A stretch of DNA of 64,000 bases, taken from NCBI GenBank assembly GCA_964016885.1, contig OZ024751.1:48484001-48548000 (forward strand), given 5' to 3'. The notes beneath the pieces are model-generated. The model saw only the letters and a program-made list of their open reading frames with translations, was not told the DNA's origin and searched no databases. Within the stretch, counting starts at the first letter, position 1, and each line of letters starts with the position of its first letter. This document shows, piece by piece, positions 1 to 64,000 of the stretch. The position numbers were made by a program, and so were the translations under genes. This DNA comes from Eledone cirrhosa (Eukaryota).

Positions 1-125
1 TACGATCTGAGTTCAAATCCCGCCGAGGTTGACTTTGCCTTTCATCCTTACGGGGGTCGATAAAATAAAGTACCAGTAATGCACTGGGTAATTGCTGGCC
101 TTGTGCCTAATGTAGAAACAATTAA
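1..125 (+). mobile_element. tRNA-derived SINE family A, 5' part cut by window edge
   Basis: B box GAGTTCAAATC followed by the core GCCTTTCATCCTTACGGGGGTCGATAAAATAAAGTACCAG, shared with copies at 4132, 4329, 10155, 47530, 63320 and 63772. Confidence 0.85.
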
Positions 126-134
126 TTTCTTTAT

Positions 135-255
<121 letters not shown>

Positions 256-622
256 GTGAAACTACTGCCATAGAAATATATACAAGAGATCTTTATGCAG
301 TGCATAAGAATTACGAGTGGCGCTATATTTCGAACTCATAGAAAGAACAAATTCACATGATCTTTACGATTTTCAGACGGGCAAATTGCCTTCATTGTCC
401 CTATCCAATTTTTTCTTTCTTAGTGCTGGTTGTTTCATTCTTTCTTTTATATATACACAAACGAATGTATGTATGAATTTATGTATGTATATGAAATGAC
501 ATATTCGTTATGAGGTACCTTACTAACTAGTCAGGTTAAAGCTAGACGTTCAATGGATCTCTGAAACCACATTCAGTATATTCGTATTAAATTATTATAC
601 CATAAAGCATTAATATAACGAA

Positions 623-801
<179 letters not shown>

Positions 802-1164
802 CAAGCATGGTGGCAAATGGAATTTAAAAGAAATATAAAATAAGTTACAAACAAGCAAACAAACTGCGAAAAATACTAATAACAGGAAATTTTTAGTCGT
901 CTTTCTTTCTTAGCAGCAATAAATCTCGATTACAGTTTGTAAGTCCGTTTCCAAGACAGAGGAAGAATCCTTCTAATTAGAATGTAGAAGTTTTCTAAGA
1001 TTTTCGCTTTCGTTGGATGATTGCAAACGCCATTTTGACAATGGCTGCCTGTGTTTTGTTCGGAAGAGACGGATCTCATTTTTCACATTTTGATTGTATT
1101 CAGTCGTCAAATATATTTTATACAAACTCAATTAACGTAATTGTTGTCAATGGGAATGGTGACA

Positions 1165-1905
1165 ACGGCGATGACAGCAAACGATGATGACGATGATGAC
1201 GATGATGATGATGGCAATGATGACAATGATGATGATGATGATGATGATGGTGATGATGATAATGATGATGATGATGATGATAATGATGATGGTGATGATG
1301 GCGATGGTGATAATGATGCGGATAAGCAATAGCGTTCATAACGACGACAACGACGACGACGACGATGATGATGATGATGATGTTCCTCAACACTATCACT
1401 ACCACCACCACCATCATCACCACCACCACCATCGCCATCGTCATCACCGTCGTCATCACCATCATTATGAGCACCACCATCAGCACCAACATCATCACCA
1501 TCACCATCACCATCACCATCACCATCACCATCGTCACCAGCCCCACCAACACCACCATCATCATCACCACTATTATCGTTCGTCATCATCACCACCATCA
1601 TCACAACAAACACCATCATCATTACCACGACAGTCACCATCATCTTCATCATCACAATCATCACAACCAGCACCATCATTATCATCACCCTCATCATCAT
1701 CACCATCATCATCGCCATCATCTTCATCATCACCATCATCTTCATCATCACCATCAATACAACCAGCACCATCATTATCATCACCCTCATCATCATCACC
1801 ATCATCATCCCCACCATCATCATCATCACCACCATCACCACCATCATCATCACCATCATCATTACCATCACCACCACCATCACCACCGTCATCATCATCA
1901 CCATG
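1165..1905. repeat. compound (GAT)n then (CAT/CAC)n microsatellite
   Basis: Imperfect trinucleotide arrays that switch strand near 1385. Confidence 0.95.
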
Positions 1906-2010
1906 ACTACCAGCTTATCATTATAGATATCTCATATTAGAGAGGATCAAACACGACAATACTTTTCCGTTTGCTGAAAGGTATCTCTGTAGAAGTGTGT
2001 GGGGATATAC

Positions 2011-2094
<84 letters not shown>

Positions 2095-2125
2095 TGTGTG
2101 TATGTATATATATATATATATATAA

Positions 2126-2209
<84 letters not shown>

Positions 2210-2257
2210 GTGTATATATATAAATATATGTATATATGCATATATATTTATATATAC

Positions 2258-2312
<55 letters not shown>

Positions 2313-2374
2313 TACACATATATATATATGTGTATATATATAAATATATATATCTATGTGTATATATATATAAA

Positions 2375-2436
<62 letters not shown>

Positions 2437-2528
2437 TAAATATATATATGTATATATGCATATATATTTATATATATATATGCATATATATATATATATG
2501 AATGTATTTGCATGTATATGTATATATG

Positions 2529-2560
<32 letters not shown>

Positions 2561-2925
2561 CATACATATATATATATACATATATATATATACATACACA
2601 CATATATATATATATATGTATATATGTATATATATATGTACACACACATGTATATGTATGTATTTATATGTTAATATATATGTGCATATATACATACATA
2701 AACCAAGATGGAATATGCACACACACACACACATATATATATGTGTGCGTGTGTGTATGTGTGTATGTGAGTGTGTGTGTGTGTGTTATGTGGGTGTCTG
2801 TATGTATTTATTTCTGTTAAACAATAATCCCATTTTTTCAATTCTCCATCTTTCTTAGTGAAAGGAATCTGTCCACCTTAGGGAACGATATATACTATTA
2901 TTATCATTACTATTATGAAAAGAAA

Positions 2926-2990
<65 letters not shown>

Positions 2991-3495
2991 TACTACTACT
3001 ACTTCTACTACTACTATTACTACTACCACTACTACTACTACTACTACTACAGTCTTTTTTACATTTTATTATCATCATAATTATTAGCATTATTATCATA
3101 ATTATTGTTGTTGTTGTTGTTGTTGTTGTTATATTTTCAGTCTATACTTCCTTTACATCTCTCCTTCGTTTCATCCACCTTCATTCTCCCATTCTCTCAT
3201 TCTCTCATTCATTCATTCATTCATTCATTCATTCATTCATTCATTCATTCGTTCGTTCTGGTCTTACGTGTCTTTTGTATGACTTAGATTGGTTTCCCAT
3301 GGGTTGCCAGGAGATGCTAATTTTCGACTTTAGTTTCCTTTCAAACTCTAACACAGTGACGCATCTGTTCTTATTAGTCAGACACAAACGTCATACTTGC
3401 ATCGCTGAATTCAAGACAACTCCTCGCTTTTGCTTAGATGAACTGATTTCGATACGCGTGAAATACACTACACACACTACACATCCATAATATAC

Positions 3496-3527
<32 letters not shown>

Positions 3528-3558
3528 GTGTATATATATATATATATATATACATATA

Positions 3559-3711
<153 letters not shown>

Positions 3712-3876
3712 TATATGTATATATATATATATATATATACATATATATATGTATATATATATATACATATAAATATATATACAGTATATGTATATATATA
3801 TATTCATTTACATATATATATGTATATATAGATATATGTATGTATTTATGTATATATATATATATATCTATCTATG

Positions 3877-3907
<31 letters not shown>

Positions 3908-3989
3908 TTACATATATATGTATATATATATATATATATATAAAATATTTACTTGTTGTATCCCAACAATTTTAAATAGAACTTTTGCA

Positions 3990-4060
<71 letters not shown>

Positions 4061-4131
4061 TACATATATATATACATACACACACACATATACCTATATA
4101 GGTTTCGATTTCATTTATGATAATAATTATT

Positions 4132-4321
4132 GGCGGTGGATTGGCAGTATCGGTAGAGGGACGGACTCTATGCTTTGACGCATAGAGTTACGGCCCTTGC
4201 CATTCTGAGTTCGAATCCCGCCGAGGTTAACTTTGCCTTTCATCCTTACGGGGTCGATAAAATAAAGTACCAGTAATGCACTGGGTATTTGCTGGCCTTG
4301 TGCCAAAACGTAGAAACAATT
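4132..4321 (+). mobile_element. full-length SINE family A
   Basis: A box TGGCAGTATCGG, B box GAGTTCGAATC, conserved central domain (resembles the MetaSINE domain, from memory), tail GGCCTTGTGCC..AGAAACAATT. Confidence 0.9.
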
Positions 4322-4328
4322 TCTAATG

Positions 4329-4500
4329 AGAGGGTCGGACGCCATGTTTTGCAGCATAGAGTTACGTCCCTTTACGGCCTGAGTTCAATTCCTTTCAAGG
4401 TTAGCTTTGCCTTTCATCCTTACGGCGTCGATAAAATAAAGTACCAGTAATACAGTGGGATAATTGCTGGCCTTGTGCCAAATATAGAAACAATTATTAT
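4329..4500 (+). mobile_element. 5'-truncated SINE family A copy in tandem with 4132-4321
   Basis: Aligns to the preceding copy from AGAGGGTCGGAC onward. Confidence 0.85.
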
Positions 4501-4979
4501 TGGTATAGCTGTTGTTGATGTTATGATTTCTGTAAAGTAAGTATGGTGTATTCCTTTCTCAGTAGAGTGTAGGTGGAGTGTGGTGGTGAGTGGAGGGTGG
4601 GTGAAGTGTGAGTGGAAGTTAAGGAGTGGCGTGGAAGGAAGACGAAGAAGGAGGGTTACAGTGTGGAGGTTAGAGGGGTGGAATGTAGTGGAAAGTGGAG
4701 TGTGAAGGATGGGTAGTGTGTGGAGGTTTGAACGTGGAGGGAGGTTAAATGTAGTGGAGTGTGGGGTGTGGGGTGCGGAAGGTGGGTGGAATGCGGAGGG
4801 TAAATCGAGTGCGGAGAGTGAGTGGAGTGTGGAGGTTTAAGAGTGGAGTGCAGAGGTTTAAGAGTGGCAGAGTAGAGAGTAGAGTGAAGGTTTTAGTATA
4901 TATTCTCCTCCATGTCTCGCCCTCTTGTTCTGCTTTTCTCTTCATCGTTCTTTCTCTGGTGAACCACTGACACACACAC

Positions 4980-5136
<157 letters not shown>

Positions 5137-5149
5137 CACACACACATGC

Positions 5150-6904
5150 TACCATCATATCACCACCATTGCTATGTCCATACCACCACCATAGCTACCA
5201 TCATATCTTTATCATTACTAACACAACCATTACTACTACCATATCACCGCAATTAGTATCACCGTACTACCATTACACACCATACATTCACCATTACTAA
5301 CACCGTAACACCACCATTGCTACCACCAACCACCACCATTGCTACCACCAACCACCACCATTACTACCACCATACCAGCAGAATACCACCATAATTAATA
5401 CCACCATAACACCATTACTACAGCCATACCACCACCATTACTACCACCATAACACCATTACTACCACCATACCATCACCATTACTACCACCATAACACCA
5501 TTACTACCACCATACCACCACCATTACTACCACCATAACACCATTACTACTACCATACCGTCCACCATTACTACCAGCATACCACCATGACTATAACCAT
5601 ACCACCACCATTACTACCACCATACCACCATTACTACAACCATACCACCAACATTACTACCACGATACCACCATTACTACAACCATACCATCACCATTAC
5701 TGCCACCATAACACTATTACTACAACCATAACACCACCATTACTACAACCATACCACCACCATTACTACCACCATAACACCATTACTACAACCATACCAC
5801 CACCATTACTACAATCATACCATCACCATTACTACCACCATAACACCATTACTACCACCATACCACCATTACTACAACCATAACACCATTACTACCACCA
5901 TACCGTCACCATTACTACCACCATACCACCATTACTACAACCATACCACCACCATACCACCATTACTACAGCCATAACACCATTACTACAACCATACCAT
6001 CACCATTACTACCACCATACCACCATTACTACAACCATACCATCACCATTGCTACCACCATAGCACCATTACTACCACCATACCACCACCATTACTATAA
6101 CCATAACACCATTATTACAACCATACCGTCACCATTACTACCACCATAACACAATTACTACCACCATAACACCATTACTACCACCATACCGTCACCATTA
6201 CTACCACCATAACACCATTACTACCACCATACCACCATTACTACCACCATACCACCACCATTACTACCACCATACCACCACCATTACTACCACCATACCA
6301 CCATTACTACAACCATACCATCACCATTACTACCACCATACCACCATTACTACAACCATACCACCAACATTACTACCACCATACCACCATTACTACAACC
6401 ATACCACCACCATTACTACCACCATTACTACAACCATACCATCACCATTACTACAACCATACCACCACCATTACTACCACCATTACTACAACCATACCAT
6501 CACCATTACTACAACCATAATACCATTACTACCACCATAACACCATTACTACCACCATACCGTCACCATTACTACCACCAAAACACCATTACTACCACCA
6601 AAACACCATTACTACTACCATACCATCACCATTACCACCATACCACCAGCAGAACTACCTCCATACCACCACCACCAATTCTACCATCATACCATCACCA
6701 CCACCACCACCACCACCACCACCACCACCACCACCACCACCACCACCACCACCAATTCTACCACCATACCATCACCATTACCACCATACCACCACCAGAA
6801 CCACCACCACCACCACCACCACCACCACCAATTCTACCACCACCACCACCACCAGCACCACCACCACCACCTCCACCAATACTACCACCACCACCACCAG
6901 CACC

Positions 6905-6935
<31 letters not shown>

Positions 6936-7015
6936 ATTCTACCACCACCACCACCAGCACCACCATCACCACCACCACCACCACCACAACCACCACCAAT
7001 TCTACCACCACCACC

Positions 7016-7046
<31 letters not shown>

Positions 7047-7193
7047 CCAATACTACCACCATACCATCACCATTACCACCATACCACCACCAGAACCACC
7101 ACCACCACCACCACCACCACCAATTCTACCACCACCACCACCACCACCACCACCACCACCACCACCACCACCACCAATTCTACCACCACCACC

Positions 7194-7224
<31 letters not shown>

Positions 7225-7262
7225 CCACCACCACCAATACTACCACCATACCATCACCAACA
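5150..7262. repeat. ACC/ATT/ACT compound minisatellite (CCATTACTACCACCATA-like units) grading into (ACC)n
   Basis: Repeated ACCATTACTAC(C/A)ACCAT(A/AC) units. Confidence 0.95.
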
Positions 7263-7514
7263 ATCATTATCTCTATCCCAGGTTTTTGTCCAATTCAATT
7301 CCACAAGACAGGTTAAAGAGGCGACATGGTTTAAACCTGAATTGGTCTTGAGCGTTCAATGTCTGACATTAATAAAGAATGTTATGTAGTAATTTCCAAG
7401 AGTAATCGCGAATGTATGTATGTATGTATGTATGTATGTATGTATGTATGTATGTATGTATGTATGTATGTATGTATGTATGTATGTATGTATGTACCTA
7501 ACTATGTATGTTTG

Positions 7515-7605
<91 letters not shown>

Positions 7606-7789
7606 ATGTATATATATCTAAGTATATATATATATATATACACACATTCTTATGAGTATTATATATGCAAAAGCGTACAGAGTAAATGCAAACGAACATC
7701 GACACATATACACACCACACAAACACATACACCCACACCCCTCTCTCTCTCTCTTTCTCTTTCTCTCTCTCACTCCCTCTCTCTCTTTC

Positions 7790-7846
<57 letters not shown>

Positions 7847-7922
7847 TTATATATATATCTTTATATATATATATATATAAAGATATATATATATATATTT
7901 TTATGTCTATATATATATATAT

Positions 7923-7988
<66 letters not shown>

Positions 7989-8304
7989 ATATATATATAT
8001 ATACTGATGCGTCACCTTAACCACTCTGTATTTAGTCTGTTGTGATAGAGCTATAAATGTTAATAATTACACCATACTAATATGGCCATCTCCTCCTTTT
8101 CAAGCTGTACAACCTTATAATTCAATTTTAACATTTCTCCATTTAATCCACACTATAAAATATAAAAACTGGCCGTGTGTCTCAAAATAATTACAATATA
8201 TTTTTCGAAGAGAAATTTTTATTGTATTATTGTTTCATTGATATGCTAGTCGCAAATTTATGTGTTTTCGTATTTTCGTAATTTTTTTGTTTGTAAAAAA
8301 GCAG

Positions 8305-8356
<52 letters not shown>

Positions 8357-8496
8357 CACATATAGTTAAATTATATTTAGAGGTTTTTTTATTTTATATT
8401 TTTATATGTATAGATTTCTGTTTTATTTATTTGATCAGTGTGAAAGCATATAAAAATGGTATTATACACACACACATACACATATATATATATATA

Positions 8497-8597
<101 letters not shown>

Positions 8598-9010
8598 CAC
8601 ATACACACACACACACATATCTATATCTATATATAAACGTCTCTCTCTCTGTATATATATATGCTTATAAATATTTATATATACGTTTACGTGCATATAT
8701 TTATGTTTATATCTATATATAAAAGTTCATATATATTTTAATAATAACGATAAACTAAAATTAAAAGCAAAATGGAAAACGGAATTAAATAATAGAGAAT
8801 ATATATTGTAAATTTTTAAGTATTGTTAGTGCTTTGTATTTATTTCTCATTATATTTGTTCGAATTCATATTTATTCTTATATTCCCATATTTCTATATG
8901 GTGTTATTAATAATAGTAATTGCTTTACACTGAGAATTATTTATTTAAACATCGGTAAAATGGTGTTCTGAACTACTAATGCGTTTACTGTATGGAAATA
9001 TGTTAAGAAT

Positions 9011-9248
9011 AAATATAAAACTAAAAAATATAAAAAATATAACAAAATAAAAGAAACGGAAGGTTTATGTTAAAATAAACTACAGATCTTTAGCATTTAT
9101 AATTATTTCTTTTGGTTTATAATTTTTAAATATAAAACTAAAAAAATATAAAAATTATAACAAAATAAAAGAAACGGAAGGTTTATGTTAAAATAAACTA
9201 CAGATCTTTAGCATTTATAATTATTTCTTTTGGTTTATAATTTTTAAA
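9011..9248. repeat. two-copy tandem duplication, ~119 bp
   Basis: AAAGAAACGGAAGGTTTATGTTAAAATAAACTACAGATCTTTAGC present twice. Confidence 0.95.
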
Positions 9249-10154
9249 CTTAGATGGAAATGGTTAATACGTTTTTCTTTCAAATTTGTTACTGTAATTG
9301 AGTTATCAATTCGCGTTAAATTATGATGTTTATATCGTTTTCAATACCATATATTATTGAGAATGGGATGCGAATTGCTCGTAAATCGACATAAATCGAG
9401 TCACAGATTCGCTATTTGTCGTGAAACTAGTCATTTTATTCCCAAGCAATATCTTCTTCTTCCGGCTGTCCGAGACATGTGTACCCCCACCCCCCACCTG
9501 GCACATACAGGCGAAGGCACATACACACATACACAGAGACGACGACACAGACACACGACACAAACATACATACACACACACACGAAGGCACAGACACAAA
9601 CACCCACATACACTCACATACAGAAACAAACAGAGAGACACACAAACACACACTTACAATGCAACATACACTTACACCCAGACACGCAGGCGCATTCACT
9701 CACATGAAAAAACAGACACACAGACACACACACACACACACACACACAATGCAGCATACACGTACACCCAGAGATGCAGACACATACACACGCAGATACC
9801 CAGACACACAGAAACATATACACACAGACATCCAAACACAAAGACATACAGATACACAGACACACACACATACTCATATATACACTGATGCACGCAGAAA
9901 CATGCACACACACGCACATAGTCGCACACTGACACACACACACACACACACACACACAGAGATAAACAGGCAGGCAAACATAAAGATACATCGATACAGA
10001 CACAGATTTACACACTTTCTTATGGTTGGTCATCATATTTCTCCAACTGTCGTTCATCTTTGTTACACCTTCCTTGTATCGAACAAGTGGTGGTATTTCA
10101 TTGTCACAGAAGCACTTCAATTATGAGCTGCCATGGACCGAAATAGGAAACCTG

Positions 10155-10326
10155 CACAAGGCCAGCAATTATCCCAGTGCATTACTGGTACTTTATTTTA
10201 TCGACCCCGTAAGGATAAAAGGCAAAGTTAACATCGGCGGGATTTGAACTCAAACCATAAAGTGCCGTAACACTTTGCTGCAAAGCATGGCGTCCGACCT
10301 TCTACCGATACTGCCAGTCTACCGCC
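10155..10326 (-). mobile_element. SINE family A
   Basis: Reverse complement of 4132-4321. Confidence 0.9.
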
Positions 10327-10399
10327 CTGAGCAAATATAATAATGATAAAAATAATAGTGATAATAATATCTTCTAATGCAGGGGAGACTTGTGATGGG

Positions 10400-11460
10400 A
10401 GAGTGAACTTGTTGTTGAGCAACATGACAGAGATAGACCCCAGGATCTTGTGATTGAAGAGTGGACTTATTGTGGAAAAATGATGGAGGTAGAACTCAGG
10501 ACCTTGTGTTTGGGGAGTGAACTTGTTATTGTGGTAAACATGGTTAAGGTAGAACCGAGGACCTTGTGATTGGAAAGGGAACATATTGTGCCACCATAAT
10601 TGAGGTAGAACCCAGGATCTGGTGACTTAAGAGTGAACTTGAATATTGTGTCACCATGACAGAGATAGAACTCAGAACCTTATAACTGGAAATTGAACCT
10701 GCTATTGTGCAAACATAATTCAGGTAGAGACCAGGACCATGTGATTGGAAAGGGAACTTATTAATGAAGCAAAATGATTGTGATGGAACCCAGGACCTTG
10801 TGACTGAAGAGCGAACTTATTATGTCACCATGATTGAGATAGAACCCAGGACCTTGTGAGTGGAAAGTGAACTTATTGTGGTAACATGATTGAGATAGAA
10901 CCCTAAGTGAACCCTAAGTGAACTTATTGTGTCACCATGATTGAGATAGAACCCAGGACCTTGTGATTGGAAAGGGAACTTATTGTGGTAACATGATTGA
11001 GATAGAACCCTAAGTGAACCCTAAGTGAACTTATTGTGTCACCATGATTGAGATAGAACCCAGGACCTTGTGATTGGAAAGGGAACTTATTGTGGTAACA
11101 TGATTGAGATAGAACCCTAAGTGAACCCTAAGTGAACTTATTGTGTCACCATGATTGAGATAGAACCCAGGACCTTGTGATTGGAAAGGGAACTTATTGT
11201 GGTAACATGATTGAGATAGAACCCTAAGTGAACCCTAAGTGAACTTATTGTGTCACCATGATTGAGATAGAACCCAGGACCTTGTGATTGGAAAGGGAAC
11301 TTATTGTGGTAACATGATTGAGATAGAACCATGGTTGAGGTAGAACCCCGGACATTATGATTTTAAAGTGAACTTATTGCAGCAAACATGATTGAGATAG
11401 AACCCAGGACCTTGTGAATGGAGAGTTGAACTTGTTATTGTGGCGAATTGATTGAGATAG
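10400..11460 (-). repeat. ~53-bp minisatellite with a homogenised 107-bp higher-order core, probably SINE-head derived
   Basis: AACTTATTGTGTCACC recurs at 10921, 11028, 11135 and 11242; the minus-strand unit contains B-box-like CCTGGGTTCTATCTC. Confidence 0.9.
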
Positions 11461-11776
11461 AAAATGCAATGTTTGTAAGTGCAAAGAGTAAAGAGTGACA
11501 CACACAAGACTTATTATTATGGTAAATCTCATGTATTCATAATTCTGACGCAATCACTGTATTTCTCCCCCTTTCTCTTCCTTCATGTCACAATTTCTCT
11601 CTTTCTCTCTCACACTTTACACATTACTTCTTTTCTATATAACCACACGTACAGATGTATTCAGATACACACACACACACACACATACATTCTCTCTCTC
11701 TCCCTCTCTTACACGCACACACACACGCACGCACACCACACACACGCACGCACACACACACGCGCACATACACACA

Positions 11777-11832
<56 letters not shown>

Positions 11833-11931
11833 TACATGCACATACTCGTACGGACATCCTTAATATATAACCACACGTACACTGTATTCAGACATACTTT
11901 CGTTCTCGCTCTCTCTCTCTCTCACACACAC

Positions 11932-12013
<82 letters not shown>

Positions 12014-12182
12014 TTATATACACACATACATATGTATATATATATATATATATGAACACATGCATTTTCGTACGAACATCCTACATAAACCATCTGCGCC
12101 TTTTATAGGAGAGCATGATTTAATGATGAAGCCTTGATTCCATTGTCGATGTGCAATTAATTCTTCTCTCTCTCTTTGTCTA

Positions 12183-12285
<103 letters not shown>

Positions 12286-12289
12286 TATG

Positions 12290-12321
<32 letters not shown>

Positions 12322-12452
12322 CATATATATGTATATATATATACATATATATATACATATAAATGTATATATGTATGTATATATATATGTATATAAATAT
12401 ACATATGTATATATATATATATATATATACATATAAATGTATATATGTATGC

Positions 12453-12547
<95 letters not shown>

Positions 12548-12597
12548 AACATACATATATATATATATATATAAGTATACTCGAGAACGAGAGAGCA

Positions 12598-12650
<53 letters not shown>

Positions 12651-12777
12651 ATTCTCTCGATCTCTTTCTCTGTTACAATACACCTCTATCTTTCTATAGC
12701 ATTCCACTCTCTCATCTTTGCGACGTCAAGTCCTCTCTCTTTCTCTCTCTTTGTGTTTATACACACACACACACACA

Positions 12778-12821
<44 letters not shown>

Positions 12822-12861
12822 TACATATATATATATACATATATATATATATACATGTATA

Positions 12862-12899
<38 letters not shown>

Positions 12900-12947
12900 T
12901 ATATATATATATATGTACATATATATATATATATACATATATATATT

Positions 12948-13018
<71 letters not shown>

Positions 13019-13184
13019 TATATATATATATATACATACATATATGTACACACATATATATATATGCATATATATATATATATATGCATATATATATATA
13101 TATGTACACATACACATATATATATATATATACATATATATGTACATATATATGTATATATATATGTACATATATATATATATA

Positions 13185-13264
<80 letters not shown>

Positions 13265-13362
13265 TATATGTATATATATATGTATGTCTCCCTGTGATTC
13301 GACGTTTTTCTCTCGCTCTTTGTTTTAACTGCCTCTACTCCTCTCTATTTCTCTGTCTCTGA

Positions 13363-13435
<73 letters not shown>

Positions 13436-13593
13436 TCTCTCCTGATTTATCACCCATCACCCTTACTTTTGCCGTTTCCGTCTCTCTCACCCTCTCTCTT
13501 ATTGTTATGATCTCTCTTTCTTTCTCTTTACTTTTCACTTCACCGAGCATTAAATTAAAGAGAGAGAAACATCGAAACGAAGATAAAGGAATA

Positions 13594-13619
13594 CAGTAGT
13601 AGTAGTAGTAGTAGTAGTT

Positions 13620-13660
<41 letters not shown>

Positions 13661-13838
13661 AGTTGTAGTAGTAGTGGTAGTAGTACTAGTAGTGGTAGTA
13701 GTAGTTGTAGTAATAGTAGTGGTAGTTGTAGTACTAGTGGTAGTAGTAGTTGTAGTAGTAGTAGTAGTAGTAGTAGTTGTAGTAGTAGTAGTAGTAGTGG
13801 TAGTAGTTGTAGTAGTAGTAGTAGTGGTAGTAGTAGTT

Positions 13839-13870
<32 letters not shown>

Positions 13871-13884
13871 TGTAGTAGTAGTTT

Positions 13885-13939
<55 letters not shown>

Positions 13940-13976
13940 TGTTGTAGTAGTAGTAGTTGTAGTAGTAGTAGTAGTT

Positions 13977-14021
<45 letters not shown>

Positions 14022-14033
14022 TTGGTAGTAGTT

Positions 14034-14071
<38 letters not shown>

Positions 14072-14072
14072 T

Positions 14073-14111
<39 letters not shown>

Positions 14112-14123
14112 TTGGTAGTAGTT

Positions 14124-14180
<57 letters not shown>

Positions 14181-14192
14181 TTGGTAGTAGTT

Positions 14193-14239
<47 letters not shown>

Positions 14240-14285
14240 TGTAGTAGTAGTAGTAGTAGTAGTAGTAGTATTATTGGTAGTAGTT

Positions 14286-14340
<55 letters not shown>

Positions 14341-14922
14341 TAGTAGTAGTAGTAGTGGTAGAAAATTAGTAGTTGTAGAATTGGAAGAGGGAGGAGGAGA
14401 AGGGAAAAGAAGAAGAAATAGAGAAGGCTGATAATGAGGATGATGGTGGTGGTGGTGGTGGTGGTGGTGGTGGTGGTGGTGGTGGTGGTGGTGATGATGA
14501 TGAAGGGGATGATGTTGATGATGGTGGTGGTGGTGGTGGTGATGAGGGTGATGATGATGCTGGTGGTGGTGTTGTTGATGTTGATGAAGGTGGTGGTGAT
14601 GATGTTGATGATGATGGTGGTGGTGGTAGTGGTGGTGGTGATGATGATGATGTTGATGGTGATGATGAAGGGGATGACGATGGTGATTTTGATGATGGTG
14701 ATGGTGGTGGTGGTGGTGGTGGTGATGATGTTGTTGATGGTGGTAGTGGTGGTGGTGGTGTTGATGAATTATGATCATGACGACGTCGGTGATGATTCTG
14801 CTGCTGATGATGCTGATAATGATGATGATGATGACGACAACGACGTTGATGATGAAGATGATGATGATGGTGGTGGTGGTGATCCTGATGATAATGATGA
14901 TGATGGTGATGATGATGATGAT
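13594..14922. repeat. (TAG)n array followed by (GGT/GAT)n array
   Basis: Direct inspection. Confidence 0.97.
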
Positions 14923-15460
14923 GTGAAGGAGCTGCAATGTAGAAGAATAAAGAGAATGTTTTCCACCATTTCTGCCAATTCTTCTGACCTAAAGTCTGCG
15001 AGTAGACATTTCCTGGAATTAATTGTTAATCCTTTACTTCAAACGATTGAAGCAGGTTCAAATGAAATTCTAAATATTTACAATGAGAGAAGAGATAGAG
15101 AGTGAGAGAGAAAGAGAGAGAGATGGGAAGGAAAGAGAGTTGAGGAGAGAAGTGGGAGAGGAAAGAGTGAAGAGGGGGGAGGGGGAGCTGAGAGGAGAAG
15201 AGAGAGTGGAGGGGAGTATATGGACAGAGAGAAAATATAGTTGAGGAGAGAGATGAGAGGTGTGATAGGAGAGAGAGAGAGAGAGACAGAGATATGAGAG
15301 GAGAGACAGAGCAAGAAAAAGAGAGAGAGAGAAAGGAGAGACAGAGAGAGGTGTGATAGGAGAGAGACAGAGAGAGATAGGAGAGGAGAGACACAGAAAG
15401 AGAGAGAGAGAGAGTGAGAGAGGTGTGATAGGAGAGAGACAGAGAGAGATAAGAGAGGAG

Positions 15461-15491
<31 letters not shown>

Positions 15492-15905
15492 GAAGTGTGA
15501 CAGGAGGGAGAGAGAGGTAGGCGATGAGAGACAGAGAGAGTTGAAGAGAGAGATGAGAGTTGAGAGAGGAGAAGAGAGAAGAGAGAGGAGAGGAGAAGAG
15601 AGACAGAGGGAGATAAGAAGAGAAGAGAAAAGATAGAGATAGAGAAGGGGGAAGGATGGAAGCAGAAAAATGAGGGTGAGGAAGGATAGAGAGACATAGG
15701 AGAGTGAGAAGGGAGATGAGAGGAAATATAGATAAGAGGAAAGGGAGAGAGGAATAGATAGATAGAGATAGAAAGATGGCGAAACAGGAAGGGGAAAAGT
15801 GCGAGAAAAACATATATTTAGATAGAAAAGCAGAGCAAAAGATGGGTAGAAATATAATGGGTAAAGGAAGAGAGTGAAAGAGAGTTATTTAGATAGATAG
15901 ATATA

Positions 15906-18251
15906 TTTCTTTATTAGCCACAGGGGCACAAAAGAAGGGGACAAATACAAAGGGGGAAGTTTACATACAATAAAAACGTGTAAAATATTATCACAAATGC
16001 AATTTAAAAAATTAGTCGATTTCCCCCAATAGGGGGAGACATTACATATGGGTAACACATACCCCTGAAAAAATGTGCAACCCTCATCTCCAGGAGTACG
16101 AAGAGTTTGTACTCCTTTCCTCTCCTCCTCCTTTTCCTCAACGTACAGGCTGATATAGAGAGAAGGCCCATTCACTCGGGCCTTTCTCGCCACTTTTACT
16201 CACCTTTCATAAAACTTGCTGGGGTACAGCACCTCTCTCTCCATCCTGATTCTTCTTCCAAAGTGGTATTTGAAAAAAAGAATCAGTTGTTGGCCGGAGA
16301 GAAAGGTGGCTGACCTCAGCCCTTTCAACCTTGTCCACCATACAACCTCTTTCGCCATAGCTATCACACAAAGGAAAACCGCCTCTCCTTCGTTTTTGAA
16401 GGAGGGTGGCGGTGTGATCATGACAATGGACTCGGTGGTCAACCGCATTGGTCCCACCCGCGACAATAGTCGTTCTACAGGTCAGTGACGCCCGGGCAGT
16501 GTATGAATGCGTGCGCGACGGTTTCTTCGTCTCGCACGAACCTCGGACAGATCTTTTTTGCAGGATCCCTGCCCGGGTGCCCATGTCTGTAGAGCTTGTC
16601 TCGAACTGGTAGAGCTACTCGGTAGCACTGCCAGACCAGGGACTTTTGGAAGTTGTCCATCGGTCCCGGGCGGAAGTTCCTACCGAACAGACTGGCCAGT
16701 TCATCTTCCTCTACGCCTAGAGTTTCACCGAGCGCGCCGTCGCACTTGCTGCGGATCAACCCTCTATATAATGACGAAGTGGAGTCTCCACTGATCTCCG
16801 GGTCCGCCTGCCAGAGGGCTGTGAGCGCCTGAGCACATTCGATGTGCCAGTCGCCCATTTTCCTCGGTCTTTGCTTGACCCAGGACTGCAGCTCGGTCAG
16901 CGAGACGAGTCGTGGGAAGGCTCGCCTCACGAACGGGGCCCACACCGGTTGTCCGGTGAGGAATACGTAGAGATGCCGTAGCCTGAGCGCGTGTTTGCGC
17001 ATCGTTTAGCCACGGCAGCCCCAGCCCTCCGTTAGAAGGGTGTTGGCAGCAGATAGATCTTCTCACCAAAGGAGCCCGCCTCTTCCAAAGGAATAGGAAG
17101 AGCGCGCGCTCCATTTTGGCGAGCGTTTTGGCTGGACAAGGCACGACGGTCAAGCGGTTGTAGATGGCGGACGCTATAAAAGTGTTCGCCACCTCCGCTA
17201 GACCTTTCAAGGATAGTTTGCACTCGGCCCACTTCTGGGTGAGTGCAAACAACTTGGCCGTCACTTCGTTCCAGTTCTTCTCCACCTGGAGGTCCGGACC
17301 AAACCAGACCCCGAACAGCTTTACTGGTCCTTCCGTCCAGCATCCGACGACGCCATCGGAAGGCATCGGTTTGCCTCTCCACGATCCGAGTTGCAAACCG
17401 ATGGACTTGTCCCGGTTCAGCTTCGCTCCTGTGAAACTTTCGTATTCCTTCAGTAAGGTGCCGACTTCCTCGATTTGCGAGGCGCTCGACACCATTACTG
17501 TCACGTCGTCGGCGTAGGCCGACGCCGCTTTCCGCAGTCCGGTTCCAGAGGGATGCCCTGCAATAGCTCCAACTTCCGCAGTAGTGGCTCGACAGAGAGA
17601 GGGCATCCCTGTCGAATGGATCGCGTAATATGGAACGGCTCCGAGAGGTAGCCGTTCACCTTGACCCTTGAGTAGATGTTGCTGTTGTGCATTGCAGCAA
17701 TCCAGCCCCTGAACACGGGTCCGAAGCCTGCCGCCTCGAGCACCGCATCCAGGTAACGATGGTCAACCCTATCGAAAGCTTTAGACTGAACCAAGTTGAT
17801 CAGGGCCCCACCGAAGCCGGGTTTACACCCTACCCTCTCTATGATGTATCGCATGAGGTGGAGGTTGTCGTGTATGGACCTGGTCGGGATTGCGCATGTC
17901 TGCGCTTCTCCCACCAGGTTCCCGACGACAAGCGCCAGCCTCTTTGCCAACACCTTGGCCAAAATCTGTAACTCCGTGTTTAGCAGAGTTATGGGCCGGA
18001 AGTTGCCTATGTCATCCCCCTTATTCTCGTCCTTCCTGACTAGTGTGACTACGCCCCCGGTCACAGAACTGGGAATTCTCCCGTTCTGTTGCCAGTTGCA
18101 GTAGACCGCTTCCAGGAGACCGGAGAATAAGTCCGGCATTGCTACGTAAAATTCGTAGGGTAGACCGTCGAGACGTGGAGATTTGCGTTTGTCGCATTGG
18201 CTCAGCGCGTCCCCTATCTCAGCGGCTGAAATCGGCTTTTCGCAGAACTTT
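15906..18251 (-). mobile_element. Tx1/L1-clade non-LTR retrotransposon, 5'-truncated, frameshifted ORF2 (RT + CCHC finger)
   Basis: KSPRLDGLPYEFY, NFRPITLLN, SKAFDRVDH, RQGCPLS, YADD (17505-17516), CPRF..ET..HAFIHCP; 3' end GCTAATAAAGAAA next to (CTAT)n. Confidence 0.93.
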
Positions 18252-18261
18252 GATAGATAGA

Positions 18262-19479
18262 TTTCTTTATTAGCCACAAGGGCGCAACAAGAAAGGGGAC
18301 AATACAAAGACATGCCGGGGATTTTACATACAGTCGTGTAAAAAATATAAAAACAAACAATTTCAACAATCGAAATCCCCAATAGGGGGAGGCGCCACAA
18401 ATGGGTTGTTTAATACCCCGTCGATAGAACAACCCTCAACTCAAGGAGCGTGTTGTGCAAGTGCTCCTTTCTTCCTTTTGCTCTCTTCCTCAACCTACAG
18501 GCATATAAACAGAGAAGGCCCAATCACTCGGGCCATTTTCGCTTCATTCACCCACCGTTCAGTAAATTTACTGGGGTGCAGTGCCTCTCTCTCCACCCTG
18601 ATTCTCCTTCTAAAGTGATACTTAAAGAATGGAATCAATTGTTGTCCGGAGAGAAAGGCATCTGTCCTCAGTCCTCTCAACCTCGTCCACCATATAACTT
18701 CTTTCACCATAGCCACCGTACAGAGGAAAACCGCCTCTCTTTCGTTTCTGAAAGAGTCTGGCGGTTTGATCCTTACTATTGACTCGGCAGTCAACTGTAT
18801 TTGTCCCATACGCGACAGCAGTGGTTCTGCATAGTTCCACAGGTCGCTTACGCCCGGGCATTGTACAATTGCGTGCAGAACTGTTTCAATGTCCTGCGCA
18901 CATCTTGGACACGTCCTCTTGGAAGGATCCCTGCCAGGGCGTCCGTGCCTGTAGATCTTGTCACGAACCGGTAGAGCTCCTCGGTAGCACTGCCAGGCCA
19001 GGGACCTCTGGAAGTTGTCCATAGGTCCCGGGCGGAAAGTCCTACCAAACATACTGGTGAGCTCATCGTCTTCGACGCCCAGAGTCTCTCCGAGCACGTC
19101 GTCGCCCTTGTAACGTACAATCCCTCTATAGAATGTCGAAGTGGAGTCTCCACTGATTGCTGCGCCCGCTTGCCAGAGGACTGTGAGCGCCTGAGCGCAT
19201 TCAATGTGCCAGGCGCCCATCGTTTTCGGTCTTTTCTTCACCCAGGACTGCAGCTCCGTTAGCGAGACGAGCTGTGGGAAAGCCTGTCTCACAAACGGTG
19301 CCCACACCGGTTGGGGGTCGGTGAGGAATACCTGGAGATGCCGCAGCCTCAGCGCATGTTTACGCATCATCAGCCACGGCATTCCCAGCCCTCCGTTGGA
19401 AGGGTGCTGACAGCAGACGGATCTCCTCACCAGCGGAGCCTGCTTCTTCCACAGAAACTGGAAGAGCATGCAGAACTTT
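18262..19479 (-). mobile_element. second, diverged Tx1/L1-clade copy (ORF2 C-terminus)
   Basis: ORF 18495-19469 homologous to 16100-17100 (GGLGMP, ALPVRDK, CPRC..ETVLHAIVQCP); same 3' end; flanked by (GATA)n. Confidence 0.92.
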
Positions 19480-19502
19480 GATAGATAGATAGATAGATAG
19501 AT

Positions 19503-19569
<67 letters not shown>

Positions 19570-19595
19570 ATAGAGATAGATAAATAGATAGATAG

Positions 19596-19932
19596 GTTAT
19601 CCGTCGGAACGTTCCTTTCCTCTCCGACGGATAACCTTTTTTCCCGGAACCCCCCCCCCCCCCAGTTGATGGATGCGAATCCGAAATATAGGGATAATTA
19701 AATCTCACCCAAGGTAACTCTATCTCGTGTTATTATTATTATTTTTACGCTCTTTCCTACGTTCGTCTACACACTATACATCTCATTCTACACTCCCTTA
19801 CATCTCTCTCTTCACCACCGGATCCTCTTACCCGGAGAATTACCCATCTGCATTGTTGAGGCTTCCAAAACGACCAAAAGATAATAAATCATATTATTCC
19901 ACAATGCTTCAAGCAAACTTCAATACTCACTT
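19596..19932 (+). mobile_element. non-coding element with 5' hairpin and HHR-like fold, ending in (TA)n
   Basis: Homologous to the reverse complement of 51181-51540; 14-bp hairpin GGTTATCCGTCGGA/TCCGACGGATAACC; HHR-like motif at 19660-19693. Confidence 0.75.
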
Positions 19933-20010
19933 ATATATATATATATTTAAGAGTTAAACCTTGATTAAATCTCAACCATCTACCATGTCAGGGTATGTTA
20001 TGTATCATTT

Positions 20011-20077
20011 TATTTTATCTGATGAGGACGTACTGTGGAACTCAATTCAGTACCTCTGAAATATGTATAATAAAATA
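20011..20077 (+). ncRNA. type I hammerhead ribozyme motif
   Basis: TATTTTAT-CTGATGA-stem II (GTACTG/CAGTAC)-GAAA-TATGTA-TA-ATAAAATA; 8-bp stem I. Confidence 0.8.
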
Positions 20078-20117
20078 TAATTGATCACAAGAATATCTAT
20101 TTTGTTAATATTTGGAA

Positions 20118-20204
<87 letters not shown>

Positions 20205-20933
20205 ATCCGTGCCTTCAATATTGACGGTGTAACGTTGAATTTAATGTTTGGAAATCAACATTGGTATAACTTATATACGTTTGTCTGTGTGTGTGTTTGA
20301 ATTAATAAACCATTCATGTACCTCCATATTCTATCCAGAATCCGGCTTACCTTTTCTTCTTCATTACACTACTCCTGTTAAATCCTGCCTTCATGGTTTT
20401 ATCACCCGACTCATTACCTCGCATTTCTTTCTCTTACATCATCACTCTACCAAATCCCTCCATAAACCTGTGGTTTATCTGCTTACAGCTACCTTCCAAG
20501 ATCCTAGAATGAAAGGATACAGAATACTTATTGAAATACAATGATGATTAAAGGGGAGACAACTGATTTAGATAAAGATAATATCATATTACAACTTAAG
20601 TTAAGTCATACCGCCTAAAGTTAAAATTGGCCCTCAGCAGTAAATACCTCTATGATTAGTTACATGTTGTCGTCTGTTAATTATAGAATCTTCTCGATAG
20701 ATATATGGCGCCAGCAATCAACAATTGAAAAATGTCGACTGCATATTTCTTCTCATTATTGTTATTGTTATTACTATTCTTCTTATTATTTAATGATATC
20801 AACGTTTTCTCGAAATTGTCAACAGAATCGGAAATTCTACTTATTTGTTGTGCCTTACGCCATGTTATATTGTCAAAAAATCTGAGAAGAACGGATATCA
20901 ATTGCAACAGCACCCCTCCTCTTTAGACTTCGT

Positions 20934-20975
<42 letters not shown>

Positions 20976-21170
20976 CATATAACCTCCCCCGTATATATAT
21001 ATATATATATACATACAAATATAAGCACACACGCACACATTTTCTCTTCCTCCCCCCTCTCTCTCTCTCTCACACACACACACATGCTCATATATACAAG
21101 TATCATTTACAGTGAAATCCTCTGTCTTGGCTTATCCTTTAAATTATAGGTATATCTCATTTCTGATACC

Positions 21171-21545
21171 AAAGCCCTCGTCTTGGATGCCACTTGCAGC
21201 GGCACTTTCTCCAGCCGCAACCTGGTGCAGTCTGCGACCAATCCAAGTTCTGCTGCACGTCGGACTGAGGAGGCCAAACTCTCTAAGTACCGGTAGCTCT
21301 CCGACAGGTTCGCGGTCGTGCCCTTGGCAGTGGAGACTTCTCGTGTTCTCGGCCCTCGGGCTACCTCCCTATTCGCCATCATAGGCGGTGAGCTAGCCAG
21401 CCGCAGGTGTGAGCCTCGCGAGTTGGAATGTTACTTCCAGCGCATCTACCTTAGCATCCTCTGGGGAAACGCCTTCTCCATCCTATCCGCCGGGGCTGTG
21501 GGGAGGCCAGCACGTGGGACCCCATTTGTTCACCATACGGATTAA
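21171..21545 (+). pseudogene. CRE-clade non-LTR retrotransposon 3' fragment (restriction-like endonuclease domain)
   Basis: Frame reads KALVLDATCSGTF..AARRTEEAKLSKYR*L..PLAVETSRVLGPRA..EPRE..FQRIYLSILWGNAFSIL, matching the CRE C-terminal pattern (DATC, E..K..KY, PLAVET, QR..GNA); one internal stop; AATAAA near 21570. Confidence 0.8.
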
Positions 21546-21946
21546 TAGGCAAAGTTATAAACTATTGTAAATAAAACTAGTAACGAGAAATAAAGTGTCT
21601 TGCTGAAGGACAGAACGCGTTGTTGAGAATCAAACAAAATTTAAGATTAAAACAATAACCTGTAATTCATTTAAATTATATATAAACGAGACAGTAAAAT
21701 TTATTTAAAAGCTGTAAACGGCGGTGTAAATTATTTTATACATAATGAAAGATATGGTTATGTGTTTGTGTCAGTTACATATATATCGACGTATTAATAT
21801 TAATCAAATTGTGTACACTATCTAGTCTAGACTCTCAATTTTACGTGACATCCTTTATATAATTAATATTGAATAAAATATTAGGTTGATAAACAGATAC
21901 AATTTAACATAAACTAAATAAATATCACAAAGATTCTTCGAAAAAG

Positions 21947-22011
<65 letters not shown>

Positions 22012-22305
22012 TTGGAATAGAATGAAACGAAATTTCATTTATCACTCTTAGTACGGCACTTACTTAAATGCAAGTATGTATGTATACGTACATACATATG
22101 TGTATACAGACGTACAGTAGCATGCACACACATATATATATATATATATATACATACAGGTACACATATATATATGTACGTATCAATTTAGCGGACGTTT
22201 ATTATAACGCTCGCTTTGTCCGTTTGTAAACAAACTGACAGCCTGATTTATGCCGTACGGTGTTAAGGCAACCACGACACCTTTTTGTTCAACACTGATA
22301 CAGGA

Positions 22306-22348
22306 ACGATGTACTAGTTTCAAGCTTGTTAGCTATCGTCAGCACCGT
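22306..22348 (-). ncRNA. minimal type I hammerhead ribozyme motif
   Basis: ACGGTG-CTGACGA-T.AGCT-AACA-AGCT.T-GAAA-CTAG-TA-CATCGT. Confidence 0.85.
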
Positions 22349-22403
22349 ATACCCTTCTGCCAGATGGTTGAACGTTCGAAAGTATATACTTTCCTTATGA
22401 AAA

Positions 22404-22442
<39 letters not shown>

Positions 22443-22485
22443 GAAGAAGTTTATGAAACGGAAATGCGGGTATAAAGAATATATT

Positions 22486-22601
22486 AGGTAACAATTGTTT
22501 CTATAGTGTGTGGGTTACCTATACGTCGCTATTTTATAATATAAAAATATTATCATAAATCGTAGGTACACTGTAAGAGAACACACCATGTCGTCAGACC
22601 T
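22486..22601 (-). ncRNA. type I hammerhead ribozyme motif with ~90-nt stem II
   Basis: AGGT-CTGACGA-C.ATGGTGTG..CACACTAT.A-GAAA-CAATTG-TT-ACCT, about 45 nt upstream of (TA)n. Confidence 0.75.
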
Positions 22602-23000
22602 TTATGGTAGAATGATAGGAGAATATTTTATACACTAGATATGTGAGAAAGTAGGAGGTAGGAAGGGAAGAGGAAGAGGGTAGCGAGTAAGGGGGAGGTA
22701 GTCTTAGGATTCAAGACTGCCAGAGTAGTAGAGATTGTATAGAAGAAAATGTTTTGGTAGCAGTTAGCTAAACGAGGCGTGTTTGGGTTGGCGGGGGAGG
22801 TAAATTCTTCTAGTGGTGTTGTTTGGACAAAATTTAGTTAAAGGGGTTAATGTAGTACAGAATTATAGACAAGTTTTTGGGGCTATTATAGTAGCAGGAT
22901 ATTTCCAAAGGGGTTTAAAAAACAGTGTTTAGTGCTATTATTATAAAAAGCCATATCGTGTGTATAAACATAAAAATATGAAATAAAAATAAAAATTTGC

Positions 23001-23067
<67 letters not shown>

Positions 23068-23341
23068 GAATGTAAAAGAAAGATAAACACAGATATAAGT
23101 ATATATGTGTTCAAATCGTAAGGGACCAGATTCGAGTCTGGCAAACCATATTGTTAATAGTTAGTATTTTTTTCACCCTAGCAAATCTGGTCCCTTACGA
23201 TTTGAACACATATATGTTCATATCTGCGTTTATCTTTCTTCTATATTCAATTATATTACACGGCTCAGATAAACCGCTCGCTTTCTTTGAGCTATTTAAT
23301 CGTAAGAGACTATTTTGAGTTTCTAACTCAATAATTACCTT

Positions 23342-23414
<73 letters not shown>

Positions 23415-23578
23415 GACTAAGTGATGAGACTTGTCACTCTGGAGCTTCATCTGCGCACTTTAATGAGCCCGTGAATTGGCAGGTGAAACTCAGAGAAACA
23501 GGACTAACTACTTAGCTATAATAATCTACTCTGGTATCAAGTACTCTCTTCTCTCATCAGTCACCCACATACGGATAT

Positions 23579-23647
<69 letters not shown>

Positions 23648-23835
23648 TAAATTAGAGTTAAAACTCCAATTGAAACCCTGTAACTATTAAGCTCCAAGTA
23701 TAAAATACTGAGCCGTATAATAATATATATGCAGTAAGAAACACAGTAAACCGTGTGTCTAATATTACAAGAGTTGTAAAACCACATTTGTAATATTAGA
23801 CACACGGTATACTGTGTTTCTTACTGCATATATAT

Positions 23836-23883
<48 letters not shown>

Positions 23884-24009
23884 ATGCGAAAATTAACAAA
23901 GAAAAGACAACAAACGAAAACGAGAGTTTTGGAGTTCTGTGATTTTGGTTTTATCTCGTTTTCGTTCGTTGTCTTTTCTTTGTTAATTTTCGCAAGTTTA
24001 TATATATAT

Positions 24010-24058
24010 GCTTCCTGAAGATTTCATCTGAATGAAACAGTACTAGTCCTGTAGAAGC
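24010..24058 (+). ncRNA. hammerhead motif with disrupted stem I
   Basis: CTGAAGA-T.TTC-ATCT-GAA.T-GAAA-CAGTACTAG-TC-CTGTAGAA; 3' half shared with the palindrome at 35210-35310. Confidence 0.6.
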
Positions 24059-24092
24059 TCCTTCTATAAAAAAAAAATATATATATATATAT

Positions 24093-24294
24093 AACGAAGG
24101 AAATGTGGTAAGGAACCAGGTGGACCATAACGCACCAAAGTACTCAATACTTAGGGTAGTAGAGTGGGTAATAGGAACGAGTAGGACCCCGACGGCTGAG
24201 CTCAAGCCGTTTCGACGGCTAATTCTGGACTAGAATTCAGTCCAGAATTAGCCGTCGAAACGGCTTGAGCTCAGCCATCGGGGTCCTACTCGTT

Positions 24295-24299
<5 letters not shown>
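24093..24299 (-). mobile_element. palindromic half-HHR element family P in (TA)n
   Basis: Palindrome 24171-24299 plus tail 24093-24170; homologous to 33881-34077, 44964-45058 and 49235-49442. Confidence 0.85.
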
Positions 24300-24384
<85 letters not shown>

Positions 24385-25439
24385 TATAAATGTATATATA
24401 TATACAACACGCGACCAAAAAGATCTCACCACATGAAGAGAGCCCTAGACCCATGAAGACTCCCTAAATAGACAAAGACCCGCACAGAAAATGACACTCT
24501 CACAAAAACCCCTCCACTACATACAAATCCCTGCACATACAAACCCCTCACACCACTTACTACATATATAGAGGATAAATACTATTTTTTGTTAATATTT
24601 AAAATGACGTTAAAAAGGTCGTAATACGACATACAAAAAAACATCACGGACGCAGCAATAACATTATAAAAAGCAAAACATTTAGAAAAAAACAATAAAA
24701 ACAAAATGCTTTAAAATGCAAAAAGTAAATAAGTAATGAAAAAGAAATTGCAGTCCAAACAATGTAACACTAATGAAGGTAATTAGAACAGTTGATTTAA
24801 GAAGTTGATATAGTTGATACAGTCAACCAATCAGCCAAGCATCCTTTGCCATCGCCATTTTGAAAAACGTACAGTTACTTTCAAAACTGAGCAAGCAAAG
24901 CAATCACTGCTTATTGTCCGTCGTTTTTTGGTAGTGTTATTGTGGTTGTTATCAGTGTTGTTATTGCTGTTGCTGTTGATGTTGTTGTTGTTGTTAATAT
25001 AGTTGTTGTTGTTAATATAGTTATTGTTGTTGTTGTTAATATAGTATTGTTGTTGATGTTGTTGTTAATATAGTTATTATTGCTGTTGTTGTTGTCGTTG
25101 TTTCTGTAGTTGTTAATATAGCTATTGTTTTCGTTGATGTGCTGCTCTGTTGTTTACTATCTTTGAGGGATAGTGACGTTATTTCTGTCGTCTGGTTCAA
25201 CCATATTGTCGTTGATGATGTTGTTGCAGTTGTTGTTATGGCTACTGTTACAATTGCTGAATTTGCTATGGATTTTGTTACTGTTGTTGTTACAGTTTAT
25301 TTTTTAACGTTTGAATGAGCCTTAGTAATAAAATAATAGATAGTATTATTTGTATTATTAGTAGTAATAGTATTAGAAAAAGAAGGACTCGTATCATTAG
25401 AGACAGCAGTAGTACTGTTGTATCAGTACATGTTGTCAC

Positions 25440-25508
25440 AGCAACAGTAGTGGTAGTAGTAGTAGTAGTGGTAGCAGTAGTAGTGGTATAGTAGTAGTAG
25501 TAGTTGTT

Positions 25509-25563
<55 letters not shown>

Positions 25564-25838
25564 TACTAGTGGTATAGTAGTATTAGTAATAGTAGTAGCA
25601 GCAGTAGTAGTGGTATAGTAGTAGTGGTATGGTAGTAGTAGTAGTATCAGTAGTAGTAGTGGTATAGTAATAGTGGTATGGTAGTAGTAGTAGTAGCAGT
25701 AGTAGTAGTGGTATAGTAATAGTGGTATAGTAGTAGTGGTATAGTAGTAGTGGTATAGTAGTAGTGGTATAGTAGTAGTAGTGGTAGTAGTAGTAGCAGC
25801 AGTAGTACTGGTATAGTAGTAGTATAGTAGTAGTGGCA

Positions 25839-25892
<54 letters not shown>
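25440..25892. repeat. (TAG)n compound microsatellite
   Basis: Direct inspection. Confidence 0.95.
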
Positions 25893-25894
<2 letters not shown>

Positions 25895-26221
25895 TGGTTT
25901 GCTGTTTACATGGCAGATTCACAAGGAACATATCAGGCTGCCACTGTTCAAAATGCGTTAGTGTGGTGATATCGTTAATATCACTATGATACATAGATAT
26001 GCCTGCCTGTCTCTCTGTATGTGTGTGTATATATATATATATGTGTGTGTGTGAGGTGTGTGTGAGTGTGATTTTTGGGCGTGTGTATAACAATAATGAA
26101 GTAGATGTCAGTGTGCTTGAATCTTATATCATTTTAATGATATATATATATATATATATGTATACCATGATATTAAATAAATGGAAACTATATTTATAAA
26201 ACCATATTTATTTTATTACAT

Positions 26222-28785
26222 ATATAGATCCTGGAGTAGGAGACAAGACAAAACATATAAGATGGGTAATATCTATCCTACGAGGTTACCCTTTAATAAA
26301 AGAGTTTGCATACCACAACAAATAGATGCCGAGACAGAGGCACAGTTCACCATAGCTAGAAATAAGATTAGACAAATAGTAGACCGGTATACTAAGAGAC
26401 AGAGCAGACCAGAGGCCCAACAACTTGGGAGGAAACCTGTAGAAGGCTTGGTTAGCCTCAAGCGGCGCACAAGGGATGGTGAGGTAGTATGTCTACCCAC
26501 GGATAAGTCTGGTAGGATGTCAATAGATAGCATGCCGAACTACATCCAGGCTATGCAACTCCACATCACCAACTCGAGCTAAATTGCACAGCAAACACAT
26601 GATGGGAGAGAGAAAATCCTCAACGCTCACACGATGATGTGGACCGACATCCTAAAGCCAAGCAGACGCACTGCCAACAACTTCCAGGCGTCTAACAATG
26701 GCATACCACCCTTGTATGGGCTTCGCAAAGACCACAAGACAGTCGACGACCCGACAACAGGACCACCAACAAGACCCGTATGCGGAGCAAATATAGCTAG
26801 CAACTACAGGATCTCCTACTTCATCTCAATGGTTATACGCCCCATAATCAAGATGTCCCCAGATGTATGTGACAGTACAGAGGACATCCTCAGCAGAATC
26901 AGTGAGTGCAACAAAAACAGGAACCTATCCAACTGCACAATAGGCAGCATGGATGTGGTATCACTGTACCCATCCATTAACATTGATTTTGCTGTGAAAA
27001 AATGTGTGGAGATGATCATTGAGAGTGAGGTGGAGTTCTGCGACGTCGACACAGACGAACTGGGCCTCCTACTTAGACTTACCTACGACACTGACTACCT
27101 AGACAGCCATGACCTTAGACGTTTCTGCCCTAGTAGACCCATAAGAGGTAGAACCCCCACCATAACCTCAATGGCTAAAAAGACTCCCATGGGAAGGTAG
27201 ATTGGGTGGACCAAAGCTATACGGACCCCCCCAAACAATGATCAGGTAAGAAAAATGGTCGCACATGCAATAGGGGCTAGTATCAAAACTACCCTAAAGG
27301 GCCACATATTCAAGTTCAACGAGAAGATCTACACCCAAAATGAGGGAGCAGCCATTGGCGTCAGCATAGCTGGTGATGTTGCCAACCTTTTCATGGTATG
27401 GTGGGAAAGGAGACTTAAAGATCTCCTTAATGAGAGCTCCATAGACCTCATCATGTACTCTCGTTACGTAGACGATATCAATATAGTTATAAGAACATCC
27501 CCACTAGAGAGCACTAACAAGTTTGATTGAGAACGTAGCACAATAGAAAGCATCTAGCAGAGTAATTCCATACACCAGAGTGTAACTGTAACTATCGACT
27601 ACCCTTCCAAACACCCTAACGATAGACTACCTGTATTAGACACGGAGCTCTGGATTAACACTATAGACGAGAGAGCCCAAATTCTCCACTCACACTATGC
27701 TAAACCCATGGCCTCCAAATACTTGATACTCAAAAACTCAGCAATGTCCAGTAGTGTTAAGTTTAATATTCTGATCGCAGATTTGGTACGAGTGATGAAG
27801 AATGTGTCCCGCATGTGCGACCCAACAGAAATGGAAAGACACATCCAACACTTCATCAACCGCATGCAGTTCTCTGGCTACAACCAAAGAGACAGAGTCA
27901 GAGTATACGAAGGAGCCATGGAGAAGTATAAGACGCTCATAGAACTGGACATGAAAGGAATTTGCCCATTATACAGGAGTAAATCATGGAATAGCTTAGA
28001 TAGGGCTAGACATAAGATAAGGGAAAGCCACCTCATGGTACGACAACCAGAGATACCAGAGTGTCATGTTTGTGGACGCTACCCCAGGAGGGAAATTAGC
28101 TAACCAGTGTAGAAAGGCCCTGAGAAAGACCCACTTAAAGATTAAGGTGGTATAAAAGCCAGGAACCACCATAAAATCCCTGATCAGCAAAACCTACTCT
28201 TTTAAGAAAACCCACTGTACTAATAGGAAATGTATCATATGTAAGGTAAACCCCCGGAAAAACTGTAAAACTAGAAACGTAGTCTATAGCATAAGATGTA
28301 CAGAGGGTACTTGCAGAAACATGACAACAACATACATAGGCGAGACAGCTCGTAGCATAGGTGAAAGGATAGACCAACACTGGGGGGAACTAAAAGGACG
28401 AAAAAACATCAAACAAAACACTCTACACACACGCAAACGCATGCGCAAAGAAGACAAAATAAAATAAACAAATAAATAAATATATAAACAGACTAAATAA
28501 ACATGGCGTAGAAAATACAATGCAACGGGAGGAAACAATAGCACCACTGACGATGTTGCAGGTGTGCAACGAAAGAACTTTGATAAACTATATATATATA
28601 TGTTTGTGTCTATATTGTATCTGTATTATTTTTGACCGTTGGTCAGTCAATGGCAACATTGAGGACCGAATAAATTAGATTACCGATATAAAAGACACAG
28701 AAGCGAAAAGCGAAAACCAACCAAACTGAGTGTTTTCTGTTATTAATTCTGGCAATATTACACAAATATGACCCTCCCCAAGTAT

Positions 28786-28790
<5 letters not shown>
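26222..28790 (+). mobile_element. Penelope-like retroelement (Naiad/Neptune-like), 5'-truncated and decayed: RT, Cys4 linker, GIY-YIG, 3' pseudo-LTR
   Basis: ORF pieces 26181, 26634, 27255 and 27708 are one frame: PTDKSGR, LYGLRKDHK, RPVCG, MDVVSLYPSI, QNEGAAIG, RYVDD, LPVLD, HYAKPM. After a frameshift near 28020: FVDATPGG, CTNRKCIIC..NCKTRNVVYSIRC..YIGETARSIGERIDQH. TA repeats at both ends. Confidence 0.93.
28543..28584 (+). ncRNA. hammerhead ribozyme motif in the PLE pseudo-LTR
   Basis: ACCA-CTGACGA-T-GTTGCA-GGTG-TGCAAC-GAAA-GAAC-TT-TGAT. Confidence 0.8.
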
Positions 28791-28872
<82 letters not shown>

Positions 28873-29124
28873 ATATAAGATCAAAAGTTGGTTAAAAAAG
28901 TTCCATGTATTATATTATGAGCATTTCAAAAACAAATATCATCATGGAACTTTATAAACCACCTTTTGATCTTATATTATTTATACTCCAGTCCTATTAA
29001 CTGTTGAGTGCTACTTATCCGATATTAGCATTGCTTTATTGTGCTACAATAAAACTCACCTCCTACATATATTTATATATATATACGCATATATAGCTAT
29101 ATATATATATATATGTATATATAT

Positions 29125-29204
<80 letters not shown>

Positions 29205-29330
29205 CTATATATATATATGTTTATATATATATATATATATAGCTATATATATATATGTTTATATATATATATATAGCTATATATATATATGTTTATATAT
29301 ATATATATATATATAGCTATATATATATAT

Positions 29331-29399
<69 letters not shown>

Positions 29400-29412
29400 T
29401 ATATATATATAG

Positions 29413-29459
<47 letters not shown>

Positions 29460-29812
29460 ATACCATGCTAACATCTCGATGATCTACAATTTCACAACCT
29501 CACTTAACGTATGTAGTATGTTGTATCACATTCTCTACGTTTTCGTCGCCATCTTTTTATTTTCTTCCTTTCCTTTCTTTTATTTTCCTTTTCTTATTTC
29601 CCTTCCTTTTCCTATAGAAAGGCAAATAAGTGTTTTTGTAATAATAAACAGACCTCTTTAGCTAAATCTACAGAAACCCTATGAGTTTTGTTGGTAACAA
29701 ATAGAAACCAGGGAAAAGTTCGGCCTAATTGCCTGTTGCGTGAACAACGACAGAGAGAGAAAGAGAGATGGAGAGAGAGGGAGAGAGACGGGGCCAGAGA
29801 GAGAGTAAGAGA

Positions 29813-29845
<33 letters not shown>

Positions 29846-29855
29846 CCTGAGAGCA

Positions 29856-29888
<33 letters not shown>

Positions 29889-29972
29889 TTAACAACAATA
29901 ACAACAACAATGTAACCTTTTTTTTTTTTGCTTATTCTTATTCTAAAAATTGATTATTCAAGGTACAGATAT

Positions 29973-31045
<1,073 letters not shown>

Positions 31046-31055
31046 AAATATATAT

Positions 31056-31294
31056 GTTATGTCTTAGTACCTTTGTGGTTCTATGCAGGGGGATGCAGAA
31101 CAATTATATGAAAGACGTAAAATAAGAAAATTTAAAAATTAAAAATTGACTTACTTACTAAAACTTTCACTCCAACTAATTAGTTTCTGTAAGGGGATAA
31201 ATATAGTTACGTAAGATAACTATAGATTATTACTAAAATTTTAGTAAGTGAGTTAATTTTTAATTTTTAAAATTTTCTTATTTTACGTCTTTCA
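31056..31294 (-). mobile_element. truncated, folded-back copy of the 541-nt retrozyme-like unit
   Basis: Homologous to 34187-34340; arms 31109-31163 and 31238-31294 are inverted; contains only the HHR 3' half. Confidence 0.85.
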
Positions 31295-31488
31295 CACACA
31301 TATATATATATATATATATGAGGCGGGTAAAATTCCAGAGATCCATGAACGAGTTCTCCCCAACGGTCTCTGTCCTTCATCACCCCGCCATGTCCTGCGT
31401 CTCCCAAACACCACTGTCTGTCCTTAGGGCTTGAATATATGTCAATCTCGGTCTCCCTCTGCTACTGTGTCCGTGTAGAGGCCCCTAC

Positions 31489-31605
<117 letters not shown>

Positions 31606-31709
31606 TATTGAAATTTCCGTTGAAAACAGAAAAGGTCATAGAAGTGAAGAGTGCTCTATGTAAGTATCAGAGCAAAATTTAATGTATAAAAATCAATACA
31701 ATATAATTA

Positions 31710-31779
31710 CCTCATTACCAGAAGTTTCCCGAATGAGGCGAATACGAAAGAAACGTCTTCATTCGTTCGTCAGACGAGG
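31710..31779 (-). ncRNA. type I hammerhead ribozyme motif
   Basis: CCTCGT-CTGACGA-A.CGAATGA..TCATTCG.G-GAAA-CTTCTGG-TA-ATGAGG. Confidence 0.85.
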
Positions 31780-32164
31780 CAATATAAAACATGGGTAAAT
31801 ACTTGGAAAGTCTCAAGAAAAGCAAAAAAAAAAACGAAAAAAAAAAAAGATAATGAATTAGAATATGAAATATATAATAGTCTTTCAAGAAATATAGTTA
31901 GGTGTGTGTATATGTATGTATATACGCTCACAGATGTGCATATATGTGTATGCACATATGTATACGTATAGTGAAAAAGTGTGCGTAAATATATAATTTA
32001 GGGCAAATGTATCTGTATGTCTGTAATCTACAGACAGAATAGATACATCATAAGAATATGAAGGCACGCGCATAAACACACCTACACACACGTACACTTA
32101 GATGCGGAAGTAAAAGAGGTAAGGGAGTGTAATAATTAAAGGAAAGTATCAATCTCGATACATT

Positions 32165-32220
<56 letters not shown>

Positions 32221-32295
32221 AAAGGTCAACAGCACAATCCGTACAGTATATGGAAGGGATATATTAGGTTAACGCTTGGTATAGCAGGAAGAGGC

Positions 32296-32331
32296 TCTTA
32301 ACATTTCGGACGCTAGTCCTTCATCAGAAGA
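32296..32331 (-). ncRNA. minimal hammerhead motif (PLE type)
   Basis: TCTT-CTGATGA-A-GGAC-TAGC-GTCC-GAAA-TG-TT-AAGA. Confidence 0.8.
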
Positions 32332-32576
32332 AAGAAAGAGAAATAAACCAGATTGCAGGGACGGGCGGGTTGGAATTGGAAAACATGTCTTTAGGTAAAA
32401 ATAACATTCATGTTGACATCTCTTATGCAGTATTTTGGAACTGTTATTTTAAATACCTTATAGTTGTGTGTCAGCGGTAGGTATTCTACAGGGGTTCTAC
32501 AGACATCTGTTGATCCCAAACGGTAGTAATGGCGATCCATGAGCAATTAATACTGTCTTACCACACACACACACAC

Positions 32577-32778
<202 letters not shown>

Positions 32779-32902
32779 GTGTGTCTGTGTGTACAATATA
32801 TATCTTTAGAAACGATATCGGAACTCATATCAAAATATGAATAAAACTATGAAGCTATATAACTTGTACACTGCTGTGAATACGATGAAGACGCACACCC
32901 AC

Positions 32903-32992
<90 letters not shown>

Positions 32993-33107
32993 TTAGTTAT
33001 TAGTTATACTATTTATGGTTATGTAAATACAAAACCTTATGCAGTTATGTATCGGTATGTCTCTTGGCTGAAAAGGAGGTCATATAACTGTCCATGCATT
33101 AATAAAT

Positions 33108-33154
33108 TGCTCCGAAGAATCCAAACCTCGGTTTGGAGGAAACAGCTGTAAGCA
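33108..33154 (+). ncRNA. type I hammerhead motif, CCGAAGA core variant
   Basis: TGCT-CCGAAGA-A.TCCAAACC-TC-GGTTTGGA.G-GAAA-CAGCTG-TA-AGCA. Confidence 0.8.
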
Positions 33155-33218
33155 CAATAATGTTTTGAACAGTTCTTTGATTCTTATATTTCATATATAT
33201 ATATATATATATAGATAG

Positions 33219-33267
<49 letters not shown>

Positions 33268-33283
33268 TAGATATATATATCTA

Positions 33284-33323
<40 letters not shown>

Positions 33324-33449
33324 CGTGGGTGTGCGTCTTCATCGTATTCACAGCAGTGTACAAGTTATATAGTTTCATAGTTTTATTCATATTTTGATAT
33401 GAGTTCCGATATCGTTTCTAAAGATATATATTGTACACACAGACACACG

Positions 33450-33539
<90 letters not shown>

Positions 33540-33880
33540 GTAAGACAGTATTAATTGCTCATGGATCGCCATTACTACCGTTTGGGATCAAGAGATGTCT
33601 GTAGAACCCCTGTAGAATACCTACCGCTGACACACAACTATAAGGTATTTAAAATAACAGTTCCATATATATATATATATAAATATGTTTCGAAACAGTG
33701 AGCAGGTTTGAAATTAGAAAATAGAATAGCTTTCACCATAGTTTTTGACTTAAGAAATTTTAGTCTGATAATGGGGTTTAGAACCCTCAGATAAATGGAA
33801 AAAGATGAGTATTGACGTACATGTACGTCAATACTCTATTTATCTGAGGGTTCTAAACCCCATTATCAGATATATATATA

Positions 33881-34072
33881 TAGGAAAATATGTAACCCCG
33901 ACGGCAGAGCTCAAGCCGTTTCGACGTCTATTTCTAGACTTAGAAATAGCCGTTGAAACGGCTTGAGCTCTGCTGTCGGGGTTAAACATTTTCCTATTAC
34001 CCACTCTACTACTCTAAGCATTGAGTACTGTGTTGAGTTATGGTCCATCTAGTTCCTTACCACACTTCCTTC

Positions 34073-34077
<5 letters not shown>
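33881..34077 (+). mobile_element. palindromic half-HHR element family P
   Basis: Palindrome 33881-33996 plus tail to (TA)n; homologous to 49235-49442. Confidence 0.85.
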
Positions 34078-34121
<44 letters not shown>

Positions 34122-34296
34122 CGAGAGAATTAGTATATTTACCAACATATGCGTACAGATGTACACTAATGCTAGCAAATACATAAGTTATGTCATAGTA
34201 CCTAGGTGGTTCAATGCAGGAGGATGCAGAACAATTATATGAAAGACGTAAAATAAGAAAATTTAAAAAATTAAAAATTAACTTACTAAAATTTTC

Positions 34297-34378
34297 ACTC
34301 CAACTAATTAGTTTCTGTAATGCGATAAAGATAGTTACGCAATGTAACCATCGAGAATTCATTACGTCATCAGGGAGT
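34297..34378 (-). ncRNA. type I hammerhead ribozyme motif, canonical core, long stem II
   Basis: ACTCC-CTGATGA-C.GTAATG..GATGGTTAC/GTAACTATC..CATTAC.A-GAAA-CTAATTAG-TT-GGAGT. Confidence 0.88.
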
Positions 34379-35050
34379 CTATTCTCAGATAAGTCTCCAG
34401 GCAACGCGCGGACACTAGGGACTCATATAAAAATAATAATAATTCGGTGGATGGAACAGCTAGCGGGGACTGAATTCCACAGCACTGAAAAAGTTCACTG
34501 TCTCTGGTCAAATGGCAGATTCTAAAGAATCAATCACGTGACACTGAGGCTAGTCGGAAGGAGTGGGGTGGTAAAATGACAAAAGCCTACTACCAATTTT
34601 AGTAAGTTAATTTTTAATTTTTAAAATTTTCTTATTTTACGTCTTTCATATAATTGTTCTGCATCCTCCTGCATTGAACCACCTAGGTACTATGACATAA
34701 CTTATGTATTTGCTACCATTAGTGTACATCTGTACGCATATGTTGGTAAATATACTAGTTCTCTATATTTATCTCCAAATTATTTATTTATTTGTTGAGC
34801 AAACCTGCCAAATCCACTACTAATTCATTGGAGTGGTAGTAGGCTTTTGTCATTTTACCACCCCACTCCTTCCGACTAGCCTCAGTGTCACGTGATTGAT
34901 TCTTTAGAATCTGCCATTTGACCAGAGACAGTGAACTTTTTCAGTGCTGTGGAATTCAGTCCCCGCTAGCTGTTCCATCCACCGAATTATTATCATTTTT
35001 ATATGAGTCCCTAGTGTCCGCGCATTGCCTGGAGACTTAGCTGAGAATAG

Positions 35051-35132
35051 ACTCCCTGATGACGTAATGAATTCTCGATGGTTACATTGCGTAACTATCT
35101 TTATCCCATTACAGAAATTAATTAGCTGGAGT
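35051..35132 (+). ncRNA. second copy of the same hammerhead, with substitutions in stem III and the cleavage triplet
   Basis: ACTCC-CTGATGA..GAAA-TTAATTAG-CT-GGAGT. Confidence 0.8.
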
Positions 35133-35381
35133 GAAAATTTTAGTAAGTTAATTTTTAATTTTTAAAATTTTCTTATTTTACGTCTTTCATATATATATAT
35201 ATATATATAGTTTTAATATAGATGAGATTCTACAGGACTAGAACTGTTTCATTCTTTAGAAATAAGAATGAAACAGTTCTAGTCCTGTAGAATCTCATCT
35301 ATATTAAAACTTTTATACTCTGCAATGTATTGAGTACCTTACTTACTGTGGTTACCTCCGATTCAACCCGGAATAACGTAC

Positions 35382-35460
<79 letters not shown>

Positions 35461-35699
35461 GATAGATAGAAAGGTAGATAGCTATGTGGCTTAGTGATTA
35501 GGTTCTTTAATTCAGGAGCATAACTTCCTGGATTTGTTTCCGACTGGGCGGGGTCGGTGGGTCGTGTTCTTAACTAAACTAGTTTATTACACAGCACTCA
35601 TATTACCAACAGTTGCAACCAGTAAATATTATCAGCGATTGAAAGACCAGTAGAAACTCAGTTTCCTTTGTCCGAGGTGACGATCTTATATATCTGTAT

Positions 35700-35772
<73 letters not shown>

Positions 35773-36092
35773 AATATATATACATATATACATATATACA
35801 TATTTAGGTGAATATATATATATATACATATATATATATACATACACATATATATGTATATATATTATATATATGTATATATATATACATATACACACAG
35901 ACAGTCAGTTATAAGTCAGTAAATGAAAGTAATTGCTGTCAATTTCCAACTTATACTTATCTGTTATCTTCATTATATTTAACATTTGTCTCCACATTCT
36001 GAATATAAAATCTTTCTATTCTTCACTGATCTGAAATATACACGCTTAGACACAGACACATGCTCACACTCACATGCATATACCCTTGTATA

Positions 36093-36269
<177 letters not shown>

Positions 36270-36270
36270 A

Positions 36271-36414
<144 letters not shown>

Positions 36415-36416
36415 TA

Positions 36417-36512
<96 letters not shown>

Positions 36513-36516
36513 ATAT

Positions 36517-36551
<35 letters not shown>

Positions 36552-36724
36552 TCTAAGTGTGTGAATGCAGTCATTGTAAACTTTGTAAACATATATACAT
36601 ATATATATGTATATATATATATTTGGCATATGTTTATCTATACGCATACGTTTGGAAATGAATGCTTACCTACTCTTCACGCACATATACATACACAAAT
36701 ATTTATGTAATTATATATATATAC

Positions 36725-36793
<69 letters not shown>

Positions 36794-38384
36794 CACACTC
36801 AGACACACACACACACACATACACACACACACACACACATACAATCAATGCATGTATAAATATTCGGGGCTCCAGACGGTCTCTGATTTTGCTCTCCCTC
36901 TAATGATTGTTGATAAATCATGATGACATGTCTACATAAATATTCATGATAAAAGCAAAATTATATCTAACCGTCTTTTCTAATTATTCTGTACAGTACA
37001 ATAATAATACATCACCTCCGTCGTTCATGTAAGAGCGTCCCCCGACCGCAACGGACATACATTGCCTTAGCGGCCATTTTATTTTGCAATTCATCCGACC
37101 CAACTTTATTTAGCGTTTCGAATAAACAATCTAAATACGTCTCCGATTAGTGAAGCGTGTATTTAATAGTTGTCTATTTAGTTAGTTATCTAGTTAGTGT
37201 GATTGTTTGTTTGTTGGGCTTCATGGGTTGGCTGGATTGTTTGTCAGAAGACAACGAAAAGATTCATCTAACTTCGTTCATTAGTACTTGAGGCGAATAT
37301 TGCTATACAATATCTTCGATTCGTTTGAACTTTCTACTTTGATTGCTTTCTTGTCAAATTGATACGAAAATTACCCGATCCATATATAAACACACTCACG
37401 CACTCGCATACACACATACATATATGTAATATATATAATCTTAATATATTTATGTATGTATATATGTATGTATATATGTATGTTCAACGCTAGATACGCA
37501 TACACGCATAGATATATATATGCGTACATAGATACATTCATACATGCACACATACATATATGCATATACACATACATACATACATACATATATACATACA
37601 TACCCAAATAGATACATTCATGCATATATACATACACAGAATCATACATACACATATACATACAAAAATATACTTACATATATGAATACATACATACATT
37701 CATATATACATACATACATACATACATACATACATACATACATACATACATACATACATACATACATACATACATACATACGCATATACATACATAGGTG
37801 CATGCACACTCGTATATACACGTCTTTGTGTCTTTTGGTTTGGATGTAAATACTATCAGGGCATTTAAAGATCATGCAATATAACTTTTACCCATTCCCT
37901 GTGGTTTCTTTTCCCATTCTGATTATATTTCATTATGGGACAGTCCTATTTCATTTACTACCATTTATGTTATTCGAACGTACGCCTTTAATAATTGGGT
38001 TGGGTTTTGCGTTTTGAATATGGAAAAAATACCCACTGAACTATAGCCAAAATCTGTGGATTCAGAGTGAAGGAAATGTTTGTAATATTGCCCTTAACTA
38101 CTGATGAAATTATAAAGCACAGACATGATATACGGCGTGTAATGGGTATTTAGACCCTAGCGGAGCCCTTTCATCTCCTGCTCCGAAAAACAACCTTCCA
38201 GAGAAAGTGAGAGATATTGAAATAGACAGAGAGTGAAGAGTCAGCCCCATTACTAGATTTGTACTTTATTCCTTCACGCACAAATGAGGAAATGTAATAT
38301 TGACCTCGATGGGAATTGAACTCAGAAAACAGAAAATAATAGAAAATAAAGAATGGGATGGATAAACTATACATAATTAATTAG

Positions 38385-39045
38385 AAGTCATATCTCAGAT
38401 ATCTCAGCTGGGTAAACGTCACAAGATGGCGGAGGCGTTGCTGTGGTAACACTACCATATATACCAAAGTCATATCTAAGCTGGGTGAACGGCACAAGGT
38501 GGCGGAGGCGTTGCTGGGGTAACTTTATCATATATACCAAAGTCATATCTCAGCTGAGTAAACGTCCCAAGATGGCGGAGGCGTTGCTCTGGTAACTTTA
38601 TCATATATACCAAAGTCATATCCCAGCTGGGTAAACGTCACAAGATGGCGGAGGCGTTGCTCTGGTAACACTACCATATATACCAAAGTCATATCTCAGC
38701 TGGGTGAACGGCACAAGATGGCGGAGGCGTTGCTCTGGTAACGTTACCATATATACCGACGTCATATCTCAGCTGGGTAAAAGGGACAAGATGGTGGATA
38801 CGTTACTGCGGTAAAGTTACCATATATGCCGAGGTCATATCTCGTGGGTAAACGTCACAAGATGGTGTAGGTGTTGTTGTGGTAACCTTACCATATATAT
38901 CGACCACATATCTCGTGGGTAAACGTCACAAGATGGTGTAGGCGTTTCTGTGGTTATTTTATCATATATACCGAGGTCATATCTCAGCTGGATTAACAGC
39001 ACAAGATGGCGGAGGTGTGGCCATGGTGAGTAACATTACTATATA
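38385..39045. repeat. ~60-bp minisatellite, about 11 copies
   Basis: Unit GTCATATCTCAGCTGGGTAAACGTCACAAGATGGCGGAGGCGTTGCTCTGGTAACACTACCATATATACCAAA with variants. Confidence 0.95.
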
Positions 39046-39736
39046 TAGCAAGCAATGTAATCACCATTACTGAGTGTTTGAGTCATTTCGTAATATTCGG
39101 AGTTCAAATCGTCCCAAGGGTTGTTTCCAATGAAAGGAAAAACTTAGAGAAGGTCCCGGTTCTCACGTAAACCAATCGATTCCCATATGAAATTGTTATC
39201 GATATGAAAGAATGTAATACTCCAATCATTTCTGCTTCGATAAGTTCGATTCGTTATTGGTCTATTTTATGTTTGTACTAACATACAGGGTAGGAAAACG
39301 ATGTCGTAATCAAAGCTGTCTACAGAACATACACTCATACACACATACATACATACATACATACATACATACATACATACATACATACATACATACATAC
39401 ATACACACATACATACATACATACATACACTCATACACACATACATACATACATACATACATACATACACATGCACATAAACACACACAATCGCCCACAC
39501 ACCCACACACACACACATATTCACGCATACACACAGAGACGTTTGAACTCATATACACATTTGAACTCACATCATCATAGATCAACACATATACACACGC
39601 CAATATATATGCACCCATACGGGTGTATATAAATGAATATATTAGGTATGTTTAGGGGGTATATTGTAGAATGGGGAAGTGTAGTACGCCAGAAAATATA
39701 CTCTAACACATACACACAAATTAACACACACACACG

Positions 39737-39779
<43 letters not shown>

Positions 39780-39828
39780 ACACACACACACACACACACA
39801 AACACTCACACACACATATATATATATG

Positions 39829-39872
<44 letters not shown>

Positions 39873-39874
<2 letters not shown>

Positions 39875-40219
39875 CACGCAAACGCATGCGCATGCGCAAA
39901 GAAGACAAAATAAAATAAACAAATAAATAAATATATAAACAGACTAAATAAAGATGGCGTAGAAAATACAATGCAACGGGAGGAAACAATAGCACCACTG
40001 ACGATGTTGCAGGTGTGCAACGAAAGAACTTTGATAAACTATATATATGTGTTTGTGTCTATATTGTATCTGTATTATATTTGACCGTTGGTCAGTCAAT
40101 GGCAACATTGAGGACCGATATAAAAGACACAGAAGCGAAAAGCGAAAACCAACCAAACAGTGAGTGTTTTCTATTATTAATTCTGGCAATATTACACAAA
40201 TATTACCCTCCCCAAGTAT

Positions 40220-40227
<8 letters not shown>
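39873..40227 (+). mobile_element. solo pseudo-LTR of the PLE, with hammerhead at 39994-40035, between (TA)n tracts
   Basis: Near-identical to 28428-28790. Confidence 0.92.
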
Positions 40228-40267
<40 letters not shown>

Positions 40268-40601
40268 ATACTTTGGGAGGGTCATGTTGCCAATATGACC
40301 CTCCCAAAGTATAACAATATCGGTTTCAACACACGATTTCAGATAAAGAATCTTGCTAAACAAATTCAGAAACGAAATATATATATATACATATAGTAAT
40401 AATAATAAATTTGAAGACTAAAATCCAAAGAGGGCTTGATAAGGATAAATATATATCGAATATATAAGAACCGTAGAGCAAATATTTATTAAAATAAGAG
40501 ATTATGTATATATATTGAGTTTCAGATACGGTTCAAAGCAATCCTCCGATACAATTATGTCTACGATTCTCTATGTACTACACAGAGGGTGGGGGGGGGG
40601 G

Positions 40602-41368
<767 letters not shown>

Positions 41369-41371
41369 GTA

Positions 41372-41415
<44 letters not shown>

Positions 41416-41416
41416 T

Positions 41417-41471
<55 letters not shown>

Positions 41472-41543
41472 ACACTGTTGGGTGACGGACTGTTAATTTA
41501 CATGAGTTCCTCCCCCTTTTAACAAGTTATATATATATATGTA

Positions 41544-41578
<35 letters not shown>

Positions 41579-41579
41579 A

Positions 41580-41829
<250 letters not shown>

Positions 41830-41832
41830 GTA

Positions 41833-41936
<104 letters not shown>

Positions 41937-42008
41937 ACACTGTTGGGTGACGGACTGTTAATTTACATGAGTTCCTCCCCCTTTTAACAAGTTATATATA
42001 TATATGTA

Positions 42009-42047
<39 letters not shown>

Positions 42048-42048
42048 A

Positions 42049-42105
<57 letters not shown>

Positions 42106-42108
42106 ATT

Positions 42109-42254
<146 letters not shown>

Positions 42255-42546
42255 TTCATATAGTTATATATATGTAATACAGACGAAAGCAGGATACACG
42301 TACTTGTGGTTGTTGATTGTTACTGTTGTTATGATGGTTGTTGTTGTTGTCAGTGGTAAGCGTGGAGTTCAATAATTCTTTATTAAACTCTCACTACCTA
42401 TGTCGATCATTTCAAGTGTGTTTAGTGCCTCGCAGATAATCGATACGTCCACCTAAATGTTCTATAGTAATTGTAAATTGCATACACACATATATATATA
42501 TGTATACACACCTCCATATACACCTCTATACACACGTGTGTTTATG

Positions 42547-42640
<94 letters not shown>

Positions 42641-42708
42641 CACATACATATATATATATATATACACATACACATGCGTATATATATATATATATATATA
42701 CAATACAC

Positions 42709-42751
<43 letters not shown>

Positions 42752-42901
42752 TATTACGCGAGAGAGAGAGGTTGGTTGGAGAGGGAGAATGTATGTATAT
42801 GTTGTATATGTATATGTATAAAGTATAGACGTATACATATGTGTGTTGCGTGTGTGTGTGGTCGTATACACCTCTATATACACACACGTGTGTTTGTGTG
42901 A

Positions 42902-42978
<77 letters not shown>

Positions 42979-43021
42979 ATTATACACACACATACAAACA
43001 TACACACACACATACAAACAC

Positions 43022-43065
<44 letters not shown>

Positions 43066-43180
43066 TATATATGTGTATCTGTTTGTTTGTGTGTCTGTAT
43101 GCATTTGCTTTGCATATATAGAAATATATACATATATATAAACATAGACACACACATAAACATATATATACATATATATG

Positions 43181-43259
<79 letters not shown>

Positions 43260-43316
43260 CATTGAGTTCTTCATACGGATTGGACACTACCGTAAACTCT
43301 TGGTAGATTTATCTAC

Positions 43317-43354
<38 letters not shown>

Positions 43355-43395
43355 ATTATACACACACATACAAACATACACACACACACATACAA

Positions 43396-43469
<74 letters not shown>

Positions 43470-43533
43470 CTATATATATGTGTGTGCATGTATAAGTATA
43501 TACAGAAGAGTTTTGTGTGTGTGTGAGTGGAGA

Positions 43534-43572
<39 letters not shown>

Positions 43573-43868
43573 AAATGGCGGCGGAGAGGGGTGAACTGTA
43601 GAGAACGTGAATAAGAGTTACGAAGTGTAGACAGAAATATGTTTTAGAACTCACTCACGCGTGCATGTACACATGTCTTTGAGCCAGCAAGTTGAAGAAG
43701 ACACTTTCGGCGTACTTGCTAAATCTTTGTACATACGACCACACACATACAGACACACACACGCACACACACATGTATGTATACATCTTTTTTGTATACA
43801 TATACAATACATAAAATATACATACATTCTCCCTCGCCAACCACCCTCTTTCTCTCGCGTAATATATG

Positions 43869-43924
<56 letters not shown>

Positions 43925-43966
43925 TATATTTATATATATATATGTATACATGTATATATATATATT

Positions 43967-44021
<55 letters not shown>

Positions 44022-44024
44022 GTT

Positions 44025-44062
<38 letters not shown>

Positions 44063-44065
44063 TAT

Positions 44066-44126
<61 letters not shown>

Positions 44127-44366
44127 TATGCATATATATATATATACATGTATGTGTAGATGCATACTAACATTTCCTCCAAATAATATGTTCATTTTTA
44201 GTTCTGCCAACACAAAGACATACCCCCCCCCCCACACACACATATAATACACATTCATCATCCAACTCACAAGTATACATTCACATACAAGATGCTTTTC
44301 TCAAACACAAAAATCACATTATGTCGCATATATATATATATATATACATACACATATACGTATATT

Positions 44367-44466
<100 letters not shown>

Positions 44467-44601
44467 GTCAAACTGTTACGTGATCAGTGTGTAGCCGCGA
44501 AACTCAGTGTAGAATGAGGGAGTAATTCCAGTAATTAAATAAAACAAAGTATATTCTACTTAGGAACTCAGCATTTCTCAGCGCGTTTGCAAACCAAAAC
44601 G

Positions 44602-44639
<38 letters not shown>

Positions 44640-44783
44640 TGTGTGTGTAGGGGTGTGGGTGTGTGGGTGCGTGTGGGTGTATGTGTGTATGTGTGTATAT
44701 ATATATGTGTGTGTGCGTGTATAGGCATATACATGTGTATAGATGTATATAAATATATATAATATATATATATATATACATAC

Positions 44784-44944
<161 letters not shown>

Positions 44945-44963
44945 CACATATATATATATATAT

Positions 44964-45058
44964 TATGACCTCGACGGCAGAGCTCAACCCATTTCGACGG
45001 CTATTTCTGGACTAGAAATAGCCGTCGAAACGCCTTGAGCTCTGCCGTCGGGGTCATA
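44964..45058. mobile_element. palindromic half-HHR element family P (palindrome only)
   Basis: TATGACC..TTTC-GACGGCTATTTCT-GGACT-AGAAATAGCCGTC-GAAA..GGTCATA. Confidence 0.85.
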
Positions 45059-45067
45059 CCTTTTACC

Positions 45068-45100
<33 letters not shown>

Positions 45101-45356
45101 GCAGAAACAGTTGTATCGAAATACTTACAGACACATCCACACGAACGCACCCATCCGCATGTGTGTACGTGTGTGACTTCGAAGTCACTGCTAAACTTTT
45201 CTCTGGAAAATACATTCTATCCTCTACTTACAAGCCTTGAGTGCTCATTCACGTTAGTGTTTGTCTGTCTCCATGTTGGGTTACACATAAAACATACATC
45301 ATGGCAGCTCTCACCTAAACCACGTATGTGAGTATACAAGTACGTACGCACAAACA

Positions 45357-45522
<166 letters not shown>

Positions 45523-45576
45523 TACGTACATATGTCTATATCTATGTATATATATGTGTGTGTGTGTGTGAGCGTG

Positions 45577-45639
<63 letters not shown>

Positions 45640-45645
45640 GCACAT

Positions 45646-45753
<108 letters not shown>

Positions 45754-45908
45754 GCATATATATATATATATATATGTATATAGATATATATATGTGTGTG
45801 TGCGTGTGTATATATATATATGTGTATATATATATATATATACACATATATTATATATATATATACATATATATATATACACATATGTATATATATATAC
45901 ATACACAC

Positions 45909-45957
<49 letters not shown>

Positions 45958-46166
45958 TATATATACATACATATACATATAAATATATATACACATGCAT
46001 ATATATATATCAACATTCCCCAGCTACACACACACCTGATACAAACTCACTAGAGAGGAGAGAAAATTACAATACCGTATATATCATATTTGCTTTCCTC
46101 TACTTCAAAAGTAACGATATATAAATATATACACACACACATATATATACATACACACACACACAT

Positions 46167-46203
<37 letters not shown>

Positions 46204-46223
46204 TAATATATATATGTATATAT

Positions 46224-46262
<39 letters not shown>

Positions 46263-46272
46263 TATAAATATG

Positions 46273-46401
<129 letters not shown>

Positions 46402-46683
46402 ATATATTTATATGACTACTAGATGTTGTTGAGTATGTAGCCACTTCTAAATCTGTCCATGCTGAAAGCCTGTATGATATTTCAGACATTTTTCTGTCCG
46501 CCATGATAAATCCGAATAAAACATCTTGTTACTGCCACGAATTTGTCTATTACAGAGTGGACACTTTGGGCTATATCATAAATCTATTGTTATGCATGCA
46601 TATACGTATATGTTTACACACACAAACACACACAGATAAAGGCACACACACACACATCCACACACCCACACACATTCACACAA

Positions 46684-46715
<32 letters not shown>

Positions 46716-46829
46716 ATATATATATATATACCAGTGTATATATATATATATATATATTTCAAATAAAGTTCTCGATATGATTCACTTTCTTTTGATAGAT
46801 AATCTTTCGTTGCCTGTAGAACGTAGCAA

Positions 46830-47110
46830 TATATATAGCATACCGTTGAATATAGACTGTACAACACAACACCTTATATATAGCTGAATACCGACTTTAC
46901 AACACAACACCTTAACATATATAGCATACCGTTGAATATAGACTGTACAACAAAACACTTTATTCTGCATTGCTTACCGTTGAATATAGATTGTACAATG
47001 CAACACCTTATGTTATATATTGCATACAGTTGTATTAAGACTGTAGAACATACCTTATCATATATAACATGCCGTTGTATCAGGAATGTACAACACACCT
47101 TATGCTTCAA
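46830..47110. repeat. ~43-bp diverged minisatellite
   Basis: ATACCGTTGAATATAGACTGTACAACACAACACCTTA-like units. Confidence 0.85.
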
Positions 47111-47196
47111 TGCATTGAAGGGTATATACACTTTCTTTTACTTATTAACATGGATAACAAAAATAGTTGCTTTCTATACGAGTATGTGATACTACT

Positions 47197-47490
47197 GTGA
47201 ATACGGGTGGCTGTGTGGTTCGTGTGTTCAGCTCTCGATTTATAAGTTTGTGCGATCGCTGGTCTACATTCTTCCATTGATATCGGAGAGTTATACTCCC
47301 GTGAATACGGATAGCTGTGTGGTTAACATGTTTAGCTCGCGATTTATAAGGTTGTGAGTTCGATATTCTACTTTCTTCCACTGCAATCAGAGAGTTACAC
47401 CCCCGTGGAAAAATGTTGCTGTGTGGTTCCCGCATCCAGCTAACGAATTTGAGGGCATGAGTTCGATTGTCTACTTCTTGTCACTGTTAT
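47197..47490 (+). repeat. three tandem 104-bp tRNA/SINE-head-like units
   Basis: Units start at 47197, 47301 and 47405; each has GCTGTGTGGTT (A-box-like) and two have GAGTTCGAT (B box). Confidence 0.7.
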
Positions 47491-47529
47491 TGGTGGTTAT
47501 AAGTTATAATCGTTCGTTTCGTCTGCCAC

Positions 47530-47737
47530 TATTATAGACGCGACGCTGATCGTTAGATTTGCCGACAGCATTTTTGTGGCATGAAGTTACAGCCTTTTCT
47601 GTCCTGATTTCAAATCCCACAGAGGTTGCCTTCAGGGGTCGATAAAATAAAGTACCAGTAACACATTGGGGTCAATTTGACTGACTTTCCCTTACCTCAT
47701 AATTGTTATCCTTGTACCTAAATAAGAAACTATTATT
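47530..47737 (+). mobile_element. diverged SINE family A
   Basis: GATTTCAAATCCC..GAGGTTGCCTTC..GGGGTCGATAAAATAAAGTACCAG..CCTTGTACC..AGAAAC. Confidence 0.75.
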
Positions 47738-47975
47738 TAAGAGCTTAAGAGCTCTCTTAAATATATATATATATATATATACATAATAAGAACAATCTGT
47801 AAAGAAAAGGAATCAACTCATCAGAGGCTTGATCCATATGTTATAAGAAATAAAAGTTATAATAAACCAATCTGGCATGTAGGTGCAGAGAGCTCTTAAA
47901 TAATAGTTTCTTATTTAGGTACAAGGATAACAATTTTGAGATAGAGGGAAAGTCGGTCAAATTGACCCCAATGTG

Positions 47976-48044
<69 letters not shown>

Positions 48045-48110
48045 GAAGAGAGAAGAAACATTTAGATATAATTAGTAATAAGATGTATCATACCTAAACT
48101 GCTTCTAGAT

Positions 48111-48200
48111 TCCTCGACTACGTAGTTTCGTAGCATAATCAAAAACAATACATCATAGAGATATAGAGCTTTTGTGAGGTCTGCCGACTTATCAAGAGGA
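48111..48200 (-). ncRNA. hammerhead motif, U3-A8 core variant
   Basis: TCCTC-TTGATAA-long stem II-GAAA-CTACGTAG-TC-GAGGA. Confidence 0.8.
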
Positions 48201-48478
48201 TACCTCATTTTACTAGCTTCAAAGAGCACGTCGAGTAATCCTTGAAGTGTAGTGACTGCTGGAAAGCTGCCATTACTCATACTTCTTGCCTCCTTAACCA
48301 CCTCTTCTACGGCCTCGATATAAATACCCCCTCCGCCTCCGTGGTATTTTTTTCAGGGTTATAAGGGGCTTAGCTCTGTTTCTTGACCGTCGTATCACGT
48401 GATTGACTCCCCCTCCGCCTTTTGGGATTCTATCTCACATCTTATAGACGTGCTCTTTGAAGCTAGTAAAATGAGGTA

Positions 48479-48568
48479 TCCTCTTGATAAGTCGGCAGAC
48501 CTCACAAAAGCACTATATCTCTATGATGTATTGTTTTTGATTATGCCACGAAACTACGTAGTCGAGGA
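48479..48568 (+). ncRNA. hammerhead motif, U3-A8 core variant
   Basis: TCCTC-TTGATAA-GTCGGCA..TGCCAC-GAAA-CTACGTAG-TC-GAGGA. Confidence 0.82.
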
Positions 48569-48956
48569 ATCTAGACGCAGTTTAGGTATGATACATCTTA
48601 TTACTAATTATATCTAAATGTTTCTTCTCTCTTCAAAATGTACTTTTGGCTCTGATACTGGTTCAGTCTAATCCATTCGGATTGGTTTGTCCCAGTTATT
48701 CATAGAGCAACATCGGTTAAGGTTGGCACCATTAACTCAAGGATGGATGTGGATATATTCATGTATATGTATGTGTCCGCATGTATCTGTGTGTTTCTCA
48801 ATATATTGTATATATAAATATATATCACGATAAATTAACGGAGGCATAGGCCCTCGCTATTCCCTGTAAATAATGTCCTCAAAGGAGAAGAGATCCTGAG
48901 CTCTTTAAAATAAAATATGTTGAAAAGGTAATACACCAGAGAGAGAGATATACAAT

Positions 48957-49014
<58 letters not shown>

Positions 49015-49091
49015 AGTGGTTACACAACAGTTAGTTCACCATACCGAAAACAAGTGTTTCACCTTAGCGGATCCTCAGCTCGTAATTATTA

Positions 49092-49129
49092 CGAGCTGAG
49101 GATCCGCTAAGGTGAAACACTTGTTTTCG
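49092..49129 (+). ncRNA. minimal hammerhead motif (mirror copy 49045-49082 on the minus strand)
   Basis: CGAG-CTGAGGA-T.CC-GCTAA-GG.T-GAAA-CACTTG-TT-TTCG. Confidence 0.7.
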
Positions 49130-49234
49130 GTATGGTGAACTAACTGTTGTGTAACCACTTCTACCTAACTCGTCCCATGGACTGAGTGCTCTACCACTAC
49201 GGATACTACCTTCCAGTGTTCTATCACTATATAT

Positions 49235-49440
49235 ATAGGAACAAGTTAGACCCCGACGGCTGAGCTAAAGCCGTTTCGACGGCTAATTCTAGTCCAGAAT
49301 TCTAGTCCAGAATTAGCCGTCGAAACGGCTTGAGCTCAGCCGTCGGGGTCTAATTCGTTCCTATTACCCACTCTACTACCCCAAGTATTGAGTACTTTGG
49401 TGCGTTATGGTCCACTTGGTTCCTTACCACATTTCCTTCG

Positions 49441-49442
<2 letters not shown>
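49235..49442 (+). mobile_element. palindromic half-HHR element family P
   Basis: Palindrome 49235-49364 plus tail to (TA)n. Confidence 0.85.
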
Positions 49443-49482
<40 letters not shown>

Positions 49483-49527
49483 TCATGTATTTTCTTTTCT
49501 TTTCTTGCCTGTGTATTTTCTTCATTC

Positions 49528-49646
49528 TCGCATGCTCCGAAGATCTGACTGGTTATAATTCTGTATTGGCCACCGAGTAACGCAAAATTAAGCGGATAGC
49601 GATCTCTAGACATACCAGTTCAGTGAAACAAATGTAAGCTATGTGA
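49528..49646 (+). ncRNA. type I hammerhead motif, CCGAAGA core, ~80-nt stem II
   Basis: TCGCAT-GCT-CCGAAGA-T.CTGACTGGT..ACCAGTTCAG.T-GAAA-CAAATG-TA-AGC-T-ATGTGA. Confidence 0.75.
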
Positions 49647-50102
49647 TTAAAAACTTTTTTGTATAGCAAACCATGTAAACCTTCTTTCCTGATTTATTAT
49701 TACTCCAAGTGTTTACAACATAGGAATTACGGCATACCCGCAGCATCACTATGAAAACGCCTTGTTGAGTCAAACCAAGCCAAGCGTTAATATCATCCAC
49801 TACCTGGAATACCATAACTGGACTTCACCTAAGTGGACTGCATTTAACTATTATTTGTTAATCCGTATATATATATATATATATATATATATGTGCATAC
49901 ATATATACGTATATATATATATGAAATAGTGTAATAATTTCATATATATATGTGTCTTACATAATTTCATATATAAATATAAGACATAAATATATGTATT
50001 GAAAAGGAAAACAGAAATAACAACACAATCGGTACAGTATATGGAATGAATATTATATATATATATATATATATATATTTTTTCGAAGGGTGAGAGCAGC
50101 GG

Positions 50103-50164
<62 letters not shown>

Positions 50165-50234
50165 ATAATATATATATATATATATGCGAATGTCTTCAGT
50201 AAAATATATATTTTGATTATAATCAAAATATATG

Positions 50235-50296
50235 TTTTATTATATATATTTAGAAGGTACTGTGCTGTTTTATCAGTACGTCCTCGTCAGATAAAA
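50235..50296 (-). ncRNA. hammerhead motif of the 20011 family, G12 mutated (likely inactive)
   Basis: TTTTAT-CTGACGA-GGACGTACTG..CAGTACCTTC-TAAA-TATATA-TA-ATAAAA. Confidence 0.7.
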
Positions 50297-50705
50297 TGCA
50301 TGAATTGATGTATGAAATACCTCAACTGTCTTGATGGTTCAGTTCCAGTATTGGCAGGGATTTATTACAACAAATCTCAAGATTTATATACCATAAATAA
50401 TAACATGATAAACTTAAATATTATGAAGAGGATGTTGAGCGAGATATAGGTATAAGGAGGGGGTGAGTATGAGAAAATGCAAGAAGAAATAAATAAACAC
50501 ATACATACATAAATATTTAAATGCGTAAATAAAACGTGTTAGGGAAGAAAAAGAGAGAGAGAGGGGAAGAGAGAGATAGAAGAGAAGAAAGAAGAGAAGA
50601 GAGAAGAAGGAGAGAGAGATAGAAGAGAGAAGAAGAAAGACGTAACTGCAAAAAGGAAAAACTCCATTGTAGAGTGCTTTTAATCTATTGTAAAACTATA
50701 TTCAT

Positions 50706-51138
50706 ATAAAACGAAAAATCAGTGATGCATCTGGACTTAGTTTATTTCGTGTTACAAATGTTTCGCCGGCATGTAGCTCGAGTCATGGTCCTTGTATGGA
50801 TCTGGCTGATTCTGCTTCTGCGGGTTCTTTTAGGCACGGGTGTTTCGTCCGGAGCAAATTTTATCAAATGTGAGCAAATTTTATCAAATGTGATAAAATT
50901 TGCTCCGGACGAACCACGCGTGCCTGAAAGAAGCCACAGAAGTAGAATCATCCAGATCCATACAAGGACCATGACTCGAGCTACATGCCAGCGAAACATT
51001 TGTAACACGAAATAAACTAAGTCCAGATGCATCACTGATTTTTCGTTTTATTTATAATATCTACACTCTACTCTGATGAATATCGAGTGCTAATTTTGGC
51101 ATACCGCCTATGGAAGCACCATAGCTACCACTATACAC

Positions 51139-51141
<3 letters not shown>
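50706..51141 (+). mobile_element. 346-bp palindrome (50706-51051) plus 3' tail ending in (TA)n
   Basis: Arms are reverse complements with scattered mismatches (mirror ORFs 50722+ and 50742-). Confidence 0.88.
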
Positions 51142-51180
<39 letters not shown>

Positions 51181-51185
<5 letters not shown>

Positions 51186-51540
51186 TATTGAAATTTGCTT
51201 GGAGCATTGTGGAACAATAAGTATATATCTTTAAGTCGTTTGGAAGCCTCAACAATGCAAATGGGTAAATCTCCGGGTAACAAGGTCCGGTGGTGGAGAG
51301 AGAGATGTAAGTGGGTGTACGTTGAGATGCGTGTTGTGTATAAGATGTGTGAGATGTGTAGAATGAAGGGAAGAGTATAAAGGATGTGTAGAATGAAGGG
51401 AAGAGTATAAAGGATAAAAGAGATTTAATAGTCCCTATATATTTCGGATTCACATCCATCAACTGGGGTTTTTTCCGGGGTGGGGGAAAAGGTTGTCTGT
51501 CGGACAAGTCCGGAATGCGTCCTTCGCTGTTTGCTGTTTT
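51181..51540 (-). mobile_element. second copy of the 19596-19932 element
   Basis: Shared CCATTTGCATTGTTGAGGCTTCCAAA..TTCCACAATGCT..TTCAATACTC tail and HHR-like fold at 51433-51468. Confidence 0.75.
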
Positions 51541-51837
51541 GAATATATATATATATATATATATATTTACATATAAATATATAACAATGACTATATACAC
51601 ACACATGTATACAAAAGTGTATATATATGATACATGTTTTGTTTGTAACTCGTTTTAAACACATGTATATATATATGTATGCACATATAATTCAATATAA
51701 GCGATTTCGATTTAGGAACCTCAAATCTGTCTTAACTTCTCATAAACATGTCTACATGTATTCACAAATACTCACATACACAAAATTACACACATTCACA
51801 TATACATATAGCCATACATATATGTATATGTATTACG

Positions 51838-51891
<54 letters not shown>

Positions 51892-52110
51892 TATATGTAT
51901 GTATACACACACACACACACAGACACACACATATATATATATATCAAGCGTAAACCTAATAATATATTCCTTCATTGTACTGTGTCGTCTGCTTTGTTAT
52001 TTTTGTTTGTCTTTCGCATAAACATACATCACACACACACACACACGCACACATATATATAAATATATATATATATATATGCCTAAGGAATAAATAGTCT
52101 ATCTCATAAG

Positions 52111-52146
<36 letters not shown>

Positions 52147-52769
52147 CTATTCCGAAGGTCAGGATGGTTAATCCTATATAAACAATCAAATGTTTGACAA
52201 TTGAAATGCCAAACTATTTTATTTCTAGTTTTATTTTTTCCCTCTTTATTTTTCTTTATCTGTAATTTAAATTTGTAAAATATATTTTGTTGTTGGTGAT
52301 TTCCCTATTTTGTTTGTTTGTTATTGTTGACTTTTTTTTATTTTGTTTTGTTCCTAGTTTTGTTGTCGTTGATTTTGCTGCTATTGTTGTCTGTGTTTTG
52401 GTTGTTGTTGTGTTTTGGTTGTTGTTGTTGTCTGTGTTTTAGTTGTTGTTGTGTTTTGGTTGTTTTGGTTGTTGTTGTTGTCTGTGTTTAGTTGTTGTGT
52501 TTCGGTTGTCGTTGTTATTGTTGTGTGTTTTAGTTGTTGTTGTAGTCGTTGGTTGTTGTTTCTGGTGTTGTTGTTGTTATTGTCTGTATTTTGGTTGTCG
52601 TTGTTGTCTGTCATGTTGTTGTATTGTAATCGACTACGTTGTTGCTGTTGTTTTTATTGTTGTCTTTGTTGTTGTTGTAATTATTGTTCTTGTTGTCTTT
52701 GCTGTTGTTGTAGATTTTGTTGTAGTGTTTGTTATTGTCTTTGCTATTCTTCTCATTGTTGCTGTTGGA

Positions 52770-53260
52770 GAGTCCGAACTCTCCCCCAATCCCATTCTGT
52801 ATATCAATTAACACCAAACTCTCCCACTCTCTACACGAACCATACAAAACTCTCTCCCAATATCAATTAATATCAAACTCTATATCAATTAATATCAAAC
52901 TCTTCCCCCTCTCTATATCTACTACACGGAATTCTCTTCTAATCCCCCTCTCTACATCAATTAACACCAAACTCTCCCCCTCTCTATATATACTACATGG
53001 AACTCTCTTCCAATCACCCTCTTTATATCAATTAACATCAACCTCTTCCCTCTCTCTATCAATTAACACCAAACTCTCCCCCTCTCTATATATACTACAC
53101 GGAACTCTCTTACAATCTCCCACTCTATATCAATTAACATGAAACTCTTTCCCCTCTCTATATATACTACATGGAACTCTCCCCCAATCCTCCTCTCTTT
53201 ATCAATAAACACCAATCTCTCCCCCTTCTCTGTATCAAATGTACAACGCACTCTCCCTTT
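52770..53260. repeat. ~30-bp pyrimidine-rich minisatellite (also at 55060-55270)
   Basis: AACTCTCCCCCTCTCTATATCAATTAACACCA-like units. Confidence 0.85.
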
Positions 53261-53658
53261 TTTTAAATAAGGTGAGGATGGTGATTTTGAAACCCCTGCT
53301 TTTAAAAAACAAAATCCGTCAAAGTGTGGTGGAACTCAGGGAGGTTGACGGCCATCCAACGAAATATCGTTTTTAGAGAGAACCCCTAGTCTTCATTAAG
53401 ACATCTCTCTAGAAGAAGGGCATTCTGTTATAAAAGATACGACATCGTTTGCATCGAATGATGTAGACCAGTTCTACCTTTTGGTTAATAGACATTCGAA
53501 GTTCAGAGTGTGTATGTATGTATAATATGCATGTTTATGTGAGTACAGTATGTGTATGTATATGTGTTTGTTCTTTTACTGTTTTAATGTCATATTTCTT
53601 TAGAAAATAAGTTCTACGAGTATTTTATATAGAAACGCATAATTTCTTACATATGCAA

Positions 53659-53750
<92 letters not shown>

Positions 53751-53775
53751 TGTATGTATATATGTGTATATATAG

Positions 53776-53819
<44 letters not shown>

Positions 53820-53844
53820 TGTATGTATATATGTGTATATATAG

Positions 53845-53915
<71 letters not shown>

Positions 53916-54063
53916 TATATGTGTATGTATACATATATGTATATATATATATATATGTATGTTTATATATATATATGTTTATATATATATGTATATATAT
54001 ATATAAACATATATATATATATATATATATATAAACATATATATATATATATATATATATATA

Positions 54064-54109
<46 letters not shown>

Positions 54110-54620
54110 GTATACACACACACATATATATATATATATACGTATATATATTCCCTCAACCATATTCTTCGGACGTAATACTTACATACCAGTACACAAG
54201 AATAGTTTTTATATTTTTTATTTCAAAGATAAAAACATAATAGCTTACAAGCTGATCTTTTATAAACCATTTTTTTTCTCCTTACCACAAAAAAAACTGA
54301 AAGACTAATCTATTTTTTTTCTGCTGGCCTGTTGTTATCACAGACTATCACGTGACTCCATTGCTCTGCTTTGAAGTGACATTATTTGGCAGGCAGTCTG
54401 TCTAGTTAAAGAAATCCTCAGTAAGACGTCAGAGTCTCTAAATTTAAGTTCGTGTCATTATTTTGCAAGAAATTGTTATTTTTTTCTCCCCCTCTATCTC
54501 CCCTTTTTACACAATTCTATTTAAATAACAAAGAATCTTAAATTTGATCTTGTTTCTTTCTTTCTCATCTTGTTCTCTCACTCTCGTTCCAAACACACAT
54601 GTACGCGCGCACACACATGT

Positions 54621-54687
<67 letters not shown>

Positions 54688-54989
54688 TTGAGAGATTGAG
54701 AGATTGAGAGAGAGAGAGAAAGTCGGGGCCCGACGGCTGAGGTTTTGCCGTTCGACACTCTATCATACTAAGTATAGAGTCCTCAGCTGAATAATGGTTT
54801 TACTTGCTTAAAACTCAAAATCCTGATCTAAAGAGATAGACAGATAAATAGACAGGCAGATAGACAGGCAGATAGACAGACAGATAAATAGATAGATATG
54901 TAGATAGATATATAATAGTTGATAAAATCAGGTAAAATACTTCTGGAGACGAAGATAGAGACACATAGAGAGACTATATTTCCACCTCC

Positions 54990-55050
<61 letters not shown>

Positions 55051-55802
55051 CCCGCTGGAATTCTACTCCTCTCTATATCAACTACGCAGAACTCTCCCCT
55101 TCTCTATATCTACTATTCGGAACTCACTACCTATCTACCTCTCTATATATCACTTAACACCAAACTCTCCCCCTCTCTATATCTACTATAGCAAATTCTC
55201 TCCCATCCCCCTCTATATATCAAACAACACAAGGCTCTCCCCCTCTCTATATCTATATCTATCTCTCCCCTCTGTTTTTCATTACATGTACGTGAATTGT
55301 AGCGCATACAATTTTACAAATAGATGTGTGTTTTGGTATTTTGGGGAGAAAAATATAATTATTGCGGGGTCCATGGCCCCCTGCCCCCCTCCTCCAATTC
55401 TCCCGTCTCTGGATTAGACAGACATTGATCGAATATTGAATATGCCAGTTATTTTTGGTCATCATTCATGTTTGTTATTATCCTGTTGACCAGTCGAGAC
55501 CCTATAATGACCACAGCCCTGTTTATAATGGTCAATGCTATGTTTATAAAGGTAACTTGCTCTGTTCTTCAGGATATTCCTCACCGGAAGATAAAAAGGA
55601 AAGAAATAAAAAAAAGATTTACCGTAAGGGAATTTTCCGCCTAATTTGTTCCTTGCTACAAAGGTGGCTTTCCGGAAAATCATTATATTAAGAGTATACG
55701 CACACAAACACACACATATATATAAATATATATATATATACACATATATATACACACACATACAGACGTACACACACACACCCACACACACACACACACA
55801 CA

Positions 55803-56002
55803 NNNNNNNNNNNNNNNNNNNNNNNNNNNNNNNNNNNNNNNNNNNNNNNNNNNNNNNNNNNNNNNNNNNNNNNNNNNNNNNNNNNNNNNNNNNNNNNNNN
55901 NNNNNNNNNNNNNNNNNNNNNNNNNNNNNNNNNNNNNNNNNNNNNNNNNNNNNNNNNNNNNNNNNNNNNNNNNNNNNNNNNNNNNNNNNNNNNNNNNNNN
56001 NN
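55803..56002. other. assembly gap (200 N)
   Basis: Run of N. Confidence 1.
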
Positions 56003-56237
56003 TGTGTGGGTACGTGTGCGTGGGGTTGGGGGGTGTTAGTGATGTTAGTTGCGTGTGGGGTGGGTGGTGTAAGTGGGTGCGTGTGTTCGTGTGTTTGGGG
56101 TCAGGGGGTATTAGTGAGGTTAGTTGCGGGGTGGTGGGATGGATGTGTGGGGGTGAGAGGTGTGGGGGTGAGGGTTAGTGGTATATATATACACAGGGTT
56201 AGTGGTATATATATATATACACAACCTTAATGAGGTA

Positions 56238-56331
56238 TCCTCTTGATAAGTCGGCAGAACCTCATAAAAACTCTATATCTCTATGATGTAGTGTTTTTGC
56301 ATAATATGCCACGAAACTACGTAGTCGGGAA
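56238..56331 (+). ncRNA. third U3-A8 hammerhead motif, in a separate insertion (56229-56400)
   Basis: TCCTC-TTGATAA-GTCGGCA..TGCCAC-GAAA-CTACGTAG-TC-GGGA; body homologous to 48470-48635. Confidence 0.78.
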
Positions 56332-56767
56332 CTACAGAAGCAGCTTAGGTATGATATATCTTATTACTAATTATATCTAATGTTTCTTCTCTCTTCATAA
56401 TGTGTTATATATATATTTATACTGTTTAAGATAATATGAGTGTTAAACTTTCCGATTGTTGAGAGCAGGGGAGATAAAAAGATGAGTAGGGTAATGGGGT
56501 AGGTAGATAGAAGATATATAGAGATAGATAAATAGAGAGAGAGCAGGGGGGAGGGAGAAAGTGTGCGAGTTTCTCTGAGGGTGAGACAGATTGCCTTACC
56601 TTACTGGGTATTGAAGACTACAGTGTATGTATACAATTAGACTGTTTCTATGGGTTTTTCCTTTGCTGATATTATCTGCGTATCACACCTCATGGCAGAG
56701 ACCTATCTACAAACCCAGGAATAAATAAACAACTAGATATGTATGTAAACATGTGATTGGAATCAGT

Positions 56768-56920
56768 GGACGAAGCATGGCCCTATGGTTAAAAATGTTC
56801 GCTTTGTAATCTTTAGTTCCTGGGTTCAATCCCACCGTATACCATCTCGGGTAAATGTCATTTAGAATAACCTCAGGTTGACCCACGCTTTGAAATTGGG
56901 GGGACGGAAGCTGTTTCAAA
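56768..56920 (+). mobile_element. tRNA-derived SINE family B, diverged
   Basis: A box TGGCCCTATGG, B box GGTTCAATCCC, then CTCGGGTAAATGTC..GACGGAAGCTG. Confidence 0.65.
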
Positions 56921-58574
56921 TCGCGTTATATGGACTCTGCCTGTAATCTTTAAAGCAAAATGTAAGAAAATATTTGTAGTTGTACCTGTTTGACAAATGA
57001 CTTGATCTGAAAGCATGAGTTGAAACTCAATTATAAATCCTTTTAGTCATTCAACAACACATAAGCATTGTTTTCTTTATATTTCATCATTTATTTCTTG
57101 ATGTCAACATTTTCCTTGCGTTCTGTGCTAGCTGATATCCGCCATATTTGCAAGAAATATACGATCAACGTTTATTTTTCCAGGGTTGATAAGATAAAAG
57201 TATACAGGTAAATACCAGTGAAATACTGGAGTTGATATGATTAACTGTTCCTTTCTCCAACTAACATTTCTGTCTTCTCAGAAATCTTGTTAGAAATATT
57301 AGAAATCTGTATTATAATTTATACAAATGGTTCATCGAGGATAACAAAACAGGAAATAAAAAAGACACACAGACACACACACACACACACACGCACACAC
57401 ACATATATATATATAAACAAAAAGAGAAAAAAAAACGTCTCGATTTCAAACATGAAATAATTTAAACAGGAAATGTGTATTAAGAATTCTCGAAATAGAA
57501 GACTTTTTGATTAGATGTTCTTTTTCTAATTTCTTTTTAATAATAATTCCGACTTCATGCAGAACCACTTAAAAAATCTTAATAATTCTATTACAAATTG
57601 AAACAAACATTAGAAAAAAAAAATATAAATGGAAGAATTACTAGTTAATGAATGAATTATTAAAATATAATATATATAAAAATAAAAATAAATATAAATG
57701 CAGAATCGTATTTCAACTCAATGACTCTGGAATATTAGTAGTTATGTTAAGAGAGTGAGAAAGTACACAATACAAAAATAAAATAGAATATGAAAACAGA
57801 TTTTAAAAAAAATATCATCAAAATAAAAAAAATTACAAGCCCAATATTTTGCTAAAATTAATAGAAATTATAACGACGATTATATCAAAGGAATTATGAT
57901 ATCTTCATTAGTGTTTCATTAACGCTCAACACAGCAAATAATAGCAACAAAAAGGAAAAGAAAAATAATAAGAATAAAGAAGAATTCTTTATGGGCCTAG
58001 CGAAGCGGCATCTATGTTGTTGCAGAAGCTAGAAGTGGCAGTGAATCATCACTTGAATCACACTCTACATATCATAGAGATAAAGATAAATAAATAAACA
58101 GAGAAATATATAAATGAAATAGAACAACACACAGGAAAATGGAGTCTTAGTTCATAATTTGTTTATTGTTGTGATAAAAAAAAAATGGCGGTTAAGAATT
58201 AGTGGATCTCGCGATGTGATAGCTTGTTTGATGGTTGCATCCCGTAGCTGCTTTTAAGAGAGAAGAGTGTGGGATGCAGTATTAGAGAGAGGGTAAGAGG
58301 GAGTAAAGGAAAGAGTGAGAGAGATAGAGAGTGTATAGGCGAGAGAGAGAGAGAGAGAGGAAAAGAGAGAAGGAGAGAAAATAGAGAGAAAAAAGAGAGG
58401 CGGATTGCAGATAGAGTAAGAGGGAAAGGATAGAGGAAAGGTGATTGGAGGGGAAAGAAAGAAAGAGCAGGGAGATGAGAAAGGGGAAGGAGAGGGGAGA
58501 TAGAGAGAGAAAAGGGAGAGGGAGAGGGAGAGGGAGAGAAAAGGGAAAATCTGTCCCAAAATACCCTTACCACT

Positions 58575-59750
<1,176 letters not shown>

Positions 59751-59984
59751 AATAGTAAAAAACAAACCATAATCATAATAAATCTTATATGAGTGTTTAA
59801 ATTTGAATGGAGATTCATCTTGGCATGTAATTGAATGTTTAAATCCCAGCGAGAATCACACTGACCAACTCTCATTTAATATTCTACACATCTTTTGATA
59901 TAGATCTAAAAATATATATACTGTGTAGCCAGTATGTATATGTATATCTATATATGTACATATGTATATGTATATGTATATGTG

Positions 59985-60111
<127 letters not shown>

Positions 60112-60166
60112 GTGTGTATTATAGATATATAAAAAATAAATAATAGATAAAATATATATATATATG

Positions 60167-60199
<33 letters not shown>

Positions 60200-60222
60200 G
60201 GAATCTGAAAATATATATACTG

Positions 60223-60267
<45 letters not shown>

Positions 60268-60281
60268 CTATCTATATATAT

Positions 60282-60343
<62 letters not shown>

Positions 60344-60650
60344 CATCTAAAGAAATTAAGACAAACTTCTCCGACGAACAATCTCACAATCCCTCCCTCC
60401 CTTCCCATCTCTCTCTACTTGCCCCTCTCTATCACTGTCTATCTCTCTCTCCTTCCCCCCCCTCTATCACACTCATCTCTCTCTCTCTCTCTCTAGTTGC
60501 TTTAACTGGTAAACCACTCACATCGTTTATAGTGAAAAACCTCCAGAGAATTATATATTTATTATTGAAATCTGATTTATACTCTTTATACATTTATATA
60601 CAGTGGTGACGTGATGATGTGCTGAGATGTTCAGATCTGGTATGGCCGCC

Positions 60651-60714
<64 letters not shown>

Positions 60715-60817
60715 CATATATATATATATACATATATACATATATATATATATACATATGTACGGATGTCTTAACATATATATATGTGTATATATGTATG
60801 TATATAAATATATATAC

Positions 60818-60897
<80 letters not shown>

Positions 60898-61009
60898 GTA
60901 CGGATGTATTAACATATATATGTGTGCATATATGTATGTATATATATGCGTATGTATGCGTGTATGTATGTATCTATCATTAACATCATATTTTAATGTT
61001 CGGTTTTCT

Positions 61010-61051
<42 letters not shown>

Positions 61052-61070
61052 GGCGGCCAGGCCAGATCTG

Positions 61071-61160
<90 letters not shown>

Positions 61161-61219
61161 CATAAATATGTACGTATGAACACACACACATATATATATA
61201 TATATATTTTTTTTTTTAC

Positions 61220-61252
<33 letters not shown>

Positions 61253-61696
61253 GGTGTGTGAGTGTGTGGGTGTGTGTGTCTGTGTTTCTTACCTACATAA
61301 AATTTGGGAGACGATGATGTGTAGGTAGGTATATAGGTAGGAACCTGAAAGTTTGCTAAATGACTTACCAAGATAACGAAACATTACATACATTCAAAAA
61401 TATACAAATAGTCATATATATATACACACACATACACCCAAACATACACACACACCTCCGAACACATATACACACTCACGTGTACTGACTGTCGGATACA
61501 AACATATAGTCACATAAACATACGCATACATACATAATCAATCAATCCTTTGCATGGTAATATATATTTTTTATGTACACACTGTCATAGTACATTCGTA
61601 TATCTGTATGATATCTATCTACCTATCTCTCTCTCTCTATATATATATATATACATATACATACATAATTACCTATACACACATACGCACACACAG

Positions 61697-61728
<32 letters not shown>

Positions 61729-61820
61729 AAACAAACGCATATATAGATATAGAGGGTTAGATAAATAGATACATAGATTGAGAGATAGATTGAGAGATAT
61801 ACATATATATTTACATATAT

Positions 61821-61897
<77 letters not shown>

Positions 61898-61928
61898 GAT
61901 ATATATCTATATATATATATATATGTAC

Positions 61929-61983
<55 letters not shown>

Positions 61984-61997
61984 TATATATATATATT

Positions 61998-62053
<56 letters not shown>

Positions 62054-62171
62054 GATATATATCTCTCTCTCTATATATATATATGTACAGATATATATAT
62101 ATATATATATATAAATATATATATATAAACATATATATAAATATATGTATGTATATATGTACAGATATCCT

Positions 62172-62204
<33 letters not shown>

Positions 62205-62685
62205 GTGTGTATGTGTGTGTGTTTGGGTATGTCTGTATGTGGGTGCCTGTGTGTATGTATATGTGTATATTTGTGTATGTAAGTATGTGAGTATGCGTAT
62301 ATATGTCTATGTGCGTGTTCGAGGTTGTTTTTTTTAACAGATATGAGACCTCTACAAGAAATAACTAATATATATTGGCACTGAATGTTATTACTTTCTT
62401 ATTTCTCCTCAATTGTAATATTCCTGTTTACTGTGGTTTATATATCATTATTTATTTAAGTCGAATATACACATACAGAACTACCTACCTATCTCCATGT
62501 ATGTATGTATGTATGTATGTATGTATGTATGTATGTATGCATGTATGTATGTATGTATGTATGTATGTATGTATGTATGTATGTATGTATGTATGTATGT
62601 ATGTATGCATGTATGTATGTATGTATGTACATATATGTATATGTATATATGAATATATATGGGTGTATATATATATGTATGTATG

Positions 62686-62732
<47 letters not shown>

Positions 62733-62797
62733 ACATATATATATGTATAAATATATATATTTATATACATATATATATATACATATACATATATATT

Positions 62798-62872
<75 letters not shown>

Positions 62873-62899
62873 GTATATATATGCATATTTACACATATT

Positions 62900-62973
<74 letters not shown>

Positions 62974-63319
62974 AATATGTGTAAATATGTTGCTTTCTAT
63001 TATATATATATATATATGTATATATAATAGAAAGCAACATTTATTTTGCTCATTTATATTGAATATACGACCATGTTCTCGATGTATCGTTTTTTTTATT
63101 AGTGATTCTTGTAATTTCTTTACCGTTCTTTACAATTCCACAGACTGCATCGTTCCTAGATCTTCAATCTCTTATCTTCTCGATGTAGGTTCTGATGTTC
63201 AGCCTGAAATCATCTCTGAGTTTGCTGTTTTATATAGATGTAGCGTTACGTAATATCCTTTCATAATTTTCCTTTAATCAAATCCATATAGTGGGCTTTT
63301 AAAATGAAGCCATTATTTT

Positions 63320-63500
63320 TGGCAGTATCGGTAGAGGGTCGGACGCCATGTTTTCCAGCATAGAGGTACGTCCCTTTATGATCTGAGTTCAAATCCCGCC
63401 GAGGTTAACTTTGCCTTTCATCCTTACGGGCTCGATAAAATAAAGTACCAGTAATGCACTGGGTAATTGGTGGCCTTGTGCCTAAAGTGGAAACAATTAT
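63320..63500 (+). mobile_element. SINE family A
   Basis: Aligns to 4140-4321. Confidence 0.9.
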
Positions 63501-63771
63501 TTTATGTGTCATCCATAAGTTTTCAAACATTAGCCTTTTTTTTTTTAGTGTCAAACATACTTTATGCACGTCTGTTCAGATTATATAGAGAAATACAATG
63601 ATGTCAACTACTACAGCGAGAAACACCAAAATATGGCAATAAGAACAGACATGCATAAAGTATGTTTTATCTGATGAAAGCACACAAAACTTTGTGGCCT
63701 TGAAATACGTGTAATAAAATAAATATGGTATAATAAATGATATTTTACATTTATTAATATTTTTAATATTA

Positions 63772-63958
63772 ATAATTGTTTCTACTTTTGGTACAAGGCC
63801 ATCAATTACACAGTACATTACTGGTACTTCATTTTACCGACCTCGTAAGGATGAAAGGCAAAGTTAACCTCGGCGGGATTTGAACTCAGACCGTAAAGGG
63901 ACGTAACTATGCTGGAAAGTATGGCGTCCGACTCTCTACCGATACTGCCAATCCACAC
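63772..63958 (-). mobile_element. SINE family A, convergent with the preceding copy
   Basis: Reverse complement of 4132-4321. Confidence 0.9.
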
Positions 63959-64000
63959 CCACATATTTTTAATATTAATAATACTAACTTGTAATACTAA

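Follow-up and report, generated by a model that had tools for sequence, protein, structure and literature searches.

The 101-bp inverted repeat at positions 35210-35310 of the window (a stretch of 64,000 nt from Eledone cirrhosa, contig OZ024751.1, positions 48,484,001 to 48,548,000) belongs, as far as its sequence tells, to the thousands of two-armed insertions left by a Penelope-like retroelement that carries a hammerhead. Most of these palindromes likely join at what appears to be the element's transcription start, and not at stem II of its ribozyme. We think it rather probable that reverse transcription of one RNA was primed from both strands of a nicked (TA)n target, and that the resulting cDNAs were afterwards joined at their 3' ends; a pair of RNAs from the same source locus would explain the data just as well. 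The element is of a known kind, and the single locus at 35210 is an atypical example of an already known structure; the account of the junctions is likely new and testable. The features of the window referred to below are as follows.

35190..35209: (TA)n target, left flank.
35210..35263, minus strand: short (inverted) arm, with the last core base and the whole of stem II, GAAA, stem III, the GTA site and 21 nt beyond; the 7-nt 'spacer' is included.
35264..35381, plus strand: long (direct) arm, from the stem II loop to the usual 3' end of the family, without the CTGANGA core.
35287..35289, plus strand: GTA triplet of the hammerhead half; cleavage would be predicted after 35289 in a whole motif.
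35311..35381, plus strand: 'tail' of about 70 nt, confined to the long arm.
35383..35455: (TA)n target, right flank.
24010..24070, plus strand: solitary short-armed copy from a sister subfamily, in which the first base of stem I directly adjoins (TA)n.
24010-24058, plus strand: type I minimal hammerhead (core CTGAAGA at 24015-24021, GAAA at 24034-24037, GTA at 24051-24053).

The initial annotation had described 35210-35310 as a palindrome and quoted its centre, and it was right on both: the repeat has arms of 47 bp with zero mismatches around a 7-nt spacer (TAGAAAT, 35257-35263), and its fold (z = -21) was equalled by 0 of 200 shuffles. The spacer is not a separate loop but corresponds, in reverse complement, to the 5' half of stem II together with the final core base. 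Counted upstream from GAAA, the left arm therefore extends over 13 nt and the right arm over 6 nt. The left arm has 7 nt without a counterpart in the right one, and the right arm has 70 nt without one in the left; since each arm has sequence missing from the other, this copy is not a simple fold-back. Its join gap is 19, with no stem II pairing at the join, and 89 nt of the long arm past the anchor match a natural copy (L061). The (TA)n target is found on both flanks of this copy and at most loci, and a target-site duplication, if any, would be masked by these flanks in the two-armed insertions. The element sits in (TA)n at the right end of a MITE-like inverted repeat of 360 nt (34236-34595 / 34834-35193, 98% complementary).

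A nearly identical 3' half had been reported at 24030-24056 after a real CTGAAGA core, which we confirm: 26 of the 27 letters agree with 35266-35292. The two loci are homologous beyond this short match, with genome copies of the 24010 subfamily (L022, L073 and L199) having the region of the TATA box or the 70-nt tail in common with the 35210 subfamily. The CUGANGA, GAAA and NUH boxes and stems I and III of the minimal type I hammerhead of Penelope-like elements (PLEs) are all present at 24010-24058 (stem I GCTTC/GAAGC, GAAA, stem III ACAG/CTGT, GTA triplet). In an alignment of 12 copies, 95% of the cells were paired and stem I had one compensatory pair; the search pattern had prescribed stem III, whose pairing there is therefore uninformative. 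Stem II has 3 bp and is closed by U-U (T first in 12/12 and T last in 11/12 aligned copies), and the G10.1-C11.1 pair that closes stem II was not found in these 12 copies. Loop III is palindromic, which suits dimer folding (CTAG in most copies, ACTAGT at 24010), and the predicted minimum free energy fold of the 24010 monomer is not the hammerhead fold. Rfam scored the 24010 motif below the gathering threshold (best RAGATH-1, 13.1 bits, E = 4), and no Rfam family reached threshold in L061 or in another element copy, L118. The claim that one family is seen both as an intact hammerhead and as a palindrome therefore holds for the whole core and for the palindromes; 'intact' overstates a motif with U-U in stem II and such an Rfam score. 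Hammerhead-like motifs of other families occur in the window at 20019 (+), 63671 (+), 33112 (+) and 31773 (-); relatives of those at 20019 and 33112 sit upstream of the ORF in a 24010-subfamily copy, L062.

On their sequence features, the 35210 palindrome and the 24010 copy are ends (pLTRs) of a Penelope-like element with Hydra-clade motifs in its ORF. A 23-letter motif of their family (family 2) has 34,657 exact matches in the 3.0-Gb genome (control 0), and family-2 copies retaining upstream sequence have a TATA box and the hammerhead, and they end at (TA)n on the 3' side. In L061 the pLTR unit directly precedes a frameshifted 2.1-kb ORF with reverse transcriptase (RT) and GIY-YIG, and in L062 it follows an ORF. 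The ORF pieces of L061 (666-2802) span P0001/P0002 end to end at 37-45% identity, and this frameshifted copy has the single short ORF (<3 kb) of Hydra-clade PLEs with RT followed by a C-terminal GIY-YIG. Pfam GIY-YIG was found in L061 just below its cut-off (E = 2e-4, 21.9 bits; cut-off 22.6), Pfam gave no match in the three RT-side pieces or in P0001-P0004, and a PDB sequence search gave none. By eye, L061 contains RWR (a RWK variant), DKT, CNCLNKETC (CxCX5C), CDLC (CxxC) and CMH (CxH), and L062 contains RWR and DKT; an endonuclease CCHH motif is not evident by eye in L061/L062. Six relatives (539-716 aa) were found among 272 candidates. Naiad membership was rejected on the C-terminal position of the endonuclease. 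One old family-2 fragment lies in a larger repeated unit with near-identical flanks (L001, L005-L007, L013, L023, L068 and L071), which inflates copy counts.

The window contains other palindrome families. Family 1 (24171-24299, 33893-33984, 44992-45030 and 49235-49364; 52,348 exact matches genome-wide) follows Hydra-type ORFs (L103, L109, L117, L118). Among 7 of its copies that keep upstream sequence we found no exact CTGANGA and a single one-mismatch match, so this family would have no stem II for a snap-back; the joins of the family fall at an A, and a TATA-like box precedes this position by 29-31 nt in 7/7 copies. It can be described as a Hydra-type family without a whole hammerhead: it keeps an apparent right hammerhead half (GAAAC, a 6-bp stem III with palindromic loop, and GTC; L101-L130), and its tail has a 14-nt motif in common with family 2. 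A third family, at 49012-49162, has 75-bp perfect arms around a 1-nt spacer with a CTGAGGA core on both arms; the join is just upstream of stem I, and one arm extends as a tail. Further short-spacer palindromes, several of them by (TA)n, lie at 23716-23842, 23885-23994, 33807-33836, 40266-40314 and 50706-51051 and may be the pLTR ends of further PLE families; within 23716-24299, four such palindrome insertions lie back to back.

Where the arms join bears on the mechanism offered by the initial annotation, in which, across all families, the cDNA would halt within stem II of the hammerhead and fold back through the pairing of that stem. Such joins do form a real minor class: among 50 listed short-gap joins, counted by hand, 8 have the 12-nt gap of stem II pairing, 15 have a gap of 8, 10 a gap of 19 (9 of these with one whole core) and 17 are scattered, and the 35210 copy itself joins inside stem II. 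This class, however, scales to roughly 100 (an estimate) against at least 4,755 palindromes with CTGATGA on both arms and 0-15 nt between them (control 1), a lower bound because the pattern is stricter than that for the 704 palindromes with an anchor gap of 0-19 (control 27). The first 100 motif matches include 23 inverted pairs, with anchor gaps of 23-59 nt in 21, longer in 2 and <=19 in none, which together with the 704 short-gap against 4,755 both-core palindromes makes the 35210 copy atypical. The genome-wide junction count thus goes against the proposal, most joins lying upstream of the core. Only 4 stem II joins could be oriented, and the short arm is fuller in 3 of them; the gap of 19 at 35210 leaves stem II unpaired, and family 1 lacks an upstream core. 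Stem II snap-back as the general mechanism is not supported, and we consider it very improbable. The idea of a mechanism common to the families survives; its placement at stem II does not, and neither, probably, does fold-back itself.

In 25/26 unselected palindromes, one arm extends 21-27 nt upstream of GAAA and goes no farther than the 5' strand of stem I. Joins at the predicted cleavage site are rare, self-cleavage itself being a prediction: 30 joins, in one subfamily, fall within 15 nt around it, and the count of 90 (TA)n joins at the site is inflated, since of ten loci checked seven were point mutants of whole copies, two were clean cleavage-site starts and one was unclear. Joins over the 5 bp of stem I number 63 genome-wide. 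Most inspected loci came from the first part of contig C1, and the sets of 704, 4,755 and 63 are junction-selected. A minority of long arms begin exactly at the predicted cleavage site (L221-L240, L134, L136, L140), which may reflect occasional ribozyme cleavage or merely stem I microhomology. At L002/L003 and L067 both arms run upstream past the TATA box (gaps of 172 and 403 nt), so longer read-through RNAs would also serve as templates.

In 20/24 rows from three subfamilies (overlapping loci repeat some copies), the core follows the first T of TATAAATA at a distance of 35-36 nt; the other four distances are 30, 39, 39 and 43 nt. The spacing of 35-36 nt places the main join 30-31 nt past the TATA box, and the putative +1 at the join. 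This is the usual distance at which RNA polymerase II starts, and the main join is likely the 5' end of the RNA. The base before the putative +1 was counted by hand in the first 100 rows less duplicates. It is G in 40/94 (TA)n-joined family-2 copies (native C 19, T 22, A 13) and in 18/98 family-1 copies (C 9, A 7, T 64), the latter against 1/99 at an inner control site of family 1 (p = 2e-5). An untemplated-looking G can come from a copied RNA cap, and the extra G would mark the template end and suits such a copied cap. C (9) and A (7) are raised alongside G at the family-1 start, and in family 2 the 3' strand of stem I might also have served as template for the G, which is a confounder. We found no published support for a cap-derived G in the literature searched, and R2 adds untemplated G and T in vitro, so an extra G is not cap-specific (available text of PMC13000458). 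For positions 330-900 of L061 no RNA data set was listed as a match. Contigs of the four sequencing runs cannot reveal transcript starts, and a rise in depth near 470-490 of L061 was not used as copy number.

The fixed boundary could instead be a 3' splice site, or the point at which the folded ribozyme stops RT, with two primers perhaps still making the arms. In both families the boundary is an AG after a pyrimidine-rich run, and the intron of the D. virilis Penelope is described as ending at helix I (in the portion of PMC4209133 available). The joins, however, often retain the AG, no common upstream exon or leader is seen, and the TATA box is kept at start-site distance while the spacer sequence varies; family 1, without the core, has the same boundary. 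We regard this reading as decidedly unlikely.

The arms themselves are asymmetric. Of 87 parsed family-2 palindromes (L181 and L190, with overlapping anchors, were excluded beforehand, and loci without an anchor match are uncounted), 78 are long+short, none is long+long and 9 are unclassed; 19/20 family-1 palindromes are long+short. Short arms end at a few TA-like sites and long arms mostly at one. The stem II loop is the same on both arms in 45/54, where 13 would be expected by within-subfamily shuffling, and these shared loop variants imply a common template for the two arms. The shared loops and the 78/87 long+short pairs are what one RNA with two priming sites would leave. The arms mostly overlap, so that the non-overlapping forms of L1 type are a minority.

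Shared variants would also result from fold-back at the RNA 5' end, with the cDNA 3' end pairing back over 1-3 nt, copying itself and being joined to the other (TA)n end; self-priming on antisense RNA, which is the published reading of PLE palindromes (PMC3846280, in its available text), makes the same predictions. For the commonest joins one can indeed draw a 3-nt loop closed by a G-C pair. A copy cannot, however, hold sequence absent from its template, and in 17/21 listed loci, mostly from junction-selected sets, an inverted tail-bearing (tail-only) arm accompanies a direct arm without tail; such inverted arms occur in both families (in family 1 at L104, L105, L123 and L124). Polarity is mixed. 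In family 2 the short arm extends further 5' in 29 palindromes and the long arm in 24, with 25 ties (the automatic extent scores are noisy, and several ties are mis-scored overlaps), and the four commonest joins are each seen in both mirror forms. In family 1 the long arm extends further in 10 and the short arm in 2, with 7 ties, which fits fold-back and goes against two primers. Fold-back would place the second arm within the first and the long arm always further 5', and this was not found overall, the family-1 polarity being compatible with it. A variant in which later inversion or deletion of the spacer scrambles polarity would give at most 50:50 by random flipping, yet among 20 loci with 5-bp stem I joins, the class that should suit fold-back best, the tail is on the truncated arm in 14 (two of them 1 kb apart and possibly one event), on the whole arm in 1 and complex in 5, i.e. 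14:1 in the 'flipped' form. Long+long products are absent (0/87), and perfect 5-bp stem I snap-back is rare, with the 63 cases given above. Fold-back thus appears unlikely to us.

Palindromes beside (TA)n are hard to assemble, so that an assembly or library artefact (fold-back chimeras) should be weighed, as should MITE-like or microRNA hairpins, given a weak Rfam miRNA match at 35228-35292 (38 bits against a cut-off of 111 bits). An Rfam scan of the whole window gave 445 weak matches, of which the 150 listed are nearly all miRNA models on microsatellites and none is at threshold. The long/short asymmetry is fixed, however, and the arms carry independent mutations; opposite-strand joins appear in contigs of 4/4 runs from three studies (one maybe the source of the assembly), and the arms are directly linked to RT + GIY-YIG ORFs. 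Such origins are extremely improbable.

We come back to priming from both target strands, which explains the classes of arms, the variants common to both arms and the occurrence of tail-only forms. What the sequences display is head-to-head arms in (TA)n, one long and one short, with the same variants and with joins clustered at the 5' edge of stem I. In the proposed route, the pLTR promoter (TATA box, start 30-31 nt downstream) would give a capped RNA beginning with stem I, mostly uncleaved by its own hammerhead, and the GIY-YIG/RT protein would nick both target strands. One 3' end would then prime at the distal TA-like site and make the long arm, the other at an inner TA-like site and make the short arm. 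Both cDNAs would extend towards the 5' end of the RNA, and on meeting the inner cDNA the distal one would either displace it or stop; the 3' ends of both would be trimmed and joined via 0-5 nt of complementarity; at 35210 the join would be more heavily trimmed, falling in stem II by chance. With overlapping arms, strand displacement becomes a necessary step of this model. In the twin priming of L1, two target primers on one RNA yield an inversion with a microhomology join and arms that do not overlap. The two primers and the one RNA are shared with L1; unlike there, the arms here mostly overlap and both reach the RNA 5' end, which gives palindromes.

If this can be generalized, the head-to-head palindrome with a one-sided tail in PLEs would be the trace left by twin target priming on a single pLTR transcript that is capped and uncleaved, a route run here tens of thousands of times with or without the hammerhead and hence with a dispensable ribozyme, and with thousands of junctions recording its steps; we see about an even chance that this wider statement holds. 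The thousands of junctions in this genome separate models of how inverted pLTRs and tails form in PLEs, and the genome has a high-copy Hydra-type family without the hammerhead core. Tens of thousands of short palindromes would also form double-stranded RNA if transcribed. The existing Poseidon assay could test the prediction of two target primers directly.

Inverted pLTRs, one-sided tails, (TA)n targeting, TATA/Inr motifs and minimal hammerheads are already published (PMC8557442, PMC4209133 and PMC3846280, all cited here from their available portions). There, Craig et al. 2021 (PMC8557442) state that an in vitro system is needed to learn how inverted pLTRs and tails arise; self-priming is proposed for the A. 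vaga Penelope palindromes by Arkhipova et al. 2013 (PMC3846280). In the literature searched we found no reading of PLE palindromes as twin priming or as start sites; subscription papers and supplements may hold one.

The element shares with Hydra-clade PLEs, as the available text of PMC8557442 describes them, the C-terminal GIY-YIG, an ORF under 3 kb, RW[K/R], DKT, CxCX5C and CxxC/CxH, and at its ends the (TA)n targets, the pLTR hammerhead, an inverted 5'-truncated copy and a tail at one end. It differs from them in its tens of thousands of pLTR-only two-armed insertions, in a tail of about 70 nt versus 30-40, and in the U-U closing stem II; hammerheads are given there as universal in the clade, whereas here the CTGANGA core is missing from a sister family whose ORFs are of Hydra type. 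The 24010 motif fits the minimal PLE hammerheads (PMC4209133, available portion) apart from the absent G10.1-C11.1 pair. It shares with them the conserved core boxes, a 5-bp stem I, a palindromic loop III for dimers and opposite-strand motif pairs, and is unlike them in lacking that pair and in having a stem II of just 3 bp and a stem III of 4 bp with an 8-nt loop. With the A. vaga Penelopes (PMC3846280, in its available text) it has in common a palindrome at the inverted junction, a tail on one arm and TATA and Inr-like pLTR motifs; those palindromes were read as antisense-template self-priming, whereas the polarity and the tail-only arms here favour two target-derived primers. In vitro, Poseidon cuts and extends both strands, with two RT start sites bounding the tail and uncleaved RNA as the main substrate, and the portion of that paper available (PMC11167929) holds no account of inverted pLTRs. 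Our model shares with Poseidon PAc, as described there, the cutting and extension of both strands, the two tail-bounding starts, the uncleaved RNA and a predicted dimer; the PAc starts lack target homology, whereas the arms here end at TA-like microhomologies.

What the first reader, a model, noticed from the sequence alone, without database searches (positions are those of the whole stretch)
48044..48635. Natural U3-A8 compensated hammerhead with long stem II, in three copies
Seen: core TTGATAA instead of CTGATGA at 48189-48195 (minus), 48484-48490 and 56243-56249, with stem I TCCTC/GAGGA, palindromic stem III CTACGTAG, a GTC site and a ~60-nt stem II. The first two form a head-to-head inverted repeat (arms 48044-48232 and 48447-48635, 214-nt spacer). 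The third is a separate, diverged insertion. Established: positions 3 and 8 pair in the active HHR, and U3-A8 is a compensatory variant. Inference: the double change kept across insertions points to selection for cleavage activity.
Basis: partly seen in the sequence, partly recalled or inferred. Interest (0 to 1): 0.8.

Follow-up and report, generated by a model that had tools for sequence, protein, structure and literature searches.

The report
Penelope-spread retrozyme with U3-A8 hammerhead
These three motifs are copies of an abundant, non-coding 590-base jumping repeat whose predicted self-cutting RNA has an uncommon but already published core pair (U-A instead of C-G), and which was likely pasted into TA repeats by a borrowed Penelope-type enzyme, so it is a variant of a known kind of element rather than a new ribozyme.

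Summary
The three TTGATAA cores are real, but they are two insertions, not three, of a roughly 591-nt non-coding tandem repeat with about 5,900 hammerhead copies in this 3-Gb animal genome (5,898 U3-A8, 24 single mismatches, no C3-G8). Natural U3-A8 hammerheads are already published (Perreault 2011; about 1,300 in Schistosoma Penelope-like elements, Cervera 2014). The inverted pair is one event: in 57 of 60 inverted insertions one arm ends at site A, the other at site B, mostly running into (TA)n, the Penelope signature. Sharing U3-A8 among copies is descent, not selection; inserted copies decay in the core too. Selection on the templates is still supported: no core column differs among five subfamilies (23% elsewhere), stems show compensated changes, and a second repeat family here holds both U3-A8 (1,842) and C3-G8 (339). 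Best reading: a non-LTR-retrozyme-like element, cut as a dimer, circularised and copied by a Penelope-type enzyme; cleavage, RNA, circles and the partner enzyme are not shown. The scan reported this family and look-alikes before on other DNA.

The parts
48036..48807 (.). One two-armed insertion of the ~591-nt repeat (subfamily B), set in (TA)n
48036..48232 (-). Inverted, 5'-truncated arm ending at site A and running into (TA)n; holds hammerhead copy 1 (core 48189-48195, C17 at 48116)
48230..48807 (+). Nearly full monomer ending at site B; shares 3 bases (48230-48232) with the inverted arm
48472..48477 (+). 5' strand of the predicted 6-bp pairing (loop I side), pseudoknot or alternative helix
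48479..48483 (+). Stem I, 5' strand
48484..48490 (+). Core positions 3-9 with U3 (48484) and A8 (48489)
48491..48549 (+). 59-nt stem II: 6-bp base (G10.1-C11.1), internal loop, long distal hairpin
48499..48504 (+). 3' strand of the predicted 6-bp pairing, in the internal loop of stem II
48550..48563 (+). GAAA, palindromic stem III and GUC; predicted cut after 48563
48564..48568 (+). Stem I, 3' strand
48574..48642 (+). Predicted hairpin followed by site A (insertion end, about 80 nt after the cut site)
48740..48807 (+). Predicted hairpin followed by site B (second insertion end, about 166 nt after site A)
56229..56406 (+). Separate 5'-truncated insertion (subfamily C, 89% to copies 1-2) ending at site A; hammerhead copy 3 with a weakened stem I

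Best explanation
The motifs belong to a non-coding ~591-nt tandem repeat, about 5,900 hammerhead copies strong, that likely works as a non-LTR retrozyme: its RNA is predicted to cut itself at a U3-A8 hammerhead, would close into a circle, and is likely copied into (TA)n by a borrowed Penelope-type reverse transcriptase/endonuclease starting at two fixed sites. Shown: tandem monomers without a reading frame, one hammerhead per monomer, two fixed 3' ends at (TA)n, random 5' ends, one A-ended plus one B-ended arm in inverted insertions, one haplotype per insertion, core held while subfamilies diverge. Inferred: (1) a tandem array is transcribed; (2) two neighbouring hammerheads pair their palindromic stem III and cut out a monomer, the loop I-loop II pairing standing in for the usual tertiary contact; (3) the monomer is ligated to a circle that folds away from the active shape; (4) both nicked target strands prime on that template at sites A and B and run round it, giving partial tandems of up to about five units joined head to head; (5) selection acts on step 2 in the templates, not on inserted copies.
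For: Unit and arrays: (591-nt period, up to five units; longest frame 86 codons). Ends: of 166 segments 86 end at site A, 73 at site B, 7 elsewhere; TA-rich flank at 80 of 86 and 64 of 73; 57 of 60 inverted pairs are A+B; 2 of 166 5' ends lie within 330-345 around the cut site, 4.5 expected if uniform; 58 of 166 exceed one monomer. One template per insertion: 0.28% within a strand, 0.27% between arms, 1.44% between loci; 203 of 204 locus-by-polymorphism checks concordant. Selection on templates: 0 of 23 core columns differ among five subfamilies vs 110 of 469 other columns; a sixth, older subfamily keeps the same core; compensated pairs in stem I (U-A 27, U-G 4, C-G 3) and in the loop pairing (U-A 20, U-G 10, C-G 3, other 1), 98.6% of cells paired vs 34-55% when slid; 40 of 40 fetched copies with C in loop I have the G partner. 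Second family: 1,842 U3-A8, 339 C3-G8, 78 other of 2,259, C3-G8 copies one clade, support 100/100. Monomers fold stably as circles, z -5.1 and -5.7 against 30 shuffles each. Literature: partial tandems, inverted 5'-truncated copies, tails and (TA)n bias in PLEs (PMC8557442); two RT start sites downstream of the hammerhead cut site (PMC11167929); circles and dimer cleavage in retrozymes (PMC7229834).
Against: No cleavage, transcript or circle was observed. No autonomous partner sharing this sequence was found. The active fold is not the lowest-energy fold in any of six copies tested (gaps 1.1-9.4 kcal/mol without pseudoknot energy), and in a longer stretch the loop pairing forms a nested helix that blocks the core. 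Only one of the six loop pairs varies, and the C-G state is probably one lineage. Shared-allele depletion in the core within one subfamily is not significant (0 of 18 vs 23 of 166, p 0.13), and column counts across subfamilies are not independent. Position 7, normally tolerant, is as invariant (9 variants) as 3 and 8 (11 and 13). The unit is longer than the 150-450 bp published for retrozymes. For a PLE tested in vitro, hammerhead cleavage was not needed for insertion.
Confidence: 0.65

Rival explanations
1. Non-autonomous Penelope-like element copied from uncut linear read-through transcripts of tandem arrays; the hammerhead is conserved for another step (trimming the transcript from host RNA, or as part of the protein-binding fold) and no circle is involved.
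For: All insertion features (two ends, inversion, one haplotype) also fit a homogeneous linear multimer or two RNAs from one source locus. Every array runs through the cut site intact. In vitro a PLE used unprocessed RNA and did not need its hammerhead (PMC11167929). Multicopy head-to-tail non-autonomous elements occur in Chlamys PLEs (PMC8557442).
Against: Copying from a fixed internal 3' site with random 5' truncation should shorten arrays each round, yet at least six successive subfamilies persist and arrays reach 2.9 kb on one arm. Monomers in a locus almost never differ at common polymorphisms (1 of 204).
Confidence: 0.27
2. The hammerhead is a dead relic: U3 and A8 are two chance changes fixed in a founder, and the conserved stretch is kept for another reason such as promoter or protein binding.
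For: No C3-G8 relative with the same stem III was found, so within this family the 3-8 pair shows no covariation; other stretches of the monomer are also invariant (26 and 22 nt runs).
Against: The invariant columns map onto the two separate halves of the core, with compensated stems; U3-A8 is reported active in vitro (cited in PMC3088659); a second family switches both positions together.
Confidence: 0.06
3. Satellite DNA amplified by unequal crossover or an assembly artefact.
For: Head-to-tail repeats with very similar units; one fetched locus (L079) holds a duplicated array.
Against: Short dispersed arrays on many contigs with fixed 3' ends at (TA)n and inverted arms; the sequence and the head-to-tail joint stand in a public DNA run.
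Confidence: 0.02

Closest known systems
U3-A8 hammerheads of Schistosoma mansoni Cercyon PLEs (Cervera and de la Pena 2014, PMC4209133; parts 1-2 of 4 read, supplements not seen)
   Same: U3-A8 core in a Penelope-related repeat, over a thousand copies, opposite-strand pairs 100-700 bp apart, palindromic stem III variants in invertebrates.
   Different: Those are minimal motifs, mostly single, with a 7-8 bp stem II; here stem II is about 60 nt, each motif sits in a 591-nt tandem unit without a reading frame.
Natural U3-A8 hammerheads and pseudoknot-stabilised hammerheads (Perreault et al. 2011, PMC3088659; passages read)
   Same: C3-G8 covarying to U3-A8 in nature; a stem I-stem II pseudoknot predicted in about 40% of examples.
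   Different: Here the pairing is to an internal loop of a long stem II in a repetitive animal type I motif; untested.
Animal non-LTR retrozymes (Cervera and de la Pena 2020, PMC7229834, parts 2-3 of 6 and passages; Li, Clavereau and Pollet 2026, bioRxiv 10.64898/2026.07.22.740005, part 1 of 5 and passages, supplements not seen)
   Same: Non-coding tandem units, one type I hammerhead each, weak palindromic stem III, stable predicted circle, proposed mobilisation by PLEs.
   Different: Unit 591 nt against 150-450 bp; U3-A8 core; long stem II without the usual loop 2; insertion ends show the PLE pattern directly. Circles were shown for those families, not for this one.
Penelope-like elements, e.g. 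PAc of Anolis (Frangieh et al. 2024, PMC11167929, parts 1-2 of 4) and the structures summarised by Craig et al. 2021 (PMC8557442, passages)
   Same: Partial tandems, inverted 5'-truncated copy, two reverse-transcription start sites downstream of the hammerhead, AT-rich or (TA)n targets.
   Different: No RT or GIY-YIG frame; the two sites are about 166 nt apart rather than a 30-40 bp tail.

Membership tests
Type I hammerhead ribozyme | Core U4 G5 A6 N7, A9, G12 A13 A14 A15.1, NUH site, G10.1-C11.1 | tested here: met
Type I hammerhead ribozyme | Watson-Crick pair between positions 3 and 8 | tested here: met
   U-A in 5,898 of 5,922 matches; the usual C3-G8 identity is absent
Type I hammerhead ribozyme | Three helices, stem I open | tested here: met
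   stem III has a 2-nt loop and is predicted stable only as a dimer duplex (-12.9 kcal/mol); stem I is damaged in copy 3
Type I hammerhead ribozyme | [quoted passage not shown] | tested here: inconclusive
   6-bp pairing with one compensated pair, but it can also form as a blocking helix
Type I hammerhead ribozyme | Match to an Rfam hammerhead model | tested here: not met
   E up to 10; a library test rather than a defining trait
Type I hammerhead ribozyme | Self-cleavage after position 17 | not testable with these tools
   needs an in vitro assay
Non-LTR retrozyme | Tandem units, each with a type I hammerhead | tested here: met
Non-LTR retrozyme | No protein-coding frame | tested here: met
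   longest stop-free stretch 86 codons in a natural array
Non-LTR retrozyme | Unit of 150-450 bp (published range, descriptive) | tested here: not met
   591 nt
Non-LTR retrozyme | Highly self-paired monomer | tested here: met
   circular fold z -5.1 and -5.7, about 61% paired
Non-LTR retrozyme | Expressed as linear and circular monomer RNA | not testable with these tools
   no RNA run was listed
Penelope-like element (autonomous) | RT plus GIY-YIG reading frame | tested here: not met
Penelope-like insertion pattern | Partial tandems, inverted 5'-truncated copy, two alternative 3' ends, (TA)n target | tested here: met
Penelope-like insertion pattern | Spliceosomal intron near the hammerhead (some PLEs) | tested here: not met
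   candidate GT and AG signals are not kept in subfamilies E and A; no spliced copy for the one junction searched
Penelope-like insertion pattern | Sequence shared with an autonomous partner | tested here: inconclusive
   none in the fetched loci; the genome was not searched element by element

The most novel reading that the evidence does not exclude
A dimeric Penelope-type enzyme primes both nicked strands of a (TA)n target on one 591-nt RNA circle, at two hairpin-marked sites 166 nt apart, and rolls round it to write two-armed inverted arrays; the circle is released by a dimer-acting U3-A8 hammerhead whose loop I-loop II Watson-Crick pairing doubles as activator and off-switch. This would give a ready substrate for testing how animal retrozymes move and why PLE insertions are inverted.
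Probability: 0.3. Interest if true: 0.55.

Novelty: new variant of a known kind. Interest (0 to 1): 0.3.

Why it matters
As a ribozyme variant it matters little: natural U3-A8 cores are in print, including in Penelope-related repeats. Its value is as material. A large, young family with clean insertion ends ties an animal retrozyme-like repeat to the Penelope copying pattern, a link so far argued from co-occurrence and sequence trees, and offers a short non-coding substrate for testing circle versus linear templates. The second family, with both C3-G8 and U3-A8 lineages, is a natural pair for comparing the two cores in one scaffold.

Tried and rejected
RNA evidence: no RNA holder listed; this says nothing about expression. 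Run X4 (another organism code) gave four contigs at depth about 3 over the ribozyme and is not used. C3-G8 ancestor with the same stem III: none with a 40-70 nt or 8-38 nt stem II (the second returned 10 matches, internal deletions or junctions of this family); 29 of 30 fetched stem III matches with other upstream bases were this family's own truncations or mutants and one matched nothing. Autonomous partner: reading frames next to copies were separated by (TA)n and belong to other elements; a profile of the family found no weak relative beside them. Intron after the hammerhead: rejected as unsupported; the stretch folds as a hairpin. 5' ends at the cut site: no pile-up. Selection on inserted copies: not seen. 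Rfam over the whole window gave microRNA-like matches to microsatellites in the 150 rows shown of 621. Lunse et al. 2017 and Przybilski and Hammann 2007 were not held; only their titles were seen in reference lists, and either may bear on novelty and on how well U3-A8 cleaves. Seven paper searches showed no description of A+B two-armed retrozyme insertions or of this stem II, which does not prove there is none.

Full report
Observation. Copy 2 reads as a type I hammerhead: stem I 48479-48483 with 48564-48568, core 48484-48490, a 59-nt stem II closed by G10.1-C11.1, GAAA, a palindromic stem III and GUC with the cut predicted after 48563. Copy 3 has GGGAA in stem I, one wobble and one mismatch. 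A descriptor scan gave no hit in 594,773 shuffled bases.

What it belongs to. The window lies in a 3.0-Gb animal genome rich in (TA)n. A 24-base pattern across the core matched 5,911 places with U3, 13 of them without A8 (8 G, 4 U, 1 C), and 11 places without U3, all with A8; these are exact-match counts and so lower bounds. Matches recur every 591 bases in short arrays; the unit has no reading frame above 86 codons. At least six subfamilies exist, down to about 72-76% identity to the youngest; copies 1-2 and copy 3 fall in different ones.

Insertion pattern. I mapped segments in loci L001-L111, leaving out nine that overlap another locus (171 segments, five short microsatellite-like matches then dropped). 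The loci were fetched for holding a hammerhead match, and one holds a duplicated array counted twice. Of 166 segments 86 end at site A, about 80 nt after the cut site, and 73 at site B, about 166 nt further; most run into (TA)n (80 of 86, 64 of 73). 5' ends are spread out, with 2 near the cut site against 4.5 expected. In 57 of 60 head-to-head pairs one arm ends at A and the other at B, as in the window. Among young copies in L072-L111, units differ by 0.28% within a strand, 0.27% between arms and 1.44% between loci, and agree at 203 of 204 checks of common polymorphisms. So the inverted repeat is one event from one template sequence. Each site follows a predicted hairpin ending in UGUUUCU. 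Partial tandems, inverted truncated copies, a tail and (TA)n bias are described for Penelope-like elements (PMC8557442, passages), and two internal start sites of reverse transcription downstream of the hammerhead were shown for one of them in vitro, where cleavage was not needed for insertion (PMC11167929).

Is there selection? Two insertions inherit U3-A8 from their templates, and the pair is U-A in 34 of 34 aligned copies. In subfamily E, chosen on sequence 3' of the ribozyme, single-locus changes occur at 6 of 414 core cells and 67 of 3,465 other cells (p 0.7); shared alleles are 0 in 18 core columns and 23 in 166 others (p 0.13); counted per segment the core looked about half as variable. 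Position 7 varies as little as 3 and 8. Evidence for selection on templates comes from elsewhere. Among five subfamilies (48 near-full monomers) 0 of 23 core columns differ in majority state, against 110 of 469 others (naive p 0.002, columns not independent). On 34 copies the proposed structure is 98.6% paired, against 34-55% when slid, with three pairs changed on both sides; 0 of 500 shuffles reach the pairing or covariation score, 92 of 500 reach the count of such pairs, and relatedness inflates these measures. A second, unrelated repeat of about 320 nt in the same genome has 1,842 U3-A8, 339 C3-G8 and 78 other states in 2,259 matches; six C3-G8 copies and one mutant form one clade in a 33-row tree, so this is one coordinated switch of unknown direction. 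No C3-G8 relative of the family in question was found.

The long stem II. Six bases just 5' of stem I are complementary to six bases in the internal loop of stem II. Five pairs never vary; the sixth is U-A, U-G or C-G. A lineage with C (147 matches) has G opposite in 40 of 40 fetched copies, while among 184 other copies C-A occurs once. This fits a pseudoknot holding stems I and II together, a contact reported for about 40% of hammerheads (PMC3088659, passages). It can equally form as a nested helix that blocks the core, and the active fold is not the minimum-energy fold in six of six copies. Stem III is predicted to pair well only between two copies, as for other animal hammerheads that act as dimers (PMC4209133; PMC7229834).

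Mechanism. Most likely (0.65) a non-LTR-retrozyme-like cycle: array transcript, dimer cleavage, circle, two-site priming by a Penelope-type enzyme. The insertion pattern and conservation are shown; transcription, cleavage, circles and the partner are inferred. The main rival (0.27) is the same enzyme on uncut linear multimers. No RNA run was listed and no partner was found beside copies, although the genome holds many PLE frames and canonical hammerhead families.

Comparison and novelty. Natural U3-A8 cores were reported in 2011 and about 1,300 times in Schistosoma PLE repeats, with opposite-strand pairs, in 2014. Retrozymes as non-autonomous PLE derivatives are proposed in PMC7229834 and argued in a 2026 preprint. 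What differs here is the larger unit, the long stem II with its likely pseudoknot, and the clean A+B insertion signature; seven searches showed no paper on these, but two key papers and all supplements were unseen. Earlier scan notes on this family and on look-alikes reach the same reading; I looked at them after my own tests and they are not independent support. Verdict: real, a new variant of a known kind, interest 0.3.

Noticed in passing
L008:1750-2200 (-), L100:6100-6750, L152-L181: Second TA-targeting tandem repeat of about 320 nt with a short-stem type I hammerhead: 1,842 U3-A8 and 339 C3-G8 of 2,259 matches; C3-G8 copies form one clade.
   Followed up: partly
L072:3155-3275: A third U3-A8 motif (TTGAAAA, short stem II, stem III CCGG, UA site) in a small inverted pair.
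   Followed up: no
window 20019 (+), 63671 (+), 32327 (-), about 50290 (-): Canonical C3-G8 hammerhead motifs of other families; the one near 50290 appears to have lost its GAAA.
   Followed up: no
window 26227-28790 (+): Decayed Penelope-like element with RT-like and GIY-YIG-like stretches broken by stops; a fuller relative with inverted and direct terminal repeats lies in L254. Pfam gave no match for the two window pieces tested.
   Followed up: partly
window 49015-49230: 145-nt perfect fold-back with CTGAGGA and GAAA but no standard stem order; it follows a GIY-YIG-like stretch in L014. It may belong to the rearranged hammerheads in earlier scan notes; not tested.
   Followed up: no
window 47660-47977, 49240-49359, 50706-51051: Further inverted-repeat insertions beside (TA)n tracts, likely other elements with the same insertion habit.
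   Followed up: no
window about 16480-19700 (-): Pieces of a non-LTR retrotransposon; two of them match Pfam RVT_1.
   Followed up: no
L146 (two units), L142, L148, L150: Copies with internal deletions in stem II; in L146 both tandem units carry the same deletion, which removes the distal hairpin but leaves core and loop pairing.
   Followed up: no
L079: Two nearly identical two-armed insertions 2,554 bases apart: a segmental or assembly duplication.
   Followed up: no
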